A stretch of DNA of 64,000 nt from an uncultured Candidatus Micrarchaeota archaeon (GTDB lineage: Archaea > Micrarchaeota > Micrarchaeia > Anstonellales > Bilamarchaeaceae): contig OY970229.1 in assembly GCA_963714085.1 (NCBI GenBank), positions 384,001 to 448,000 of the forward strand, written 5' to 3'. The translations under genes and the position numbers were made by a program. This document shows, one piece after another, positions 1 through 64,000 of this stretch. The first letter of the stretch is position 1. Each line of letters begins with the position of its first letter. The notes beneath the pieces were generated by a model. It had not been told where the DNA came from. It was given only the letters and a program-made list of their open reading frames with translations, and did no database searches.

Positions 1-1628
1 TCCTTGTCATTCACTTCCTTCTCCGCGATGTAGACCAGGGATTCGGCCTCGTTGCGCGTGGTCGCGAGCTCGAGCGCCTTCTTGTCCGCGTCCGAGTATT
101 CCTCGGCCTCCTTCATCTTGGACTTTATCTCGTCGTCGCGCATCTTGAGCGGCGCGATTATCTTCATCTTCTGCTCCTTGCCAGTGCCCATGTCCTTCGC
201 GGTCACATGCAGTATGCCGTTCGCGTCTATGTCGAACGAGACCTCGATCTGCGGCACGCCCCTGGGCGCAGGCGGGATGCCCACGAGCTGGAACCTGCCC
301 AGCTCCACGTTGTCCTTGGCCATGGGCCTCTCGCCCTGGAGCACGTGTATGTCCACCGCGGTCTGGAAGTCCGCTGCAGTGGAGAACACCTGGCTTTTCG
401 CCACTGGGATCGTGGTGTTCCGCTCTATGAGCTTGGTTGACACCGCGCCCAGAGTTTCTATGCCGAGGGATAACGGCGTGACATCGAGCAACAGTATGTC
501 GCGCACCTCTCCTGCGAGCACGCCGGCCTGTATGGCCGCGCCTTGGGCCACGCATTCCATGGGGTCCACTCCGCGTTCCACGCGCGTGCCGACGAGGTCC
601 TCCACGAATTTCTGCACTATGGGCATGCGCGTCGGGCCGCCGACAAGTATTATCTTGTCTATCTGCCTGGGGCTGAGCTTGGCGTCCGAGAGCGCGCGCT
701 CCACCGGGCCGCGGCACTTGTCTATTATCGGCCTCACCAGGTCCTCGAGCTTCGCGCGCGTGAGCGTGTACTTGAAGTGCTTGGGCTGGTTGTTCACCGA
801 AGCCAGGAACGGCAGGTTGACCTCGCTCTCCAGCGTGGTGGACAGCTCGATCTTCGCCTTCTCCGCTGCCTCCAGTATCCTCATCTTGGCCTGCGGGTCG
901 CTTGATATGTCCACCCCGGACTCCTTCCTGAACTGGTCAGTGAGGAACTCCGAGATTATCCGGTCCATGTCCGTGCCGCCCAGCTGCGTGTCCCCGCTCG
1001 TGGCCTTGACCTCGAATACCCCGCCTCCGAAATCCATGATCGTGACATCCAGCGTGCCTCCGCCGAAGTCGAACACCATTATCTTCATGTCCTTGCCGAC
1101 CTTGTCCACGCCGTATGCTAGGCATGCTGTGGTCGGCTCGTTGACCAGGCGCACGACTTCCAGCCCCGCGATCTCTCCCGCGTCCTTGGTCGCCTGGCGC
1201 TGGTTGTCGTTGAAGTACGCCGGCACTGTGATGACCGCCTTGCTTATGGGCTCGCCGATGAACGCCTCCGCGTCCTTCTTTATCTTCTGGAGCAGCATGG
1301 CTGAGAGCTCCTGCGGCCTGTACTCCTTGCCGAAGATATTGTATTTGTATTCGGTGCCCATCTTGCGCTTGAACGCGGTGAGCGTGCCTTCCGGATTCGA
1401 GACCGCCTGCCTGCGCGCCGGCTCCCCGATTATCCTCTTGCCGTCCTTGGTGAACGCGACGTAGCTCGGGAACGCCTTGCCGTACTGCGTGATGCCTTCG
1501 GCGCTGGGGATTATCACCGGCCGTCCTGCCTCCAATACCGCTGCGGCTGAGTTCGATGTCCCCAAATCCACGCCTAATATTTTACTCGTCTTCCTTCCCT
1601 GTTTCGATTCCTCTTTTTTCTCTGCCAT
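1..1628 (-). CDS. dnaK: Chaperone DnaK (Hsp70), 3' end runs off the window
   Basis: Manual translation of the minus strand from ATG 1628: [53 protein letters not shown]. Missing from the ORF track because it has no stop in the window. Confidence 0.97.
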
Positions 1629-1648
1629 TTTCCCACCTCTAGTAATAT

Positions 1649-1759
1649 TCAGGACGCGATCCCTATCCGGACCGGCCTGTTCATGAGCGCCAGGAGCGCC
1701 ATCTCCTGCTCGCTGAGATTCGGAACACCCTTCTTTTCCTTCACGGCGATATCGTTCAT
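1649..1759 (-). CDS. Putative 36-aa small protein between grpE and dnaK
   Basis: ATG overlaps the grpE stop (ATGA). Reads [36 protein letters not shown] and fills the gap. Confidence 0.5.
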
Positions 1760-2313
1760 TTCTTCGCCTCCTTCTCTTCGGTTTTCTCCTCTTTTTTCCT
1801 GCTCACGACGACCATCGCGTGCCGTAGCACGTTGTCCTTGAACAGGTAGCCCTTCTTCATGACTTCCACGATTTTATTATCCTCCTTGCCTTCCACGGTC
1901 CGCACGGCCTCGTGCCTGTAGGGATCGAACGCCTCTCCAACGCATTTCATCTCCACCAGGCCCTCTTTCTCCAGGACGTGGAGGAATTTCTTATGCAGCA
2001 TCTCGAGCCCGTGCCGCATGTCCTTGGCGCCTGCGTTCTGCGTGGCCGCGATCGCGATCTCAAGCTCGTCCAGGATGGGAAGGAGCTTGAGGATGGTGGC
2101 CGCGGAGCCCGCGAGCAGGAGGGTCTCGCGCTCCTTCGCGGTCCGCTTCTGGTAGTTCTCGAATTCGGCCTGGAGCCTTTTGAGCTGGTCCTCCAGGTCG
2201 GCCATGCGCTCGGCATCGGTCTCTTTTATTAGCTTCTGCTCCTCATGCTTTATCAGCTCCGGCTTGTCCGGGGCAGCGAGCTTATCGGGCGCGGCCTCTT
2301 TTTTCGGGTCCAT
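1756..2313 (-). CDS. grpE: Nucleotide exchange factor GrpE
   Basis: [40 protein letters not shown]; upstream of dnaK. Start placed at ATG 2313. Confidence 0.95.
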
Positions 2314-2398
2314 GCAACCACTTCCAAATGTTTTATATTTTAACAAATTGTTTAATATTTAGAAAGGTTTTTAAATATTCATGCGGGATAATAAACAT
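2314..2398. promoter_or_regulatory. AT-rich divergent promoter region for grpE-dnaK and the regulator
   Basis: BRE/TATA-like GAAAGGTTTTTAAATA on +, TATA-like tract on -, and palindrome AACAA-A-TTGTT at 2342-2352. Confidence 0.6.
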
Positions 2399-2800
2399 AT
2401 GGTGCAACGGAGATACTACCGGCAGATAATAATCCGCTATGTCGGGATACCCGAGCCGGAAGAGAACGCAGACAATGAGATAGACTACGTGTACCAGTGC
2501 CTCGGTTTGGGGGACGAGCGCGACGATGTCGGAAGACACGTGTTCCGCGCGCTCGTGAAAGCGGGCATGCGGGGCGAAGGGATATTGTCGCGCGACCTGA
2601 TGCAGCTGAGCGAGGTGAGCCAGGCCGCGGTGATATACCATCTCAACACGTTCCAGCGCTCGGGCCTCGTGATAAAGGATGGCAGGAACTATTATTTGCG
2701 CGGGCGCACGCTCGCCGCTACTTTGGAAGAGATGGAGAACGACATGCAGCGCAGGTTCGAGCATCTGAAGACGATAGCGAAGAAGATTGAAGAGAGATAG
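2399..2800 (+). CDS. Winged-helix (ArsR/TrmB-like) transcriptional regulator
   Basis: HTH-like SRDLMQLSEVSQAAVIYHLNTFQRSGLVIKDGRNYYLR followed by a C-terminal coiled helix. Start 2399 or 2381. Confidence 0.75.
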   Translation: MVQRRYYRQIIIRYVGIPEPEENADNEIDYVYQCLGLGDERDDVGRHVFRALVKAGMRGEGILSRDLMQLSEVSQAAVIYHLNTFQRSGLVIKDGRNYYLRGRTLAATLEEMENDMQRRFEHLKTIAKKIEER

Positions 2801-2823
2801 GCGAGCGCATTGGGAGTTTTTTC

Positions 2824-3075
2824 TTATTTGTAAACATTCTTCCTGTGCCCGATTTTCAGCACCTCGATTAGTTTTTTTTGCTCGTTTATGTCCATAAGAA
2901 CGCGATAGTCGCCCACCCTGAGTTTCCAGCAGTTCACGTCAGTCAATTTCTCTACGAAATGATATGGCGCCAGTTCGAGTTCGACCACTTTTTTTATTAC
3001 GCGGCGCGCGGTTTCCGGATCCAGATTCTTGAAGCATTCTTTTGATTTAGGCGACCAGACTATCGAGTATGCCAT
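2824..3075 (-). CDS. relE: RelE/ParE family toxin
   Basis: 83 aa with YSIVWSPKS, WKLRVGDYRVL and KIGHRKNVYK, typical RelE motifs. Confidence 0.9.
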   Translation of the reverse strand: MAYSIVWSPKSKECFKNLDPETARRVIKKVVELELAPYHFVEKLTDVNCWKLRVGDYRVLMDINEQKKLIEVLKIGHRKNVYK

Positions 3076-3318
3076 CTAAAGACCCAGGTCCTTGATCAGC
3101 TGTTTCGTGGTCAGCCCTTTCCCTCCACTAAGCTGCCTGCGCGCGATTGCGATGTCTTTCTTCGTGTGCTCGCTTAGCTCGCCCTCGGATTTGAGCTTCT
3201 CGTAAACGGTAATCATCTTGTTTATCACTTCCTCGTAGCTTTCTCTGGCATAGTCCTTAAGCACGGAAAGATGCTCCTTGGTTTCCTTGTGTATCAGGAT
3301 GGTTGTGTATTCTGACAT
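3076..3318 (-). CDS. Antitoxin (RHH-like N-terminus) of a type II TA pair
   Basis: TTILIHKETKEHLSVLK...ESYEEVI; immediately upstream of and abutting relE. Confidence 0.8.
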   Translation of the reverse strand: MSEYTTILIHKETKEHLSVLKDYARESYEEVINKMITVYEKLKSEGELSEHTKKDIAIARRQLSGGKGLTTKQLIKDLGL

Positions 3319-3373
3319 ATATATCACATATAGCTAATGTATATGCATATATATAAATGAATCTTTCACGCTG

Positions 3374-3859
3374 CTAATGGTAGACCGCGATCCGCCCGTC
3401 CTTGGCCTGCACGAGCGCGTCACCCGCTTTCCTTGTTTTGATGTTCAGCGCCTCTCCGACAAAAATGACATGGTCGCCCGTCTCGAGCGCATGCACGACC
3501 TTGCACTCGATGCTCGCCTGGCACTCCTTTATGCTTGGAGCCGCGACTTTCTCGGAGCGCTCCTTGGTGAGCTTTGTTAACAGGAATTTATCCTTATCCC
3601 TGCCGGAGTTCTCGCCGCATATCTTTGCAGCGTCGAGCAGCTCAGGGCCGGGAATGTTTATCACGAACTCCTTACTTTGCTCCACGAGCGAATGGGTGAA
3701 GCGCTTCCTGCTGATTGACACCCCGAACATGGGCGGGCTCGCGGAGAGCGGGAAGCACCATGCCGCGGTCATTACGTTGTCCTTCCCGGCGTGGGAGGAG
3801 CTGATGAGCACGACCCGCATCGGATAAATCAAACGATATGGCTTTTCCATTGAAAGCAC
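3374..3859 (-). CDS. Flavin reductase-like FMN-binding protein
   Basis: NVMTAAW, EFVINIP, APSIKEC, ETGDHVIFVGE motifs. Confidence 0.9.
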   Translation of the reverse strand: MLSMEKPYRLIYPMRVVLISSSHAGKDNVMTAAWCFPLSASPPMFGVSISRKRFTHSLVEQSKEFVINIPGPELLDAAKICGENSGRDKDKFLLTKLTKERSEKVAAPSIKECQASIECKVVHALETGDHVIFVGEALNIKTRKAGDALVQAKDGRIAVYH

Positions 3860-3892
3860 CTAAAAAAAATAAGAATTAAAATAAAAAAAATA

Positions 3893-4828
3893 TCAGCCGC
3901 TGGCGCTCACGGTGAACGCGTAGTCCCTGGCATATGCGAGGGGTTCCCATACGGTCGCGTTCCAGCTCTGCGTCTGCTGGTCCCTCACCAGGTTCATCTG
4001 CTTGTGGTCCGCATCGCCCACCGTGTTCTTGCTAACCGTGACATAGAGGATGTTCACGTCGTCGGACACGAGCAGCGATGGCGGCCCCGCGTGGAACACC
4101 ACCCAGTACCTGCCGGGCTGGAGCTGCGCCTCCACAGGGAAGCCTATCCAGTTCGGCGTCATGGTGATCTGCGACATTGGGACAGACCCGGTCGCGATGA
4201 CGCTCCCCGGATTGCCGTTGGAATCCGAGTCTATGTCCGCGATCATGGTCGTGTTCTGGAGCCTGACGGTCTCCTGCGTCATCAGGTACGCGGTGACCAT
4301 CTTCACGGTTATGGGGTTGCTCACCTCGAAAGCGACCGCCCTCCAGTTGCTGACTGAGATCGGATCGTAGTCCTCTCCTGCCGCGGTCGTGTAGCCTATG
4401 GGCGACACCGTCCAGTTGGCGGAGTAGACCGTTGTGTGGTCGCTGTCCACGGTCACGTTGTTCGTGCCGTCCATGGCCGCCACCAGGTTGAACTCGAGCG
4501 TGGCATTGTCACCCGTGACGGCGGACTGGCCAGCCTGCACGCCGTCCACATAGACGGTGATGATCTCGTTCGCCGCGCACGTGGCAATCACGGTTATGGA
4601 AGCGCTGGATGAGAGCGTCGTGCTCTGCGGGCCGGAGACAGAATATGACGGTGCGCCGCATTGCCCGGCCATCTGGCCGGTCGTATTGAGCGCCTGCGAC
4701 ACGGACGAGCCGGTCGCGTTGAGCACCTGCGACACGGACGCGCCGGTCGCGTTCTGGAGCCCGGCCGGAGCTCCCACGCACCCGAATACGAGCATGGCCG
4801 CTGCGATCAGTAACAGGATCTTTTTCAT
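3893..4828 (-). CDS. Secreted putative lipoprotein with Ig-like and beta-sandwich domains
   Basis: MKKILLLIAAAMLVFGC lipobox-like signal; Ser/Thr/Val-rich beta content; NxT/S sequons; short internal repeat NATGxSVSQ. Confidence 0.7.
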   Translation of the reverse strand: MKKILLLIAAAMLVFGCVGAPAGLQNATGASVSQVLNATGSSVSQALNTTGQMAGQCGAPSYSVSGPQSTTLSSSASITVIATCAANEIITVYVDGVQAGQSAVTGDNATLEFNLVAAMDGTNNVTVDSDHTTVYSANWTVSPIGYTTAAGEDYDPISVSNWRAVAFEVSNPITVKMVTAYLMTQETVRLQNTTMIADIDSDSNGNPGSVIATGSVPMSQITMTPNWIGFPVEAQLQPGRYWVVFHAGPPSLLVSDDVNILYVTVSKNTVGDADHKQMNLVRDQQTQSWNATVWEPLAYARDYAFTVSASG

Positions 4829-4896
4829 AATACCTTCACCCCATCCATGCATGAATCTCGAAGATTTTTTATACCCTTCCCCGGCATAGCAGAATC

Positions 4897-7644
4897 ATGG
4901 ACGCTTCCCAGATCGCAACGATGGAATCCAGCTGGAGGAAGAGGTGGGCGGATGAAGGCATATACGAGCCGGACCCTGACAAGAGGAGGGAGAAACGGTT
5001 CGTCACCGCCGCGTTCCCGTACCCGAACTCGCCGCAGCACATAGGCCACGGGAGGACGTACACCACCGCGGACATCTATGCCAGGTACCTGCGGCTCCGC
5101 GGCTACAGCGTGCTCTTCCCCATGGGGTTCCATGTGACCGGCACCCCGATCCTGGCGATGGCAAAGCGCATAGCGGCCAAGGACCAGGACGTGCTCAAGG
5201 TCTTCCGCGACATCTACGGCATCCCGGACGAGCTGTCCGCCACGCTGACCGAGCCCAGAGCGCTGGTCACGCACTTCTCGCGCGAGATAGAGGAGGGCAT
5301 GAGGGAGATGGGCTACTCCATAGACTGGAGGAGGAAGTTCTACTCCTTCGACCCGAAGTTCAATTGCTTCATCCAGTGGCAGTTCAGGAAGCTCAAGGAG
5401 CTGGGCTACCTGATAAAGGGCGAGTATCCGATCGCATGGTGCCCTCTCGATGGGAACGCGGTGAGCGCGCACGACACCAGGGGCGACGTGGACCCGGAGC
5501 TCGAGGACGTCACGGTGATAAAATTCGCGACGCAGGGCGCCTCGCTCGTGGTCACCACCTACCGCCCCGAAACCTTGTACGGCGTCACGAACATCTGGGT
5601 GAACCCGAAGGCGGAATATGTCAAGGCGCAGTACAGGGGCGAGACGATAATCATCGCGAAAAAGGCCGCTGAGATACTCAACCTCCAGATGAGCTTGAAG
5701 ATAGAAGGTCCCATACCCGCGGAGGAGATTCTCAAGATGAAGGCGAAGAATCCCCTCACGGGAGACGAGGTGCCAGTCTTCCCCGCGTCCTTCGTCTCGG
5801 ACGAGATAGGGACCGGCCTGGTGATGAGCGTGCCGGCCCACGCCCCTTACGATTACCTGGCGCTACGCGACCTGGGAAAGACGGACATGAGGATGCCGCA
5901 GGTGATTGAGCTCAAGGGCTACGGCCCTGCTCCGGCCAAAGACGAGGTGGAGAAGCTCGGGGTGAAGAACCAGGACGACCCGCTCGCGGAGCAGGCCACC
6001 GAGAATATCTACACTAAGGAAGCGCACGAGGGAGTGATGGCGGTCGGGAAATACAAGGGCGAGAAGGCGCTTCTCGCCAAGGAGAAGATAGCCGCGGACC
6101 TCAAGAATGAGAAGAGCGCATTCACCATAGTCACGATAGCCAACGGACCGGTGTATTGCAGGTGCGGCGGCCACGTCATCGTGAACATCCTCAAGGACCA
6201 GTGGTTCATAGATTATGGTATAGCGGCGTGGAAGGCAAAGGCCAAGCAGTGCCTGGACTCCATGCGCACGATCCCGGACAAATCGCGCGACGAATATCTG
6301 TACACCATAGACTGGCTCAAGACCAGGCCGTGCACCAGGGCCGCTGGCCTCGGCACCAGATTCCCGTTCGACGAGACGAAGATGATAGAGGCGCTCTCGG
6401 ACTCGACATTGTACATGGCGTTCTACACCATCGCGCACCTGCTAAAGGATTATGATGAGAAGGACATGGACGAGGCGTTCTTCGACGCAGTGATCCTCGG
6501 CAAGGGGCCGAAGGCGAAGGAGCCGAAACTGGAGAAGCTGCGCGAGAGCTTCCTCTACTGGTATCCGTGCGATTCCAGGCACAGCGCCGGGGACCTGATA
6601 AGGAACCATCTCACGCTCTACATCTTCAACCACGCCGCGATCCTTGATGAAAAGCTCTGGCCGAGGCAGATAGTCACGAACGGGTTCGTGCTCATGGACG
6701 GCATGAAGATGAGCAAATCCATGGGGAACATCCTGCCGCTGCGCAAGGCGATAAAGGAGTACGGCGCGGACGTCATCCGCTTCTCGGTGGTGAGCGGCGC
6801 GGACCTCTCCAGCGACACGGACTTCAGCAGGACCGTCGCCGAGGGCACGAGGAGCAGGCTCGCGTTCATAGGCTCGCTGGTCGAGGCGACCGCAGGCCAG
6901 AAGAACGCCAGGCCCCACGGCCGGGCGGACAAGTGGCTGCTCTCCAGGTTCAACAGGAAGATAAACTCCGCTAAGGGGCTCTACGAGAGCTGCCAGATGC
7001 GCCAGCTCGGACTGGAAATCTTCTACGACGTGGTTTCGGACCTCAAGTGGTACGAGAAGCGCGCGGAGAGCCCGAACCTCCATGCGTTCTTCATGAAATG
7101 GGTGCTTCTGATCAGCCCGTTCATGCCTTACCATGCGGAGGAGTACTGGCAGATGCTCGGCGGCAAGGGCCTTGTCGCCTCTGGAAAGTTCCCGGAGTGC
7201 GATGACAGGGAGGTCGACGCGCGGATGGAGATGGGCGAGGAGCTAGTGCGCACGGTGCATGGCGACGTGGAGAAGATAGGCCAGCTTCTCGGGAAGAAGC
7301 CGCAGAAGGTCGCGATATACGCGGCGAGCGACTGGAAACACGAACTGTACGAACTCGTCAGAGAGCATAAGGTCCTGCCGAAAGTCATGCAGGAGGCTGC
7401 GAAGGACGCTTCGCTCAGACCGCACATGAAGGATGTTCCCAAAGCCGCTGGCCAGCTCGTGAAGAACGCGCACTCGCTCCCCGACGTCCTGTCCGCGAAG
7501 GAGGAGCTCGCGGCGCTCGAGGACGCGCTCGCGTTCTACAAGAAGGAGTTCGGGTGCGAAGTGATTGTTGCAGACGAGGAGAAAGGCACGCATCCGAGGG
7601 CCAGGAACGCGATGCCCGGAAAGCCGGCGATTGTGCTGGAATGA
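4897..7644 (+). CDS. leuS: Leucine--tRNA ligase (archaeal type)
   Basis: AFPYPNSPQHIGHGR (HIGH), KMSKS, editing-domain motifs TYRPETLYG and GTGLVMSVPAHAPYD. Confidence 0.97.
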   Translation: MDASQIATMESSWRKRWADEGIYEPDPDKRREKRFVTAAFPYPNSPQHIGHGRTYTTADIYARYLRLRGYSVLFPMGFHVTGTPILAMAKRIAAKDQDVLKVFRDIYGIPDELSATLTEPRALVTHFSREIEEGMREMGYSIDWRRKFYSFDPKFNCFIQWQFRKLKELGYLIKGEYPIAWCPLDGNAVSAHDTRGDVDPELEDVTVIKFATQGASLVVTTYRPETLYGVTNIWVNPKAEYVKAQYRGETIIIAKKAAEILNLQMSLKIEGPIPAEEILKMKAKNPLTGDEVPVFPASFVSDEIGTGLVMSVPAHAPYDYLALRDLGKTDMRMPQVIELKGYGPAPAKDEVEKLGVKNQDDPLAEQATENIYTKEAHEGVMAVGKYKGEKALLAKEKIAADLKNEKSAFTIVTIANGPVYCRCGGHVIVNILKDQWFIDYGIAAWKAKAKQCLDSMRTIPDKSRDEYLYTIDWLKTRPCTRAAGLGTRFPFDETKMIEALSDSTLYMAFYTIAHLLKDYDEKDMDEAFFDAVILGKGPKAKEPKLEKLRESFLYWYPCDSRHSAGDLIRNHLTLYIFNHAAILDEKLWPRQIVTNGFVLMDGMKMSKSMGNILPLRKAIKEYGADVIRFSVVSGADLSSDTDFSRTVAEGTRSRLAFIGSLVEATAGQKNARPHGRADKWLLSRFNRKINSAKGLYESCQMRQLGLEIFYDVVSDLKWYEKRAESPNLHAFFMKWVLLISPFMPYHAEEYWQMLGGKGLVASGKFPECDDREVDARMEMGEELVRTVHGDVEKIGQLLGKKPQKVAIYAASDWKHELYELVREHKVLPKVMQEAAKDASLRPHMKDVPKAAGQLVKNAHSLPDVLSAKEELAALEDALAFYKKEFGCEVIVADEEKGTHPRARNAMPGKPAIVLE

Positions 7645-7690
7645 GACTGAGCATGGTGGATTAAAAATATAACGTTACTAATGATGATAG

Positions 7691-9100
7691 ATGCTGAAGT
7701 CGACGCTGGTACGAAAGGGTGTTTCTGCTCCTCTTGTGAGACCTACTCCCCACAAGATCAAACAGCCGAAAAAAGCGAGGCCGGTCCTGCACGAGGGGGT
7801 GCTCGGAGGAAGGCGGCAGAAGCTGGTCATCATCGCCGAAGCGGCAACGCGGCTCGACCGCAAATATTCTACCCTGGCTAACCTCGTGAAGTCGGGGAAG
7901 TCCAAAACCGTCGCCATAACCATGCCCGACGGGAGCAAGGAGCTCCTGAAGATCGTGAAGCAGGGCCGAATGAACATGGTGGATGAGGGCGCCCTGCAGG
8001 CGCTTGTCCTCAAGAAGGAGATGGTCGCGAGTTCCACGATGCGCCTGAATGACGTGATGAAAAAGGTGGGCATAGGGGAAACCACGATGAGCAGGCACCT
8101 GACGAGGCAGGGCGGCACGCTGTACTTCGAAGTGCGATCGCCGGAAGGCATTAGGAGATTCGAAGTGAAAGAGGCGAACACTAATACGAAAACCATGAGG
8201 ACGGAAGACGTCTTGCAGATAAAGCGGCTGCTCGCGCGCATTCACAGAAGGCTCTCCTTCGAGCAGCTGGCGGACGATTTCAAGCCCGGGAACAATTACG
8301 ATGTCCGTGAAACGGCCATGCTGACCGGCTTCACAAAAAACAGGCTATGGACGATGATACGAGAAAAGGAGTTGGATGCGGAGGAGATCGGGGGGCGCTT
8401 GCGCATCAAGGGCGCGGACATAGAGAAGTATTTTGAAGAGTACAGGAAGACACCGAAAGACCTCGTGAGGGTTATGAAGGCCTTGGAAATCCTCGGGCAC
8501 GGGGACCGCTGGATAACAAGGCGCCTGGTGGAGAGGGATGGTAGGAAATTCCTGGAGTACAAGAACGACGCCGTATCCGTCTCCATCCCGGTCCACAGGC
8601 TGAATATCTGGAAGGGCTTTTCCCGCTCCGAACTGTCCGGATTGAAGCTCATAGCCGAAAGAGTCCCGCTCAGGGATTATCTTGAGAAACATGAGAGCAC
8701 GCACGCTGATCTCATATATGGAAGCTTTTCCGGCCGCATGAGCTCGCATGTCCGCGATTTTTCCGTAGGCGACCAGCGCATGGAGGAGCTCAAGTGCAGC
8801 CAGGCGCCGGAATACGACCTGCGCGGGCAGGACATCAGGCTGGTCAAGGCAGGTGATGCTATTCTCGTGAGGCCGGAGGACGGACCGCTGGTAGAGCGGA
8901 TGGTGCTGAGGACCATGCTTCATGGCGGGGAGAGCGAAAGGGATGCGGCCATCTCTGTGCTCGAGGGGATGGAGACCATCACGGAGATGCATCACCGGCT
9001 TGCAGAGGAAGCGCTGATGAACACCTGCGGAGAGCAGCGGAAAGAACGACTCAAGAGATTTATTGCGAGGTACGACGCGGGAAGGTCCAAGACGGAATGA
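7691..9100 (+). CDS. Hypothetical protein with excisionase/MerR-like HTH modules
   Basis: YDVRETAMLTGFTKNRLWTMIREKELDAEEIGGRLRIKGADIEKY resembles HTH_17; 469-aa ORF fills the gap. Confidence 0.65.
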   Translation: MLKSTLVRKGVSAPLVRPTPHKIKQPKKARPVLHEGVLGGRRQKLVIIAEAATRLDRKYSTLANLVKSGKSKTVAITMPDGSKELLKIVKQGRMNMVDEGALQALVLKKEMVASSTMRLNDVMKKVGIGETTMSRHLTRQGGTLYFEVRSPEGIRRFEVKEANTNTKTMRTEDVLQIKRLLARIHRRLSFEQLADDFKPGNNYDVRETAMLTGFTKNRLWTMIREKELDAEEIGGRLRIKGADIEKYFEEYRKTPKDLVRVMKALEILGHGDRWITRRLVERDGRKFLEYKNDAVSVSIPVHRLNIWKGFSRSELSGLKLIAERVPLRDYLEKHESTHADLIYGSFSGRMSSHVRDFSVGDQRMEELKCSQAPEYDLRGQDIRLVKAGDAILVRPEDGPLVERMVLRTMLHGGESERDAAISVLEGMETITEMHHRLAEEALMNTCGEQRKERLKRFIARYDAGRSKTE

Positions 9101-9168
9101 AAGGGCATCTAGCCGCGCACCCAAACGCTTTCGTCGTGTTTTAAACCCCTTTTTCACAATAGGATTCC

Positions 9169-10194
9169 ATGCTTTTCGCCAAGGCCAGGAAGAAGGACGG
9201 CCAGAAGGTCCTCGAGTTCCTGATCGAGAACGGCGCTTTCGCCAAGGGATACCGGGTCATCAACGAGGGCGGGTCCGTCTACTTCCCGGTCTCCAGGAGA
9301 TTGGAGGGCGGTTTCGATATCGTCGAGATGGACGCGGAGCCGCTTCCCAAGCAGATAACCAGGATGGAGGATGCGTTAGCGGGCATGCTGACCGAAGACG
9401 AGAGGGAGAAACTCGTCACTTCCTTCGACATCGTGGGGGATATCGCCATCATCGACATCCCGGAAGCGCTCGTGAAGAAGGAGAAGGACATCGCGGATGC
9501 CATACTCGCGGTGCACAGGAGCATCAAGGTCGTTGCGAAGAAGACGGGCGCCATGGAAGGCGAGTACCGCGTGCGTCCGCTTAAAATCATCGCAGGAGAG
9601 GACAGGACGGAGACCGTCTACACCGAGCATGGGGTGAGGATGAGGCTGGATGTCGCGAAGGTCTACTTCTCCGTGCGCCTCAGCGCGGAAAGGAGAAGGA
9701 TAGCGGAGCTCGTCCGGCCTGACGAGAAAATCCTCGCCCTGTTCGCTGGCGTAGGGCCTTTTGCCCTCGTGATCGCGAAGAAGCACCCGGACGCGCAGAT
9801 AGTCGCCGTGGAGCTGAACCCTGAGGCCGTGCGCTACATGAAGGGGAATATAACGCTGAACAAATTCAAAAATGTCGAGGCCGTGGAGGGCGACGCGCGC
9901 GCTGTCGTACTGTCGCGTTACCGGGATTTCGCGGACCGCGTGCTCATGCCGCTCCCTAAAAGCGCGGATACGTTCCTTGACGCCGCGATGGCAGGGGCGA
10001 AGGACGGCGGAGTCGTGCATTTCTACGCGTTCGCGCCGGAGGCCGATCCCTATTCCGCCGCTAGGAAGAGGATAGAGGAGGAAGCCGGGAAAGCTGGCGC
10101 GAAAATCGTGTTCCTGAACGAGCGCGTCGTGCGGCCGTACGCGCCGAGGATCGTGCAGGTGTCGATCGATTTCTCAGTATACAAGAAGAGATGA
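9169..10194 (+). CDS. trm5: Trm5/Taw2 (Met-10+) family SAM-dependent tRNA methyltransferase
   Basis: SFDIVGDIAII, KVYFSVRLSAERRRI, LFAGVGPFAL, ELNPEA, DRVLMPLP. Confidence 0.88.
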   Translation: MLFAKARKKDGQKVLEFLIENGAFAKGYRVINEGGSVYFPVSRRLEGGFDIVEMDAEPLPKQITRMEDALAGMLTEDEREKLVTSFDIVGDIAIIDIPEALVKKEKDIADAILAVHRSIKVVAKKTGAMEGEYRVRPLKIIAGEDRTETVYTEHGVRMRLDVAKVYFSVRLSAERRRIAELVRPDEKILALFAGVGPFALVIAKKHPDAQIVAVELNPEAVRYMKGNITLNKFKNVEAVEGDARAVVLSRYRDFADRVLMPLPKSADTFLDAAMAGAKDGGVVHFYAFAPEADPYSAARKRIEEEAGKAGAKIVFLNERVVRPYAPRIVQVSIDFSVYKKR

Positions 10195-10196
10195 TA

Positions 10197-11033
10197 TCAC
10201 AGGCCGAAAACCGCGTACCAGAGCAGCAGGCCGGCCAGCATGCCGAGCACTATCGGAGGCAAAGCTGGCAGCACGAGCTTCTTGCGCCACACGAGGGTGA
10301 GGAATAACGCCATGGCTACGAACGAGCCGGCCATCACGAAGAGCGCGGCGACAGGCGAGAACTGGAGTATGGACACCTCCATCATCACCGGAGCGATGAG
10401 GTCCCCGGTGCCCAGGTCTATGCGCCTCACCTCGCCGGTCTCGGTCGCCGGCGCCCTCGCGGTCACTGTGAACGCCAGGTCCTTCGAGATTATGTAGTTC
10501 GCCATCTCCACCATGTGCTTGGTCAGGAAGACCGAGAGGAAATCGTAGATCGAGAGCAGCACGAGGAAGATCAGCACCGGGACTATGCCCATGGATATCC
10601 CGAATATCACGCCGACGCCGGCGGTCGCCATTATGGCGGCCGGGTTCTTGAGCTGGGGCAGGATGATCTTCGCGATCGCGAACGCTATGCCGGCCACGAT
10701 GGCGCCTATCGTGCTCGCCTCGTAGCCGAGCAGGACGCGGAACACCGCGTAGAACACAATGGAGGAGGCGGTGGCTATTATTATGAACTCCATGCCCCTG
10801 AAGAGGACCAGGCTCACCTTGAGCACGCGTATTATGAATATGATGAGCGCGGCGCCTATCAGCGTGTAGAGGATGAACACCACCGCGGTCATGGGGCTCT
10901 GGCTGTTCGTGGTGACCACCATGCTGGTGACGAACGGGTTGCTGTTCATGTCCCGCAGTATCGCGTAGCCCGTGAAGATGCCTATGACCTGCGCAAGCAG
11001 GAAGAACAGGAGGAGGGTGTATACGAGCTTCAT
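10197..11033 (-). CDS. Presenilin/signal-peptide-peptidase family intramembrane aspartyl protease
   Basis: Multiple TM segments with catalytic YD (SIYDF), LGTGD (GxGD) and PALP motifs. Confidence 0.9.
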   Translation of the reverse strand: MKLVYTLLLFFLLAQVIGIFTGYAILRDMNSNPFVTSMVVTTNSQSPMTAVVFILYTLIGAALIIFIIRVLKVSLVLFRGMEFIIIATASSIVFYAVFRVLLGYEASTIGAIVAGIAFAIAKIILPQLKNPAAIMATAGVGVIFGISMGIVPVLIFLVLLSIYDFLSVFLTKHMVEMANYIISKDLAFTVTARAPATETGEVRRIDLGTGDLIAPVMMEVSILQFSPVAALFVMAGSFVAMALFLTLVWRKKLVLPALPPIVLGMLAGLLLWYAVFGL

Positions 11034-11035
11034 GC

Positions 11036-13087
11036 CTATCCCCCTACTATCTTCACCTGGCCGTGCTCCTTGAGGTACAATTCGTTCCTCTTGTTGAGCA
11101 GGTCGTCGATTATGCGGCGTGCCGTGTTCGCGTCGATGTCGTAGGAGGCGGCGTCGGATATCACTTCCTCTATGTTCGCGCTGTCCTTGGTCTTCAGATG
11201 TTCCCTGATGATCTCCATTATCGTGTCCACCTTCTGCAGCTTGTCCCTCTCGGATTTCGGCTTGCCCGTGGCGATCGTGTCCACGTCCAGCGTGCCGGTC
11301 GCCTTGTCGGTCATCACCTGCTGCATCACGTAGCGGAGCAGGTGGACGGCCACGTCGGCGTCCTTCTCCTCGACCACGTTGCAGAGGCGCATCTTGGCGC
11401 TGGCCTCGGCGAGGCGCACCAGCCCCTCCAGGTACCTCGGGGTTATCGCCACCGAGCCGGAGTCCTGACCCCTCCTCCTGAGGTCCACGTAGAAGTATTT
11501 AATCTTTTCCGATGCCGGGCCCATGAGCTTGGGCCGGATGTTCCTGCGCGCGTAGGCTATGTATTTCCTCAGTATGTCCTTGTCCACCAGCTGCGCGTTC
11601 TTGTTGTAGTCCGTCTCGTCGCCCATGTGCGTGGCGAGTATGTGCTGGGCGAGCTTGGAGTCCTTCTCCTCGTCGAGCACGTCCAGGATGGGGAATATGA
11701 GGTCGAAACGCGAGAGCAGCGTCGGGGCGATGTTGAACTGGTCCGCCAGGTTCTTGTTCTGGTTGAAGCGGCCCCATTTCGGGTTCGCAGCCGCGAGTAT
11801 GGACGTCTTGGTCCTGAACTTGGCCACCATCCCCGCCTTGGCTATGGATATCTGGGCGCTCTCCATGGCCTCGTGCAGCGCGGCCCTGTCCTCGTCCTCT
11901 ATCTTGTCGAACTCGTCTATCATTGCCATCCCGCCGGAGGCGAGCACGAGCGCGCCGGCCTTGAGCGTCCATCCTCCGTCGCCGAGCTCGTCCTTTTCTG
12001 CACTGACCGTAAGTCCGACGCCCGAGACGGTCTTGCCGCTGACGTAGATGGATTTGGGCGCGAGGTCCGCGGAATTCTGCAGGAACCTGGACTTGGCCAG
12101 TCCCGGGTCGCCGATGAGCAGCACGTGGATGTCATCACGTATGGTGGCGCCGCCCTTCATGGTCTTGCCCTTGGTGCCGCCGAAGAGCTGGAGCGCGATG
12201 GCCCATTTGACCTCCTCGTGGCCGTATATGCCCGGAGCCACGGAGTCGATGAGTATGCGGTCTATGTTCGGGTCCGCGGCGAGCTCGAGTATGCGTTTCT
12301 CGTCCTCCTTGGAGATGTCTATCTCCTCGAAATCCCTCTTGAGGCTCTTGACGTTGTTGACCTCCAGATAGCGGCTGTACACCAGCTCCTGCTTCTGCCT
12401 GAATTTCATGGGCTGCTTCAGCCGCAGTATGCCGGCGAGCTCGATGTTCTCTCCAGGAGTGACGACGTTCACCAGGTCGTCCTCCAGCAGCAGCTCGATT
12501 TTCGCCGTTGGAGCGCCTCCTTTTACCCGCTCGAGCAGCTCCTGCACCTCGGCACGCTGTATGTCCACGAAATCCGACTCGTCGTCCATCTGCTTCAGCG
12601 CGAGTTTCTTGCAGGAGTCGCACCTCTTGGGCGGAGTGAAGTTCTTAACCACCGGATAGCGGCTTGTGGAGTCGCATATCTGGCAGCGGTAGACCGCGAT
12701 CTTCACCCTGTGCATGACCTCGGCCCGCTTGGTGACCACGGCCTTGAACGCGACCAGCTCGTTGAGGTTCTTGGAGCTCAGCTGCTCGATGAGCAGTTCC
12801 TGAGCAGGTACGTTCACGAACCGGACATGCGGCTCGAATTCCACTCCAGCTGGCAGCGTCCGCTTCATCTCTTTTATTGCGGTCTCCGCGGCCTCGATGA
12901 CATTGTCCGGCTCGGTCACTAACCGGTCGGCGACATCCGGGTCGGACTTCTCCAGCTCCTCGTAATCCACGATGAGGCTGCGCTTGGAGGGGTAAACGCC
13001 GAGCAGGTTGTCTATTTGCGATTTATAAGTGACTGTGAAGAAATCGTTGAAGATTGCTATCATAGGGGTGAGGTCAGGTTTTTCCAT
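11036..13087 (-). CDS. mcm: Replicative helicase MCM
   Basis: Zn finger CQIC...CDSC, Walker A GDPGLAKS, IDEFDK, LHEAME, SRFDL. Length leaves no room for an intein. Confidence 0.97.
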   Translation of the reverse strand: MEKPDLTPMIAIFNDFFTVTYKSQIDNLLGVYPSKRSLIVDYEELEKSDPDVADRLVTEPDNVIEAAETAIKEMKRTLPAGVEFEPHVRFVNVPAQELLIEQLSSKNLNELVAFKAVVTKRAEVMHRVKIAVYRCQICDSTSRYPVVKNFTPPKRCDSCKKLALKQMDDESDFVDIQRAEVQELLERVKGGAPTAKIELLLEDDLVNVVTPGENIELAGILRLKQPMKFRQKQELVYSRYLEVNNVKSLKRDFEEIDISKEDEKRILELAADPNIDRILIDSVAPGIYGHEEVKWAIALQLFGGTKGKTMKGGATIRDDIHVLLIGDPGLAKSRFLQNSADLAPKSIYVSGKTVSGVGLTVSAEKDELGDGGWTLKAGALVLASGGMAMIDEFDKIEDEDRAALHEAMESAQISIAKAGMVAKFRTKTSILAAANPKWGRFNQNKNLADQFNIAPTLLSRFDLIFPILDVLDEEKDSKLAQHILATHMGDETDYNKNAQLVDKDILRKYIAYARRNIRPKLMGPASEKIKYFYVDLRRRGQDSGSVAITPRYLEGLVRLAEASAKMRLCNVVEEKDADVAVHLLRYVMQQVMTDKATGTLDVDTIATGKPKSERDKLQKVDTIMEIIREHLKTKDSANIEEVISDAASYDIDANTARRIIDDLLNKRNELYLKEHGQVKIVGG

Positions 13088-13168
13088 AATACCACTATAA
13101 TTAGAGTGGAATACCTCTTTAGGTAAAAGTGTTTAATAAGCCTAACTGTTTAAGGAATTTGTGATGAC

Positions 13169-14374
13169 ATGTCCAAGGCCATAATCCTTATCATGGATGG
13201 AGTCGGGGACCTCCCCACGCCGAAGACGCCGTTGCAGGCCGCGAAGAAGCCGAATCTGGACAAACTCGCGGAGGACGGCATAACCGGCCTGCTCAGCCCG
13301 GTCGGCCGCGGGGTGGTGCCTGGCAGCGACACGTCTCACCTGGCGATATTCGGCTACGAGCCGAAGGTCTGCTATCCAGGAAGGGGGCCGCTCGAGGCCC
13401 TCGGACTCGGCATGGCGCTCAAGGAAGGCGACGTGGCGTTCAGGGCCAATTTCGCGACTGTCAAGGATGGGATTGTCACGGACAGGAGAGCGGGCCGCAT
13501 AGACACCGTGAGCGCTACGGCGATATCCGGCCTCGTGTCCATGAAGATAGAGGATGTCGATGTCGTATTCAAGAATTCCGTTGAGCACCGCGGGGCGCTC
13601 GTGCTGCGCGGCCCGGGCTTGAGCCACGCCGTTAGCGAGACCGATCCGCATGCCGAAGCCGCATTGCACCAATGCCAGCCCCTGGAGGCGGGGCCTGCGG
13701 CTGAGAAGACCGCAAGGATAGTGAATAAGTTCACCCAGGACGTGCAGAAGCGCCTTTCCGGTGCTTCTGAGAACAAAACGAGGGAGAAGAAAGGGCTCCC
13801 GCAGGCGAACGTCGTTCTGCTGCGCGGTGCCGGTTCTTTCAGCAGCGTGCCGTCTTTCGAGGAGCGGTTCGGCCTGCGCGCGGCATGCATCGCCGGAGGC
13901 GCGCTTTACCGCGGGGTCGCCAGGTTCATAGGCATGGATATCTTCATGGTCCCCGGAGCCACGGGCGACAAGAACACGAACCTCTTCGCGAAGGGCAAGG
14001 CGGCGCTGAAGGCGCTGGAGACCCATGATCTCGTTTTCGTGCACGTGAAGGCGTGCGACTCGTTCGGCCATGACGGCGATTTCAAGGGGAAGACCAGGAT
14101 GATAGAGAGGATAGACAAGGAATTGATGCCTCTGCTGCTCAAATCCGGCGCCTGCCTCGTGGCGACCGGAGACCACTCCACGCCCTGCTGCAGGAAGGAG
14201 CACTCCGGCCATGAAGTGCCCATCCTCATGTACGGACCCGAGGAGCGCTCGGACGATGTCGAGAGTTTCGACGAGGTCTCCTGCATGGAGGGCGGCATCG
14301 GCCACATCACGGGAAAGCACGTGATGCCCATGGTGCTCAACCTAATGGGGAAGGGGAAGAAGTACGGGAGCTAG
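13169..14374 (+). CDS. apgM: 2,3-bisphosphoglycerate-independent phosphoglycerate mutase (archaeal)
   Basis: DGVGDLP, TPLQAAKKPNLD, PGSDTSHL, GRGPLEALG, TGDHSTP. Confidence 0.95.
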   Translation: MSKAIILIMDGVGDLPTPKTPLQAAKKPNLDKLAEDGITGLLSPVGRGVVPGSDTSHLAIFGYEPKVCYPGRGPLEALGLGMALKEGDVAFRANFATVKDGIVTDRRAGRIDTVSATAISGLVSMKIEDVDVVFKNSVEHRGALVLRGPGLSHAVSETDPHAEAALHQCQPLEAGPAAEKTARIVNKFTQDVQKRLSGASENKTREKKGLPQANVVLLRGAGSFSSVPSFEERFGLRAACIAGGALYRGVARFIGMDIFMVPGATGDKNTNLFAKGKAALKALETHDLVFVHVKACDSFGHDGDFKGKTRMIERIDKELMPLLLKSGACLVATGDHSTPCCRKEHSGHEVPILMYGPEERSDDVESFDEVSCMEGGIGHITGKHVMPMVLNLMGKGKKYGS

Positions 14375-14490
14375 GTCGGCGGCGGACAGGGGCCGTCCTC
14401 GTCCCCGAGCTTGAACAGGTCCTCGATGTCCAGCTCGTCATCCTCGTCCAGCATCGGGACGCTCTTTTCCTGATTCTGTTTTAGTTTCAT
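14371..14490 (-). CDS. Putative 39-aa acidic small protein
   Basis: MKLKQNQEKSVPMLDEDDELDIEDLFKLGDEDGPCPPPT*; GGTGA RBS at 14496-14500 and a TTTAAA TATA-like box upstream. Confidence 0.55.
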   Translation of the reverse strand: MKLKQNQEKSVPMLDEDDELDIEDLFKLGDEDGPCPPPT

Positions 14491-14596
14491 GTATATCACC
14501 GATTAACATAACGAATCACAGATTTAAAAAGCGGTGTAACAAAAAGCAGGAGCTAGGGGATAAGAAGGGAAGAAAAGAGAGGATAAAAAAAGGGAT

Positions 14597-15163
14597 TCAG
14601 CCGAGCACGGTTCCGGTGAGCGTCGCGTCCGCGGGCCTCGGGACCGTGGTGACGTCGTTCACGTAGTTGTAGTATATCACCAGCACGCCCTGGAACGCGC
14701 TGTTCGGGGTCAGGCTTATCGGGTTCCCGTTCACGTCCACGCAGGTCGAGGACATCTTCTCGCTCGAGCCCGCGGCGACCAGCTGCTGCGCGGGCGGCAC
14801 TTGTGTGGCGAACGTGTAGTTCGCATCCGCGAACGCGGCCGTGGTGCAGAGCACCTTGGACACGTTCACCGCCTGGCCCTTGCCGTTCTGGAGGTTGAAC
14901 TCGGCGACAACCTGGTTCGTGGAGGTGTTCATGATTATGGCCGGGTTCGTGGAGCAGGTGAAACCAGGCTGTGAGAACTCGCAGACCTCCGGGACCGCGG
15001 TGAACCTCGGCAGGAAGTACGCCAGCAGCGCGAGCACGATGACTATGACCAGGATCGCCCAGCCGTAGGTCATCAGGTACTCCATGGCCGCCTGGCCCTT
15101 CGAGCGCGACCCGGGCCGCGCGACGCCTTTCCTTCCATCTTTGTTTTTGCTTTTATAGACCAT
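14597..15163 (-). CDS. Archaeal type IV pilin (class III signal peptide)
   Basis: KGQAAMEYLMTYGWAILVIVIVLALL; GAGGTG RBS before ATG 15163. Only the 3' part of the 549-aa track ORF is credible. Confidence 0.9.
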   Translation of the reverse strand: MVYKSKNKDGRKGVARPGSRSKGQAAMEYLMTYGWAILVIVIVLALLAYFLPRFTAVPEVCEFSQPGFTCSTNPAIIMNTSTNQVVAEFNLQNGKGQAVNVSKVLCTTAAFADANYTFATQVPPAQQLVAAGSSEKMSSTCVDVNGNPISLTPNSAFQGVLVIYYNYVNDVTTVPRPADATLTGTVLG

Positions 15164-15174
15164 TCGGTAACACC

Positions 15175-16242
15175 TCAGATAAGAGTCGAGAAGAACACGT
15201 TGAGCGTGGCGCTCACGAACCAGTACACCAGCAGCGAGCCCGCCAGCAGGAACGGGAAGTACTTGAGCCCCTGGCTCCGGGTGCCCGTCCTTATGGCGCT
15301 CACTATGAGCGATGAGGTCGCGGCAGTGACTATCATGGTCGGTATGGCGAAATAGAAGAACTGCGTGGATGATATCATGGGGCCGGAGAAGCTGAACGAG
15401 CTCAGGGCCCCGAACGCGCCCCCTGCGGCCTGGCCCGTCGGCATCTGCGGCGCGATCTTCTCGAAGACCTGCACCAGCTTCTCGGACACCGCGAAGAGGA
15501 ACGGGGTGCCGACCATGGACGCGAATATCACGAATATCTCGTAGAGTATGAGGGAGGCGGCGATCTCCTTCCTCATTATGGAGGTGTTGCGCACGTCCTC
15601 GGCGGTCCGCTCCAGGACCTCGGTGAGCTCGCCGCCGCTCGCGGACGCCTGCTTCATGAGCGAAGTGGTCCGCGTGAACACCTTGCTGTCGAACCTGGAC
15701 GCGAGGGTGTCCAGCGCGTTCTCCATGGACTGGCCGGAGAACGAGCTCTTGACCACGGCCTTGACCTCGGTCGAGAGCAGACCGAACTCGGGCTTGGCCG
15801 AGTACCACATCGCCTGGTCCAGCGTCATGCCGGCCTTGATGTTGGAGGACACGAGCGTGAGGAAGTCGGGCAATGCGGCCTCCAGCGCGTTCCTCCTGGC
15901 GTCCGCCTGCATGATGAGGTAGGTGGAGAGCAGCATGGTCACGGTGATGTACACCAGCACCAGCATGATTATGAGCACCAGGAGCCCGGTGAGGACCGCG
16001 GGCACCTTGGTTCCCAGCAGCCCGTTCACCGCTGACACCATGAAGGTGGCGGTGGGCGGATAGACCATGAGGACGACCGATAATATGACCGAGATGATGA
16101 TGACGTTCATGGCGAGGTAGCCGGCGAACGCGTCCGGCTGCACGGTCAGGCCGGCGGCAGCGGTGTCGGTCTCGAAGCGCTTGACCTGGCTCCTCGTGAA
16201 AAGCAGGCGCCCGAAGAATTCGAAGGATGTGTCTTGTGCCAT
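15175..16242 (-). CDS. Type II secretion system F / TadC-like pilus membrane platform protein
   Basis: LEAALPDFLTLVSSNIKAGMT, FGLLSTEV, SGGELTEVLE; several TM helices. Confidence 0.9.
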   Translation of the reverse strand: MAQDTSFEFFGRLLFTRSQVKRFETDTAAAGLTVQPDAFAGYLAMNVIIISVILSVVLMVYPPTATFMVSAVNGLLGTKVPAVLTGLLVLIIMLVLVYITVTMLLSTYLIMQADARRNALEAALPDFLTLVSSNIKAGMTLDQAMWYSAKPEFGLLSTEVKAVVKSSFSGQSMENALDTLASRFDSKVFTRTTSLMKQASASGGELTEVLERTAEDVRNTSIMRKEIAASLILYEIFVIFASMVGTPFLFAVSEKLVQVFEKIAPQMPTGQAAGGAFGALSSFSFSGPMISSTQFFYFAIPTMIVTAATSSLIVSAIRTGTRSQGLKYFPFLLAGSLLVYWFVSATLNVFFSTLI

Positions 16243-16253
16243 TCATGACCGCC

Positions 16254-17123
16254 TCATATGATGTATTTGGGCCTGCTGGTCTCTATGAGGCCAAGGAACA
16301 GGAACTGTATGATCGCTATCACTATGAACACCGGCGCCAGTATGGAGGACGTCATGCCGAGCGTGCCTCCTGAGATCGCCGAGAAGACCACGGTGGCGAG
16401 CACCACTCCCAATGAGGGCACGATGATGCCGAATACCATGAAGAACATGACTATGGGGGTGAGCTTCTGGCTGTACTCCTTGAGGGAGATCACCTGCTCC
16501 TTGGATATCTGGTCAAGGACCACCTCGACCGAGCTGCCGACATCCGCGCCCGAGGAGATGGAGTTCGAGAGCTGCATGAGCATGCGAACGAAGTATCTCG
16601 AGGGGTTCTGCTGCGCCTCGTCCCGTATGGCCTGGACGAGCGGGACCCCCAATGTCACGCGGTCCGCTATCCTGCTGAACTCCCTGCTCACCGCCCCGTA
16701 CCCGGAGGTCGCGCCCACTATGGCGTCGAAGAGCGGCATGCCGGATTTCACCGCGATGACGATCTGCCTGCCCGCGAACACGACCTCGTAATCCAGCTCC
16801 TTGGCCCGCTTCAGCACCATGGCGTCCGGATACAGCATGAAGTAGTAGAACAGGACCAGGAAATACACCACCGCCAGGGGCACGAGCCAGAGCAGCGACA
16901 CCGGCGGGTTCTGCGAGAGGAATATCACCCCGGTGAGCAGCAGGAAAGCGACCGCCAGGTAGATGGAAGAGAGCGAGGCCTTCTCCAGGAATTCGATGGG
17001 CGTCTGGCTCATGTTGGCTAGCGCGAGCTTCTTCTTGAGGTCTGGGAAGTAGGGCGAGAACATCTCGGCTATCGCCATCTGGACGCTCCTCTGCCGGGCC
17101 GACGTTTTATCTTCTGCCGCCAT
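16254..17123 (-). CDS. Type II secretion system F / TadB-C-like membrane protein
   Basis: SGMPLFDAI, YGAVSREF, NPSRYFVRML, SGADV; TM helices; lies in the pilus operon. Confidence 0.88.
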   Translation of the reverse strand: MAAEDKTSARQRSVQMAIAEMFSPYFPDLKKKLALANMSQTPIEFLEKASLSSIYLAVAFLLLTGVIFLSQNPPVSLLWLVPLAVVYFLVLFYYFMLYPDAMVLKRAKELDYEVVFAGRQIVIAVKSGMPLFDAIVGATSGYGAVSREFSRIADRVTLGVPLVQAIRDEAQQNPSRYFVRMLMQLSNSISSGADVGSSVEVVLDQISKEQVISLKEYSQKLTPIVMFFMVFGIIVPSLGVVLATVVFSAISGGTLGMTSSILAPVFIVIAIIQFLFLGLIETSRPKYII

Positions 17124-17125
17124 GG

Positions 17126-18841
17126 CTAGCCCTCTGTTTCGCTGAAGTACTTTCTCACCATATCATCACTTAAACCTTTCTCACGCGCCGTGATCTCCTT
17201 TGCCCTGAATATGGCCTCCTGGCGCGAGACGTGCTTGCGCTCGTACCTCTTGTAGAACTCCGGGTCCTTGCCGTGCAGCATGTAGAGCAGCGTGCCGTCG
17301 TCCATCTCGTTTATCTCCGCCACCAGGTCCTGCACCTTGGCCTCCTTGGCCGGGACGCCCTCCTTGCCGAAGGCCACCCGGCTGGACGTCTCTATCGTGG
17401 CGTCTATCTGCTTCTTCATTATCGCGCGCACGGCCGAGAACTCCTTCGCGTAATCGTCGTCTATCGCCTTGAGGCGGGCGTCCGAATCCTTCACGAGCTG
17501 CTCGTCGCCAGGGCCGAGCGAGGACTTGAGCTGCCTTATCTCGCTCTCGTGCTTCTGGGTGACGTAATCCTGGTACTTGGAGACCGCGCCCGGGAGCTGC
17601 TCCAGGAGCGACGTGAGCTGGAACGTGAGCTTGTCGAACTCCGCCTTCCTGCCTGACTGGTCCTCTTCTGGTAGCGAGCCGACCGCGTCCTGGAACTTCT
17701 GGCGCATGGTGTCCATCTGGGCCTTGTAGCTGCTCAGTATCTTGTCCTTGGCGTCTGCGAGCTCGGTCTTCTGCGTGGAGACCAGCGTCTCCAGCACCCT
17801 GCCCCTGACCTCCTTCTCCGCCATGCCCTTGCCGACCGGCTTTGCCTTCCTCGCGAGCATGTCCTTGAGCACGGTTATCTCGAGCTTTATCTGCTCCCTC
17901 CGGTTCAGGCTCTTCTCCTTGAACAGCTCCTTCGTGAGCGAGAGCATCCTCTTCTTGAGCGAGGCCTCGTCCACCTCCTGGCCGAGCGACGCGGTTATCT
18001 GCTGCTCTATGTCCAGGTACTTCCTGCTAGCGGCCTGTTCCGCCCTCTCGCGGAGCATGGGCGGCACCGGCGCAACGGGCCGCTCCGGCGCTGCCAAGGG
18101 CCTGGCAACGGGCCTCGGCGCGGGCCTTTCCTGGACCTCCTTCGGGAGTTCCTTCTCTTCGGGCAGCTCCCTCACTTGAGGGATCTTCTCTCGGGGGAGT
18201 TCCTTCTCTTCAGGAACCCGGGGCAGTTCTTCCGGCAGTTCCTTCTCCTCCGGCGATTCGGGCGGCTTGGCCTCCGGCGGCTTCTCGATCTCCAGCTCCT
18301 TCTCCGCCGGCTGCTCCTTGTTCCCGCCGAGCAGCTCCAGCTCTATCTCCGCCGGCCTCTCCGCAGGCTTCTCCTCCTTCTGCGGCATGAGGTCGCGCTC
18401 CAGTTCCAGTGGCGGGCTCACCAGCCGCTCGAACTCGATCTCCTCGGAAGGCGGCTTCGCCTCAGGCTTCCCTGCGGCTATGGGGGTCTCCATCTCCCTG
18501 CCCATCTTCTCCGCGCCGCTGAGCGCCTCGGTCGTGAGCGCCTTCACCTTGCTCTCCACTTCCTCGGTCTTCGCCTTCATCTCCTTCTTGGCCGCCGGCG
18601 TCGGCGCGGCCTTCGCCCCTGCGGGCGCGCCGTACATGCCCATGCCGGCTGATGTCTTGATTATCTTGTCCGCGCGCTCGCAGAGGTTTATCAAATCAGC
18701 GTACGTATAGTCCGCGAAGTCCGCGGGCTCCAGGTCCAGCACCTTCTCGAACTCCACCTTGCCCTTGAACGCCGTGTAGGGCTGCGCGGATTTCTCTATG
18801 TTCCTCGCCTGTTCCGCAGCGGAGTAGAAGTCGTCTGGCAT
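17126..18841 (-). CDS. Hypothetical protein with Pro/Glu-rich linker and helical C-terminus, in the pilus operon
   Basis: 571-aa ORF tightly packed between the ATPase and TadB-like genes; EEKELP repeats. Confidence 0.8.
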   Translation of the reverse strand: MPDDFYSAAEQARNIEKSAQPYTAFKGKVEFEKVLDLEPADFADYTYADLINLCERADKIIKTSAGMGMYGAPAGAKAAPTPAAKKEMKAKTEEVESKVKALTTEALSGAEKMGREMETPIAAGKPEAKPPSEEIEFERLVSPPLELERDLMPQKEEKPAERPAEIELELLGGNKEQPAEKELEIEKPPEAKPPESPEEKELPEELPRVPEEKELPREKIPQVRELPEEKELPKEVQERPAPRPVARPLAAPERPVAPVPPMLRERAEQAASRKYLDIEQQITASLGQEVDEASLKKRMLSLTKELFKEKSLNRREQIKLEITVLKDMLARKAKPVGKGMAEKEVRGRVLETLVSTQKTELADAKDKILSSYKAQMDTMRQKFQDAVGSLPEEDQSGRKAEFDKLTFQLTSLLEQLPGAVSKYQDYVTQKHESEIRQLKSSLGPGDEQLVKDSDARLKAIDDDYAKEFSAVRAIMKKQIDATIETSSRVAFGKEGVPAKEAKVQDLVAEINEMDDGTLLYMLHGKDPEFYKRYERKHVSRQEAIFRAKEITAREKGLSDDMVRKYFSETEG

Positions 18842-18858
18842 GTGGAATCACTTTTGGG

Positions 18859-20472
18859 TCAGCGCCCGAACTCCCATTTCACGCCCTTGCGCGCCGCGTC
18901 TATGACCTCGTCCGGGTTCAGGTAGTAATGCGACACTATCTCGCCGACCTGGTCGACGTCCTCGTAGCCGTTCTTCACCATCCAATCGAGTATCTCGGTC
19001 TTCTCACGGACGTCCTCCTCTATCTCCCGCTCGTCCATGCCCGCGTACAGCGAGAGCAGCCCCGAGAGCCGGTCCATCTTGCCGACCCCCTTTATCTTGT
19101 CGCTCTTGACGTCCCACTTGTAGAGCGTGTTTATCGCCCCGTTCTTCTTGACCTCGCTGAACTCCAGCACCCTCCTGATGTTGAACCTCCTGTGCCTGAA
19201 GGTCACCACGATGCCCGAGAGCGCGTCCAGCATGGCCGCGGGTATGTTTATCGGCGGGTTGGTGAGCCTGGATATCGTCTGCTCGGAGTTGTCCGCGTGC
19301 AGAGTGGCGTACACCGAGTGGCCCGTGTGCATGGCCTCGAAGAGTATCTCGGCCTCGCGCTGGCGCCTTATCTCCCCGACTATTATGCGGTCGGGCCTCT
19401 GCCTCAATGCGTTCACCATCAGGTCGAGCATCGTGACCTCGCCCTTGCCCTCCGGGTTCGGCTCGCGCACCACCATGGGCACCCAGTGCAGGAACGACGG
19501 GAGCGTGAGCTCCCTCGTGTCCTCTATGGAGACTATCCTCTGGTTGGCCGGGATGAGCCCGGACATCGCGTTGAGGAAGGACGTCTTGCCCGAACCCGTT
19601 CCTCCTGTGACCAGGAGCGAGAGCTCGTTCTGTATGCAGAGCCATATCAGGCCGGCCACTTCTGACGATACCGTGTTGGAGCGTATGAAATTCGTTATGG
19701 TCCAGGGGTTCTTGGCGAACTTCCTGATGGTGATGGTGTTTCCGAAGCTGGATATGGGGAACATCGTGGAGTTCACACGGTCCCCTGAGGGCAGGTGCGC
19801 GTCCAGCATCGGGTTGAGCACGTTTATCTGCCTGCCGATCTTCCTCGCTATCATGGACGCGTAGTCGTATATCTGCTCCTCGCTCCTTAGCCGGAGGTTG
19901 CTCTTGCACCATCCGAACTTCTTGTGGTAGACCCACACCGGGTCCTGCGAGTTGTTGATGACCACTTCTTCCAGCTGGTCGTCGGAGAGGAACGCCTCGA
20001 GCTCGCCGAGGCCCAGCGTGTTCTGGAGCAGGTAGACCGCGAGTATCTCCTTCTTGTCCGGAGGGAGCGTCGGGAAGTTCCGCTGCAGTATGCGCTTGGC
20101 CGCCTCCAGGAACTTGCCCTTGACCTCCTCGAATTTCTTCGGGTCGAGGATCTCGGAGATGTCAAGCTTGACCTCTGTGACCAGCTCGCCCTTGAGCTTG
20201 GTCTCCAGGATGAGCTTGGTGCCCTCGGCTATGCCGGGGATCGTGACCTCGTAGCGCGGCACGAAGTCCTTGCCCTTGATTATCTTGACCTCCACCGGGA
20301 GGCCCTCGCTGGTGAAGCTGTAGGACGCGAGCAGGGATATCTTCGTCCGTCTCTCCTCCGGAGGGGCGGATTCGGGCGCTGCGGCCACAGGAGGGTCTGC
20401 TTCGGGAGGCTTCGGCGGGTCAGCCCTGAGCCTGTCCCTTATCCTCTGTCTGATATCGTCATCCTTGGGCAT
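18859..20472 (-). CDS. VirB11/CpaF-family pilus assembly ATPase
   Basis: Walker A GGTGSGKTS, SIEDTREL, ALRQRPDRIIVGE, HTGHSVYATLHA. Start placed at ATG 20472 (MPKDDD). Confidence 0.95.
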   Translation of the reverse strand: MPKDDDIRQRIRDRLRADPPKPPEADPPVAAAPESAPPEERRTKISLLASYSFTSEGLPVEVKIIKGKDFVPRYEVTIPGIAEGTKLILETKLKGELVTEVKLDISEILDPKKFEEVKGKFLEAAKRILQRNFPTLPPDKKEILAVYLLQNTLGLGELEAFLSDDQLEEVVINNSQDPVWVYHKKFGWCKSNLRLRSEEQIYDYASMIARKIGRQINVLNPMLDAHLPSGDRVNSTMFPISSFGNTITIRKFAKNPWTITNFIRSNTVSSEVAGLIWLCIQNELSLLVTGGTGSGKTSFLNAMSGLIPANQRIVSIEDTRELTLPSFLHWVPMVVREPNPEGKGEVTMLDLMVNALRQRPDRIIVGEIRRQREAEILFEAMHTGHSVYATLHADNSEQTISRLTNPPINIPAAMLDALSGIVVTFRHRRFNIRRVLEFSEVKKNGAINTLYKWDVKSDKIKGVGKMDRLSGLLSLYAGMDEREIEEDVREKTEILDWMVKNGYEDVDQVGEIVSHYYLNPDEVIDAARKGVKWEFGR

Positions 20473-20554
20473 AGAATCCACCGGGCAAACGTCGGCATGA
20501 TTAAGCGTATTAAGATAAGTATATTTATAAGGGCTTAGATGCCCCGGGCGCCGG

Positions 20555-23500
20555 CTAGTCCTTCTTGTTGCCGCCACGCAATTTCCGGTATGCCAGGTAC
20601 GCCAAAATCATGATTACTATGATCGGCAGCGCCCAGTAGTAGTTCAGCGGCTGCTGGACCACGGCAGGCCTGGAGACCTGGGTTGCCGGAGGGGACAGCC
20701 CGACCGCGATGGGATGCATCTTCACGGATACGCCGGCCAGCATCAGCTTGACCGTGTAATTGCCCTGGAAGTCTAACGGCAGCAGGAATTGGCCATCCGC
20801 GTTCGTGACCGTATTGAACGAGGCGCCGTCGGGGAGCATTATCTGGAGCGAGGCATCTGGCAGCGGCTGGCCATCCAGCGTGACCGTGACCGTTCCCTGC
20901 CCGCCCACCAGTCCCTCGTTATCACCCGTGAGGTCAAGAACCTCGCACTTATGTGCGACGCAGATGTTTGCCACAGGGCAGTCTGCGTCCGCGCAGCATT
21001 CGTAGGAATGCCAGGTATGGTTTGCGGCGAATCCGCATGTGCCGTTCATCGGTTTGCAGGTACCGCCGAGGCAGGCCTCGCTGCCGCTGCAGTCGGCGTC
21101 CAGCGCGCATGCGTTTTTCTGAGGGACCGGATGTTCGAGTGTGACGTTTCCTGTGGGTATTATGGGGGATTCGATGCCGCCGCCTCCACCGCCTCCGCCA
21201 CCGTAGCCTCCGCCGCCACCTCCACTACCCCCACCGCCGCCTCCGCCGCCACCGCCTCCTGAGGAAATCGTGAAGCCGTAGGTCGCTGATGAGTTCGTAT
21301 TGTTGAAGATGTCCCTGCAGGTGACGTTCCAGGCGTAGCTTCCCAGCGCCGTCAGCACCGATATCTGGTCTGGGGATCCGCTCACGACGCTGGCGTTGGT
21401 GTAGTTGAGCAGCCCGTCCAGGTAAAGCGAGCAGTTCATCGTGGGGGACATTGCATCCGTTGCCGTGAAGATGAGGTTGACGGTGATCGGCGTGCTCGAC
21501 GTGTAGGAAGCGCCGTTGGCAGGGCTGTTGAGCGCTATGTTCGGCAGGACCGAGCTGGAGTTGAAGCTCCTGGTCTCGCTCGTGTTCGCGTTGCCCGCAT
21601 TGTCCGTGCAGTTGACGTACCAGGTGTGGTTGCCGTCGCTTATGCCGCTGACGTTGAAGACGGTGGCTGTGTTGTTGTTCACCGAGGAGTTGGTCTGGTT
21701 CGGGACGTTGTCAAGGAAGAGCAAGCAGCTCATCTTCTGGGCCAGGTTGTCCGTCGCGGTGAAGTTGAAGGAGACTGATGATGAATTTAGCAGTGACAGG
21801 TTGTACGGGGAATTGAGGGTCACGGATGGGACGGTCGTGTCCACTGTGAAATTCCTTGCCGCTGATACACCCAGGTTGTTTGACTGGTCAGTGCATGTGA
21901 CATTCCACCGATAGAAGCCGTCCGGTATCCCAGAAACAAGCGGGAACACGGTTGTCGTGCCGTTCTGGACAGACGTATTCGTCTGGTTCAGGATGCCGTC
22001 TATGTACATCGAGCAGTTCATAGTTGTAGAGGCGTCATCAGTGGTATTGAAGCTGAAAGTTACGCTTGAGACATTGCTGATTGTTCCGGATAACGGAGCG
22101 ATGAGATTGACTGCTGGAGGGGTCGTATCATTGTCCTGGAGGATGCCGTAGATGCTTGCTGGGTTCAGGTTCGTGTAGCCCAAGGTATCGAAGACGATAT
22201 CCGGGGTGTTGTTCAGCATCGTCCATGTACCGCTGTACTTCCAGAGCTGGAAACGGCTCTGGTTGTACCCGCTAGCTTCTGGATTAGTCCAGCTCCAGGC
22301 TATGGAATCTATCGATACCGTGCCGCCCTGTACGGAGATGTTAGCGAATGTCTGGGCGAAGGAAGCTTTCCCTGCTGGAAGGGATGATGAGTTGCAAGTC
22401 CAATTTATGGTGTATGATTCACCTGAGTTCACGCTGTCGTTGATGGAAAGGTTGGTGTAGTTCTGCATGCCGCCCAAGGGATTGTCGAAGATGGAATTCA
22501 CCATGCTGTAGTTGGACGAGCTGAGGCCTATGGTGTTGTTGACTATGAAGTCGTACGAGTTTTTGTGGAAATATGTGCCTGAAAGGATGGTGCCGTTCGA
22601 GTCCGATATATAGAAACCGTATCCATTGCCAGTGGCATTGTTGCTGAAGAATGTGTTGTTCAGCCCGAATTCGACATAGAAGCCGTTGCCGCTGTTGTTC
22701 GCGGCCAGGTTGTTCGTGAGGTTGTTGAGAGCCGTCATAGACAGGCCATCGCTTTCCACATCGAAGCCATCGGTGTCGTTGTATGCGAGATTGTTGCTGA
22801 GATTGTTCGAGACCGCGTCGAATACCAGGAATCCTTCCTGGGAATCATTATTGACGATATTGTTCTGCAGTGTGTTATAGTCTCCCCCCTGGACATTGAA
22901 TCCGATTCCGGAGCTGTTCGTGACATTATTCCCAATCACACGGTCCCATGAACCCTCCAAATCGAATCCGGAGCCGCTGTTCACCACCAGGTTGCTTGTG
23001 AAATTGCTCCGATTGCCATTGATAGCGAACGGATTGGAGCAGTTGATTATGGTGTTGCCCGTCACCGTGCTGTTCCGGCCGCCGAAATTGAATACGTCGC
23101 CAGTGAGGTTCGCCGCGGTGTTGTTCGCATAGGTGGCGAAGGTGCCGTCGGCATAGGTGAAACCAGTGGTGCCAGAAGCGCTGTTGTTGATGAAACTGCT
23201 GTTTATAGCCGTAGCATCATCATCGAATTCGTATGGGACCTGCGCACTGCTGCCATATGCCGAATTGTTCCGGATCATGGAGTTCGAAGAGTTGTAAACC
23301 GCCAGGCCTATGCTCACGTTGGAGAGGTTCAGGATGCAGTTCCGCACTGCCACATTGGTCGAATTCTGTATCGCCACCTGCGTGGGCTGGGAACCGCTGC
23401 CTGTTGAGTTCACCGTATGTCCGGCGCAATCGAAAACGACATTCGATGTGCTGTTTATCAGGATGCACGCGGTCCAGCCGTACCCGTTAGGCCCGTATGG

Positions 23501-26500
23501 ATACACGCCTACGCCGCTCACGCTGCTCGGAAGCACGTATGTGCCCGGAGCGCTTATCACCTGGCAGGGGATGCTCGTCGGGATCTCGAGTATGCCATAA
23601 ACGCTCGCCGGATTCATGTTCCTGAGGCCCAGGATATCGGCGGTCGTGTCCGGAGTGCCGTTCAGCAGTACCCAGCCGGAGCTGTATTTCCAGAGCCCGA
23701 AGGTGCTCTCGTTGTGTCCGGAGGATCCTGTGTCGGTCCAGCTCCAGACGATGCTGTTGATGGACAGCGGATTGGAGCCGGGCGTTATGCTTATGCTCAC
23801 GAACTCCTGCGCGAATGGTTCGTAGCCGAACGGGGGGGTGGCCGGGGCACCGCTCCAGTTGACTGAATACGATTGGGTGTTGTTACCCAGAGTGGTGTTG
23901 ATGGACAGGTTGGTGTAGTTCTGCATGTTGCCCAAAGGGTTGTCAAATATGAGGCTGGAGAAGTTGGATACCATCGGAGAACCGGAATTGTCCAGCACCT
24001 CCATATCCGGACTGTTGTTGGAGAAATGCATGCCCTGCACAACAATCTGGTTGGAGTTGAATATCAGCAGGCCGATATTGGAGCTGTTGAACGCTGCGTT
24101 GTTGGAAAGCTGGGTGGAATTGCTGTTGTTCAGTTCGAAACCGTACCGTCCCGATGCGTTGTCGCCCGTAAGATTGCCGTTGTTGCTCTGGTAGAGGCAG
24201 ATGCCGAAGCTTAACCTGGAGGTTGCGGTGGAGCTGGTGATATTGTCGTTGGGACTATTGTAAATGTCGATTGCGATACTGTTCGTGGTGGTGGCGTTTG
24301 AATTGGAGATTGTCGAGGAACTGGCATTGCAGAATATTATCTGTTCCGTATCGTTTCCATTCAGGACCACCCCGTTCTGGTTATTGTAGTAGAGTATCGG
24401 CTTGCCTGTGCCTCCGCTATTGTTGTTGAGCGTATTGCTGCAGTCGCCGTAGAACCCGAAACCGCCGTTCATCGTCGTGTTGCTGACCATGTTGTTGGAG
24501 CTCAGGTAAAGGAAGACACCGGAGCTTGAGGCGGATGTTCCGGTGGAGCTGTTGAGGTTGTTGCTGTTGCTAGAGGAAAGGACGATGCCATAGCCTGAGG
24601 AGGATGTCCCGGTGGAGTTGATGAGGTTGTTGCTGTTGCTAGAGGAAAGGACGATGCCGTAGCTTGAGCTCGATGCCCCGGTGGAGTTGATGAGGTTGAT
24701 GCCGGAGCTTGAGGCGAGGCAAATGCCGTAGCTCGAGGAGGATGTCCCGGTGGAGTTGATGATGTTGTCGATGCCTGGGCTTGAGTATATAACGATGCCG
24801 TAGTTTGAGATGGATGCCCCGGTGGAGCTGTTGAGGTTGTTGCCTGAGCCTCCGTAGATGACGATGCCGTAGCCTGAGGAGGAGGCCCCGGTGGAGTTGA
24901 TGAAATTGTTGTTGTTGTTGGTGGCGTCGTAATTGAGTTGGATGCCGGAGCCTGAGGAGGACGCCCCGGTGGAGTTGGTGAAGTTGTTTCCGGAGCTTCC
25001 GGAGAGGTCGATGCCTGCGTATCCGTTGGAGGTTGCGTTGGATATTCCGGTGAAGTTGACGAATATGTTGCCGGAGGACGAGGCGAGGACGATGCCGTGG
25101 GTTAAGTTGGATGCGGCGGTGGAGCTGGCGAACGTGTTGCCGGAGGCCGAGGAGAGGAGGATGCCGTAGTTTGAGTTGGATATGGCGGTGGAGTTGGCGA
25201 ACGTGTTGCCGGAGCTTGAGAGGACGTAGATGCCGTAGCGCGAGTTGGACGTTCCGCTGGAGCTGGTGAAATTGTTGTTGTTGGAGCTCGTATCCAGGTT
25301 GATGCCGAAACCGGAGTTGCAGTTTCCGGAGGAGTTGGCGAATGCGTTGTTGGAGCTCGAGGAGAGGTATATGCCCGCGTTTGCGTCGGAGGGCGCCTGG
25401 CAGTTTCCGGTGGAGTTGGCGAATGCGTTGCCGGAGCTTGATTGGAGGTATATGCCGTAGTATGTGTTGGTGGTTCCGTTGGAGCTTATGAATGTGTCGT
25501 TGGAGCTCGATTGTACGTAGATTGCGATGCCGTTTGTGCTGGTGGCGTTCGTATTGGAGATTGTCGAGGAGCTGGCATTGCAGAGCATCACCTGCTCGGG
25601 ATGGATTCCGTTCAGGATCACCCCGTTTTGGTTGTTGTAGTAGAGTATCTTCCTGCCGGTGCCGGCAGTGATGTTGGTGAGGTTATTGGTGCAGTCGGCG
25701 TAGAACCCGAAATCGCCGCTCAACGTATCGTTGGTGAATATATTGTAGGAGCTCGAATCGACGTAGGCGCCAAGGCCGCCGTCGGAGTTTCCGGTGCAGT
25801 TGGTGAACGTGTTGTAGTTGGAGCTTTGGGAGAGGGCGAAACCCGAGCCTGAGCCGAAGCCTGCGCCCGAGGTGATGGTCGCGGTGCAGTTGGTGAAATT
25901 GTTGTAGACGGCGCCTCCGTCGAGGCCGATGCCGGCGATACCACGTGCAACATATCCCGAAGAGGTGTTTGCGGTGCAGTTGGTGAATGTGTTGTTGGCG
26001 GAGCCGTGGAGGTAGATGCCGTTGTTTCCCCCGGGGGTGGTTGCGATGAGATTGACGACTGTGTTGCCGAATCCGCCCCACATGACCATGGCATCTCCCC
26101 CATTTCCAAAGCCAACTTGGCCGGAGGTTGCGGTGCAGTTGGTTAATATGTTGTTGTTGCAGCTTGCGTAGAGCTCGATGCCGTTGCCTGAGGCGGAGGT
26201 TCCGTTGCAGTTGGTGAGATTGTTGTTGGAGCAGCTGTAGAGGTCAATGCCGATGCCTGAGACGGCGATTCCGGTGCAGTTGACGAGTGTGTTGTAATCG
26301 GAGCCCGAGTAAAAGTAGATGCCGTCGTTTGATGAAGAGCCTGATGAAGCGGTGGTTCCGGTGCAGTTGGTGAGTGTGTTGTTGTTGGAGCCCCAGTAGA
26401 AGTAGATGCCGTGGTACCAGCTGGAGTTTCCGGTGGAGTTGGTGATATTGTTGTTGGAACTCGACTGGAGGTAGATTCCGGGAGCGTATACGCTGGTGCC

Positions 26501-28180
26501 TTTTGCATTGAAGATGGTCGAGTAATTGACACCGCAGAATACTATCTGTTCTGTATCGTTTCCGTTCAGGACCACACCGTTCTGGTTATTGTAGTAGAGT
26601 ATCGGCTTGCCGCTGCCGCCAGTGATGTTGGTGAGCGAATTGGTGCAGTCGGTGCCACTACCGAAAGCCATGCTGAAACCGCCGTCCATCGTCATGTTGG
26701 CGATTCTGTTGTAGGAGCTTCCGGGATCTATGTAGAAGGCGTAGAATGGTGCGCTCTTTGCGTAAGAGTTGGTGAAATTGTTGCTGGAGCATCCGGAGAC
26801 GCGGATGCCAAGCGCCCCGGGCCCGCCGTAGGTGGTTGCGTTGAAGTTGATGAATGTGTTGTAGTTGGAGGCTGAGTGGAGGTCGAGGGCGTCGGTTGAG
26901 ACTGTGATTGCGGTGGAGTTGATGAACGTGTTGTAGTTGGAGTTTTGGTAAAGTAAAACAGCATAATATCCCCCGGAAGTGCTTCCGGTGGAATTGATGA
27001 ATGTGTTGCCGGAGCTCGATTGGAGGTAGATGCCCGGTTCATAGCCGGTGGTTCCGACAGAGTTGGTGATTGTGTTGTTGGAGCTTGATTCGAGGGAGAT
27101 GCCGTAGCCTACGCCGCCGCCTGTGCCGACAGAATTGGTGATCGCGTTTCCGGAGCTCGATTGGAGTGAGATGCCGTAGTATTCGTGGAATCCGCCGCCC
27201 CCGCCGCTGTACGTTCCCGTGGAGTTGGTGATACTGTTGTTGACACTAGATAAGAGCGCGATGCCGGCGTAGGTCGAGGAGGAGGTTCCGGTAGCGTTGA
27301 TGATCGTGTTGTTGGAACTCGAGTCCAGCACGATGCCGGCGTAGGTCGAGGCGCCTTTTCCAGTACAGTTGATGATTGTGTCGTAGGAACTCGCGTAGAG
27401 GTAGATGGTTCCGTTGGAGTCGATGATGTTGCTGTTGTTGGAGCCGAAGAAGTATATGCCGGAGTTTGACCCGGAGCTTTCTTTGGAGTTGGTGATGCTG
27501 TTGTAGTTGGAGTCGAGGACATATATGCCGTAGCCCGAGCTTGAGTTTGCGATGGAGTTGGTGATTGCGTTGCCGGAGCCTGATACGAGGTAGATGCCGT
27601 ATCCTGAATTATAGGTCGTGCTCACGTTTGTGCCGGCTATCGTCCCGTTGGATGCGGAGCTGAAATTTATGCCGCTTGAGAAGTTGCTTATGATGCAGTA
27701 CGTGATGGTCGTGTTGAAGTTCGAGGTGTAGACCCCGTATGTTCCGGTCGCGTTGTTTCCGGTCAGCGAGTTGCCCGCGCAGGAGATCGTCACGTTGTCC
27801 GCGGTCACATTGATGCAGGTTACGGTTGAAGTCTGCGGCCCGGTTACGTTGTACACCGTATTGGGCGAATCGGCCGTACAGCCGCAGGCCAGGTTTGCGC
27901 TGTTGCATGACGCCGCGAAGCTGATGCCGCAGAACATGAGAGATACGATGATTCCGGTCAAGAGCGCTCTGGGGGATAGGAACCAGATAAGGACTCCCAT
28001 GGCAACCAGGCAGGATATCGCAAGCGCACCAGCGGCGCCGAGCGGCATATTGTTTGCATAGGATATCCGCGTGCTCCCGGTTTGAGATGGCTGGGTATGG
28101 ATTAGAATCACGCAGAGAAGTAACGATACGACCAAAGCTAATAGCATCGCTGCGAGCGCACTACCTGCACGTTTGTGCAT
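20555..28180 (-). CDS. Giant surface protein 1: right-handed parallel beta-helix (NosD/PbH1-like), Ig-like, Cys-rich, C-terminal TM anchor
   Basis: 2541 aa; dozens of GIxLxSSSxNxxxNxT repeats; poly-Gly linker; CxxDxxC module; TM segment plus basic tail. Confidence 0.88.
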   Translation of the reverse strand: MHKRAGSALAAMLLALVVSLLLCVILIHTQPSQTGSTRISYANNMPLGAAGALAISCLVAMGVLIWFLSPRALLTGIIVSLMFCGISFAASCNSANLACGCTADSPNTVYNVTGPQTSTVTCINVTADNVTISCAGNSLTGNNATGTYGVYTSNFNTTITYCIISNFSSGINFSSASNGTIAGTNVSTTYNSGYGIYLVSGSGNAITNSIANSSSGYGIYVLDSNYNSITNSKESSGSNSGIYFFGSNNSNIIDSNGTIYLYASSYDTIINCTGKGASTYAGIVLDSSSNNTIINATGTSSSTYAGIALLSSVNNSITNSTGTYSGGGGGFHEYYGISLQSSSGNAITNSVGTGGGVGYGISLESSSNNTITNSVGTTGYEPGIYLQSSSGNTFINSTGSTSGGYYAVLLYQNSNYNTFINSTAITVSTDALDLHSASNYNTFINFNATTYGGPGALGIRVSGCSSNNFTNSYAKSAPFYAFYIDPGSSYNRIANMTMDGGFSMAFGSGTDCTNSLTNITGGSGKPILYYNNQNGVVLNGNDTEQIVFCGVNYSTIFNAKGTSVYAPGIYLQSSSNNNITNSTGNSSWYHGIYFYWGSNNNTLTNCTGTTASSGSSSNDGIYFYSGSDYNTLVNCTGIAVSGIGIDLYSCSNNNLTNCNGTSASGNGIELYASCNNNILTNCTATSGQVGFGNGGDAMVMWGGFGNTVVNLIATTPGGNNGIYLHGSANNTFTNCTANTSSGYVARGIAGIGLDGGAVYNNFTNCTATITSGAGFGSGSGFALSQSSNYNTFTNCTGNSDGGLGAYVDSSSYNIFTNDTLSGDFGFYADCTNNLTNITAGTGRKILYYNNQNGVILNGIHPEQVMLCNASSSTISNTNATSTNGIAIYVQSSSNDTFISSNGTTNTYYGIYLQSSSGNAFANSTGNCQAPSDANAGIYLSSSSNNAFANSSGNCNSGFGINLDTSSNNNNFTSSSGTSNSRYGIYVLSSSGNTFANSTAISNSNYGILLSSASGNTFASSTAASNLTHGIVLASSSGNIFVNFTGISNATSNGYAGIDLSGSSGNNFTNSTGASSSGSGIQLNYDATNNNNNFINSTGASSSGYGIVIYGGSGNNLNSSTGASISNYGIVIYSSPGIDNIINSTGTSSSSYGICLASSSGINLINSTGASSSSYGIVLSSSNSNNLINSTGTSSSGYGIVLSSSNSNNLNSSTGTSASSSGVFLYLSSNNMVSNTTMNGGFGFYGDCSNTLNNNSGGTGKPILYYNNQNGVVLNGNDTEQIIFCNASSSTISNSNATTTNSIAIDIYNSPNDNITSSTATSRLSFGICLYQSNNGNLTGDNASGRYGFELNNSNSTQLSNNAAFNSSNIGLLIFNSNQIVVQGMHFSNNSPDMEVLDNSGSPMVSNFSSLIFDNPLGNMQNYTNLSINTTLGNNTQSYSVNWSGAPATPPFGYEPFAQEFVSISITPGSNPLSINSIVWSWTDTGSSGHNESTFGLWKYSSGWVLLNGTPDTTADILGLRNMNPASVYGILEIPTSIPCQVISAPGTYVLPSSVSGVGVYPYGPNGYGWTACILINSTSNVVFDCAGHTVNSTGSGSQPTQVAIQNSTNVAVRNCILNLSNVSIGLAVYNSSNSMIRNNSAYGSSAQVPYEFDDDATAINSSFINNSASGTTGFTYADGTFATYANNTAANLTGDVFNFGGRNSTVTGNTIINCSNPFAINGNRSNFTSNLVVNSGSGFDLEGSWDRVIGNNVTNSSGIGFNVQGGDYNTLQNNIVNNDSQEGFLVFDAVSNNLSNNLAYNDTDGFDVESDGLSMTALNNLTNNLAANNSGNGFYVEFGLNNTFFSNNATGNGYGFYISDSNGTILSGTYFHKNSYDFIVNNTIGLSSSNYSMVNSIFDNPLGGMQNYTNLSINDSVNSGESYTINWTCNSSSLPAGKASFAQTFANISVQGGTVSIDSIAWSWTNPEASGYNQSRFQLWKYSGTWTMLNNTPDIVFDTLGYTNLNPASIYGILQDNDTTPPAVNLIAPLSGTISNVSSVTFSFNTTDDASTTMNCSMYIDGILNQTNTSVQNGTTTVFPLVSGIPDGFYRWNVTCTDQSNNLGVSAARNFTVDTTVPSVTLNSPYNLSLLNSSSVSFNFTATDNLAQKMSCLLFLDNVPNQTNSSVNNNTATVFNVSGISDGNHTWYVNCTDNAGNANTSETRSFNSSSVLPNIALNSPANGASYTSSTPITVNLIFTATDAMSPTMNCSLYLDGLLNYTNASVVSGSPDQISVLTALGSYAWNVTCRDIFNNTNSSATYGFTISSGGGGGGGGGGGSGGGGGGYGGGGGGGGGIESPIIPTGNVTLEHPVPQKNACALDADCSGSEACLGGTCKPMNGTCGFAANHTWHSYECCADADCPVANICVAHKCEVLDLTGDNEGLVGGQGTVTVTLDGQPLPDASLQIMLPDGASFNTVTNADGQFLLPLDFQGNYTVKLMLAGVSVKMHPIAVGLSPPATQVSRPAVVQQPLNYYWALPIIVIMILAYLAYRKLRGGNKKD

Positions 28181-28226
28181 GAGGATATTACATAGGTCGA
28201 TTTAAAAGGATTATTTACCCGGGCCG

Positions 28227-31200
28227 CTATGGCTTCAACGGCTGCTTCTTTTTGTTCTTGCCGTTGCGCCATTTCCGGTATGCCAGGTATGCCAGGATCA
28301 TGGCGATGATCAGCGGGAGCACCCAACAGTAGTTCGTCGGCTGCTGGACCAAGGCCGGCGTCGGGACCTGGGCGGCCGGCGGAGGCAGCGCGACCGCGAT
28401 TATGTGCGTCTTCACAGAGGAGCCCGCCAGGAGGAGGTTGACCGTGTAATTGCCGTGGAACGAGAACGGGAGCAGGGCATCGCCGTTCGCATCAGTGGTG
28501 GTCTGGAACGAGGCGCCGTCGGGCAGGATTATCTGGAGCGTGGCGTTCACGAACGCCTGCCCGCCCACCGTGGCATGGACCTTGCCCTGCCCTCCGACCA
28601 AGCCTTCTTTGTCTCCTGTCAGGTCGACGGGCTCGCATGTGTGCACGATGCATATGTTAGACGGCGCGCAATCGGCATCCTGGCAGCATTGGTATGAGGA
28701 CCAGGCGTGGTTGGCTGCGAAGCCGCACACCCCGGTTACGGGTTGGCAGGCTCCTATGCTCAGGTTGCAGAAATCGACCAGCGGGCACTGGTCGTCCGAG
28801 GTGCAGCCCGAGCTCGGCACTGGCGGGGGCACGGGCGGGGGCGCTATCGCGCAGGTTGTGAACGTGAACGTGGCGCTTCCCGGCAGATAGCCGTTCTGCG
28901 AGCCGTCTGCCTCGTAGGTCCCGCTAGCCGAGAGCTGGAATGTCGCCGTGCCGTCGTTTCCTGTGGTCTGCTGGTCGACCAGCCCCTCGTACGGGCTGGT
29001 GAGCAGGAGCCGTATCTTGGTGCCCGGTCCGCTGTATGCGGTCACGGTCACCTGGTTGGCCGGGCAGGGTGCCCGGGTCAAGGAAAGCGACAATGGGACC
29101 TCGTTGGATGGGACGTACGGGGATGGCGGGATCGGAGCAGGGGTTGAAGGGGACGAAGGCGCAGCCCCGCCCAGGATGCCGAATACGCTCCCGAAACCGG
29201 TTATGTTGGCGAATACGTATGTGGAATAGGTATCCAAACCGGACGATGACGAGAAGTCCGAGGGGATCACATCCCATCCGCTGCTGTCGTATTTCCCTAT
29301 GAATAGCGTGCTCTCGTTCAGGGACGCGACGTCTGATAGCAGGTAGCTGAAGTTGAGGAAGAGGTAGGAGTCCGGCGAGTTGGCGGTGGATTGCACGAAC
29401 CTGTTGATGTCGCTCAGGCCCGTCGGATCCGGCGCGCTGGTGGCGGAGCTGTTGGTGCCGTTCTCGAAGAGTTTTATCTCGAAGGTGTTGTTCCCGAAAG
29501 TGTCGGAGCCGTCGTATTCCGCATTGTGGTCGTAGGAAATGATGTACACACGATTCGGTGCGGTGCCCGCCACGCCGTAGGTGATGTTGCTGACCACGCC
29601 GTCTGAGACAAGATCGGTCCATAGCCCGGCGACCAGGTAGTCAGAACCCTGGGTTATGCCCTGCGAGCTCATGGTGGCCTGGCCGCAGCATGAAGGATCG
29701 GATGAAGCGACGGTCTCGTTGCTCAGGTAGATGAAGCCGTTGGTGCTTATCACGATGTGGTCGTTCTGCCTTCCGAAAAGCGTCACGTTGAATGGGAGCA
29801 AGATGTCGTCGCTGAGAGCATCGTCGCCGGACATGGTCTGCGGACTTGAGATGTCCGATACCGGCGTGATGTCAGTCGGGATTGTGGCTGCCACTGCACC
29901 TCCAGCGGGTGTCTGTGTGTAAGCCACGGAGCCGTTATAATCGTTAGAGATCGGGCCGAACGAGGTGATGTCGTTGGAGCCTGCCGGGCCGTCCGATATG
30001 CCCGTGACCTTCTCATTGCTTCCGTCGCTCGAGTAGATGTGGACCTCGACGCTCGGCGAGCCTCCGCTGTATCCTTGCGGGTGCGCGGAATCGTTGATAT
30101 TGATGTCCTTGGAGTCGAACGACACGATGTCATGGCCAAGCGTGAGGTTTTCAGCGACGTTGCCTTGAGAACCGGAATTCGAGGAGAATGCCCAGTTGGC
30201 GTTGCCCGATGCATTGCAGCCGCTGAAGACATTGTTTTGGGAGGAGCCCAGATAGAAACCGTATATGGATTCCGTGGCGGTATCGTTTGTCATGTTGCTG
30301 GAGGTGACATCATCGAACTCATAAGCGTACTGGTTGTTGCCGGATGCGGAGCTGCCAATGATGCTGTTCGAGTCTGAAAACCACATGAGGAATCCGGGGT
30401 TGCTGTTGTTATCTGCGGAGTCGTTCAGGTACGTGCCGTTGTTGCTCTGTCCTATATCGAAGCCGAAGTAGTTGTAAGACGAGGATGTGTTGTTGATGGT
30501 GGCGTTATCGTTATAGTATATCAGGAAACCGTCATTGTAAAGCGTGTCGGAGCCGTTGACTACGCTGTTGGTGACATTGGAGCCTGTTGCACCGCAAAGC
30601 TCGATCTCAGCGGCGTCCAGGCTGTCCCAAGAGACCGGGTCGCTGAAGTAGTAGATGGGACGGTATGCCGAGCCGGTCGTGTTGGTGATGTTGTTCTGGC
30701 ATCCATCCGGGCTGGCATACGGGTAAAAAGGATCGACATAGAGGTCCAGATAGCCGTTCTCCATGGCGCTGTTATTGGACAGGACGTTCTGGTTCGACGC
30801 ATATAACACGATGCCGAAGTAACGGTTGTTGTTGGCGCTATCGTTGTCCATGGTGGTCTGGTTCGACGCATAGAGCTCAATACCCAAATAACTGCTGTTG
30901 TCGGCGCTATCGTTGTACAAGGTGTTGTTGTTGCTCATGTCTAAGAAGATGCCTTCGCTGGAGTCGTTGTCGGCGCTATTGTCGTATATGTTATTGTTGT
31001 TGCTGTCTAGCAGGTCAATGCCGAAGAAACTATTGTCGACGTTATTGCTGTATATAGCGTTATTGTCCGTGGCGTCAGTGTTCGATCCATCAACGAGGTA
31101 GATACCCGAGCCGTAGTTGTTGTTGGCGCTGTTGTTGTAGATGTTATTCCAGCTCGATTGTTCGATGTTGAACCCATCCCCCCAACTGCTGTTGTCGGCG

Positions 31201-34200
31201 ATATTGTTATACAGGTTATTGTTGTTCGAATACCAGAGGGAGATGCCGCTCCAATTGCTCTCGGCGATATTGTTAAACAGGATATTGTTGTTCGATGAGC
31301 CGAAGATGATGCCGTCCTCGCTGTTGTTGTTTGCGCTGCTGTTGGACAGGGTATTGTTGTTCGATGATTGGAGATAGATGCCCCATTGGCCGTTGTTGTT
31401 TGCGCTGCTGTTGGACAGTGTATTGTTGTTCGATGATTGGAGATAGATGCCCCATTGGCCGTTGTTGTTTGCGCTGCTGTTGGACAGTGTATTGTTGTTC
31501 GATGATTGGAGATAGATGCCCCATTGGCCGTTGTTGTTTGCGCTGCTGTTGGACAGTGTATTGTTGTTCGAATAAAGTATGTAGAAGCCATCGTTACCGT
31601 TGTTGTCGGCGCTGATGTTGGATACGGTGTTGTTGTCCGAGGAACTGATCGCGATGCCATAGTTGTAGTTGTTGTCGGCGCTGTTGTTGAATATGGAGTT
31701 GTTGGTTGAATTAGAGGTAACTAGAATGCCGATGCTACCTTCGTTGTCGGCGCTATTGTTGTACACGGTATTGTTGTCCGCTGAAACGAGGCTGATGCCT
31801 AAAGCTGCGTTGTTGTCGGCGATGTTGTTGGATAGCGTATTGCCGCTCGGTGGTGGATAATACGCGGGTGCTTCATACATGCCGATGCCGCAGTAGCCGT
31901 TGCCCTCGGCGTCATTGTTGAACAGGGTATTGTTGGTAGAAGACGCGACCGCGATGCCGTAATAGCGGTTGTTGTCGGCGCTATTGTTATACACGGTGAC
32001 ATTGTTCGACATACAATTAACGTAGATGCCGCTATTGGGGCCGTTGCCGGCGACGTTGTTGGACACGTTAATATCGTATCCCGATATCTCGATGCCGTAG
32101 TAGTCGTTGCTTAACCTATTGTTATATATGCTGGTGTTGGAGCTCGCAATGTTGAAGAGGCTGGTGCCGTATGCCCCATCGCCGAAGTAGATGCCGTGGC
32201 CGTATGTCATACAGCTGTAGGGGAACGTATAAGGACTGGTGCTGTTTTCGATGATATTGTCATATATGACGTCATTATTGCCCGCCATAGTGATGCCCCC
32301 TGCATTGTTGTTGTTGAAGGTATTGTTATACACGGTGGTGTTGTCGGACGCCCCAAATAAGCCCACAGACGTGTTGCTGACGCTATTGAAAGACAGGTTG
32401 TTGTTGTTGCAGGTCTGCTCACCAAGGTCGATGCCGGCCCCGAATGCGTTAGTGATACTATTGTTATACAAGGCGTTGTTGCTGGAAGCGGTAAGCGTGA
32501 TGGCGCCGCTGTTCACGTTGTAGATATTATTGTCATAGAATACGGACTGGTTCACCGAATTGAGGCTGATGCCGCCATAGCTTGCGTTGTAGACGCTATT
32601 GTTATAAACGGCTATCTGAGTCGCTGCGTAGACGGCGAAACCCAGCACGCCCACGTCGAAACCGTCGGGGGTGAAATAAATCGGGCCGTTGTAGGCGGTA
32701 TTGTTGTATGCGGTGTTCTGGGACCCGCTCAGCGCGAACGCCAGCTCGAGGGAGTGGGCGGTATTGTTGTACATGGTGTTGTTATTGCTCGATGGATCGA
32801 CCCGGATGCCAGCTCCAGCGTCGTAGTAGAAGACATTGTTATACATGGTGTTCTGGCTCGAATTGACGAGCCAGATGCCATTGCAAACCGCGGCGTACGC
32901 GCCGTAATCGTCGGCGTAGTCTCTAAAGGCGAGATTGCCGTACAAGGTATTGTTGTTGGATGAATCGAGCACGATGCCGGATTGAGTGTTGTAGGAAGCG
33001 GTATCGTTGCACAGGACATTGTTGTTCGAATTCTCGACCATGATGCCGTGGCCGTTGCTGAGGCTGGGGTCGTTGGTTTCGTTATTGTTGCACAGGGTAT
33101 TGTTGTTCGATGACTGAACCCAGATGCCATACAGGTAGCTGAGTCCGATGGTGTTGTTCAGGATAGAGGAATTGGTCGAGTTGTATTCGATTATGGGGTT
33201 GGTATAATTGGAGATGATGCAGTTCTTCACCGTGACGTTATCGGTCATTGCAAAGATGATGCCGGTCGCGGGCCAAGCGGTACCAATGATGCTATGCCCC
33301 GCGCAGTCGAATGTGACATTGGACGAGGTGATCCTGACGCAGGTCTGGAAGGCATATCCTACGGGCGTGTAGGTCGGCTGGCCGGTGAAGTTCATCCCCA
33401 TCACGTAGGTGCCGGGCTTGGATATGGTCGGGCAGTTGGTGTATAGGGTGCTATACACCTGGCTCGCATTGAAAATGCCGAAGATGCTATACGCAGTGGA
33501 TGGAGGGGGTAGAGTGGATATGTTCGCGAACACGTACTTGTCGGAAGTGTCGACTCCGTATGGGGACGCGAAGTCCGCGGGGTTCGTTATCCATACGGGG
33601 TTGAGTATCGACAGGTTGTATTCCAGCATGAAGAGCGTGTTCTCGTTCAGGGAGACGACGTCTGCAGGCGTGTAGCTGAGGTTGAGGAAGATGAATGAGT
33701 CAAACGAGTTGGAAGCGACTTCCACGAACCTGTTTATGTCGCTCAGGCCGGGCGGGTCCGATTGCGGGGGGTGGGGGGAGTCCTGGATGCTGACGTCCTT
33801 TGAGGTGAATGATACGGTGTTATTGCCCACCGTGAGGTTCTCGACGACGACGCCCATGGCGCTGAATTGCGAATCGAAAGCCCAGGCGCCGTTGTTGACA
33901 ACGCTATTGTTGGAGATGGTACTGTTGCTCGATGTGCCGATGCCGATGCCCGCATAGCCGTTGTTGTTGGCGATATTGTTGTATAAAGCAGTGTTGTTCG
34001 ATGTATCGAAGACGATGCCGTAGTTGGAATTGTTGCTGGCGGTATTGTTGGACAGGGTATTGTTATACATGTTGGCGCTGTGCGATGAGAAAGCGATGCC
34101 ATCGTAGTTGTTGCCGGCACTGTTGTTGGATACGACGTTGTTAGACGAATTAAAGAAGATGCCATAAAAAGTATTGTTATTGGCGATATTGTTTGACAGA

Positions 34201-34940
34201 GTGGCGTTGTTCGATGAGTCCAGGTAGATGCCGGTATTGTTGTCGTTATTGGCGACATTGTCCAGGATATTGGAATTGTTTGAACTGTAGTAATAGATGC
34301 CATAATTATAGTTGAAGACGTTGCAGTTCTGCACAGTGACGTTAGTGACCGGGCCTGCGACAAGGATGCCGAATGTCTGGCCGGCGCTGTTGTTAGTGAT
34401 GCTATGGCCCGCGCAGTCGAACACCACGTTGGACGAGTTTATCCTTACACAGGAAGCGCCGGTGAGCGGTGATGCGCTGTTCGGCGCGCCGGTATAGTTT
34501 ATCGTCGTCATCGTGTAGGTGCCGGGCAGGGTTATGTTCGGGCAATTGAGAGTAGGATCATTGTCCATTACGCCATAGCCCGCCCCGGACACCGCGTATC
34601 CGCTGCTCTGGACGGACTGGCCTGTTGTGCCGTTTCCGGACAGCGTACCGTTATCGCTTATGGATTGGTTATCAGGGGTTCCGTTCTGGACTGACTGGTC
34701 CTGGGTCCCGTTGTCCGTGGGTATGATACCCGGAGGCGTTTGGAGCGCGGTTCCGTTTTGGATGTTCAAAGAACCGTTTTCGGCGAGCGTGCCGTTATCG
34801 CCCATGGACTCCGCGGTCGCATTGAACGCGCCCCCGTTCTGGTCGGACTGCGCATGGCTCACGGTCATGTATGCCAGCAGCGATACGACCAGGACCAGCA
34901 ATGTCGCCGCGAACAGTGTACTTCCCCTAGGGCGCCGCAT
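28227..34940 (-). CDS. Giant surface protein 2: beta-helix, NIDO-like insert, Cys-rich, TM anchor
   Basis: 2237 aa; signal peptide; GIxLxSSNNNTLxNNxAxNN repeats; C-terminal cassette shared with its neighbours. Confidence 0.88.
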   Translation of the reverse strand: MRRPRGSTLFAATLLVLVVSLLAYMTVSHAQSDQNGGAFNATAESMGDNGTLAENGSLNIQNGTALQTPPGIIPTDNGTQDQSVQNGTPDNQSISDNGTLSGNGTTGQSVQSSGYAVSGAGYGVMDNDPTLNCPNITLPGTYTMTTINYTGAPNSASPLTGASCVRINSSNVVFDCAGHSITNNSAGQTFGILVAGPVTNVTVQNCNVFNYNYGIYYYSSNNSNILDNVANNDNNTGIYLDSSNNATLSNNIANNNTFYGIFFNSSNNVVSNNSAGNNYDGIAFSSHSANMYNNTLSNNTASNNSNYGIVFDTSNNTALYNNIANNNGYAGIGIGTSSNSTISNNSVVNNGAWAFDSQFSAMGVVVENLTVGNNTVSFTSKDVSIQDSPHPPQSDPPGLSDINRFVEVASNSFDSFIFLNLSYTPADVVSLNENTLFMLEYNLSILNPVWITNPADFASPYGVDTSDKYVFANISTLPPPSTAYSIFGIFNASQVYSTLYTNCPTISKPGTYVMGMNFTGQPTYTPVGYAFQTCVRITSSNVTFDCAGHSIIGTAWPATGIIFAMTDNVTVKNCIISNYTNPIIEYNSTNSSILNNTIGLSYLYGIWVQSSNNNTLCNNNETNDPSLSNGHGIMVENSNNNVLCNDTASYNTQSGIVLDSSNNNTLYGNLAFRDYADDYGAYAAVCNGIWLVNSSQNTMYNNVFYYDAGAGIRVDPSSNNNTMYNNTAHSLELAFALSGSQNTAYNNTAYNGPIYFTPDGFDVGVLGFAVYAATQIAVYNNSVYNASYGGISLNSVNQSVFYDNNIYNVNSGAITLTASSNNALYNNSITNAFGAGIDLGEQTCNNNNLSFNSVSNTSVGLFGASDNTTVYNNTFNNNNAGGITMAGNNDVIYDNIIENSTSPYTFPYSCMTYGHGIYFGDGAYGTSLFNIASSNTSIYNNRLSNDYYGIEISGYDINVSNNVAGNGPNSGIYVNCMSNNVTVYNNSADNNRYYGIAVASSTNNTLFNNDAEGNGYCGIGMYEAPAYYPPPSGNTLSNNIADNNAALGISLVSADNNTVYNNSADNEGSIGILVTSNSTNNSIFNNSADNNYNYGIAISSSDNNTVSNISADNNGNDGFYILYSNNNTLSNSSANNNGQWGIYLQSSNNNTLSNSSANNNGQWGIYLQSSNNNTLSNSSANNNGQWGIYLQSSNNNTLSNSSANNNSEDGIIFGSSNNNILFNNIAESNWSGISLWYSNNNNLYNNIADNSSWGDGFNIEQSSWNNIYNNSANNNYGSGIYLVDGSNTDATDNNAIYSNNVDNSFFGIDLLDSNNNNIYDNSADNDSSEGIFLDMSNNNTLYNDSADNSSYLGIELYASNQTTMDNDSANNNRYFGIVLYASNQNVLSNNSAMENGYLDLYVDPFYPYASPDGCQNNITNTTGSAYRPIYYFSDPVSWDSLDAAEIELCGATGSNVTNSVVNGSDTLYNDGFLIYYNDNATINNTSSSYNYFGFDIGQSNNGTYLNDSADNNSNPGFLMWFSDSNSIIGSSASGNNQYAYEFDDVTSSNMTNDTATESIYGFYLGSSQNNVFSGCNASGNANWAFSSNSGSQGNVAENLTLGHDIVSFDSKDININDSAHPQGYSGGSPSVEVHIYSSDGSNEKVTGISDGPAGSNDITSFGPISNDYNGSVAYTQTPAGGAVAATIPTDITPVSDISSPQTMSGDDALSDDILLPFNVTLFGRQNDHIVISTNGFIYLSNETVASSDPSCCGQATMSSQGITQGSDYLVAGLWTDLVSDGVVSNITYGVAGTAPNRVYIISYDHNAEYDGSDTFGNNTFEIKLFENGTNSSATSAPDPTGLSDINRFVQSTANSPDSYLFLNFSYLLSDVASLNESTLFIGKYDSSGWDVIPSDFSSSSGLDTYSTYVFANITGFGSVFGILGGAAPSSPSTPAPIPPSPYVPSNEVPLSLSLTRAPCPANQVTVTAYSGPGTKIRLLLTSPYEGLVDQQTTGNDGTATFQLSASGTYEADGSQNGYLPGSATFTFTTCAIAPPPVPPPVPSSGCTSDDQCPLVDFCNLSIGACQPVTGVCGFAANHAWSSYQCCQDADCAPSNICIVHTCEPVDLTGDKEGLVGGQGKVHATVGGQAFVNATLQIILPDGASFQTTTDANGDALLPFSFHGNYTVNLLLAGSSVKTHIIAVALPPPAAQVPTPALVQQPTNYCWVLPLIIAMILAYLAYRKWRNGKNKKKQPLKP
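31323..31571. repeat. 69-bp tandem repeat (about 3.6 copies) encoding NNNGQWGIYLQSSNNNTLSNSSA
   Basis: Near-perfect units start at 31323, 31392, 31461 and 31530. Confidence 0.95.
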
Positions 34941-34992
34941 ACTTAATTTACGCGGCTAGAATTTAAAAAGAATCTTGTTTGAGGGCGCTTCG

Positions 34993-35067
34993 CTTTTTCT
35001 CGTCTTCCCATGGCTTCTTGACGAGCTGGTCCGGCTCCTCGCGCTTGAACCCGTCCTCTTCGTCCCG
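34993..35067 (-). pseudogene. Degenerate copy of the 3' end of the 40567-42279 gene
   Basis: Aligns to 40570-40650; encodes RDEEDGFKREEPDQLVKKPWEDEKK versus RDEEDEFKRKREELRQLVKKLWEDEKK. Confidence 0.85.
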
Positions 35068-35093
35068 GGCTCCTGTTTTCCCGGCTGGGGACG

Positions 35094-38000
35094 CTATGCC
35101 TTTTGCGCCGGCTTCCTCTTGTTCTTGCCGTTGCGCCATTTCCGGTATGCCAGGTATGCCAGGATCATGGCGATGATCAGCGGGAGCACCCAGCAGTAGT
35201 TCGGCGGCTGCTCGACCAAGGCCGGCGCCGGGGGCTGGGCGGCCGGCGGAGGCAGCGCGACCGCGATTATGTGGCTCTTCACAGAAGAGCCCGCCAGGAG
35301 GAGGTTGACCGTGTAATTGCCGTGGAACGCGAACGGAAGGACGGCATCGCCGTTCGCATCCGTGGTGGTCTGGAACGAGGGCCCGCCAGGCAGGATTATC
35401 TCGAGCGTGGCGTTCACGAACGCCTGCCCGCCCACCGTGGCATGGACCTTGCCCTGCCCTCCCACCAGGCCTTCTTTGTCGCCTGTCAGGTCGACGGGCT
35501 CGCATGCGTGCGCTATGCACACGTTGGCAGTCGGGCAGTCGGAATCCTGGCAGCAGCGGTATGAGGACCAGGCGTGGTTGGCTGCGAAGCCGCACACCCC
35601 GGTTACGGGTTGGCAGGCTCCTATGCTCAGGTTGCAGAAATCGACCAGCGGGCACTGGTCGTCCGAGGTGCAGCCCGAGCTCGTAACTGGCGGGGGCACG
35701 GGCGGGGGCGCTATCGCGCAGGTGGTGAACGTGAATGTTTCGCTTCCCGGCAGATAGCCGTTCTGCGATGCGTCTGCCTCGTAGGTCCCGCTCGCCGAGA
35801 GCTGGAATGTCGCCGTCCCGTCGCTTCCGGCGATCTGTTGGTCTACGAGCCCCTCGTACGGGCTGGTGAGCAGGAGCCGTATCTTGGTGCCCGGTCCGCT
35901 GTATGCGGTCACGGTGACCTGGTTGGCCGGGCACGGCGCCCGGGTCAAGGAAAGCGACAATGGAATCTCGACGGGCGGGGGTGACGAGGGGGTGTAGACC
36001 GGTGGCGGAGCCTGGGGCGTAGTCGGAGTCCCGCCGAGGATGCCGAATGTGCTCCCGAAATCGATTATGTTCGCGAACACGTATCCGTCGCTCGTGTCCA
36101 CCCCGTACGGTGAGGAGAAGTCCGACGAGTTCACGTCCCATCCGGCGGCGTCGTATCTCGCCATGAAGAGCGTGCTCGCGTTCAAAGATGCGACGTCTGC
36201 CGGCGTATAGCTCAGGTTTAGGAAGAGGAAGGAGTCCGGGGAGTTGGAGGTCGATTGCACGAACCTGTTGATGTCGTACAGGCCGGACGGGTCCGGCGCA
36301 TTGGTGGCGATAGAGGTCTCGCTGCCGTTCTCGAAGAGCTTTATCTCGAATGTGTCGTTCCCGGACGTGTCGACGCCGTCGTATTCCGCATTGTGGTCGT
36401 AGGAGATGACGTACACGCGGTTCGGCGCCGTGCCCGCCACGCCGTAGGTGATGTTGCTGACCACGCCGTCTGAGACAAGATCGCCCCATACCCCGGCGAC
36501 CAGGAAGTCCGAACCCTGGGTTATGGTCTGCGAGTCCATGCGGGCCTGGCCGCAGCATGAAGAATCGGATGAAGCGATGATGTCGTTGCTCAAGTAGACG
36601 AAGCCGTTGGTGCTTATCGCGATGTGGTCGTTCTGCCTCCCGAAAAGCGTGACGTTGAACGGGAGCGTTATGTCGCTGCTGAGAGCGTCGTCGCCGTACA
36701 TCGTCTGCGGGGACGATATGTCCGATACCGGCGTGATGTCCGTGGGGACGCTGGCGACTGTCGCGCCCGCGTCTGGTGTCGGTGTGTATGCTATGGAGCC
36801 GTTGTACGCGTTGGAGGTCGGGCCGAAGGAGGTTATGTCACGGGAGCCTGAGGGGCCGTCTGATATACCTGTGACTTTGTCATTGATCGCTTCGGTCGAG
36901 AGTATGTCCACCTCGACGCTAGGCGAACCGCCGATGTATCCTTGCGGCGGCCCGGACTGCTGGACGTTCACGTCCTCCGAATCGAATGAGACCATGTCAT
37001 TGCCGAGCGTGAGGTTGTCCACGATGTTGCCCGTGGAACCCGAGTACGAGGAGAACGCCCAGACGGAGTTGTCGGACGCGTTGAAGCCGCTGAAGTTATT
37101 GCCCTCTGCAGAATAGAGATAGATGCCAATCGGGTTGCCGGATGCTGAGCTGCCGTTGATGCTGTTCGGGCCCGATGATTCCATGTCGAAGCCATGATAC
37201 GCGTTGTCGTCTGCGGTGCAGTTGGAGAGGCTGGAGGCGGAGAGCGCGTCCGCATAGAAACCCTGGTAGCCATTTGCGATGGCTGAGTCGTTGGAGTACA
37301 CGCCGTTGTCGTCGTATAGCATCCCGAAGCCGAGTGCGTTGTAGGACGAGGCCGTATTGTTGATGGCGGAATTGTCCGTGTAGTACTCCAGGAAACCGTC
37401 GTTGTAGAGCGTGTCCGAGCCGTTGACCACGCTGTTCGTGACATTGGAGCCGTCCGCGCCGCAGAGCTCGATCTCGGCCGCGTCCAGGCTGTCCCAGGAG
37501 ACGGAGCCGTTGGAGTAGTATATCGGGCGGGATGCGGAGCCGACCGTATCCGCGATGTCGTTCTGGCAGTCGCTCGATGAGAGCGGGTACACATAAAGGT
37601 CGAAGTAGTTGTTTTCCATGGCGCTGTTGTTGTACAATGCGTTCTGGCTCGACGAATAGAGCATGATGCCGTTCCAGGTGCTGTTGTCGGCGACGTTGCC
37701 GGACAGGTTGTTCTGGTCCGAGTATTGGAGGTAGATGCCGCCATAGTCGTAATCTGCGCTATTGCCGGAGATGGCGTTCTGGTCCGATGAGTAGAGGGAG
37801 ATGCCGTAATTGCCGGAATAGTTGTCGGCGCTGTTGTTGGCCACGTTGTTCTGGTTCGAGGAATCGAGGATTATGCCGGAATATCCGTTGTCGGCGTCGT
37901 TGTCCACGATGCTGTTCTGGTTCGATGACTCGAGATCGACGCCGCCGCCGCTATTGTTCACGATGCTGTTGTTGGATACGCTGTTCTGGTTCGAGCTGGT

Positions 38001-40448
38001 AAGGTAGATGTCAGGGAAATAGTCCATGCTGGCGATGGTATTGTTATAAACGGAGTTCTGGTTCGATTGGTCGATATAGACGCCTTCCAGGATGCCGTCG
38101 ATGCTGTTGTCGTGCAGGGCATTGTGGTTGGACGAGTAATAGACGTAGATTGGGCTGTTCGTGTAGTAGAAGCTGCTGTTGTATAGAGCATTGTTGCTCG
38201 ATGAATAGAGATGGACGCCCGAAAAGCTGTAGTTGAAGCTGTCGTTGCATATGACATTGTTGTTCGATGAAGCGAGGGATACGCAGGTGCCGCTGCTGTT
38301 GTCGAAGCTGCTGTTCGCGAATGTGTTGCTGTTGCTCGATGAGACGAGGGCACCGTAAGTGCTGTTACCGAAGCTGATGTTCGAGAAGGTGTTGTTGTTG
38401 CTCGATGATACGAGGTAAGAGTCGTAAGTGCTGTTCTCGATGCTGATGTTTGTCATGGTATTGTTGCTCGATGAGGAGAGGTAAATGCCGTAGGTGTTGT
38501 CATCTAGGATGAGGTTCGAGAGCGTGTTGTTGGCGCTGTAGGCGGAGCCGGGGTACCAGTAAACGGAAGTGAAATAGACGCCGTAGGTGTTGTTGTCGAT
38601 GACGCTGTCGGAGACATAATTGTTGTTCGAAGGGGCGAAGTAGATGCCGTACTGGTTGTTGCTGATGTTATTGCCGGAGAGGTTATTGTAGTTGCCGAAA
38701 AGCAGGTAGTAACCTGCAAAGATGCCATAGTGGTCGCCGCTGATGTTATTGCCATAGACGGATTCGCCTGTCTGGGCGTAGAGGTAGATACCGCTGTTGG
38801 TGTCGTTATCGACGGTGTTTCGACAGACTGTGCCGCCGCTTGCTGAAACGATCGAGATGCCATAGGCGTTGTCGCTGGCATTGTTATCATGCACGTAAAC
38901 GTTATTGCCGGCATAGGCAAATACGTAGATGCCGTAACTGTTGTTGGTGGCGCTATTGTTATAGACAGCGCTGTTTGGCGTAGAAATGTATATCCCGTAG
39001 GTGTTGTTGTAGGCGATGTTATTATCGATGGTCGCATTCTCGTAGCCGTACTCCCCAATCGAGAGTATGCCGCTTAGGCTGTTGCTCACGACGTTGTTAT
39101 AGATGCTGACGTTGTCCGAGTAATAAGAGTAGATGCTGTAATTGTTGGTGTTGCTCACACTATTATTATAGACGGCAACATTGGGCGCCGGTCCATTGTA
39201 GACGCCCACTTGGATGCCCATGTCGAAGGAGTTGTTGACATTGTTGCTGTAGATGCTGGCGTTAGTCCCGCTAACGAGGATGCCGTTGGGGGCGCAGCCA
39301 TCGACAGTGTTGTTATAGATCTGAACGTAGAGTAGGCCGTCGGAATAAGACTCGCTAGAAGCGGTTATGCCGTTGTTGGTATTGTAAGGACCCTGATTTC
39401 CGTCGTTAATGACGACATTGCTGTAGATGCTGCTCTTGTTTCCTATGAAATCGATTCCGTGGTCGCTCTGGTTAACTACGATATTGTCATAGATGCTGCT
39501 ATTGGAGCCTTGAAGGACGATGCCGTCATAGGAGTTGTTATAGACGTTATTGCCATAGACGCTGTTTCCAGACCCGGGCCCGAAGAACATGCCTCCGTAG
39601 TTCCCGTATATGTTATTGTTGGCAATGGTGTTGTTATTGGTAGTCGTGCTGAACCCGCCTCCGTAAATGCCGTAGTAGGTGCCGCCAGTGATGTTATTGC
39701 CCGTGATTGTGTTGTAGTTGTTGCCGTTGGCGCTGTTCGGAATATAAAAATCAATGCCGATGTCGCATTTGCTTAATATGTTGCCGGAGATAGTAGAGTT
39801 AGTCACGTTGTCCAGTTCGATGCCCCTGGGACTGTTGGTGGTAAGGTTAGCGACAGTATTGTTTGCTATAATCAAATTGCTTGAACCGTATAGATAAATG
39901 CCTACCTGGTAGGTGGTAGGCGCGGCAGGAGGGCCGGAGATTATGCAGTTCGTCAAAGTAACGTTAGTAGAAGTCTGGATAAAAATGCCGTCTGCGGGAT
40001 ATATGCCGGTGTTCTGGATGGTGTTGTTCGCGCAGTCCAAGGCAACATTGTTTGAAATGATTTTGACGCATGCGTAAGTAAAAATTATCGGTACGGCGTT
40101 CGGCGCGCCGATGGAGCTTATGTTCAGCACGTAGGAGCCTGGCAGGGTTATCACAGGGCAGTTGGTGTTCAGCACGATGGGACCTGGTGGGCCGCCGAGA
40201 GGGCTTTCTGCGGATGTTTGCGATGCGGTCCCGTTTTGCTGGCTCGCGGACTCGCCTTGGACGGATTGGTTCGAGGAGTCATTTGCAACAAGCGTGCCGT
40301 TATCGCCCGCGGACTGGTTATCCGGGGTCGCATTGAACGCGCTCCCGTTCTGGTCGGACTGGGCATGGCTCACTGTCATGTATGTGAACAATGATATAGT
40401 CAATACCAACAATAATACCGAAAATACTACATTCCCCCTTGGCCGCAT
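35094..40448 (-). CDS. Giant surface protein 3: beta-helix, NIDO-like insert, Cys-rich, TM anchor
   Basis: About 1784 aa; paralog of protein 2 with closely similar N-terminal signal region and C-terminal portion. Confidence 0.88.
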   Translation of the reverse strand: MRPRGNVVFSVLLLVLTISLFTYMTVSHAQSDQNGSAFNATPDNQSAGDNGTLVANDSSNQSVQGESASQQNGTASQTSAESPLGGPPGPIVLNTNCPVITLPGSYVLNISSIGAPNAVPIIFTYACVKIISNNVALDCANNTIQNTGIYPADGIFIQTSTNVTLTNCIISGPPAAPTTYQVGIYLYGSSNLIIANNTVANLTTNSPRGIELDNVTNSTISGNILSKCDIGIDFYIPNSANGNNYNTITGNNITGGTYYGIYGGGFSTTTNNNTIANNNIYGNYGGMFFGPGSGNSVYGNNVYNNSYDGIVLQGSNSSIYDNIVVNQSDHGIDFIGNKSSIYSNVVINDGNQGPYNTNNGITASSESYSDGLLYVQIYNNTVDGCAPNGILVSGTNASIYSNNVNNSFDMGIQVGVYNGPAPNVAVYNNSVSNTNNYSIYSYYSDNVSIYNNVVSNSLSGILSIGEYGYENATIDNNIAYNNTYGIYISTPNSAVYNNSATNNSYGIYVFAYAGNNVYVHDNNASDNAYGISIVSASGGTVCRNTVDNDTNSGIYLYAQTGESVYGNNISGDHYGIFAGYYLLFGNYNNLSGNNISNNQYGIYFAPSNNNYVSDSVIDNNTYGVYFTSVYWYPGSAYSANNTLSNLILDDNTYGIYLSSSSNNTMTNISIENSTYDSYLVSSSNNNTFSNISFGNSTYGALVSSSNSNTFANSSFDNSSGTCVSLASSNNNVICNDSFNYSFSGVHLYSSSNNALYNSSFYYTNSPIYVYYSSNHNALHDNSIDGILEGVYIDQSNQNSVYNNTIASMDYFPDIYLTSSNQNSVSNNSIVNNSGGGVDLESSNQNSIVDNDADNGYSGIILDSSNQNNVANNSADNYSGNYGISLYSSDQNAISGNSADYDYGGIYLQYSDQNNLSGNVADNSTWNGIMLYSSSQNALYNNSAMENNYFDLYVYPLSSSDCQNDIADTVGSASRPIYYSNGSVSWDSLDAAEIELCGADGSNVTNSVVNGSDTLYNDGFLEYYTDNSAINNTASSYNALGFGMLYDDNGVYSNDSAIANGYQGFYADALSASSLSNCTADDNAYHGFDMESSGPNSINGSSASGNPIGIYLYSAEGNNFSGFNASDNSVWAFSSYSGSTGNIVDNLTLGNDMVSFDSEDVNVQQSGPPQGYIGGSPSVEVDILSTEAINDKVTGISDGPSGSRDITSFGPTSNAYNGSIAYTPTPDAGATVASVPTDITPVSDISSPQTMYGDDALSSDITLPFNVTLFGRQNDHIAISTNGFVYLSNDIIASSDSSCCGQARMDSQTITQGSDFLVAGVWGDLVSDGVVSNITYGVAGTAPNRVYVISYDHNAEYDGVDTSGNDTFEIKLFENGSETSIATNAPDPSGLYDINRFVQSTSNSPDSFLFLNLSYTPADVASLNASTLFMARYDAAGWDVNSSDFSSPYGVDTSDGYVFANIIDFGSTFGILGGTPTTPQAPPPVYTPSSPPPVEIPLSLSLTRAPCPANQVTVTAYSGPGTKIRLLLTSPYEGLVDQQIAGSDGTATFQLSASGTYEADASQNGYLPGSETFTFTTCAIAPPPVPPPVTSSGCTSDDQCPLVDFCNLSIGACQPVTGVCGFAANHAWSSYRCCQDSDCPTANVCIAHACEPVDLTGDKEGLVGGQGKVHATVGGQAFVNATLEIILPGGPSFQTTTDANGDAVLPFAFHGNYTVNLLLAGSSVKSHIIAVALPPPAAQPPAPALVEQPPNYCWVLPLIIAMILAYLAYRKWRNGKNKRKPAQKA

Positions 40449-40566
40449 ACGCAATTTACGCGGCTAGCATTTAAAAAGAATTCCTTTTGCGTATGCCGAT
40501 TTACCGAAGATAATGCGATTGTTTCACCGAGGTGGTGGTTTTCCTCCGCTCCGCCACGCGTCGGGC

Positions 40567-42279
40567 TCACTTCTTCTCGTCTTCCCACAGTTTCTTGACT
40601 AGCTGGCGCAGCTCCTCGCGCTTGCGCTTGAACTCGTCCTCCTCGTCCCGCGTGAGCGCTATCTCCTGGGTGAGCTCGCTTGTCTTCTCGGCAGGGGCCG
40701 CGGCTGCCCCTCCGCCGGCCCGCAGCTCCAGCACGCCGGCCTGCCTGGAGAGCAGGGCGAGCTTCTTGTTAAGGTTCTCGGAGGTCTTGGACAGCGATTC
40801 GATGCTGTTTTTCACGCTTTCGAGCATCTGCCGCTTCTTCTCGATCTCGGCGGCTATTTTCATGACTTCCTCGACCTTCTCGTTGTCCATGTGCTCGGAC
40901 GCCTTCTCGGCCTGGGCCTCTATGTCCCGGGTGACGGCGCTGACATCCGACTTCATCTTCCTGAGCTCGGCGTCGAGCCCCTCCATCTCGCGCCTGTTGC
41001 GCTCGAGGGATGGCATCACCTTCTCGCGTATGGACTGGTATGTGAGGAACGTCTCCTTCTCCTCGGACAGCGCGGTGGAGAGCTCCTGGAGCTGCGCCGA
41101 GAGCTCGTCCATCCGCTCGGCCATCCGGTTGCCCAGGTCCTCGAATTCGGCTCCAACGGTCCCGGCGCCTCCGGCCACGTCGAGCAGCTTCTTCAGCGCC
41201 TTCGTGCGCTCGTCTATGCTTTTCTCCGACTTCTGCACCTTCTCCAGCTCCTGGACCAGGCCCTTCTGCGCCGGGAAGCGGTCCAGTATCTCTTTCGCCA
41301 CGTTCATGGAATCCGAGAAATGCTCCATGGTCTCCTTGTCCCTCTCGAGCCTGTCCGCGAGCTTCGTGCTCTTGGCCTTGAGCTCCTCGGCCTGGCCTGA
41401 GAGCGTGGAGATGTCCTGTTTCATGGAGGCGATCTTCTTGTCGTAGTCCTTCATGGACTCCCCGATGACCTTGAGCACGTCCTTGCCCTCCTGCAGCCCG
41501 GTGAGGTCCTGCCTCATGCGTGCGGACCGCTCCTTCGTGTCCTTGAATTCGGACATCAGCTCGTCGAGCTTGTCGCGGATGTCATCCATCCTGGGCATCT
41601 CGATCTCCTGGGGCCCTGTTTTCGCATAGCGGTCGGCCTTCAGTTTCAGGGACGAGAGGTCCTTCCTCATGCCCGCTAGCTCGGCCGAGAGCGCGTCCAG
41701 CCGATCGACGGTCTTCTTGGTCGGCCCCTTCTCCATGGTCTTGCCGATGCCCTCAATCTCGCGGCGCGAATCGTCGAGCTCCTTTGTGACGGAATCCAGC
41801 CGGGTCACCGCGTCGTCAAGCTTCTCCAGGTACTCGTCCAGCCTCGCCGTGCCTCCTGCCTTGGCCTTGTCAACGCCCTCGAGCTTCTTCTCCAGCTCGC
41901 TGAGCCTGGGGGAGAGCTTCGCGTAGAGCTCGTTGAAGGAATTGTTCAGCTCGTCCAGCCCCTGCGCCTGGGGCTGGGCCTCTTTCTTCAGCGCGGCGAT
42001 CTCTTCCTGGACATCGGTGCGCTTCTTGTAGAACTCCTCCTTCTCCGCGGCGACCTGCTGCTCGGTCGGGGCTACCCACACCAGGTATATCTTTGTGAGC
42101 CGGTACTCTATCCTGATTATGCCTTCCTCCTCGAGCGCCGCGCCCCAGTCCTCGATCGTGGTCTCTGGTATGTTCAGGACCGCTGCGGCTTCGGTGAGCT
42201 CGATGCGCCCCTTGTCCTTGACGAGCCGGACCAGGGCGTCGACTCCGGTTGTGATAAGCAGTTCATCGAACTCGACCAT
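40567..42279 (-). CDS. N-terminal winged-helix plus long coiled-coil protein
   Basis: TGVDALVRLVKDKGRIELTEAAAVLNIPETTIEDWGAALEEEGIIRIEY, then a heptad-rich K/E/L region. Confidence 0.8.
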   Translation of the reverse strand: MVEFDELLITTGVDALVRLVKDKGRIELTEAAAVLNIPETTIEDWGAALEEEGIIRIEYRLTKIYLVWVAPTEQQVAAEKEEFYKKRTDVQEEIAALKKEAQPQAQGLDELNNSFNELYAKLSPRLSELEKKLEGVDKAKAGGTARLDEYLEKLDDAVTRLDSVTKELDDSRREIEGIGKTMEKGPTKKTVDRLDALSAELAGMRKDLSSLKLKADRYAKTGPQEIEMPRMDDIRDKLDELMSEFKDTKERSARMRQDLTGLQEGKDVLKVIGESMKDYDKKIASMKQDISTLSGQAEELKAKSTKLADRLERDKETMEHFSDSMNVAKEILDRFPAQKGLVQELEKVQKSEKSIDERTKALKKLLDVAGGAGTVGAEFEDLGNRMAERMDELSAQLQELSTALSEEKETFLTYQSIREKVMPSLERNRREMEGLDAELRKMKSDVSAVTRDIEAQAEKASEHMDNEKVEEVMKIAAEIEKKRQMLESVKNSIESLSKTSENLNKKLALLSRQAGVLELRAGGGAAAAPAEKTSELTQEIALTRDEEDEFKRKREELRQLVKKLWEDEKK

Positions 42280-42371
42280 GGGCACAAATAACCCGAGTAG
42301 CTTTATTAATATTATGCCGAATGGTTATTGGTATTGGTAAGTCACAATCGAATGTCCGCCACTGTGATCGC

Positions 42372-43862
42372 ATGGCAAGCTCAGATTACAAGATAGAGAA
42401 GCTGGAGAAGGGCCCGCTCCAGCGCTTCAAGAACCAGAACCTGCTCCTCAAGAAATTCGGAGAGGTCGGCCTCCAGGTATACAAGGTCATAACCGGCAAG
42501 AGGACCGCTGCCGAACTGCGCAAGGACCTGGACATGGAGGACGCGAAGTTCAATGCCATACTCAAATACATGGAAGAAGCCGGGATGGTGAAGCTCGTCC
42601 CGCTCGGGGCGGAGGCCGGAGAGGAGGCGGCCCCTGAGGAAGCTCCTGAGGAGGAGGCGCCCAGTAAGCAGAAGGAGGAGCTCGCCCCGGAAGAGGAGAT
42701 AGCGCCGGAGGAGGAAGTTGAGGAAGCTCCGGCCAGGAAGAAGAAGCCTGCTCCCGAGGAGGAAGAGATCGCTCCCGAGATACAGCCGGAAGAGGAAGCC
42801 GAAGAAGCGCCGAAAAAGAAACCTGCTGTTGAAGAGGAGGAGATAGTCCCTGAGGAGATACAGCCCGAGGAAGTCCCTGAGGAAGCTCCGGCCAGGAAGA
42901 AGAAGCCTGCTCCCGAGGAGGAAGAGATCGCTCCCGAGATACAGCCGGAAGAGGAGGAAGCTCCGAAGAGGAAGCCGGCTGCGGAGGAGGCTCCGGAAGA
43001 AGCGCCTGCAGAGGAGGAGGGCGAGAAGGAGCTCGCTCCGGAAGAGATATCGTTCGGAGGGGAGGAGGCGCCTGAGAAAGCCGAGGAGGGCGAGGAGGAG
43101 AGCCCGGTCGAGAAGATAATACGCGACAAGTACGGCGACATCGGCGTACAGGTGTACACGCTCATAGACGGCCAACGGACAGCGGAGGAGATAATGGACG
43201 AGACGGGCCTGAGCGAGGCGAAGCTCGTGGAGATCCTGGATTTCCTGGACGAGCAGGGCATAATCAAGCTCGAGTACCCGAAGGGGAAGCCCGAGGCGAC
43301 CCCGGTTGCGGAGAAGACGAAGGAGGCCACCGAGGAGTTCGCGCCCATGATAGAGGGCGAGGAGGAGACGGAGAAGACTGCGGTGAAGGACACCTCGCCC
43401 GTCCTGCTCCCTGCCAAGTCCCAGGTGGCCATAACTAAATCCGTGCAGATGCGCGCCAAGACCATGCTGCGTTACGGGGACGCGGGGGACAAGATGCTCT
43501 CGGCCATAGACGGCAAGAAGGACGTCATAGACGTCGCGCTCCAGCTCAACCTGCCCCTGCCCAAGGTCATGGAGATGCTGAACTTCGCCAGGGACGAGGG
43601 GGGCATCAGCATCGTCCCGGTGGACAGGGCCGAGGTCCGCAAGAAGTACGGCGAGGACGGCTTCAGCATCTACAAGCGGTACGGCAAGGAGGGGCTCATG
43701 CTCTACGAGCTCATCGGAAAGGAGCTAACGATAAAGGAGATGGCCGAGCGCGTGACCACGGACAAGGCCAAAGTCGTGGACATGTTCCTGTTCATATACG
43801 AGGTGCTCGGCATAGAGATGCCCATAAACAAGGAGACGCTGATGAAGCAGCTGGGGCTCTGA
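42372..43862 (+). CDS. Acidic protein with four repeated winged-helix-like domains
   Basis: Repeated K/R-Y/F-G-x-x-G-x-x-hydrophobic-Y...IDG-x-RT units separated by an E/P/A-rich linker. Confidence 0.8.
   Translation: MASSDYKIEKLEKGPLQRFKNQNLLLKKFGEVGLQVYKVITGKRTAAELRKDLDMEDAKFNAILKYMEEAGMVKLVPLGAEAGEEAAPEEAPEEEAPSKQKEELAPEEEIAPEEEVEEAPARKKKPAPEEEEIAPEIQPEEEAEEAPKKKPAVEEEEIVPEEIQPEEVPEEAPARKKKPAPEEEEIAPEIQPEEEEAPKRKPAAEEAPEEAPAEEEGEKELAPEEISFGGEEAPEKAEEGEEESPVEKIIRDKYGDIGVQVYTLIDGQRTAEEIMDETGLSEAKLVEILDFLDEQGIIKLEYPKGKPEATPVAEKTKEATEEFAPMIEGEEETEKTAVKDTSPVLLPAKSQVAITKSVQMRAKTMLRYGDAGDKMLSAIDGKKDVIDVALQLNLPLPKVMEMLNFARDEGGISIVPVDRAEVRKKYGEDGFSIYKRYGKEGLMLYELIGKELTIKEMAERVTTDKAKVVDMFLFIYEVLGIEMPINKETLMKQLGL
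42720..42956. repeat. Intragenic direct repeat (about 75 bp, period 159 bp) encoding EEAPARKKKPAPEEEEIAPEIQPEEE
   Basis: Near-identical copies start near 42720 and 42879. Confidence 0.85.
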
Positions 43863-43909
43863 GTCCTGATTTTTCTAAACCTGAAATAAGCTCCCGGGAC
43901 GCCGGGGCA

Positions 43910-44575
43910 TCATTTGTGGTGTTGCCTCTCCTCGAGGGCCGCTGTCATCAGCGTTCTTATCGCAATGTCATCGGTATGGCTCTGCACGTATTCCAGGTTC
44001 TCGGTGCGCCTTTCCTGTTTCTCGAGTATCTTGGCCGCGCGGCGCCTTGCGTCAATGCTGCAGGTTGATTTTGCGGCGATATATGTGAGCGTGTTCAGAT
44101 GCTGTTCGTTCTCCAGCCTCTCCATGTTGTGCTCCAAGGATGTGTCCACCGCAGATGCTATGCGCGGCTCGGCATTCTTGGCCAGGAATAACAGTGTTGG
44201 CAGGTCGAAATCCCATATGGCGGTCGTGAGGTTGCTTTCAAGCGCCCTTTTTGCGCCTTCGTGCCCTCTTCGCACTGCCAGCTGAACGAGCATGGCCCTT
44301 GCTTCGTCCCGCTCGCCCGGGTCACGCCTCCCGAGACCTTTTATGGACTCGCCCACAAGGATGGACATTGCATCGACTGGCGCTTGCGTGGACGGGGTTC
44401 TGGGTTGTCTGGACCTGGCATCGGGCCGGTCCTGGCCCCCGATGCTTTGCGGGAATGCGCCCACGCGACGCAGCGCTTTTCTGATCCTGGACGCTACGTC
44501 AAGTAATCTGTCCGTCCTGCGCCTCCGCTGTGTAGGTGCCGCACTCAGTACTGCGAAATGCGCTAATTGATTCAT
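43910..44575 (-). CDS. Hypothetical protein, helical with basic N-terminus
   Basis: 221-aa ORF with its own AT-rich upstream region; possible HEAT-like helices. Confidence 0.6.
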   Translation of the reverse strand: MNQLAHFAVLSAAPTQRRRRTDRLLDVASRIRKALRRVGAFPQSIGGQDRPDARSRQPRTPSTQAPVDAMSILVGESIKGLGRRDPGERDEARAMLVQLAVRRGHEGAKRALESNLTTAIWDFDLPTLLFLAKNAEPRIASAVDTSLEHNMERLENEQHLNTLTYIAAKSTCSIDARRRAAKILEKQERRTENLEYVQSHTDDIAIRTLMTAALEERQHHK

Positions 44576-44661
44576 CTGTTCGCCTTTAGTACTTTAAACA
44601 ATAAAAATTTTTAAATCTGTCGGAATGTGGGCTCTCCCGGTTTGGAAGCCCCGGAGCGCGG

Positions 44662-45057
44662 CTAATTCCTTATCCTTGAGAGGGATATCGCCTCGAGCCG
44701 CAGCGGATCGCCGCGCCTTTGGAGCGGTTTCCTGACCTCTTCCGCATCGAGCGCTTCCAGGATTTTTCGTTTGCCCTCCCCGAACGACACTACGAGCAGC
44801 TCGCCGCCCTTTGGGGCGCTTTTGGCGATTGCGCTCTTTATGTCCGTCTTGCCCGTGAGCCAGAGCAGGAACTCGTACTTGAATCGGTTGGCGATGCACG
44901 CCTTCCTTCCAGAGCACCTCCGCGCCAGATGCTGCGCGAGCTCAAGCTCCTCTATGGATTGCGCGCAGGATGGCGCGAGCGCCAATGCGCCCAGCGGGCC
45001 GGAGCGGGCGATGATATCGGCGGCGGGGAGCCTGCTCCGTGCGAATAGGGCCAGCAT
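44662..45057 (-). CDS. cgi121: KEOPS subunit Cgi121-like protein
   Basis: ELELAQHLARR...IANRFKYEFLLWLTGKTDIKSAI pattern and C-terminal LEAISL, typical of Cgi121. Confidence 0.65.
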   Translation of the reverse strand: MLALFARSRLPAADIIARSGPLGALALAPSCAQSIEELELAQHLARRCSGRKACIANRFKYEFLLWLTGKTDIKSAIAKSAPKGGELLVVSFGEGKRKILEALDAEEVRKPLQRRGDPLRLEAISLSRIRN

Positions 45058-45116
45058 ACATGCTTTAAAAACTGTCCCATTATAAAAACATTCTGCTATT
45101 TACGAGGTGCATATTT

Positions 45117-45497
45117 ATGGAACAGTATCACAAGCCATCGAACAAGAAGGTGAGCTCCGGGACCGGAGGCAGGAGACGCGCGTTCAACGACAAGCGGCGC
45201 TGCCAAGTGGGCGGCGTGTTCACGGCGACCAAGGTCGGTAACGTGGACCTGTGCAGGACCAGAAGGACCAGGGGAGGGGACAGCTCGCTCAAGCTCAAGA
45301 AGGCGCTCACCATAAACGTCGTCACCAAGACCGGGTCGAAGAAGGGGAAGATCACGAAAGTGCTCGAGAGCCACAACCCGGAGCACGTGCGCATGAACAT
45401 AATCACGAAGGGCACGGTCGTCGAGACCGACCTCGGCAAGGTGAAGGTCACCAACCGCGTGGGCCAGGACGGCATCGTGAACGGAGTGCTAATCTGA
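45117..45497 (+). CDS. rps8e: 30S ribosomal protein S8e
   Basis: RTRGG, NIITKGTVVETDLGKVKVTNRVGQDGIVNGVLI. Confidence 0.96.
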   Translation: MEQYHKPSNKKVSSGTGGRRRAFNDKRRCQVGGVFTATKVGNVDLCRTRRTRGGDSSLKLKKALTINVVTKTGSKKGKITKVLESHNPEHVRMNIITKGTVVETDLGKVKVTNRVGQDGIVNGVLI

Positions 45498-45522
45498 TTT
45501 TTTCACTTTTCCTGGAAAAAAA

Positions 45523-45885
45523 TTACTCGGGAGTTTGTGCGGCGGCTGAGCAGATAGACAGGACTATCGCACTCACTTCGCTTGGCTCGGGCATGCTGCC
45601 TTCCACGACCAAGTCCACTTTTTTGTCCCCGCTTTTGAGCCTGCGTCCGAACGTGAATTGACATTCAGAGCATCTGTCGCCAGGGCCCAGTTCCGGGCGT
45701 ACGAGGCCGTTTATCTTTGCGACCAGCTCCTCCGCGTTTACGGCATCGACATTGGTCTGCCTGACGCCGCTGATACCCTCGGTCTCGACGCTCGCCACGA
45801 AGCGATGACCCCTGCCTGGTTGAAGCGTTCTTGTGGCATCTCGCCCGTTCATGGGCTCCTTAAACGCGCTTATGTGGACTCTCAT
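45523..45885 (-). CDS. Hypothetical protein
   Basis: 120-aa ORF with GGTGA RBS and an AT-rich TATA-like region upstream. Confidence 0.6.
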   Translation of the reverse strand: MRVHISAFKEPMNGRDATRTLQPGRGHRFVASVETEGISGVRQTNVDAVNAEELVAKINGLVRPELGPGDRCSECQFTFGRRLKSGDKKVDLVVEGSMPEPSEVSAIVLSICSAAAQTPE

Positions 45886-45948
45886 CTCACCGCCTCAGCA
45901 TTGTGTTTCTTATTTTATTATAATGGAGAAGGTTTTTAGTCCTGAGCA

Positions 45949-46599
45949 TCAAATCTTTTCCCCGAAGCGCATTATCCGCCTCATTATGAGGAAGCCGTCG
46001 AACCACGCGAGCGGCAGCCACAGGGGCGGGCCGAGCATCGCGACCGCATAGTGCCAGTTGCCCGAGAGGATGTTGATAGTCTCCATGGCGGTGGCGAGCG
46101 CCCCTGCGCAGATTCCAGCCGCGAGCTCCTCTTTCTTCAGATACCCCATCAAGAAGAAGCCGACAGTGACGACCACGAATCCGAGCAGCGTGAGCAGCTC
46201 ATTCGCGAAGACGAACCTGAGCAGCAACGTGCCCGCGAGAGCCGCGGTCAGCGCCTTCCAAGAGAAGCGCAGCCCCTCGGCCCCTGGAAACGCCTCGTCG
46301 AAAAGCAGGGCTGCCATGCCCCAGCCGACCGGAGCCCAGAGCGGGGCGGGAAGGTAGTGCGCATTGGAGTACGTCCATATGCCGAACGCCACCGCGATGT
46401 TCTCGCACGCGCCGCCCACAAGCGTGGCCAGGACGAAGCGCCTGACCTTCGCCCATCTCCCGTATGCGAGGTGTATGGCGCTGAATCCCAGCATCACCGC
46501 GAAGAGCAGCAGCTCGTTCCTGTAAAGCAGCGCCAGGAGGAACGTGCCGATTGCGAAGAATGCGAGCGCCACCGCGGGGCTGACCGTGCGATCCTCCAT
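45949..46599 (-). CDS. Integral membrane protein with internal duplication (DUF2878-like)
   Basis: Two repeats of E...GxWxY...PLWxPxxW; begins 4 bp downstream of metG. Confidence 0.7.
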   Translation of the reverse strand: MEDRTVSPAVALAFFAIGTFLLALLYRNELLLFAVMLGFSAIHLAYGRWAKVRRFVLATLVGGACENIAVAFGIWTYSNAHYLPAPLWAPVGWGMAALLFDEAFPGAEGLRFSWKALTAALAGTLLLRFVFANELLTLLGFVVVTVGFFLMGYLKKEELAAGICAGALATAMETINILSGNWHYAVAMLGPPLWLPLAWFDGFLIMRRIMRFGEKI

Positions 46600-46603
46600 G
46601 CCA

Positions 46604-48787
46604 TCAGCACAGGCGGCCCTGCTTCACGTTCCGCGTCCTGAGCTCCTCGCTCTGCGTCGCGAGCGGCTTGCCCTCGCAGACCGCGGCGAAATCATTCACG
46701 TCCATTTTTATGCTCCTGAAATCCTTTATGTCGATCTCGGCTTTAGGCGCGCTTTTGGCGCCTTTTAGCGAGACCTTGTCCCCGACCTTGCTCTTCTCCA
46801 GGAAGAGGGCTTCCACCACGCCCTGCTCCATGGCCGACTTGCCCTCCTTTGGCGGGGCGGATTCGCGGCCTTCAGCGGCCAGGAGCATGCCCTGGGATTC
46901 CACGCCGCGGAGCTTGGCTGGTTTGAGGTTCTTTACTATCACGACTTTTTTGCCCACCAGCTCCTCGGGCAGATAATAGCCGACGAGCCCGGAGACTATC
47001 TGGCGCTCGCCATCTCCGAGCCTTACTTTCTCTATGAAAAGCTTCTCGGCTTCCGGATGCTTCACTACGCTGACTATCTCCCCGACCTCCAGGTCCAGGT
47101 CAGCGAACGAGGCTGTTACAGGCGCCTTGCCAGTGAACCTCTGCTTCAGCTCTTGGATCTGCTTGTCCTCCAGCTTCCTGAAGAGTATCTCCGGCTTGCC
47201 GATGTGATGGCCGGATTCCAATGTCGGCTTGCCGAGGTCTTCCCATTTCCTGGGTTCTATGGCCAATTGCCTGAAGATGCTCGCGCTCGTCACCGGCAGG
47301 TAGGGCCCGCAGAGTATCGCCAGGTCCTTCACCTGGTGCAGGAGCACGTTCATCACCGTTGCGGCTCTGGTTTTGTCGGTTTTCACCAGCTCCCAGGGCT
47401 TGCTGTCCTGGAAGTATTTGTTCGAGTTCTTCGCGAAATGCATGACCTGGTGCAGCGCGTCCTTGAGCTTCACGGATTCCAGCAGCGCCGTGGCTTCTGC
47501 GATGACCTTCTTCTGCTCGTTGAGGAACTCCTCGTCTTTTTCATCCGGCTTGGCGCCCGGGACCGCACCCTCGAAATTGTTTTGCACGAAGACCAGCGTC
47601 CGGTTCACCAGATTCCCGAGGTTCGCGAGAAGTTCCGCGTTGTTCTTGTCGCGGAAGTCCTCCCAAGTGAAATCGGAATCAGAGCCCTCCGGCCTGTTGG
47701 TGAGCAGGTAATACCTCCAAACGTCCGATGGGACTCCGGAGGACATGGCATCGTCGCCGAACACCCCGACATGCCTTGATTTGGAGAATTTTCCTCCCTC
47801 GTAGTTGAGGAACTCCGTGGTGCTAAGGTGGTGGACCAGCGTCCATGGCTTGCCGGTGCCCAGAAGCGTGGAAGGGAAGATGACCGCGTGGAAGGGCACG
47901 TTGTCCTTGCCTATGAAATTGTAGAGCTTCACGTTTGCAGGGTCCATCCACCAGTCCTTCCACTTCTCCGTGAGGTTCGCGGTTATGGACACATACCCTA
48001 TCGGGGCCTCAAACCAAACATAAAATACCTTTTTCTCCCACCCTTTAAGCGGAACAGGAACTCCCCATTTAAGGTCCCTGGTTATCGCCCGCCTCTTTAG
48101 CCCCTCGTGGAGCCACGCCTCGGCGATGCGCTTCGTGTTCTCGCTCCACTCGCCCTTCTTGTATGATTCGCGAAGCCACTCTGAAAGCTTTCCTTCTATT
48201 TTCGGCAAATCTATGAACAGGTGCTTCGTCTTCCTGACTACCGGCCGCGTCTTGCTGACCTTGCTCACCGGATTGATGAGTTCGACCGGGCGGAGGAGCT
48301 TGCCGCACTTGTCGCACTGATCCCCGCGCGCGCCCGCATACGAGCAGAACGGGCAGGTGCCTTCTATGTAACGGTCAGCGAGGAACATGCCCGCCTTCTC
48401 GTCGTAGAGCTGCTCCGTCTCTTCCTCCACGATGTACCCGTTTTGGTATAAATCTTGGAATATCGCCTGCGTTATCTCGGTGTGCTTGGGTGTGGAGGTC
48501 CTGCCGAATGTGTCGAAGGCGATGCCGAACCACTCGTATATGCCCTTGTGGATTGCATAATATTTGTCGCATATCTCTTTCGGGCTCACGCCCTCCTCCA
48601 GCGCCTTTATCTCGGTCGCGGTGCCATATTCGTCCGTGCCTCCGATGTGCATGCACTGGTAGCCCTGGGACCTGCAATAGCGCGTGAAGACGTCCGCCGA
48701 GAGCACGCATCCGATTATGTTCCCAAGATGCGGGATGTTGTTCACATAGGGAAGCGCTGAGGTTATGAGTATCTTCTTGCCTACCAT
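46604..48787 (-). CDS. metG: Methionine--tRNA ligase with C-terminal tRNA-binding domain
   Basis: ALPYVNNIPHLGN, GTDEYGT, Zn knuckle, KFSKS, NLKPAKLRGVESQGMLLA. Confidence 0.97.
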   Translation of the reverse strand: MVGKKILITSALPYVNNIPHLGNIIGCVLSADVFTRYCRSQGYQCMHIGGTDEYGTATEIKALEEGVSPKEICDKYYAIHKGIYEWFGIAFDTFGRTSTPKHTEITQAIFQDLYQNGYIVEEETEQLYDEKAGMFLADRYIEGTCPFCSYAGARGDQCDKCGKLLRPVELINPVSKVSKTRPVVRKTKHLFIDLPKIEGKLSEWLRESYKKGEWSENTKRIAEAWLHEGLKRRAITRDLKWGVPVPLKGWEKKVFYVWFEAPIGYVSITANLTEKWKDWWMDPANVKLYNFIGKDNVPFHAVIFPSTLLGTGKPWTLVHHLSTTEFLNYEGGKFSKSRHVGVFGDDAMSSGVPSDVWRYYLLTNRPEGSDSDFTWEDFRDKNNAELLANLGNLVNRTLVFVQNNFEGAVPGAKPDEKDEEFLNEQKKVIAEATALLESVKLKDALHQVMHFAKNSNKYFQDSKPWELVKTDKTRAATVMNVLLHQVKDLAILCGPYLPVTSASIFRQLAIEPRKWEDLGKPTLESGHHIGKPEILFRKLEDKQIQELKQRFTGKAPVTASFADLDLEVGEIVSVVKHPEAEKLFIEKVRLGDGERQIVSGLVGYYLPEELVGKKVVIVKNLKPAKLRGVESQGMLLAAEGRESAPPKEGKSAMEQGVVEALFLEKSKVGDKVSLKGAKSAPKAEIDIKDFRSIKMDVNDFAAVCEGKPLATQSEELRTRNVKQGRLC

Positions 48788-48866
48788 GATGAGTTCACCG
48801 AAAATTATTAAGCTCGGGAAAAGTTAAAAAGAGAAGTACTCGGACGAGAAAAAAATAAAGCGCGGC

Positions 48867-49130
48867 TCAGTTCCGCAAGCCTTCCCGCCCGCCGCTTTTC
48901 GCCGCTGTGGCGAATTGCAGGTATACGTCGCGTTCCTTTCTTCTCCCAGGGCCCAGCTCCTCTACGGTCCATGGCCGGTTCAACTTTGCTATCGCGACAT
49001 GGCGGGGGTTCAGGATTTCTTTGGGGGTTTCTTTGGTTCTGCGCCGGCGCTTCGTTTTTGGCTCGGGCGGTCGTCTTTCCGGATGCGCGCTGTTCAGTCT
49101 GTGCAGTGTCCTGAGGTCCCATACCATCAT
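48867..49130 (-). CDS. Small basic hypothetical protein
   Basis: ORF preceded by GGTGA and TTTAAA; exact start among tandem ATGs uncertain. Confidence 0.5.
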   Translation of the reverse strand: MMVWDLRTLHRLNSAHPERRPPEPKTKRRRRTKETPKEILNPRHVAIAKLNRPWTVEELGPGRRKERDVYLQFATAAKSGGREGLRN

Positions 49131-49184
49131 CATCACCTGATAATGCTTTAAAATATTCCCATATTTATATTATCCTGAAAAGAA

Positions 49185-49200
49185 TATTCCTTTAGGAATA
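49185..49200. promoter_or_regulatory. Palindromic operator candidate TATTCCT-TT-AGGAATA
   Basis: Perfect 7-2-7 inverted repeat between the TATA-like TTTATAT (about 49164) and the GGTGA RBS (49201) of the HTH-CBS gene. Confidence 0.65.
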
Positions 49201-49209
49201 GGTGATACT

Positions 49210-49779
49210 TTGGAAAACATAAACGCAGACCTGGCGCGCATCGGGAAACTGAGGAGGCAGCTCGGCCTCACGCAGAAGCAGCTGGCCACGCTGGCAGGAG
49301 TGAGCCAGTCATTGATAGCGAAGATAGAGTCGTCCAAGATAGACCCTGCTTATTCCAAGGTCGTGCAGATAACGTCCGTCCTGGAGCAGGAGCGTGGCCG
49401 TAAGGAGACCAGGAAGAGGGCGTCCGACATAATGACCGCCGGCCTGGCATCCGTGTCGCCGAAGGATGATCTGGGCAAGGCCATGGGCCTGATGAAGAGG
49501 ATGAACATATCCCAGCTGCCGGTCTTCGAAGGCCAGGCCTGCGTCGGAAGCCTCTCTGACGGCATGATCATGGAGTGGATGGAGAGGTACGGGGATAAAC
49601 TCGCGCACGTGAAGGCTGTCGATGCCATGGGCGAGGCGTTCCCTTCCATACCTGCGGATTCCGAGCTCGAGGTCGTGACAGGCCTGCTCAAGTTCTACAA
49701 GGCCGTGCTCGTCAAAAAGAAAGGCAGAGTCGCAGGGATAATCACCAAGGCCGACCTCATGAAGGCGATCGAGAGATGA
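49210..49779 (+). CDS. XRE-type HTH plus CBS-pair transcriptional regulator
   Basis: LRRQLGLTQKQLATLAGVSQSLIAKIESSKIDP; ISQLPV; GIITKADL; TTG start. Confidence 0.92.
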   Translation: MENINADLARIGKLRRQLGLTQKQLATLAGVSQSLIAKIESSKIDPAYSKVVQITSVLEQERGRKETRKRASDIMTAGLASVSPKDDLGKAMGLMKRMNISQLPVFEGQACVGSLSDGMIMEWMERYGDKLAHVKAVDAMGEAFPSIPADSELEVVTGLLKFYKAVLVKKKGRVAGIITKADLMKAIER

Positions 49780-50978
49780 GCGAGAATCTCGCGTTCCGCT
49801 CCAAGACTCCGGGCATCGGAGGAACCATCAAGTCCTGCCCAGAGGATTTCATAGTGGAGGAAATAGAGCAGGACGGTACGGTGTTCGGCATCGATAAAAG
49901 GATAGAACGGACAGATGAGAACGGGAGGTTCGTGCACTTCGTACTGCAGAAAAGGAACTGGACCACCATGATGGCTGCCAAGGAGGCCGCGAGAAGGCTG
50001 CATTCGAGCCCGAAGAGGATCAGCTTCGCGGGCTCCAAGGACAAGTGCGCGATAACGACCCAGCTCATGTCGGCCGAGGGAGTAGACAAAACAGCGGTCT
50101 TGAATCTCGATATCAGAGATATAAGCATAAACGGCGCCTGGAGCGCCAAGGACAGGGTCAAGCTCGGAGGTCTTACGGGGAACCGCTTCACGATAAAGGT
50201 GAACGGCGCGCAAGTGGATGCCGGGGAGAAGGTGACGAGGATACGCTCCGAACTGGAAACCGGGTTCCCGAATTATTTCGGCGAGCAGAGGTTCGGGACC
50301 ACGGCGAACAACACGCACATCATCGGAGAAGCGCTGGTGCGCGGGAACCTTGAGGACGGGGCCATGGCATTCCTCTGCGGAAAGGGCATGGAGACCAACG
50401 CTGAAGCGAGGCTGGCCAGGGAGGAGCTGCTTGCGAGCAATGATTTCGACTCCGCGCTCAAGACGTTCCCCAAGCACCTGCGGCTCGAGCGCGCGATGCT
50501 CGCGCATCTTGCGGAGAGGCCGGACGACTTCATCGGGGCGTTCCGGGCCCTTCCAAGGCAGACGCTGCTGCTGTTCGTGCACGCGTTCCAGTCGCACATC
50601 TTCAACCGCCTGCTCTCCGACCGCATACGCGAGAACGGGGTGGAGATGGAGGAGGGCGAGTATCTCTGCAATGCGGATGCCCTCGGTTTCCCGGACATTG
50701 AAAAGATGGACGTGGACGGCTGGCTCTGCGTGAAGATAATCGGCTACAATTCGAACCTCAACGAAAGGGAGAAGGAGCTGCTCGATTCGCTCAGGATGTC
50801 CAAAGAGGATTTCAGAGTGAAAAGCATTCCGGAGATAGGCTCGAAGGGAACGTTCAGGACCGCGTTCGCACCGCTCCGGGATTTCTCCTTCGATGCGGAC
50901 ACGTTCCGCTTCTCGCTGCAGTCCGGCTCGTACGCCACATCAGCTTTAAGAGAATTCATTACGGTTGATAAGACATGA
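49776..50978 (+). CDS. truD: tRNA pseudouridine(13) synthase TruD
   Basis: PEDFIVEE, FAGSKDKCAITTQ, GNRFTI, PNYFGEQRFG, GSYATSALRE. Confidence 0.96.
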   Translation: MSENLAFRSKTPGIGGTIKSCPEDFIVEEIEQDGTVFGIDKRIERTDENGRFVHFVLQKRNWTTMMAAKEAARRLHSSPKRISFAGSKDKCAITTQLMSAEGVDKTAVLNLDIRDISINGAWSAKDRVKLGGLTGNRFTIKVNGAQVDAGEKVTRIRSELETGFPNYFGEQRFGTTANNTHIIGEALVRGNLEDGAMAFLCGKGMETNAEARLAREELLASNDFDSALKTFPKHLRLERAMLAHLAERPDDFIGAFRALPRQTLLLFVHAFQSHIFNRLLSDRIRENGVEMEEGEYLCNADALGFPDIEKMDVDGWLCVKIIGYNSNLNEREKELLDSLRMSKEDFRVKSIPEIGSKGTFRTAFAPLRDFSFDADTFRFSLQSGSYATSALREFITVDKT

Positions 50979-52066
50979 TGGAAGAGGAAGGAATATCGTT
51001 CAATGCGCCCGAGGGCGTTTTCTACAACCCCAGGATGAGGTTCTGCCGCTCGTTCGCGTCGCTCGCGGTCGGGGCGCTTCCCGAGAAGGAGCTCGTGGCC
51101 TGCGACGCGTTCTGCGCGTCCGGGATAAGGGGGATACGCTACGCGAAGGAGAACAAGAACATATCCAGGACGATATTCGTGGACATAGGAAAAAGGGAGT
51201 TCCTGGCCGCGAAGGCAAACGCGAAGAAAGCGAAAATAAAATACGAGGCGCTGCATGGGAACGTCTCGCGGCTGGTCTTCGACATCTGCGCGGACTTCCT
51301 GGAGATAGACCCGTTCGGCTCCCCGGCTCCTTATCTATACGACTCTTTCCGCGCCTTCAACCCGCTCAAGCGCGCGTACCTCTCGGTCACGGCGACGGAC
51401 GTCGCGGTCCTCTGCGGCGGGAAGACGAAAGCGTGCCTGAAGAATTACCACAGCGTCCCGCTCAACAACGAGTTCACGCACGAGACCGGCATGCGCATCA
51501 TGATAAAGAAGATCGCGGAGACCGCCGCGGAGTTCAACATGGGCATCGAGCCGCTGGTCTCGCTTTCGAAGGAACACTACCTCAAGACGATAGTCAAGGT
51601 GACGCGCGGGGCCGACCTTGCGCACGAATCGCTCATGAAGCTCGGCTACATCAATTTCTGCCCGGCCTGCGGATGGAGGGGGAGCTCGCAGTTCCCGGAG
51701 AAACGCTGCCCGTCCTGCGCCCCAAAAAGCCTCGCGTTGCGGTTCGCCGGGCCGCTCTGGCTCGGGGAGCTCCATGAGAAGAAGACGCTCTCGCGCATGG
51801 GAGTGCTGAACCGGAAAAGAGGGTACTCGGACAGGGACGAGCTGGAGAAGACGATCTCGAGGATGATCGGTGAGGTCGGCATGCCCCCGTTCTATTACGA
51901 CGTGCACCAGATGTGCAGGCTGCTCGGGAGGGGGAGCGTGCCGAAGATGGACGCCGTGCTCGAAGGGCTGCACAAGAAGGGGAACAGGGCGGTGAGGACG
52001 CATTTCTCCGAGACCGCGATAAAGACCGACGCTGCGCTCAAGGCCGTGAAATCGGTGATCTCATGA
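50975..52066 (+). CDS. trm1: tRNA (guanine-N2,N2)-dimethyltransferase Trm1
   Basis: VFYNPRM, ASGIRGIRY, IDPFGSP, VTATD, CPAC/CPSC, GPLWLG, RTHF. Confidence 0.93.
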   Translation: MMEEEGISFNAPEGVFYNPRMRFCRSFASLAVGALPEKELVACDAFCASGIRGIRYAKENKNISRTIFVDIGKREFLAAKANAKKAKIKYEALHGNVSRLVFDICADFLEIDPFGSPAPYLYDSFRAFNPLKRAYLSVTATDVAVLCGGKTKACLKNYHSVPLNNEFTHETGMRIMIKKIAETAAEFNMGIEPLVSLSKEHYLKTIVKVTRGADLAHESLMKLGYINFCPACGWRGSSQFPEKRCPSCAPKSLALRFAGPLWLGELHEKKTLSRMGVLNRKRGYSDRDELEKTISRMIGEVGMPPFYYDVHQMCRLLGRGSVPKMDAVLEGLHKKGNRAVRTHFSETAIKTDAALKAVKSVIS

Positions 52067-52956
52067 AGACGCTCAAGTTGCTCGCCACGCAGATCGGCGG
52101 CGAGATCGGAGGGGACGTGAAGGAGGCGTTCGCGGACATATCCTATTTCGTCCGCAGGGGGCACAGTGTGTGCGGCGATTCGGCGTTCGTGCACGTGGAC
52201 GACTCGAAGGTGGTCGCGGCGGTGCTGGACGGCGTGAGCGGCGAGGAGGGCGCGGACCACGCGTCTTCGGTGGCCGCTGTGGCGATCGTGAACTATCTCA
52301 GGGGCATTGCGGCGCCGGACAAGGACGATATACAGGACGCGTTCGTGAAAGCGCACATCAACCTCTCCTTCGGGCTCACCACCGTGGTGCTTGCCGTGAT
52401 AATGAAGGATGGGAGGTTCCTGTGCGGCTCGGTGGGCGACTCGATGGCCTATTCGCTCGACACGAAGGGGACCGTGAGGCTGGAGCTGCCGGGGGCCAGG
52501 GTGGTCGGGCCGGGCACGCCGATCCTGCGCTTCCTGATGTACAGGAACGTGGTGCCTGCGGCGCTCGGCATGCAGGGCGGCATGGAGATACTCTTCAAGC
52601 AGGGGGAGCTGAGGCAGGGGGATTCCATCCTGCTAATGAGCGACGGCGTGACGGACAACCTCACCATCTACGTGGAGGATGGCGTGGTGAAGGACTGCGG
52701 CGGCGCCAAGGACCTCGCCCTGATGGTGGAGGGTGCGAAGGACACGAGGTCCGTCGTGAGGCGCATACGGGACGAGGTGGTGAAGAGGATGGAGGAGAGG
52801 TACGACATCCGGGACCCGGACCGTGTGCTGGTCGCCAAAAAGGACGACGTGGCGCTGATAGGCATCAGGTACACCGGAACCGGCATCGTCGGAGCGGGGG
52901 TTGGACGCCCGTCTAAGATTAGACGCGCGTCAAAGAAAAAAAGGAAAGGTTTATAA
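52063..52956 (+). CDS. PP2C/SpoIIE-family Ser/Thr protein phosphatase
   Basis: CGDS, AVLDGVSG, SVGDS, LMSDGVTDNL, DDVALI. ATG 52063 overlaps the trm1 stop. Confidence 0.85.
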   Translation: MKTLKLLATQIGGEIGGDVKEAFADISYFVRRGHSVCGDSAFVHVDDSKVVAAVLDGVSGEEGADHASSVAAVAIVNYLRGIAAPDKDDIQDAFVKAHINLSFGLTTVVLAVIMKDGRFLCGSVGDSMAYSLDTKGTVRLELPGARVVGPGTPILRFLMYRNVVPAALGMQGGMEILFKQGELRQGDSILLMSDGVTDNLTIYVEDGVVKDCGGAKDLALMVEGAKDTRSVVRRIRDEVVKRMEERYDIRDPDRVLVAKKDDVALIGIRYTGTGIVGAGVGRPSKIRRASKKKRKGL

Positions 52957-52957
52957 A
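52944..52957 (+). promoter_or_regulatory. BRE-TATA promoter (GAAAGG-TTTATAAA)
   Basis: Consensus-like archaeal promoter 29 nt before a GC-rich stem; no credible ORF follows. Confidence 0.65.
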
Positions 52958-52978
52958 CGAAAAAATCGCAACTTCTAT

Positions 52979-53345
52979 GTCGGTGCGGGCTGAATGGCCC
53001 TACGGGGCTTAAGAAAACCGCGCCGGCCGTATGACCGTTTTTCGCGGTCACATGAAAAAACTGATGCCGGGCCGGTGGATAACCGGGCGATGCTGGCTTA
53101 GACCCTTTTATCGGGAAAACGCCAAATCGTCTGCTGGAATGGAATTATCCGTCCAAAACCGCTCCGGCTACAGGGAAAAACAAGGCCGAACCGGTGGATA
53201 GTGGGCGAGGCTGGCTTAGACCCTTTTATCGGGAAAACGCCAAGCGTCTGCTGGAATGGAATTATCCGTCCAAAACCGGTTCGGGGATGATTCGAATTCT
53301 GATGGTTTGCATAGGCTTACTGAATGGCTTATCCTGCGATTTTTC
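52979..53345 (+). ncRNA. Putative structured non-coding RNA of unknown family
   Basis: Multiple stems, a C(UACG)G tetraloop, two homologous hairpin domains of about 90 nt, and a terminal T-run. Confidence 0.6.
53072..53279. repeat. Two intergenic direct repeats of about 90 bp (53072-53161, 53191-53279)
   Basis: Shared core GCTGGCTTAGACCCTTTTATCGGGAAAACGCCAA...CGTCTGCTGGAATGGAATTATCCGTCCAAAACCG. Confidence 0.95.
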
Positions 53346-53452
53346 CGGAGTAGCGACACACTAAAACACCGAATGCCATGGAAAATGCGCTGGAAACAAG
53401 CGGGAAGCAGCCGTATCTACGGTATTTAAACATTTCCGATGAAAGCACTCTT

Positions 53453-53884
53453 ATGGGTTCAGAATTGAAAGTAGGAGACATCATGACCAAAAAGGTCGTC
53501 GTCGTCCCTACGGGCTCCGGCCTCCTGGACACCGCCAAGCTGATGAGGAAGAACGAGATAGGTTCCATAATCGTCGTCGAGGGCGCTGAAGGGAAGCGGG
53601 CCAAGGGCATCATCACCGAGAGGGATATCGTTCACAAGGTCATAGCGAAGAACCTCGACCCCTACAGGTCGAAGGTCGATGAGGTTATGTCCAAGCCCCT
53701 CAGGGTGGTCAAGCCGGAGACGACGATCGAAGAAGCCGCGAAAGCGATGAGGGAGAACCGGATAAAGCGGCTCCCCGTCGTGAATGACGATAATGAGTTG
53801 ATAGGCATCATAAGCGAGGGGGACATCATGAAGATATTCCCCATAGTGGTCGACCTCATAGAGGAAAGGGCCACGCTGGGTTGA
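53453..53884 (+). CDS. Stand-alone CBS-pair domain protein
   Basis: KVGDIMT, IGSIIVV, GIITERD, IKRLPVV, GIISEGD. TATA-like TATTTAAA upstream of ATG 53453. Confidence 0.92.
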   Translation: MGSELKVGDIMTKKVVVVPTGSGLLDTAKLMRKNEIGSIIVVEGAEGKRAKGIITERDIVHKVIAKNLDPYRSKVDEVMSKPLRVVKPETTIEEAAKAMRENRIKRLPVVNDDNELIGIISEGDIMKIFPIVVDLIEERATLG

Positions 53885-53904
53885 AAGACCCCTCTTATGT
53901 CGTT

Positions 53905-54085
53905 CATGCGCTGTGCATGGATGGCCGCCCGAGCTATAAGCTTTGAAGGAACCGTCCATCCCGCGAGGGATGGTGGGCCGGTGCGCAAAACGCCCCGGAT
54001 GGTCAACAGTGCACAGTGCCGTGGTCAGGCCGTGGTTCCCCTCTAATTCTGTACCCGCAAGTGATAAACGTGGCTACACGGACAT
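53905..54085 (+). ncRNA. Structured intergenic element, possible dnaG leader RNA
   Basis: Nested stems 53908-53917/54010-54019 and 53922-53931/53996-54005; CCATCCC-GCGA-GGGATGG GNRA hairpin. Confidence 0.5.
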
Positions 54086-54099
54086 GAAAGGTGAAAATT

Positions 54100-55470
54100 A
54101 TGGCAAAGACGTACATAGATACAGTGAAATATCTCGTATACACCAACGTCGACATCGGCGGCCTGGTGGAGAAGCCCGACGTGGTCGGCGCGATATTCGG
54201 CCAGACCGAGGGCCTGCTGGGCGACGAGCTCGACCTCAGGGACCTGCAGAAGAACGGCAGGATCGGCAGGATAGAGGTCGACCTCAACGGCAGGGAGGGC
54301 AGGACCGTGGGAACGATAAAGATACCCAGCTCCCTGGACATGGTGGAGACCTGCATAATCGCGGCGGCGCTCGAGACAGTCGACAGAATAGGGCCGTGCG
54401 AGGCCAGGCTCAAGGTAATGAAGGTGGAGGACACGCGGAACCTCAAGAGGAAGGCCCTCGTGGACCGCGCAAAGAGCCTGCTCAAGAACCTGCTCGTGGA
54501 CGAGATACCAGAGAGCAAGGAGATATCCGACATGGTCCGCGACGAGGTCAAGATGGCCGAGATCGTGGAGTACGGACCGGAGCGCCTCTCAGCAGGGCCG
54601 GGCGTGGCCAGGAGCGACGAGCTCATCCTGGTAGAAGGCAGGGCGGACGTGGTGAACATGCTCAAGAACGACATCACCAACGTGATCGCCATAGGAGGCG
54701 CCAAGGTGCCCCGCAGCATCCCGGAGCTCTCCAGGAAGAAGGAGGTCACCGCGTTCCTGGACGGCGACCGCGGAGGGGACATCATCCTCAACGAGCTCGT
54801 GCAGGGAGGCGTGGAGGTCGAATTCGTCGCACGCGCGCCCCAGGGCAAGGAGGTCGAGGAGCTGACACGGAAGGAGCTCATAAAGTGCATCCGCTCCAAG
54901 GTGCCCTTCGAGGACAGCGCGTCGCAGAAGCCGAAGAAATACGAGGAGAGGCCGGATTTCAGGAAGAAGTTCCAGCAGCCTAGGAGACCGGAGTTCCAGG
55001 CCAGGGACGAACAGGCCGTGCCCGACGAGCCGGACAGGCCCTCCGAACCGATAGAGTTCGAGAGGCTGGACAGCCCGACGGTCGTGGACAAGCCGATAAT
55101 CCTTGAACCGGCTCCAGTGCCGGGTCCGATGCCCCTGCCAAGGCAGGCGCCGAGGATGATCGAGCCGGCTCCGAGGCCAGGGCTCGACATGCAGTTCCTG
55201 ATGAGGGAGCTCGACGGCCTGAACAACACGCTGAGCGCGAAGTTCTACGGCGCGGGGAGCGAGAAGATGGCGGAGATGAAGGTCAGGGACGTGATAAAAT
55301 CGCTGGAGGACAGCAGGGACGTCCAGGCCATAGTCTTCGACGGCATCATAACCCAGCGCCTCGTGGACCTGGCCGCCAACAAGGGCGTGAAGGTGCTTGT
55401 CGGCGTGAAGATCGGCAACGTGAACAAGAGGCCGGCTGGCATCGAGATCGCGACCAAGAGCGGCGGATGA
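54100..55470 (+). CDS. dnaG: Archaeal DnaG (TOPRIM domain, exosome-associated)
   Basis: VEKPDVVGAIFGQTEGLLG, LVEGRADV, FLDGDRGG, FDGIITQRL. Confidence 0.96.
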   Translation: MAKTYIDTVKYLVYTNVDIGGLVEKPDVVGAIFGQTEGLLGDELDLRDLQKNGRIGRIEVDLNGREGRTVGTIKIPSSLDMVETCIIAAALETVDRIGPCEARLKVMKVEDTRNLKRKALVDRAKSLLKNLLVDEIPESKEISDMVRDEVKMAEIVEYGPERLSAGPGVARSDELILVEGRADVVNMLKNDITNVIAIGGAKVPRSIPELSRKKEVTAFLDGDRGGDIILNELVQGGVEVEFVARAPQGKEVEELTRKELIKCIRSKVPFEDSASQKPKKYEERPDFRKKFQQPRRPEFQARDEQAVPDEPDRPSEPIEFERLDSPTVVDKPIILEPAPVPGPMPLPRQAPRMIEPAPRPGLDMQFLMRELDGLNNTLSAKFYGAGSEKMAEMKVRDVIKSLEDSRDVQAIVFDGIITQRLVDLAANKGVKVLVGVKIGNVNKRPAGIEIATKSGG

Positions 55471-55501
55471 TTTTTCTTTTTTCTTATCTTTATTTTCCTT
55501 T
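55471..55501 (+). terminator. T-rich archaeal terminator
   Basis: TTTTTCTTTTTTCTTATCTTTATTTTCCTTT directly after the dnaG stop. Confidence 0.65.
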
Positions 55502-55531
55502 ATTGTAGGCAATTCCTGCCAGTACCCGCAG

Positions 55532-57316
55532 CTACCTGATTTTTTGGGGGATGACCCCGCGCTGGAACTTGTTGGATTCGACGTCATAGGTCACGTTTCT
55601 TATTTTCCCGTTTTTTTCTAAATCGTATGTTGACAGGCTGCTGGGTACGGTCGGCGCGAACAAGTCCGCTCCCCAGACCCTGGAGAGCAGCGCTCCGATG
55701 GATTTCTCGTCTTGCCCGGTCGAGCAGGATTCCAAGATGACGGTCGGCTTATCTACGAAATATTGCTTGACCGCGGCCAGCTTGGGGCCGTCCGTGAGGT
55801 CGAGCGTGTTCTCGTCCCTCAATGGGCTGAGTGGGGGTTTGCCAAGGAGTATCCGATCCGGTGATCCGTGCCCGGCTATCAGCATCGTGTCTATCTTTCC
55901 ATAATCGCCGGACATCTCCTTGATTCTCGCGTAGACCTCCTTATCGGAGTTGACCTCGACTACGACCACGTTGTAATATTTCATGAGGGATTCCAATTGC
56001 CCTCCGACACGGTAAAAGGCGCCGGGCGGATCGCTTTTACTGAAGACGGCGAGCAGCACCGGCTTGCTGTTCGCGACCTTGTTGCTCATGTCCTCGAGCT
56101 GTTTTTTGGAATACCTGCCGAAATACTCTATTCCGAACTTGCGGTTCAGAAGTTTTGTTTTCTCCTCGCCTATCGTGGCTATCCCATAGGCGAAGTTCGC
56201 GCACACCTCCACGCTGGATTTCGGTATGCCGAGCGAGGATGCGAGCTTTTGCGCCTTCGGATAATGGTCTATGTATCTCACAACCAATTCGATGAACTCG
56301 TACGGAGGAGTCGGCGCCTTGCCCGCTGATTCAAGAGGTGCGAACAAGGGGAACGCTTCTTTGGCGTATTCCCTTATCTTCCTGAACGCATCCACCACTG
56401 CCTGCGGATTCTGGAGGAACAGACGCACTATGCCTTTATCCGGCCGGGGATCCTGGAATGCCTTGAAGACATAGCCGGTCAGGCGCGCGGCGCTTTTGGA
56501 GATTTCCACGAACTCGTTCGGGTAGCGGACGAACAATCCGGCAATCTCTGCCAGTTCCTCAAAGGCGTTGGTGGCCCTGTCGCGGGTCCGGATGTCGTCG
56601 CCCCCGGAGGAATGTTTTATTGATTTGAATGAATCGAGCAGAAGCCGCTTGTTTTTGTCAAGCATGGGGCCGAACCGGGTAAGCGCGCCCAGGATGGCTG
56701 GGGTGGCTTCGCCCGCATAGCCGCACATCTCCACGACCGCATCCATGTGCTTGACGAATATTTTCGCTATTACCGGATTGGCGAGGTTCGCGAAGGCCTC
56801 CACCCTCCGCTCGGCTGCCCGGGCGGAGATGGCTTTCTCTTCAGGAAGCATGAACTCTTTCGGGATCGTGGAGATTCCGCCGATGCAATCCGAGATGCGC
56901 CTGAACGCGCCCAATACCGCCTTCGGATCCTTGACGAACGCATCGCCGAGCTCGGTCTTCTCGAGCGCGTCGAACGCCCCGCCGTCTGCACTGTTCCCCC
57001 TGCCGCCTTCCCTCACGTACTCAGCCATTTTCATAAGCGTATTGGCGGTCTGCTCCGGCTTTTCCACGAACGCCTTCGCGATCTTCTCGTTCCTGAGGAC
57101 CTTGAAAGCGAACTCCCATCCGGTGAAGTTTATCGCGTAGTCCTTGTGCTCCTGGGCGTGCTTTCTTATCTTGGCAGCTGCCGCAACGACCTCTTCGAGC
57201 TTTTTCGGGTCTTTTGATTTGACGATGAGGTTGACGACGGTATCCGGAATGCCCTTCCCGAGCCTTTGCTTGACATAAGCGGAATCGAATTCCTGTTTTG
57301 CGACTTGAGAGGCCAT
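55532..57316 (-). CDS. Hypothetical protein: helical repeats plus C-terminal caspase-fold (clan CD)-like domain
   Basis: MLIAGHGSP and VILESCSTG motifs; N-terminal repeated FVxxP helices. Confidence 0.65.
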   Translation of the reverse strand: MASQVAKQEFDSAYVKQRLGKGIPDTVVNLIVKSKDPKKLEEVVAAAAKIRKHAQEHKDYAINFTGWEFAFKVLRNEKIAKAFVEKPEQTANTLMKMAEYVREGGRGNSADGGAFDALEKTELGDAFVKDPKAVLGAFRRISDCIGGISTIPKEFMLPEEKAISARAAERRVEAFANLANPVIAKIFVKHMDAVVEMCGYAGEATPAILGALTRFGPMLDKNKRLLLDSFKSIKHSSGGDDIRTRDRATNAFEELAEIAGLFVRYPNEFVEISKSAARLTGYVFKAFQDPRPDKGIVRLFLQNPQAVVDAFRKIREYAKEAFPLFAPLESAGKAPTPPYEFIELVVRYIDHYPKAQKLASSLGIPKSSVEVCANFAYGIATIGEEKTKLLNRKFGIEYFGRYSKKQLEDMSNKVANSKPVLLAVFSKSDPPGAFYRVGGQLESLMKYYNVVVVEVNSDKEVYARIKEMSGDYGKIDTMLIAGHGSPDRILLGKPPLSPLRDENTLDLTDGPKLAAVKQYFVDKPTVILESCSTGQDEKSIGALLSRVWGADLFAPTVPSSLSTYDLEKNGKIRNVTYDVESNKFQRGVIPQKIR

Positions 57317-57320
57317 GGCG

Positions 57321-57734
57321 TCATTCCCCGATGACTTTTATCAGCACCCTCTTCTTCCTCTGGCCGTCGAACTCGCAGTAGAATACCTGCTCCCATGGCC
57401 CGAGGTCCAGCTTTCCGTCCGTTATTGGCATCACGACCTGGTGTCCCATGAGCTGGCGCCAGATGTGCGATGCTGCGTTGTCCTCCCCGGTGTCGTTGTG
57501 GCGGTAATAAGCCTCATAGGGCACGAGCCGCTCGAGGATCGCGAGATAATCCTTCTGCAAGCCGGGTTCGTCGTCGTTCACGATGACCGCGGCGGTTATG
57601 TGCATGGGATTGACCAGCACGAGGCCGTCCTTTACCCCGGATTTCGAGACCGCGTCTTGCACCCTGTCGGTTATGCGGACGAATTCGAGCCGCGCGCGTG
57701 TCTCCATAGCGAGGTATTCGGTTCTCGTTTTCAT
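57321..57734 (-). CDS. yjbQ: YjbQ/UPF0047 family protein
   Basis: HITAAVIVND, YRHNDTGEDNAASH, LGPWEQVFYCEFDG. Confidence 0.92.
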   Translation of the reverse strand: MKTRTEYLAMETRARLEFVRITDRVQDAVSKSGVKDGLVLVNPMHITAAVIVNDDEPGLQKDYLAILERLVPYEAYYRHNDTGEDNAASHIWRQLMGHQVVMPITDGKLDLGPWEQVFYCEFDGQRKKRVLIKVIGE

Positions 57735-57769
57735 AAGTATTTTATTGCTGTGGGGGCTTAATAAAACTG

Positions 57770-59030
57770 ATGAAACCGACGATAGCCATAGAGACCTACG
57801 GCTGCACCATGAACCAGGCGGATTCGGACACGATAGAGGCTATACTCGAAGGCCTCGGATACCAGCCCGGCCGGACGGATGACGCGGACGTGCTCATCCT
57901 CAACACCTGCACGGTGAAAGGCCCGACTGAGAACAAGATACTGGAGCGGATAAAGAGGCTCGGCTCCCTCCATAGGAAGCTGGTCGTGGCCGGCTGCATG
58001 GCAGCCAGTGCGGCCAAGCTGCGGAGATTCACCGGCGCGCCCATAGTCTGGCCAGGAGCGATACACAGGATCGGCGACGCGGTCGAGGACGCGCTCTGCG
58101 GCCAGGCGACTGAGTACAAGGAGCCCGGCAGGAAGGACGGCCTGCCTTTCCTGGTGACAAAACCGATAATGCGGCTCGCCATAGCCGAGGGCTGCACCGG
58201 CGCCTGCACCTATTGCCAGACCAAACTGGCCAGGCCCGGGCTGCGGAGCATGAGCCCGCAGGTGGTCCTCTCGCGTATCGAGCAGGGCGTGCGGCAGGGG
58301 GCCAAGGAGGTCCAGATCAGCGCCATGGACACCGGCGCCTACGGGCTGGACATCAAGAGCGACCTTCCGGCCCTCCTGGGCTGCGTGAACCGAATGGAGG
58401 GCGGCTTCATGGTCAGGGTCGGCATGATAAACCCGGACCATTGCCTGAGGATGAAGGACGCGCTGCTCGAAGAGTTCAAGGGCCCGCGGTTGTACAAGTT
58501 CCTGCATGTCCCGGTCCAGTCAGGCAGCGAGCGGGTGGTGAGGGACATGGGGAGGAAGCACAGCGTCGCTGATTTCGAATCCGTGGTCGCGGGCTTCAGG
58601 GATGCCATCCCGGACCTGGCCATAGCGACGGACGTCATCGTCGGCTATCCGACCGAGACCGAAGAGGATTTCCAGGACACCATCAGGATGCTGGAGCGGG
58701 TGAAGCCGGATGTCACCAACCTGTCAAAGTTCAGCCCCAGGCCCGGAACCAGGGCTAAGGAGCTGAAGCAGCTGGACAGCGGCGAGGTTAAGAGGCGCAG
58801 CCTGGCGGTGGCGCCGCTGGTGCGGAGGATCTGCGCAGAGAGGAACCAGGCGCTCGTGGGAAGGGAGTTCGAACGTGCTCATCACAGAAAGGCAGCGCGA
58901 TTTCACCGGCCGGACCCCGTCTTACAAGCAGGTCGTTGTGAAGGGAGCGGATTGCACGCTCGGCCAAGTGCTGAGGATGAGGATCACGCGGGCGAACCAC
59001 GGCTCGCTTTTCGGGGAGCCCGTTGATTAG
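57770..59030 (+). CDS. mtaB: MiaB-like (e-MtaB/CDKAL1-type) tRNA methylthiotransferase, frameshifted near 58873
   Basis: ETYGCTMN, LNTCTVK, VAGC, CTGACTYC radical-SAM motif, HVPVQSGS. The TRAM-like domain continues in the +1 frame to TAG 59030. Confidence 0.88.
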
Positions 59031-59033
59031 CAT

Positions 59034-59561
59034 TTACCTGTAGACATAGACTTCCAGCGTGACCAGGTGATCCGGATTATTCGTATCCGAAGTGACCAGC
59101 GTGGCGACCCTTGTTATCTTGGCGACTTCGTCCTTGTTGTCGGAGAATCCGGACACGGTCGGGTCATCACCGAGTTTATAGACCGTCTTGTCGATCTGGT
59201 CCGTGACCACTATGGACACGTTGTAGGGAGAGTCGAGGTACGTCTTGAGCTGGTCCGGCGAGAACTTGTCGGCTACGGCGCAGTTTAGCACCGAACCGTT
59301 TATCCTCTGGTCGCTCCATGACGAGGCGAACCCGAGCTGTTTGAATCCATTCGTACAGTCCCCGGCCGGCGGCTGGAAAAGCATGTCCGAGATGTGCGAC
59401 GCGCTCTGGCTCAGGTCATTAGTCTGGTAATCCAGGTACGTCCTCACGCTGTTCCAATAGGAGAGCAGCATGATAAGGGTAAGCACGAATATCACTGTAG
59501 CCACTATCGCATCGAAGCTGAAATACTGGCCTTTCCGGTAACCGTGCAAGCGGATCATCAT
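59034..59561 (-). CDS. Pilin-like protein (class III signal peptide)
   Basis: RKGQYFSFDAIVATVIFVL. Confidence 0.8.
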   Translation of the reverse strand: MMIRLHGYRKGQYFSFDAIVATVIFVLTLIMLLSYWNSVRTYLDYQTNDLSQSASHISDMLFQPPAGDCTNGFKQLGFASSWSDQRINGSVLNCAVADKFSPDQLKTYLDSPYNVSIVVTDQIDKTVYKLGDDPTVSGFSDNKDEVAKITRVATLVTSDTNNPDHLVTLEVYVYR

Positions 59562-60049
59562 GAAGCACCGTTGGATATTTTGAGTACACTGCCGTCGTTG
59601 CTGAGCGTGAGGATGTCGGAGCAGCCCGGCGCGGAGCTATCGAACACGTAGACGCTGCCCACCGTATCCGGGGATGTGACGGCCGTTATGCAGTTTCCGA
59701 ATGCATAATTGTAATAAGGAAGGGCGTAGGACTGGCTGAAGTTGCCGTAGGTGCCCTGCCAGTCAAGGACCATGACGTGCTCGTTCGGGGAGAACTTGAG
59801 CGTGTAGGGGCTTTGCATTATGGTCCTGGGGAAGGTGTAGTTGTACGTGAACCCGTTCCCGTTCTGGACCGCCATGGCTATGGACGAGGCGAACACCTGC
59901 CCGGTGTTCATTGCGATCGTCCCCTCGGTCTGCGGTATCTCGCTGCTCTCCACCGTGCTGATCACGAAGTACGCGGCTATGGCCATGAACAGGAACACGG
60001 AGACGTAGAGGAAGAACTCGGCCGCGACCTGGCCCTTGCGGCTAGCCAT
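59558..60049 (-). CDS. Pilin-like protein (class III signal peptide)
   Basis: RKGQVAAEFFLYVSVFL. Confidence 0.85.
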   Translation of the reverse strand: MASRKGQVAAEFFLYVSVFLFMAIAAYFVISTVESSEIPQTEGTIAMNTGQVFASSIAMAVQNGNGFTYNYTFPRTIMQSPYTLKFSPNEHVMVLDWQGTYGNFSQSYALPYYNYAFGNCITAVTSPDTVGSVYVFDSSAPGCSDILTLSNDGSVLKISNGAS

Positions 60050-60464
60050 TGATGATCACCTGGCCTCCCGAATTCGTGACGTTGAGGTCTATGAGCCCCG
60101 CCTTCCCGGTCAGCGTGGGCACGCCGGACACGTTGGCGAACACCGGCGCGGTACCGTCGTACTCCCCTGAGGACGTCTTTATGTCCACAACCACCTCGCC
60201 GTCGTTTATGGATATCTCCTGCGTGCTGGTGGGCGCGTTGAGCAGCACCACGCGCTTGGCACCGTCGCCCTGCGCGTAGACGTTGTTTATGCTGTCCGCG
60301 AGGGAGCGTGCGCTCGCATCGGCCTGGTCCTTGGCCGCCTTCTCGTAGCCGACCGAAGAGACCGAGAGCAGCAGGAAGACCACCGGGATGGTGAATGCTA
60401 TGACCACGCCTATGGTGATGAGCATCTCCATGGACGCCTGCCCGCGCATGTGTTTTGGAGCCAT
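60042..60464 (-). CDS. Pilin-like protein (class III signal peptide)
   Basis: MRGQASMEMLITIGVVIA. Confidence 0.85.
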   Translation of the reverse strand: MAPKHMRGQASMEMLITIGVVIAFTIPVVFLLLSVSSVGYEKAAKDQADASARSLADSINNVYAQGDGAKRVVLLNAPTSTQEISINDGEVVVDIKTSSGEYDGTAPVFANVSGVPTLTGKAGLIDLNVTNSGGQVIING

Positions 60465-62009
60465 TCATCCGCACCCCGACATGCCGTTGTTGCAGTCTAT
60501 CGGTCCGACCTGGTATGCGGTTACCGCATCCGGGCCCAGGCTGAATATGCCCGTATCAGGGGTATCGCTGCACATGAAGTCGTCCTTGCACCCTGGGAGG
60601 CCGCGTATCTTGATGCCCGAGACCTTGTTGAACATATCGTAGTCGACCCTGCTGTAGCCGTCGCCTATGCTGTTGTTCACATAGGTGCCTATCAGGAATG
60701 TGGATATCCCGTAAGTGCTGTCATTGTAGTGGTATGAATCGTTCAGGAGCCGCTGCATGTAGGACGGACCGTACGGGTCTGCGACGTAATAGCCGCACAT
60801 GGTGTAATCGCGCAGGCTCTCTATGTCGTATATCTGGGACTTCCTGCCTTTGCTCTCCGAATTTGGGAGATTGGCGCCTTCAGGCGTCGTGGCCATGATG
60901 AGCGCGCAGTGCTCCTGGGCGCCGGTGTTCAGGTCAGGGCAGGTCGGGGCCTTGGATATGTCGAAATCCGGCGCAATCACGAATGGCTTGTTCGTCGTGC
61001 TGCCAAAGCCTATGTTGCATGCGGCACCAGTATAGGTCAGCGGGTTGATCGTTTCGGTCTCGCTCTGGTAAGTGGGGCCTACGGATCCGTTCGGGTATAT
61101 CACGGTGCAGGGCGTGGTTTTTATCGGAGTGGTCACGATGTAGCCGCCGAAGCCCTGGAGATTGCTGACTACATCCGCATAGTCGCCGACGAGTATGTAG
61201 CCTCCCTGCTCAGCGGGTTTGATTGTGCTGGCATTGCTCGCACTGATTAGGTAGCCGTAGAGCCATCCCTGGCCCGCTGATCCGGAGGCGAGCAGGTTCG
61301 GGGCCAGGCTGGACGTGCCGGTGTAACCGCTGTAGAAGTAGAACCTCCTGCCGAGTATCTGGTACGGGCCGGCGGACGCCCGTGCGATCGCTGGGTCCGG
61401 CAGGCCGCTGATGTTCACCGAGCCGTTGATGTCGTACGACCTCGAGACTGATGTGGTGCCGGAGAAGTCCGCCATGCTGAGGTTCATCTTATACGAGTAG
61501 TTGAGCGTCTGTATGTCTCTCTGGGAGATGCTGAAATCGGATATCGTGAAGCCGTCCACGTACACCCCGACCGCGGACAGGGAGTTGTTCAGGCTCTCCA
61601 TCCACGCGGTTATGGAGGATGCAGGCTCGGAAGGCGCGGTCCCGCCCATGAAATCCGCCTTGTCAGGGCTGCCGTTCAGGAGCCATTGCCCGAATGCGGC
61701 CTTCACGTAGTACTTCTGGTCCCCGGGCACGGTGTTCAGCGGGTGGTCTATTGAGTAGTTGTTGAGCACGAACAGGCCGCGGTTCATCACCATGGAGGTT
61801 GCGGACTCGATCTTGGCCTGGGTTATCTGCTCCATGGCGAGCTCCACGTTGGACTCCTTGTACATCTCGGAATAGCCGCTCTCCGCGGTCTCTATGGATT
61901 TCACCCACACCGAGATGGAGAGCAGTATGTAGGTGAGGATGAGGAATATCGTGACCACGAAGAGGAATCCCTTCCTGTTGTCCGGCTGTCCCGATTTCTG
62001 CACCCTCAA
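60465..62009 (-). CDS. Large pilin-like protein (class III signal peptide)
   Basis: RKGFLFVVTIFLIL followed by an extracellular domain of about 480 aa; TTG start with GGTGA RBS. Confidence 0.75.
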   Translation of the reverse strand: MRVQKSGQPDNRKGFLFVVTIFLILTYILLSISVWVKSIETAESGYSEMYKESNVELAMEQITQAKIESATSMVMNRGLFVLNNYSIDHPLNTVPGDQKYYVKAAFGQWLLNGSPDKADFMGGTAPSEPASSITAWMESLNNSLSAVGVYVDGFTISDFSISQRDIQTLNYSYKMNLSMADFSGTTSVSRSYDINGSVNISGLPDPAIARASAGPYQILGRRFYFYSGYTGTSSLAPNLLASGSAGQGWLYGYLISASNASTIKPAEQGGYILVGDYADVVSNLQGFGGYIVTTPIKTTPCTVIYPNGSVGPTYQSETETINPLTYTGAACNIGFGSTTNKPFVIAPDFDISKAPTCPDLNTGAQEHCALIMATTPEGANLPNSESKGRKSQIYDIESLRDYTMCGYYVADPYGPSYMQRLLNDSYHYNDSTYGISTFLIGTYVNNSIGDGYSRVDYDMFNKVSGIKIRGLPGCKDDFMCSDTPDTGIFSLGPDAVTAYQVGPIDCNNGMSGCG

Positions 62010-62013
62010 TCAC

Positions 62014-62625
62014 CTATATGAATATGGTAAGCCTCACGAGCCTGAAGCTCGGGGACGGCACGTAGACCCCGGCTCCTCCGATGCCTGCCGGCGCGTTGGA
62101 CGGGGAGCTCGAGCAGGTCAGCACAGGGCCGACCTGGCCTCCGTTGCAGGTCTCGTAAGTGAATGGATCCGGCGCGTCCTTGTTCGCCAGGTCATTGGGG
62201 TTCTGGAACACCACGACCTGGGATGACACGCTCATCTTCAGCTTCGTTCTCGCATGGCCGTCGTTCTGAGAGGACGTGTCGTAGAGTGGCGCCCAGGTCT
62301 GGCCGTTGTCCTGGCTGATTTCGAGCTTATAGCCGAATTGATCTGGCACCACGGCGCCGATGGAATTGCGGATGTTATCCTGGGAATCGGTCCCGAATAC
62401 GATGTTGTCCAGAATCGAGCTATGAGACAGGTTACAGGAGAATTGCGGCGTCACGCAGTCCGAGGTGGACAGCGAATATAGCGTGTCCTTGGTGAGGTAC
62501 TGCCCCTGGGTGAGCAGGTAGTAATACGACGACGGTATCGCCGAGAAGAATATCAGGGTGTAGATGGCGACAAGCGCCAGCGTGAAGGCTACGAAGGAGT
62601 CTAGGGAGAATATGAATGCCTTCAT
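62014..62625 (-). CDS. Pilin-like protein
   Basis: MKAFIFSLDSFVAFTLALV, a class III-like N-terminus. Confidence 0.75.
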   Translation of the reverse strand: MKAFIFSLDSFVAFTLALVAIYTLIFFSAIPSSYYYLLTQGQYLTKDTLYSLSTSDCVTPQFSCNLSHSSILDNIVFGTDSQDNIRNSIGAVVPDQFGYKLEISQDNGQTWAPLYDTSSQNDGHARTKLKMSVSSQVVVFQNPNDLANKDAPDPFTYETCNGGQVGPVLTCSSSPSNAPAGIGGAGVYVPSPSFRLVRLTIFI

Positions 62626-62699
62626 ATCAATCACTTTTGTTCACATATCATTTAAAACCATATGTTTTTTCTCATTTTCACCCACTTTAACACGCGGAT

Positions 62700-63653
62700 T
62701 CATTTGTAGTCCAACTGCGTCTGCTGGGCGTCCATGCCCGGCAGCTTGAACAGGGACAACGAGCCGAGAATGCCCCCGCTCGCATCGCCCTCGCTGGCAG
62801 TCACCGGCACGTCGCACACGCTTATCTGGGACGGGTCGCTGTACGATATGCCCGCCATGTCCGCGGCCTTCTTTATCGCATCCTGCTCTGTGCCGGTCCG
62901 GTCCACCAGTCCGACCTGCACGGCCTGGGTCCCCGAGAGGATCCTGCCGTCCAGCACCTGGGCGAAGAGCGCGGAATTGAGCCGGGTGCCGCGGTTCTGC
63001 ACCACGATGTGCTCGAACTCCTGGAACACCTGGGACACTATGGAGTATGTGATGTTGTAATCCTCGTCGCTGAGCGGCCGGGACATACTGCCTATCTCCT
63101 TTTCCTGCCCGGAGGCCACGCTCGTGACGTTGACCCCGACCTTCTCCAGCAGGCCGGACATGTCCGTGAAGGTCGTTACCACGCCTATGCTGCCCGTGAT
63201 CGCGTCGGGATCGGATATTATATAGTCGGTTCCGCTCGCCACGTAGTAGGCGCCGGACGCCGCCATCTCCCTGATATAGGATACCTTCGGCTTGTTCAGG
63301 CCCTTGACCGCGTTGTATACCTCGTGCGTGGCCACGACGTCACCGCCAGGCGAGTCGAACACGAAGACCACCGCGCCGACATCGTCCCGGCTGTCCAGGG
63401 CGTTTATGGCGGTCGCCAGGTCCATTGAGCTTGGCACTCCGGCGCTTAGCAGCGAGGGCGCTTGGCCCTGCGTTGTCAGTTCCGTGTCGATGTGCACCAC
63501 CGCAACGCACCTGCCCATGAAGGACGGAAGCAGCGAGGTCGCCGCGATGAAGATCAATATCAGCACCACGAAAATTGCCGCGAGGAGCAGCGCGGTCTTG
63601 AGGATATGAGGCGTGTTTCGCTCCTGCTTTTCAAATTTCCGTTGCGGTTCCAT
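62700..63653 (-). CDS. sppA: Signal peptide peptidase SppA (S49)
   Basis: DSPGG, MAASGAYYVAS, ITGSIGV, GLVD; N-terminal TM segment. Confidence 0.93.
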   Translation of the reverse strand: MEPQRKFEKQERNTPHILKTALLLAAIFVVLILIFIAATSLLPSFMGRCVAVVHIDTELTTQGQAPSLLSAGVPSSMDLATAINALDSRDDVGAVVFVFDSPGGDVVATHEVYNAVKGLNKPKVSYIREMAASGAYYVASGTDYIISDPDAITGSIGVVTTFTDMSGLLEKVGVNVTSVASGQEKEIGSMSRPLSDEDYNITYSIVSQVFQEFEHIVVQNRGTRLNSALFAQVLDGRILSGTQAVQVGLVDRTGTEQDAIKKAADMAGISYSDPSQISVCDVPVTASEGDASGGILGSLSLFKLPGMDAQQTQLDYK

Positions 63654-63706
63654 GGTGGAAGAATCAACGCTACTAAATAAAAAGGTTGGTGAGGGAAAAA
63701 CACCCC

Positions 63707-64000
63707 ATGGCGGATTTTCTGAGCCTCGTGCTGTTCCTGCTGCCGATCTACATCGCCAACAGCGTACCGGTGCTGCTAGGAGGCGGGCTGAGACTGGACC
63801 TCGGCCTGGGCTTCTCCGACGGCAGGCCGCTGCTCGGCGAGGGCAAGACCCTGCGCGGCTTCGTCGCGGGCGTGGCCGGAGGCACGGTGGCGGCCGGACT
63901 GCTGGCTGCGCTCTATCCGCTGCAATGGTTCCCGACCCCGGGCTCGCAGTTCCTGGGTGGCGCGCTCATGGCGCTGGGCACCATGTGCGGGGATGCGGCC
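63707..64000 (+). CDS. carS: CDP-archaeol synthase, partial
   Basis: Manual translation: LPIYIANSVPVLLGGG...DGRPLLGEGKTLRGF...GTMCGD. Confidence 0.88.
   Translation, partial: MADFLSLVLFLLPIYIANSVPVLLGGGLRLDLGLGFSDGRPLLGEGKTLRGFVAGVAGGTVAAGLLAALYPLQWFPTPGSQFLGGALMALGTMCGDAA

What the first reader, a model, noticed from the sequence alone, without database searches (positions are those of the whole stretch)
52944..53345. Promoter-led structured RNA candidate (about 365 nt) with two tandem homologous hairpin domains
Seen in sequence: a consensus-like BRE-TATA (GAAAGG TTTATAAA, 52944-52957). 29 nt after the first T of the TATA box a 10-bp stem starts (52979-52988 pairs with 53018-53027) and encloses GCCC-TACG-GGGC, a C(UACG)G tetraloop. 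A hairpin TGACCG/CGGTCA follows (53032-53050), then two repeats of about 90 nt. Each repeat folds as a long interrupted hairpin (GGATA/TATCC, GGGCG/CGTCT, TGGC/GCCA, CCC/GGG). The closing stems differ in sequence but both pair: GCCGGGCCGGT/ACCGCTCCGGC (one mismatch) and CCGAACCGGT/ACCGGTTCGG. A T-run ends the region, and the next gene has its own TATA-like box. Loops and bulges are conserved between copies while stems vary, the pattern expected of RNA under structural selection. I could not find SRP helix-8, RNase P P4, tRNA or 5S signatures. Inference: an undescribed archaeal ncRNA with two repeated protein- or ligand-binding domains.
Basis: partly seen in the sequence, partly recalled or inferred. 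Interest (0 to 1): 0.85.

Follow-up and report, generated by a model that had tools for sequence, protein, structure and literature searches.

The report
Regulated structured RNA gene in Micrarchaeota
A tiny-celled archaeon carries a stand-alone gene for a folded non-coding RNA that matches no catalogued RNA family, has related versions in many close relatives, and sits behind its own protein-binding switch in the DNA, which suggests an on-demand regulatory RNA whose job is still untested.

Summary
The feature is real. It is a single-copy, promoter-led non-coding RNA gene (about 52979-53344) in a Micrarchaeota genome, with no Rfam match; SRP, RNase P and 5S RNAs lie elsewhere. The two repeats are ~100-nt three-way-junction units, not long hairpins. 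A covariance model finds the unit in 7 of 99 family genomes and 2 metagenome contigs, mostly as one unit between a TATA box and a U-run, in changing gene contexts; 17 of 29 pairs covary. It occurs once per genome in 26 of 176 genomes, each time ahead of a TATA box and a non-coding stretch. The site is placed like an archaeal activator site and heads only this gene. Best reading (inferred, about 40%): an inducible RNA that binds or titrates a protein through a modular stem-loop arm, amplified by tandem duplication. Regulator, partner and expression were not identified. MITE, cis-riboswitch, coding and Y-RNA readings were tested and not supported.

The parts
52063..52956 (+). Upstream gene, PP2C-family phosphatase; its last codons overlap the operator and TATA box. 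Not part of the RNA gene
   Evidence: Pfam PP2C_2 E 4e-13; ORF end
52901..52916 (.). Operator palindrome 1 (16 bp, two 6-bp half-sites around a 4-bp variable centre)
   Evidence: (I1); second-best matrix site in the genome
52919..52934 (.). Operator palindrome 2, ending 15 nt before the TATA box
   Evidence: best matrix site in the genome; double-site score 39.6 against -1.8 for the next best; spacing 15 nt in 25 of 26 loci
52944..52957 (+). BRE (52944-52949) and TATA box (52950-52957)
   Evidence: TATA column counts over 26 loci (the box was part of how loci were oriented)
52979..53344 (+). Predicted ncRNA, about 365 nt; start inferred 29-30 nt after the first base of the TATA box
   Evidence: G at TATA+30 in 16 of 26 loci; fold z -3.79; not shown to be transcribed
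52979..53027 (+). Domain 0: 10-bp stem, purine-rich internal loop, UNCG-type hairpin; probably a collapsed copy of the unit
   Evidence: z -5.4 with the next hairpin; compensatory change in L219; in L221 the same position scores weakly as a whole unit, E 0.021
53032..53050 (+). Small hairpin followed by an A-rich linker; genus g1 and L221 only
   Evidence: compensatory changes G000 vs G001; present in L219 and L221
53066..53168 (+). Unit 1, three-way junction: P1a 53066-53075/53159-53168, 3-nt bulge, P1b 53076-53080/53151-53155, long arm P2 53084-53133, short P3 53136-53150
   Evidence: model R2 101 bits
53094..53124 (+). P2 tip of unit 1: stem, 5x5 internal loop, three C-G pairs, variable cap; best-conserved part and proposed binding module
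   Evidence: invariant columns; similar layout in class B tips; arm duplicated inside the RNA of G093
53136..53150 (+). P3 hairpin of unit 1; loop readable as a GNRA-type tetraloop (53141-53144) or a 7-nt T-loop-like motif
   Evidence: three outer pairs 10-12 of 12; the two loop G's in 12 of 12 units; motif names recalled
53186..53284 (+). Unit 2, same three-way junction with a different outer stem (53186-53194/53276-53284)
   Evidence: (I5), model R2 94 bits
53285..53339 (+). Variable tail, weakly folded; replaced by a dispersed repeat in G001
53340..53344 (+). T5 run, probable terminator
   Evidence: T-runs follow the closing stem in G003, G036, G027 and a T-rich stretch in G006, G025
53423..53884 (+). 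Separate promoter (53423-53432) and leaderless CBS-domain gene (53453-53884); not a conserved neighbour
   Evidence: Pfam CBS E 1e-32; other genomes have other neighbours

Best explanation
An independent gene for a structured regulatory RNA. Shown by sequence comparison: operator (one to three palindromes) - TATA box - RNA folded as a three-way junction with a long arm ending in a conserved internal-loop tip - U-rich end, mostly one locus per genome, in one Micrarchaeota family. Inferred: (1) an unidentified dimeric DNA-binding protein binds the palindromes just upstream of the BRE and switches the promoter on under some condition; this RNA appears to be its only strong target; (2) the RNA acts in trans through its shape, binding a protein (or protein complex) at the P2 tip and titrating or scaffolding it; (3) tandem duplication of the unit in this genus, and of the tip arm in G093, raises the number of sites per transcript; the copies are homogenised within each genome while the outer stems stay different, which would keep each unit folding on itself. 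In logic it would work like the bacterial Csr/Rsm sponge RNAs with their dedicated activator, without being one. That it is a transcribed structured RNA gene I put at about 0.85; the protein-titration mechanism at about 0.4.
For: Covariation: 17 of 29 pairs with two-sided changes, 89% of cells paired, 0 of 500 shuffles as high (alignment fitted to the model); 14 of 29 on a MAFFT alignment of 8 units; class B 21 of 38 pairs, 93% paired. Stand-alone: downstream neighbours differ, often convergent. Operator: 26 of 176 genomes, one place each, reversed-pattern control 0; 13 of 14 loci found by the RNA models alone carry it 57-62 nt upstream, scores 14-26 against at most 8.0 downstream; 4 of 4 metagenome contigs. 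In G000 no other double site scores above -1.8. Sites just upstream of BRE/TATA are read as activator sites for RbkR (PMC5397151, section 11 read) and CopR (PMC7830388, passages). Conserved letters are concentrated in stems and short loops, too short for antisense pairing; no long complement in G000. Independent duplications: whole unit in g1, tip arm in G093. Concerted change: 9 columns sort by genome, 4 by copy.
Against: No partner protein, regulator or transcript was found. Six regulator candidates failed (see Tried and rejected). Class A and class B models do not detect each other, and the shared tip is only weakly similar (5 of 31 sequences scored, 1.4-4.8 bits, shuffled maxima 3.0 and 3.9), so one binding module for both classes is an inference. 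G025 has the RNA without the operator. 57 of 99 family genomes show neither RNA class. Homogenisation of tandem copies can be neutral gene conversion. Related genomes are not independent, so shuffle counts overstate significance. G027's unit does not fold better than shuffles (z 0.41). A T-run of five or more follows the RNA in only part of class B.
Confidence: 0.4

Rival explanations
1. The unit is a compact RNA-only fold that works by tertiary or unit-to-unit contacts (P3 loop docking into the P2 internal loop of the same or a neighbouring unit), forming dimers or oligomers, or binding a small molecule or ion in trans.
For: Two loop G's of P3 and two C's of the tip are present in 12 of 12 class A units, while the helix partner of the second C is kept in only 10 of 12; tandem copies would allow an intramolecular dimer; natural RNA-only multimers exist (bioRxiv 10.1101/2024.12.08.627333, passages).
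Against: Class B P3 loops lack the G pair and vary widely; no covariation between P3 loop and tip was seen by eye; most genomes have one unit.
Confidence: 0.22
2. A base-pairing small RNA that uses its C-rich tip to bind G-rich ribosome-binding sites of mRNAs, switched on by a dedicated activator.
For: Class B tips carry pyrimidine and C runs; G-rich leaders are seen before ppsA in these genomes; dedicated activator-sRNA pairs are common in bacteria (recalled).
Against: The C run is paired with a G run in the fold (16-19 of 19); the cap loop varies freely; no conserved single-stranded seed; best other match in G000 E 0.56.
Confidence: 0.12
3. A new small self-cleaving or otherwise catalytic RNA; tandem units would release unit-length RNAs.
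For: Size (~100 nt), three-way junction and A-rich linkers between units resemble small ribozyme arrays (recalled).
Against: No Rfam ribozyme hit even at E 5 or E 1; few invariant unpaired bases; stand-alone single units with their own promoter and terminator need no self-processing.
Confidence: 0.07
4. A cis-acting leader or tandem riboswitch controlling the CBS gene or dnaG.
For: In G000, G001 and L219 it precedes CBS-dnaG on the same strand; tandem aptamers are known (recalled).
Against: The CBS gene has its own TATA-like box; in g2 and g4 the next gene is convergent, in g19 neighbours vary, L221 has no CBS gene there.
Confidence: 0.04
5. A DNA element (MITE, REP-like repeat, dif-like or origin site) whose palindromes are recombinase or initiator sites.
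For: A 13-nt inverted repeat flanks the region in G000 (I3); insertions hit the locus in G001 and G073.
Against: One locus per genome in nearly all carriers; the 5' arm of that inverted repeat is a promoter-downstream sequence shared by many loci; G-U pairs and folding favour one strand in 10 of 12 units; no phage or plasmid match; the locus is mid-replichore, skew extremes at 34 kb and 846 kb against 437 kb.
Confidence: 0.04

Closest known systems
Bacterial Csr/Rsm sponge RNAs (CsrB, RsmY, RsmZ) with the GacA upstream palindrome
   Same: Stand-alone RNA gene, palindromic upstream site for an activator, repeated modules, protein sequestration as described in PMC2375449 (passages)
   Different: Archaeal TATA promoter; modules are ~100-nt three-way junctions, not short hairpins; no Rfam match; no CsrA-type partner tested; analogy only
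Y RNAs (Ro60-bound, stress-induced)
   Same: ~100-190 nt, 5' and 3' ends paired in a long bulged stem, U-rich end, inducible promoter (features recalled)
   Different: No TROVE/Ro60 gene in 5 of 5 carrier genomes searched; no Rfam match; no neighbouring RNA-repair genes among recurring neighbours
Three-way-junction riboswitch aptamers (purine, c-di-GMP-I, TPP) and tandem riboswitches
   Same: Size, junction with one long arm bearing an internal loop and one short hairpin with a GNRA- or T-loop-like loop (resemblance recalled)
   Different: No Rfam hit; no conserved downstream gene; own promoter and terminator
Archaeal SRP, RNase P and 5S RNAs
   Same: Single-copy structured RNA genes with their own TATA promoter
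   Different: All three are encoded elsewhere in G000; this RNA is patchy and has an operator
Orphan large structured RNAs (OLE, ROOL, GOLLD, raiA)
   Same: Conserved structure, unknown function, found by comparative genomics
   Different: Smaller, modular, archaeal; no sequence or model match
Archaeal activators with adjacent palindromic sites (RbkR, CopR)
   Same: Two adjacent palindromes a few bases upstream of BRE/TATA (PMC5397151 section 11; PMC7830388 passages)
   Different: Consensus differs from the RbkR motifs listed there; no site among the top 30 in G000 lies at the rib genes; target is an RNA gene

Membership tests
Any Rfam 15 family | Score at or near a family's gathering threshold | tested here: not met
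   No hit over the element at E<=5, none at gathering in the window, none over the RNAs in 9 homologous loci at E<=1
Archaeal SRP RNA | RF01857 match; sole SRP RNA of the genome | tested here: not met
   SRP RNA at C1:1058059-1058319, E 2e-15
RNase P RNA | RF00373 match with P4 | tested here: not met
   RNase P RNA at C1:519253-519473, over cut-off
5S rRNA | RF00001 match | tested here: not met
   5S at C1:1358980-1359094
tRNA / tmRNA | Cloverleaf or tag reading frame | tested here: not met
   ARAGORN 0 genes in the window
Y RNA | Ro60 (TROVE) partner in the genome | tested here: not met
   0 of 5 carrier genomes, 88-92% complete; control rings in 2 of 14
Riboswitch / cis leader | Consistent position 5' of related genes on the same strand | tested here: not met
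Riboswitch / cis leader | Ligand-dependent structural change | not testable with these tools
   Needs in-line probing
MITE / REP-like element | Many dispersed copies per genome | tested here: not met
   One locus in G000 by BLAST, model and HMM; one match in 32 of 35 class B genomes, two in 3
MITE / REP-like element | Terminal inverted repeats and target duplication | tested here: not met
   Inverted repeat seen in G000 has a promoter-derived 5' arm and is not seen around single-unit loci (by eye)
Archaeal box H/ACA guide RNA | ACA box after each hairpin, K-turn in the apical stem | tested here: not met
   ACA follows unit 1 in G000, G001 and L219 but not unit 2 or the single units of g2, g4, g5; no tandem G-A motif in the tip (by eye); Cbf5 not searched
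Csr/Rsm sponge RNA | Dedicated upstream palindromic activator site | tested here: met
   activation itself is inferred from position
Csr/Rsm sponge RNA | Many GGA-loop hairpins per RNA | tested here: not met
   One such loop per class A unit, none in class B
Csr/Rsm sponge RNA | CsrA/RsmA partner protein | not tested
   Not searched; recalled as bacterial
Guide or antitoxin RNA of a mobile or defence gene (omega RNA, type III antitoxin) | Adjacent nuclease or toxin gene | tested here: not met
   None among recurring neighbours within about 10 kb in 21 loci
Small protein-coding gene | Reading frame conserved across homologues | tested here: not met
   56-aa ORF 53031-53201 is shifted by single-base indels in G001 and L219

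The most novel reading that the evidence does not exclude
An archaeal one-regulator, one-RNA circuit: a dedicated activator whose only strong target is a fast-evolving modular RNA that titrates or scaffolds a protein, or assembles with itself, with valency tuned by tandem duplication. It would be the first stand-alone regulatory RNA family described in DPANN archaea that I could find, and the operator gives a handle for finding RNA versions too diverged for any model.
Probability: 0.4. Interest if true: 0.85.

Novelty: categorically new. Interest (0 to 1): 0.72.

Why it matters
Reduced DPANN genomes are not known for regulatory RNAs, yet 42 of 99 genomes of this family keep one behind a conserved operator while the RNA itself diverges past model detection. 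It is a concrete, small, foldable target: units can be made in vitro and probed at once, and the operator can be used as bait to pull out the regulator. 'Categorically new' here means that it fails every family test run; if it proves to be a protein sponge it becomes an archaeal counterpart of a known bacterial logic.

Tried and rejected
Expression: no RNA holder listed for 52700-53700; this is no evidence either way. Viral contigs: 0 exact matches to one 19-base stretch; phages and plasmids: no blastn match. Wider range: class A model found nothing outside family f1 in 151 order genomes except a coding-region hit at E 0.048 and nothing in 150 other phylum genomes; class B model only g19 among 151 class genomes; relaxed searches of 5 + 5 negative genomes gave nothing better than E 0.9. 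Regulator candidates rejected: DtxR (none over cut-off in G000, present in one RNA-negative genome; 5 genomes); Csa3-like CARF-wHTH (15 of 99, scattered); an 87-aa wHTH (91 of 99, not discriminating); the Lrp beside glnA near class B loci (best operator score 1.6 in its promoters); a TrmB-type carbon regulon (operator-like site before ppsA in G000 only, 1 of 30); RbkR. Two RHH hits in G000 were looked at and not pursued. dif or origin site rejected. rRNA mimicry: no tip-profile hit elsewhere in G000 better than E 1.9. The bacterial promoter and terminator scan found nothing and does not cover archaeal signals. The operator was not searched in the large public collections, so its range beyond the 176 genomes of the order is open. 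Earlier scan notes held no look-alike. Literature searches (listings only) showed no description of this RNA or operator; PMC12892359 has 0 occurrences of non-coding, ncRNA or small RNA in its main text. Supplements of motif-discovery papers and subscription papers were not seen and could list it.

Full report
Setting. The window is G000:C1:384001-448000 of a one-contig 1.57-Mb genome. Relatives of its DnaG are named Micrarchaeota, several as Candidatus Bilamarchaeaceae or Bilamarchaeum, so the family called f1 below is probably that one (inference). The element lies between a PP2C gene and a CBS-domain gene, upstream of dnaG.

Observation. Rfam gives nothing over it. SRP, RNase P and 5S RNAs are elsewhere in the genome and there is no tRNA in the window. 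It is single-copy.

Homologues, class A. BLAST found one syntenic homologue, 80% identical, among 61 genomes. A covariance model of the repeat unit (R1, then R2) found it in 7 of 99 family genomes: G000 and G001 with two units, G003, G036, G025, G006 and G027 with one. G027 was not in the training set (E 2e-6). Four metagenome contigs were reached through the PP2C protein: two end in or near the RNA start, L219 has two units and L221 one unit plus a degenerate one. Single units start about 30 nt after a TATA box and end in a T-rich run, next to unrelated, often convergent genes. The RNA is therefore its own gene and not a leader.

Fold. Each unit is a three-way junction: outer stem, 3-nt bulge, inner stem, a long arm with an internal-loop tip, and a short hairpin. 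On a MAFFT alignment of 8 units, 14 of 29 pairs have two-sided changes, 0 of 500 shuffles as high, and slid controls pair 22-49% against 86%. On 12 units fitted to the model it is 17 of 29. These controls ignore relatedness, so they overstate. Eleven of 12 units fold better than shuffles, z -1.5 to -3.4; G027 does not; the + strand is more stable in 10 of 12.

The operator. Two 16-bp palindromes lie at 52901-52934. A pattern drawn from five loci matched 26 of 176 genomes of the order, all in f1, at one place each, with 0 matches for the reversed control. In all 26 a TATA box follows, 15 nt away in 25 and 17 in one. As an independent check, 13 of 14 loci found by the RNA models and not by that pattern have a site 57-62 nt upstream; G025 has none. 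Six further class B matches were not examined there; G073 was seen separately with one palindrome. Some loci have one palindrome, a 1-nt spacer or three palindromes. In G000 the double site scores 39.6 and the next -1.8; single sites elsewhere are within the range of shuffled genomes. The position just upstream of the BRE is where archaeal activators are reported to bind (PMC5397151, section 11 read in full plus passages; PMC7830388, passages; TATA-to-start distance from PMC6316755, passages). Activation is inferred, not shown.

Class B. Behind the operator in genera g19 and g23 lies a longer RNA (model length 188), also a three-way junction with a long tipped arm; 21 of 38 pairs covary in 19 sequences. 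Model R3 finds it in 35 of 99 genomes, 34 of 40 in g19. R2 and R3 do not detect each other's RNAs. What links the classes is the operator-TATA module, the layout, a weakly similar tip and a YjbQ gene within 1.2-4.4 kb in 13 of 21 loci including both g1 genomes. Homology of the RNA bodies is likely but not shown. G002 has the operator and TATA box before a different sequence cut by the contig end. On a quick unrooted ppsA tree of the 30 best-scoring of 90 genomes, class A and class B carriers fall on different sides of starred branches, with RNA-negative genera among the class A carriers; loss and divergence cannot be told apart, and the genomes are incomplete.

Evolution of the repeats. In three two-unit loci, 9 variable columns sort by genome and 4 by copy, three of those four in the outer stem: the duplication is older than the split of G000 and L219, the cores are homogenised and the closing stems stay distinct. 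Domain 0 keeps the outer stem and bulge of a unit, and in L221 it is still weakly recognisable as a whole unit, so the array is probably three units, one decayed. In G093 the tip arm alone is duplicated. Repeated, independent duplication of the tip-bearing part is the main reason to read it as a binding module.

Mechanism. Shown: a conserved operator-promoter-structured RNA gene. Inferred: an activator-controlled RNA that acts by shape on a protein partner, with valency raised by duplication (about 0.4). Rivals: RNA-only assembly or ligand binding (0.22), antisense RNA (0.12), ribozyme (0.07), cis leader (0.04), DNA element (0.04). No regulator was identified: six candidates failed, and Ro60 was not found in 5 of 5 carriers. 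No RNA run was listed, so transcription is untested.

Comparison. It works, if the best reading holds, like Csr/Rsm sponge RNAs with their upstream activator palindrome (PMC2375449, passages), but it is not a member: one loop of that type per unit at most, no Rfam match, partner untested. Resemblances to Y RNAs, three-way-junction riboswitches, T-loops and GNRA loops are recalled and come from no call. RNA-only multimers are described in bioRxiv 10.1101/2024.12.08.627333 (passages; supplements closed).

Novelty. Not in Rfam 15, not in the paper searches listed under Tried and rejected, not in earlier scan notes. It was not found outside family f1 in the genomes sampled, and the operator was not searched beyond the order. 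Verdict: a real, undescribed structured RNA gene family with its own operator in Micrarchaeota; function untested; interest 0.72.

Noticed in passing
L003:1270-1500 (G001): A ~105-nt unit present twice in tandem has replaced the RNA's tail; related copies at 7 other places in G001, none in G000 or G002. Looks like a small dispersed mobile repeat.
   Followed up: partly
L121 (G073:C81:4052-7426): The promoter and 5' part of the class B RNA are duplicated around a two-gene pair whose second gene resembles ParE (E 5e-4, under cut-off), next to ppsA; the RNA gene may serve as an insertion site.
   Followed up: partly
window 52901-52957: In genus g1 the operator and TATA box are embedded in the last codons of the PP2C gene, whose C-terminal basic tail is conserved as a by-product.
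   Followed up: partly
L223-L239 (g19, g23): An Lrp/AsnC gene divergent from glnA lies 3.4-6.3 kb from the RNA gene in 10 genomes; its promoter shows a different recurring motif, probably its own site.
   Followed up: partly
G000:C1:519253-519473 and 1058059-1058319: RNase P RNA is short (221 nt) and the SRP RNA scores below the Rfam cut-off (68 of 96.5 bits).
   Followed up: no
G000:C1, many places: About fifteen 320-337-aa proteins with an N-terminal Lrp/AsnC-type HTH, an apparent family expansion.
   Followed up: no
G000:C1:1273600-1290500: Island with a Csa3-like CARF-wHTH regulator (TIGR01884 over cut-off), a possible metallo-beta-lactamase-fold nuclease, an AbiE-like pair and an integrase-like gene; labels other than Csa3 are my reading of the sequences.
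   Followed up: partly
G000:C1:64032-64047: One operator-like palindrome directly before the ppsA TATA box (score 16), not seen in 29 other ppsA promoters.
   Followed up: yes
L221:2913-3010: A tRNA-like gene apparently interrupted by one or two short introns lies 250 nt after the RNA (by eye).
   Followed up: no
window 48867-49136 (- strand): 89-aa ORF divergent from the HTH-CBS gene, no Pfam hit.
   Followed up: no
window 55532-57316 (- strand): 594-aa protein with only a weak DUF4347 match near its C-terminus.
   Followed up: no
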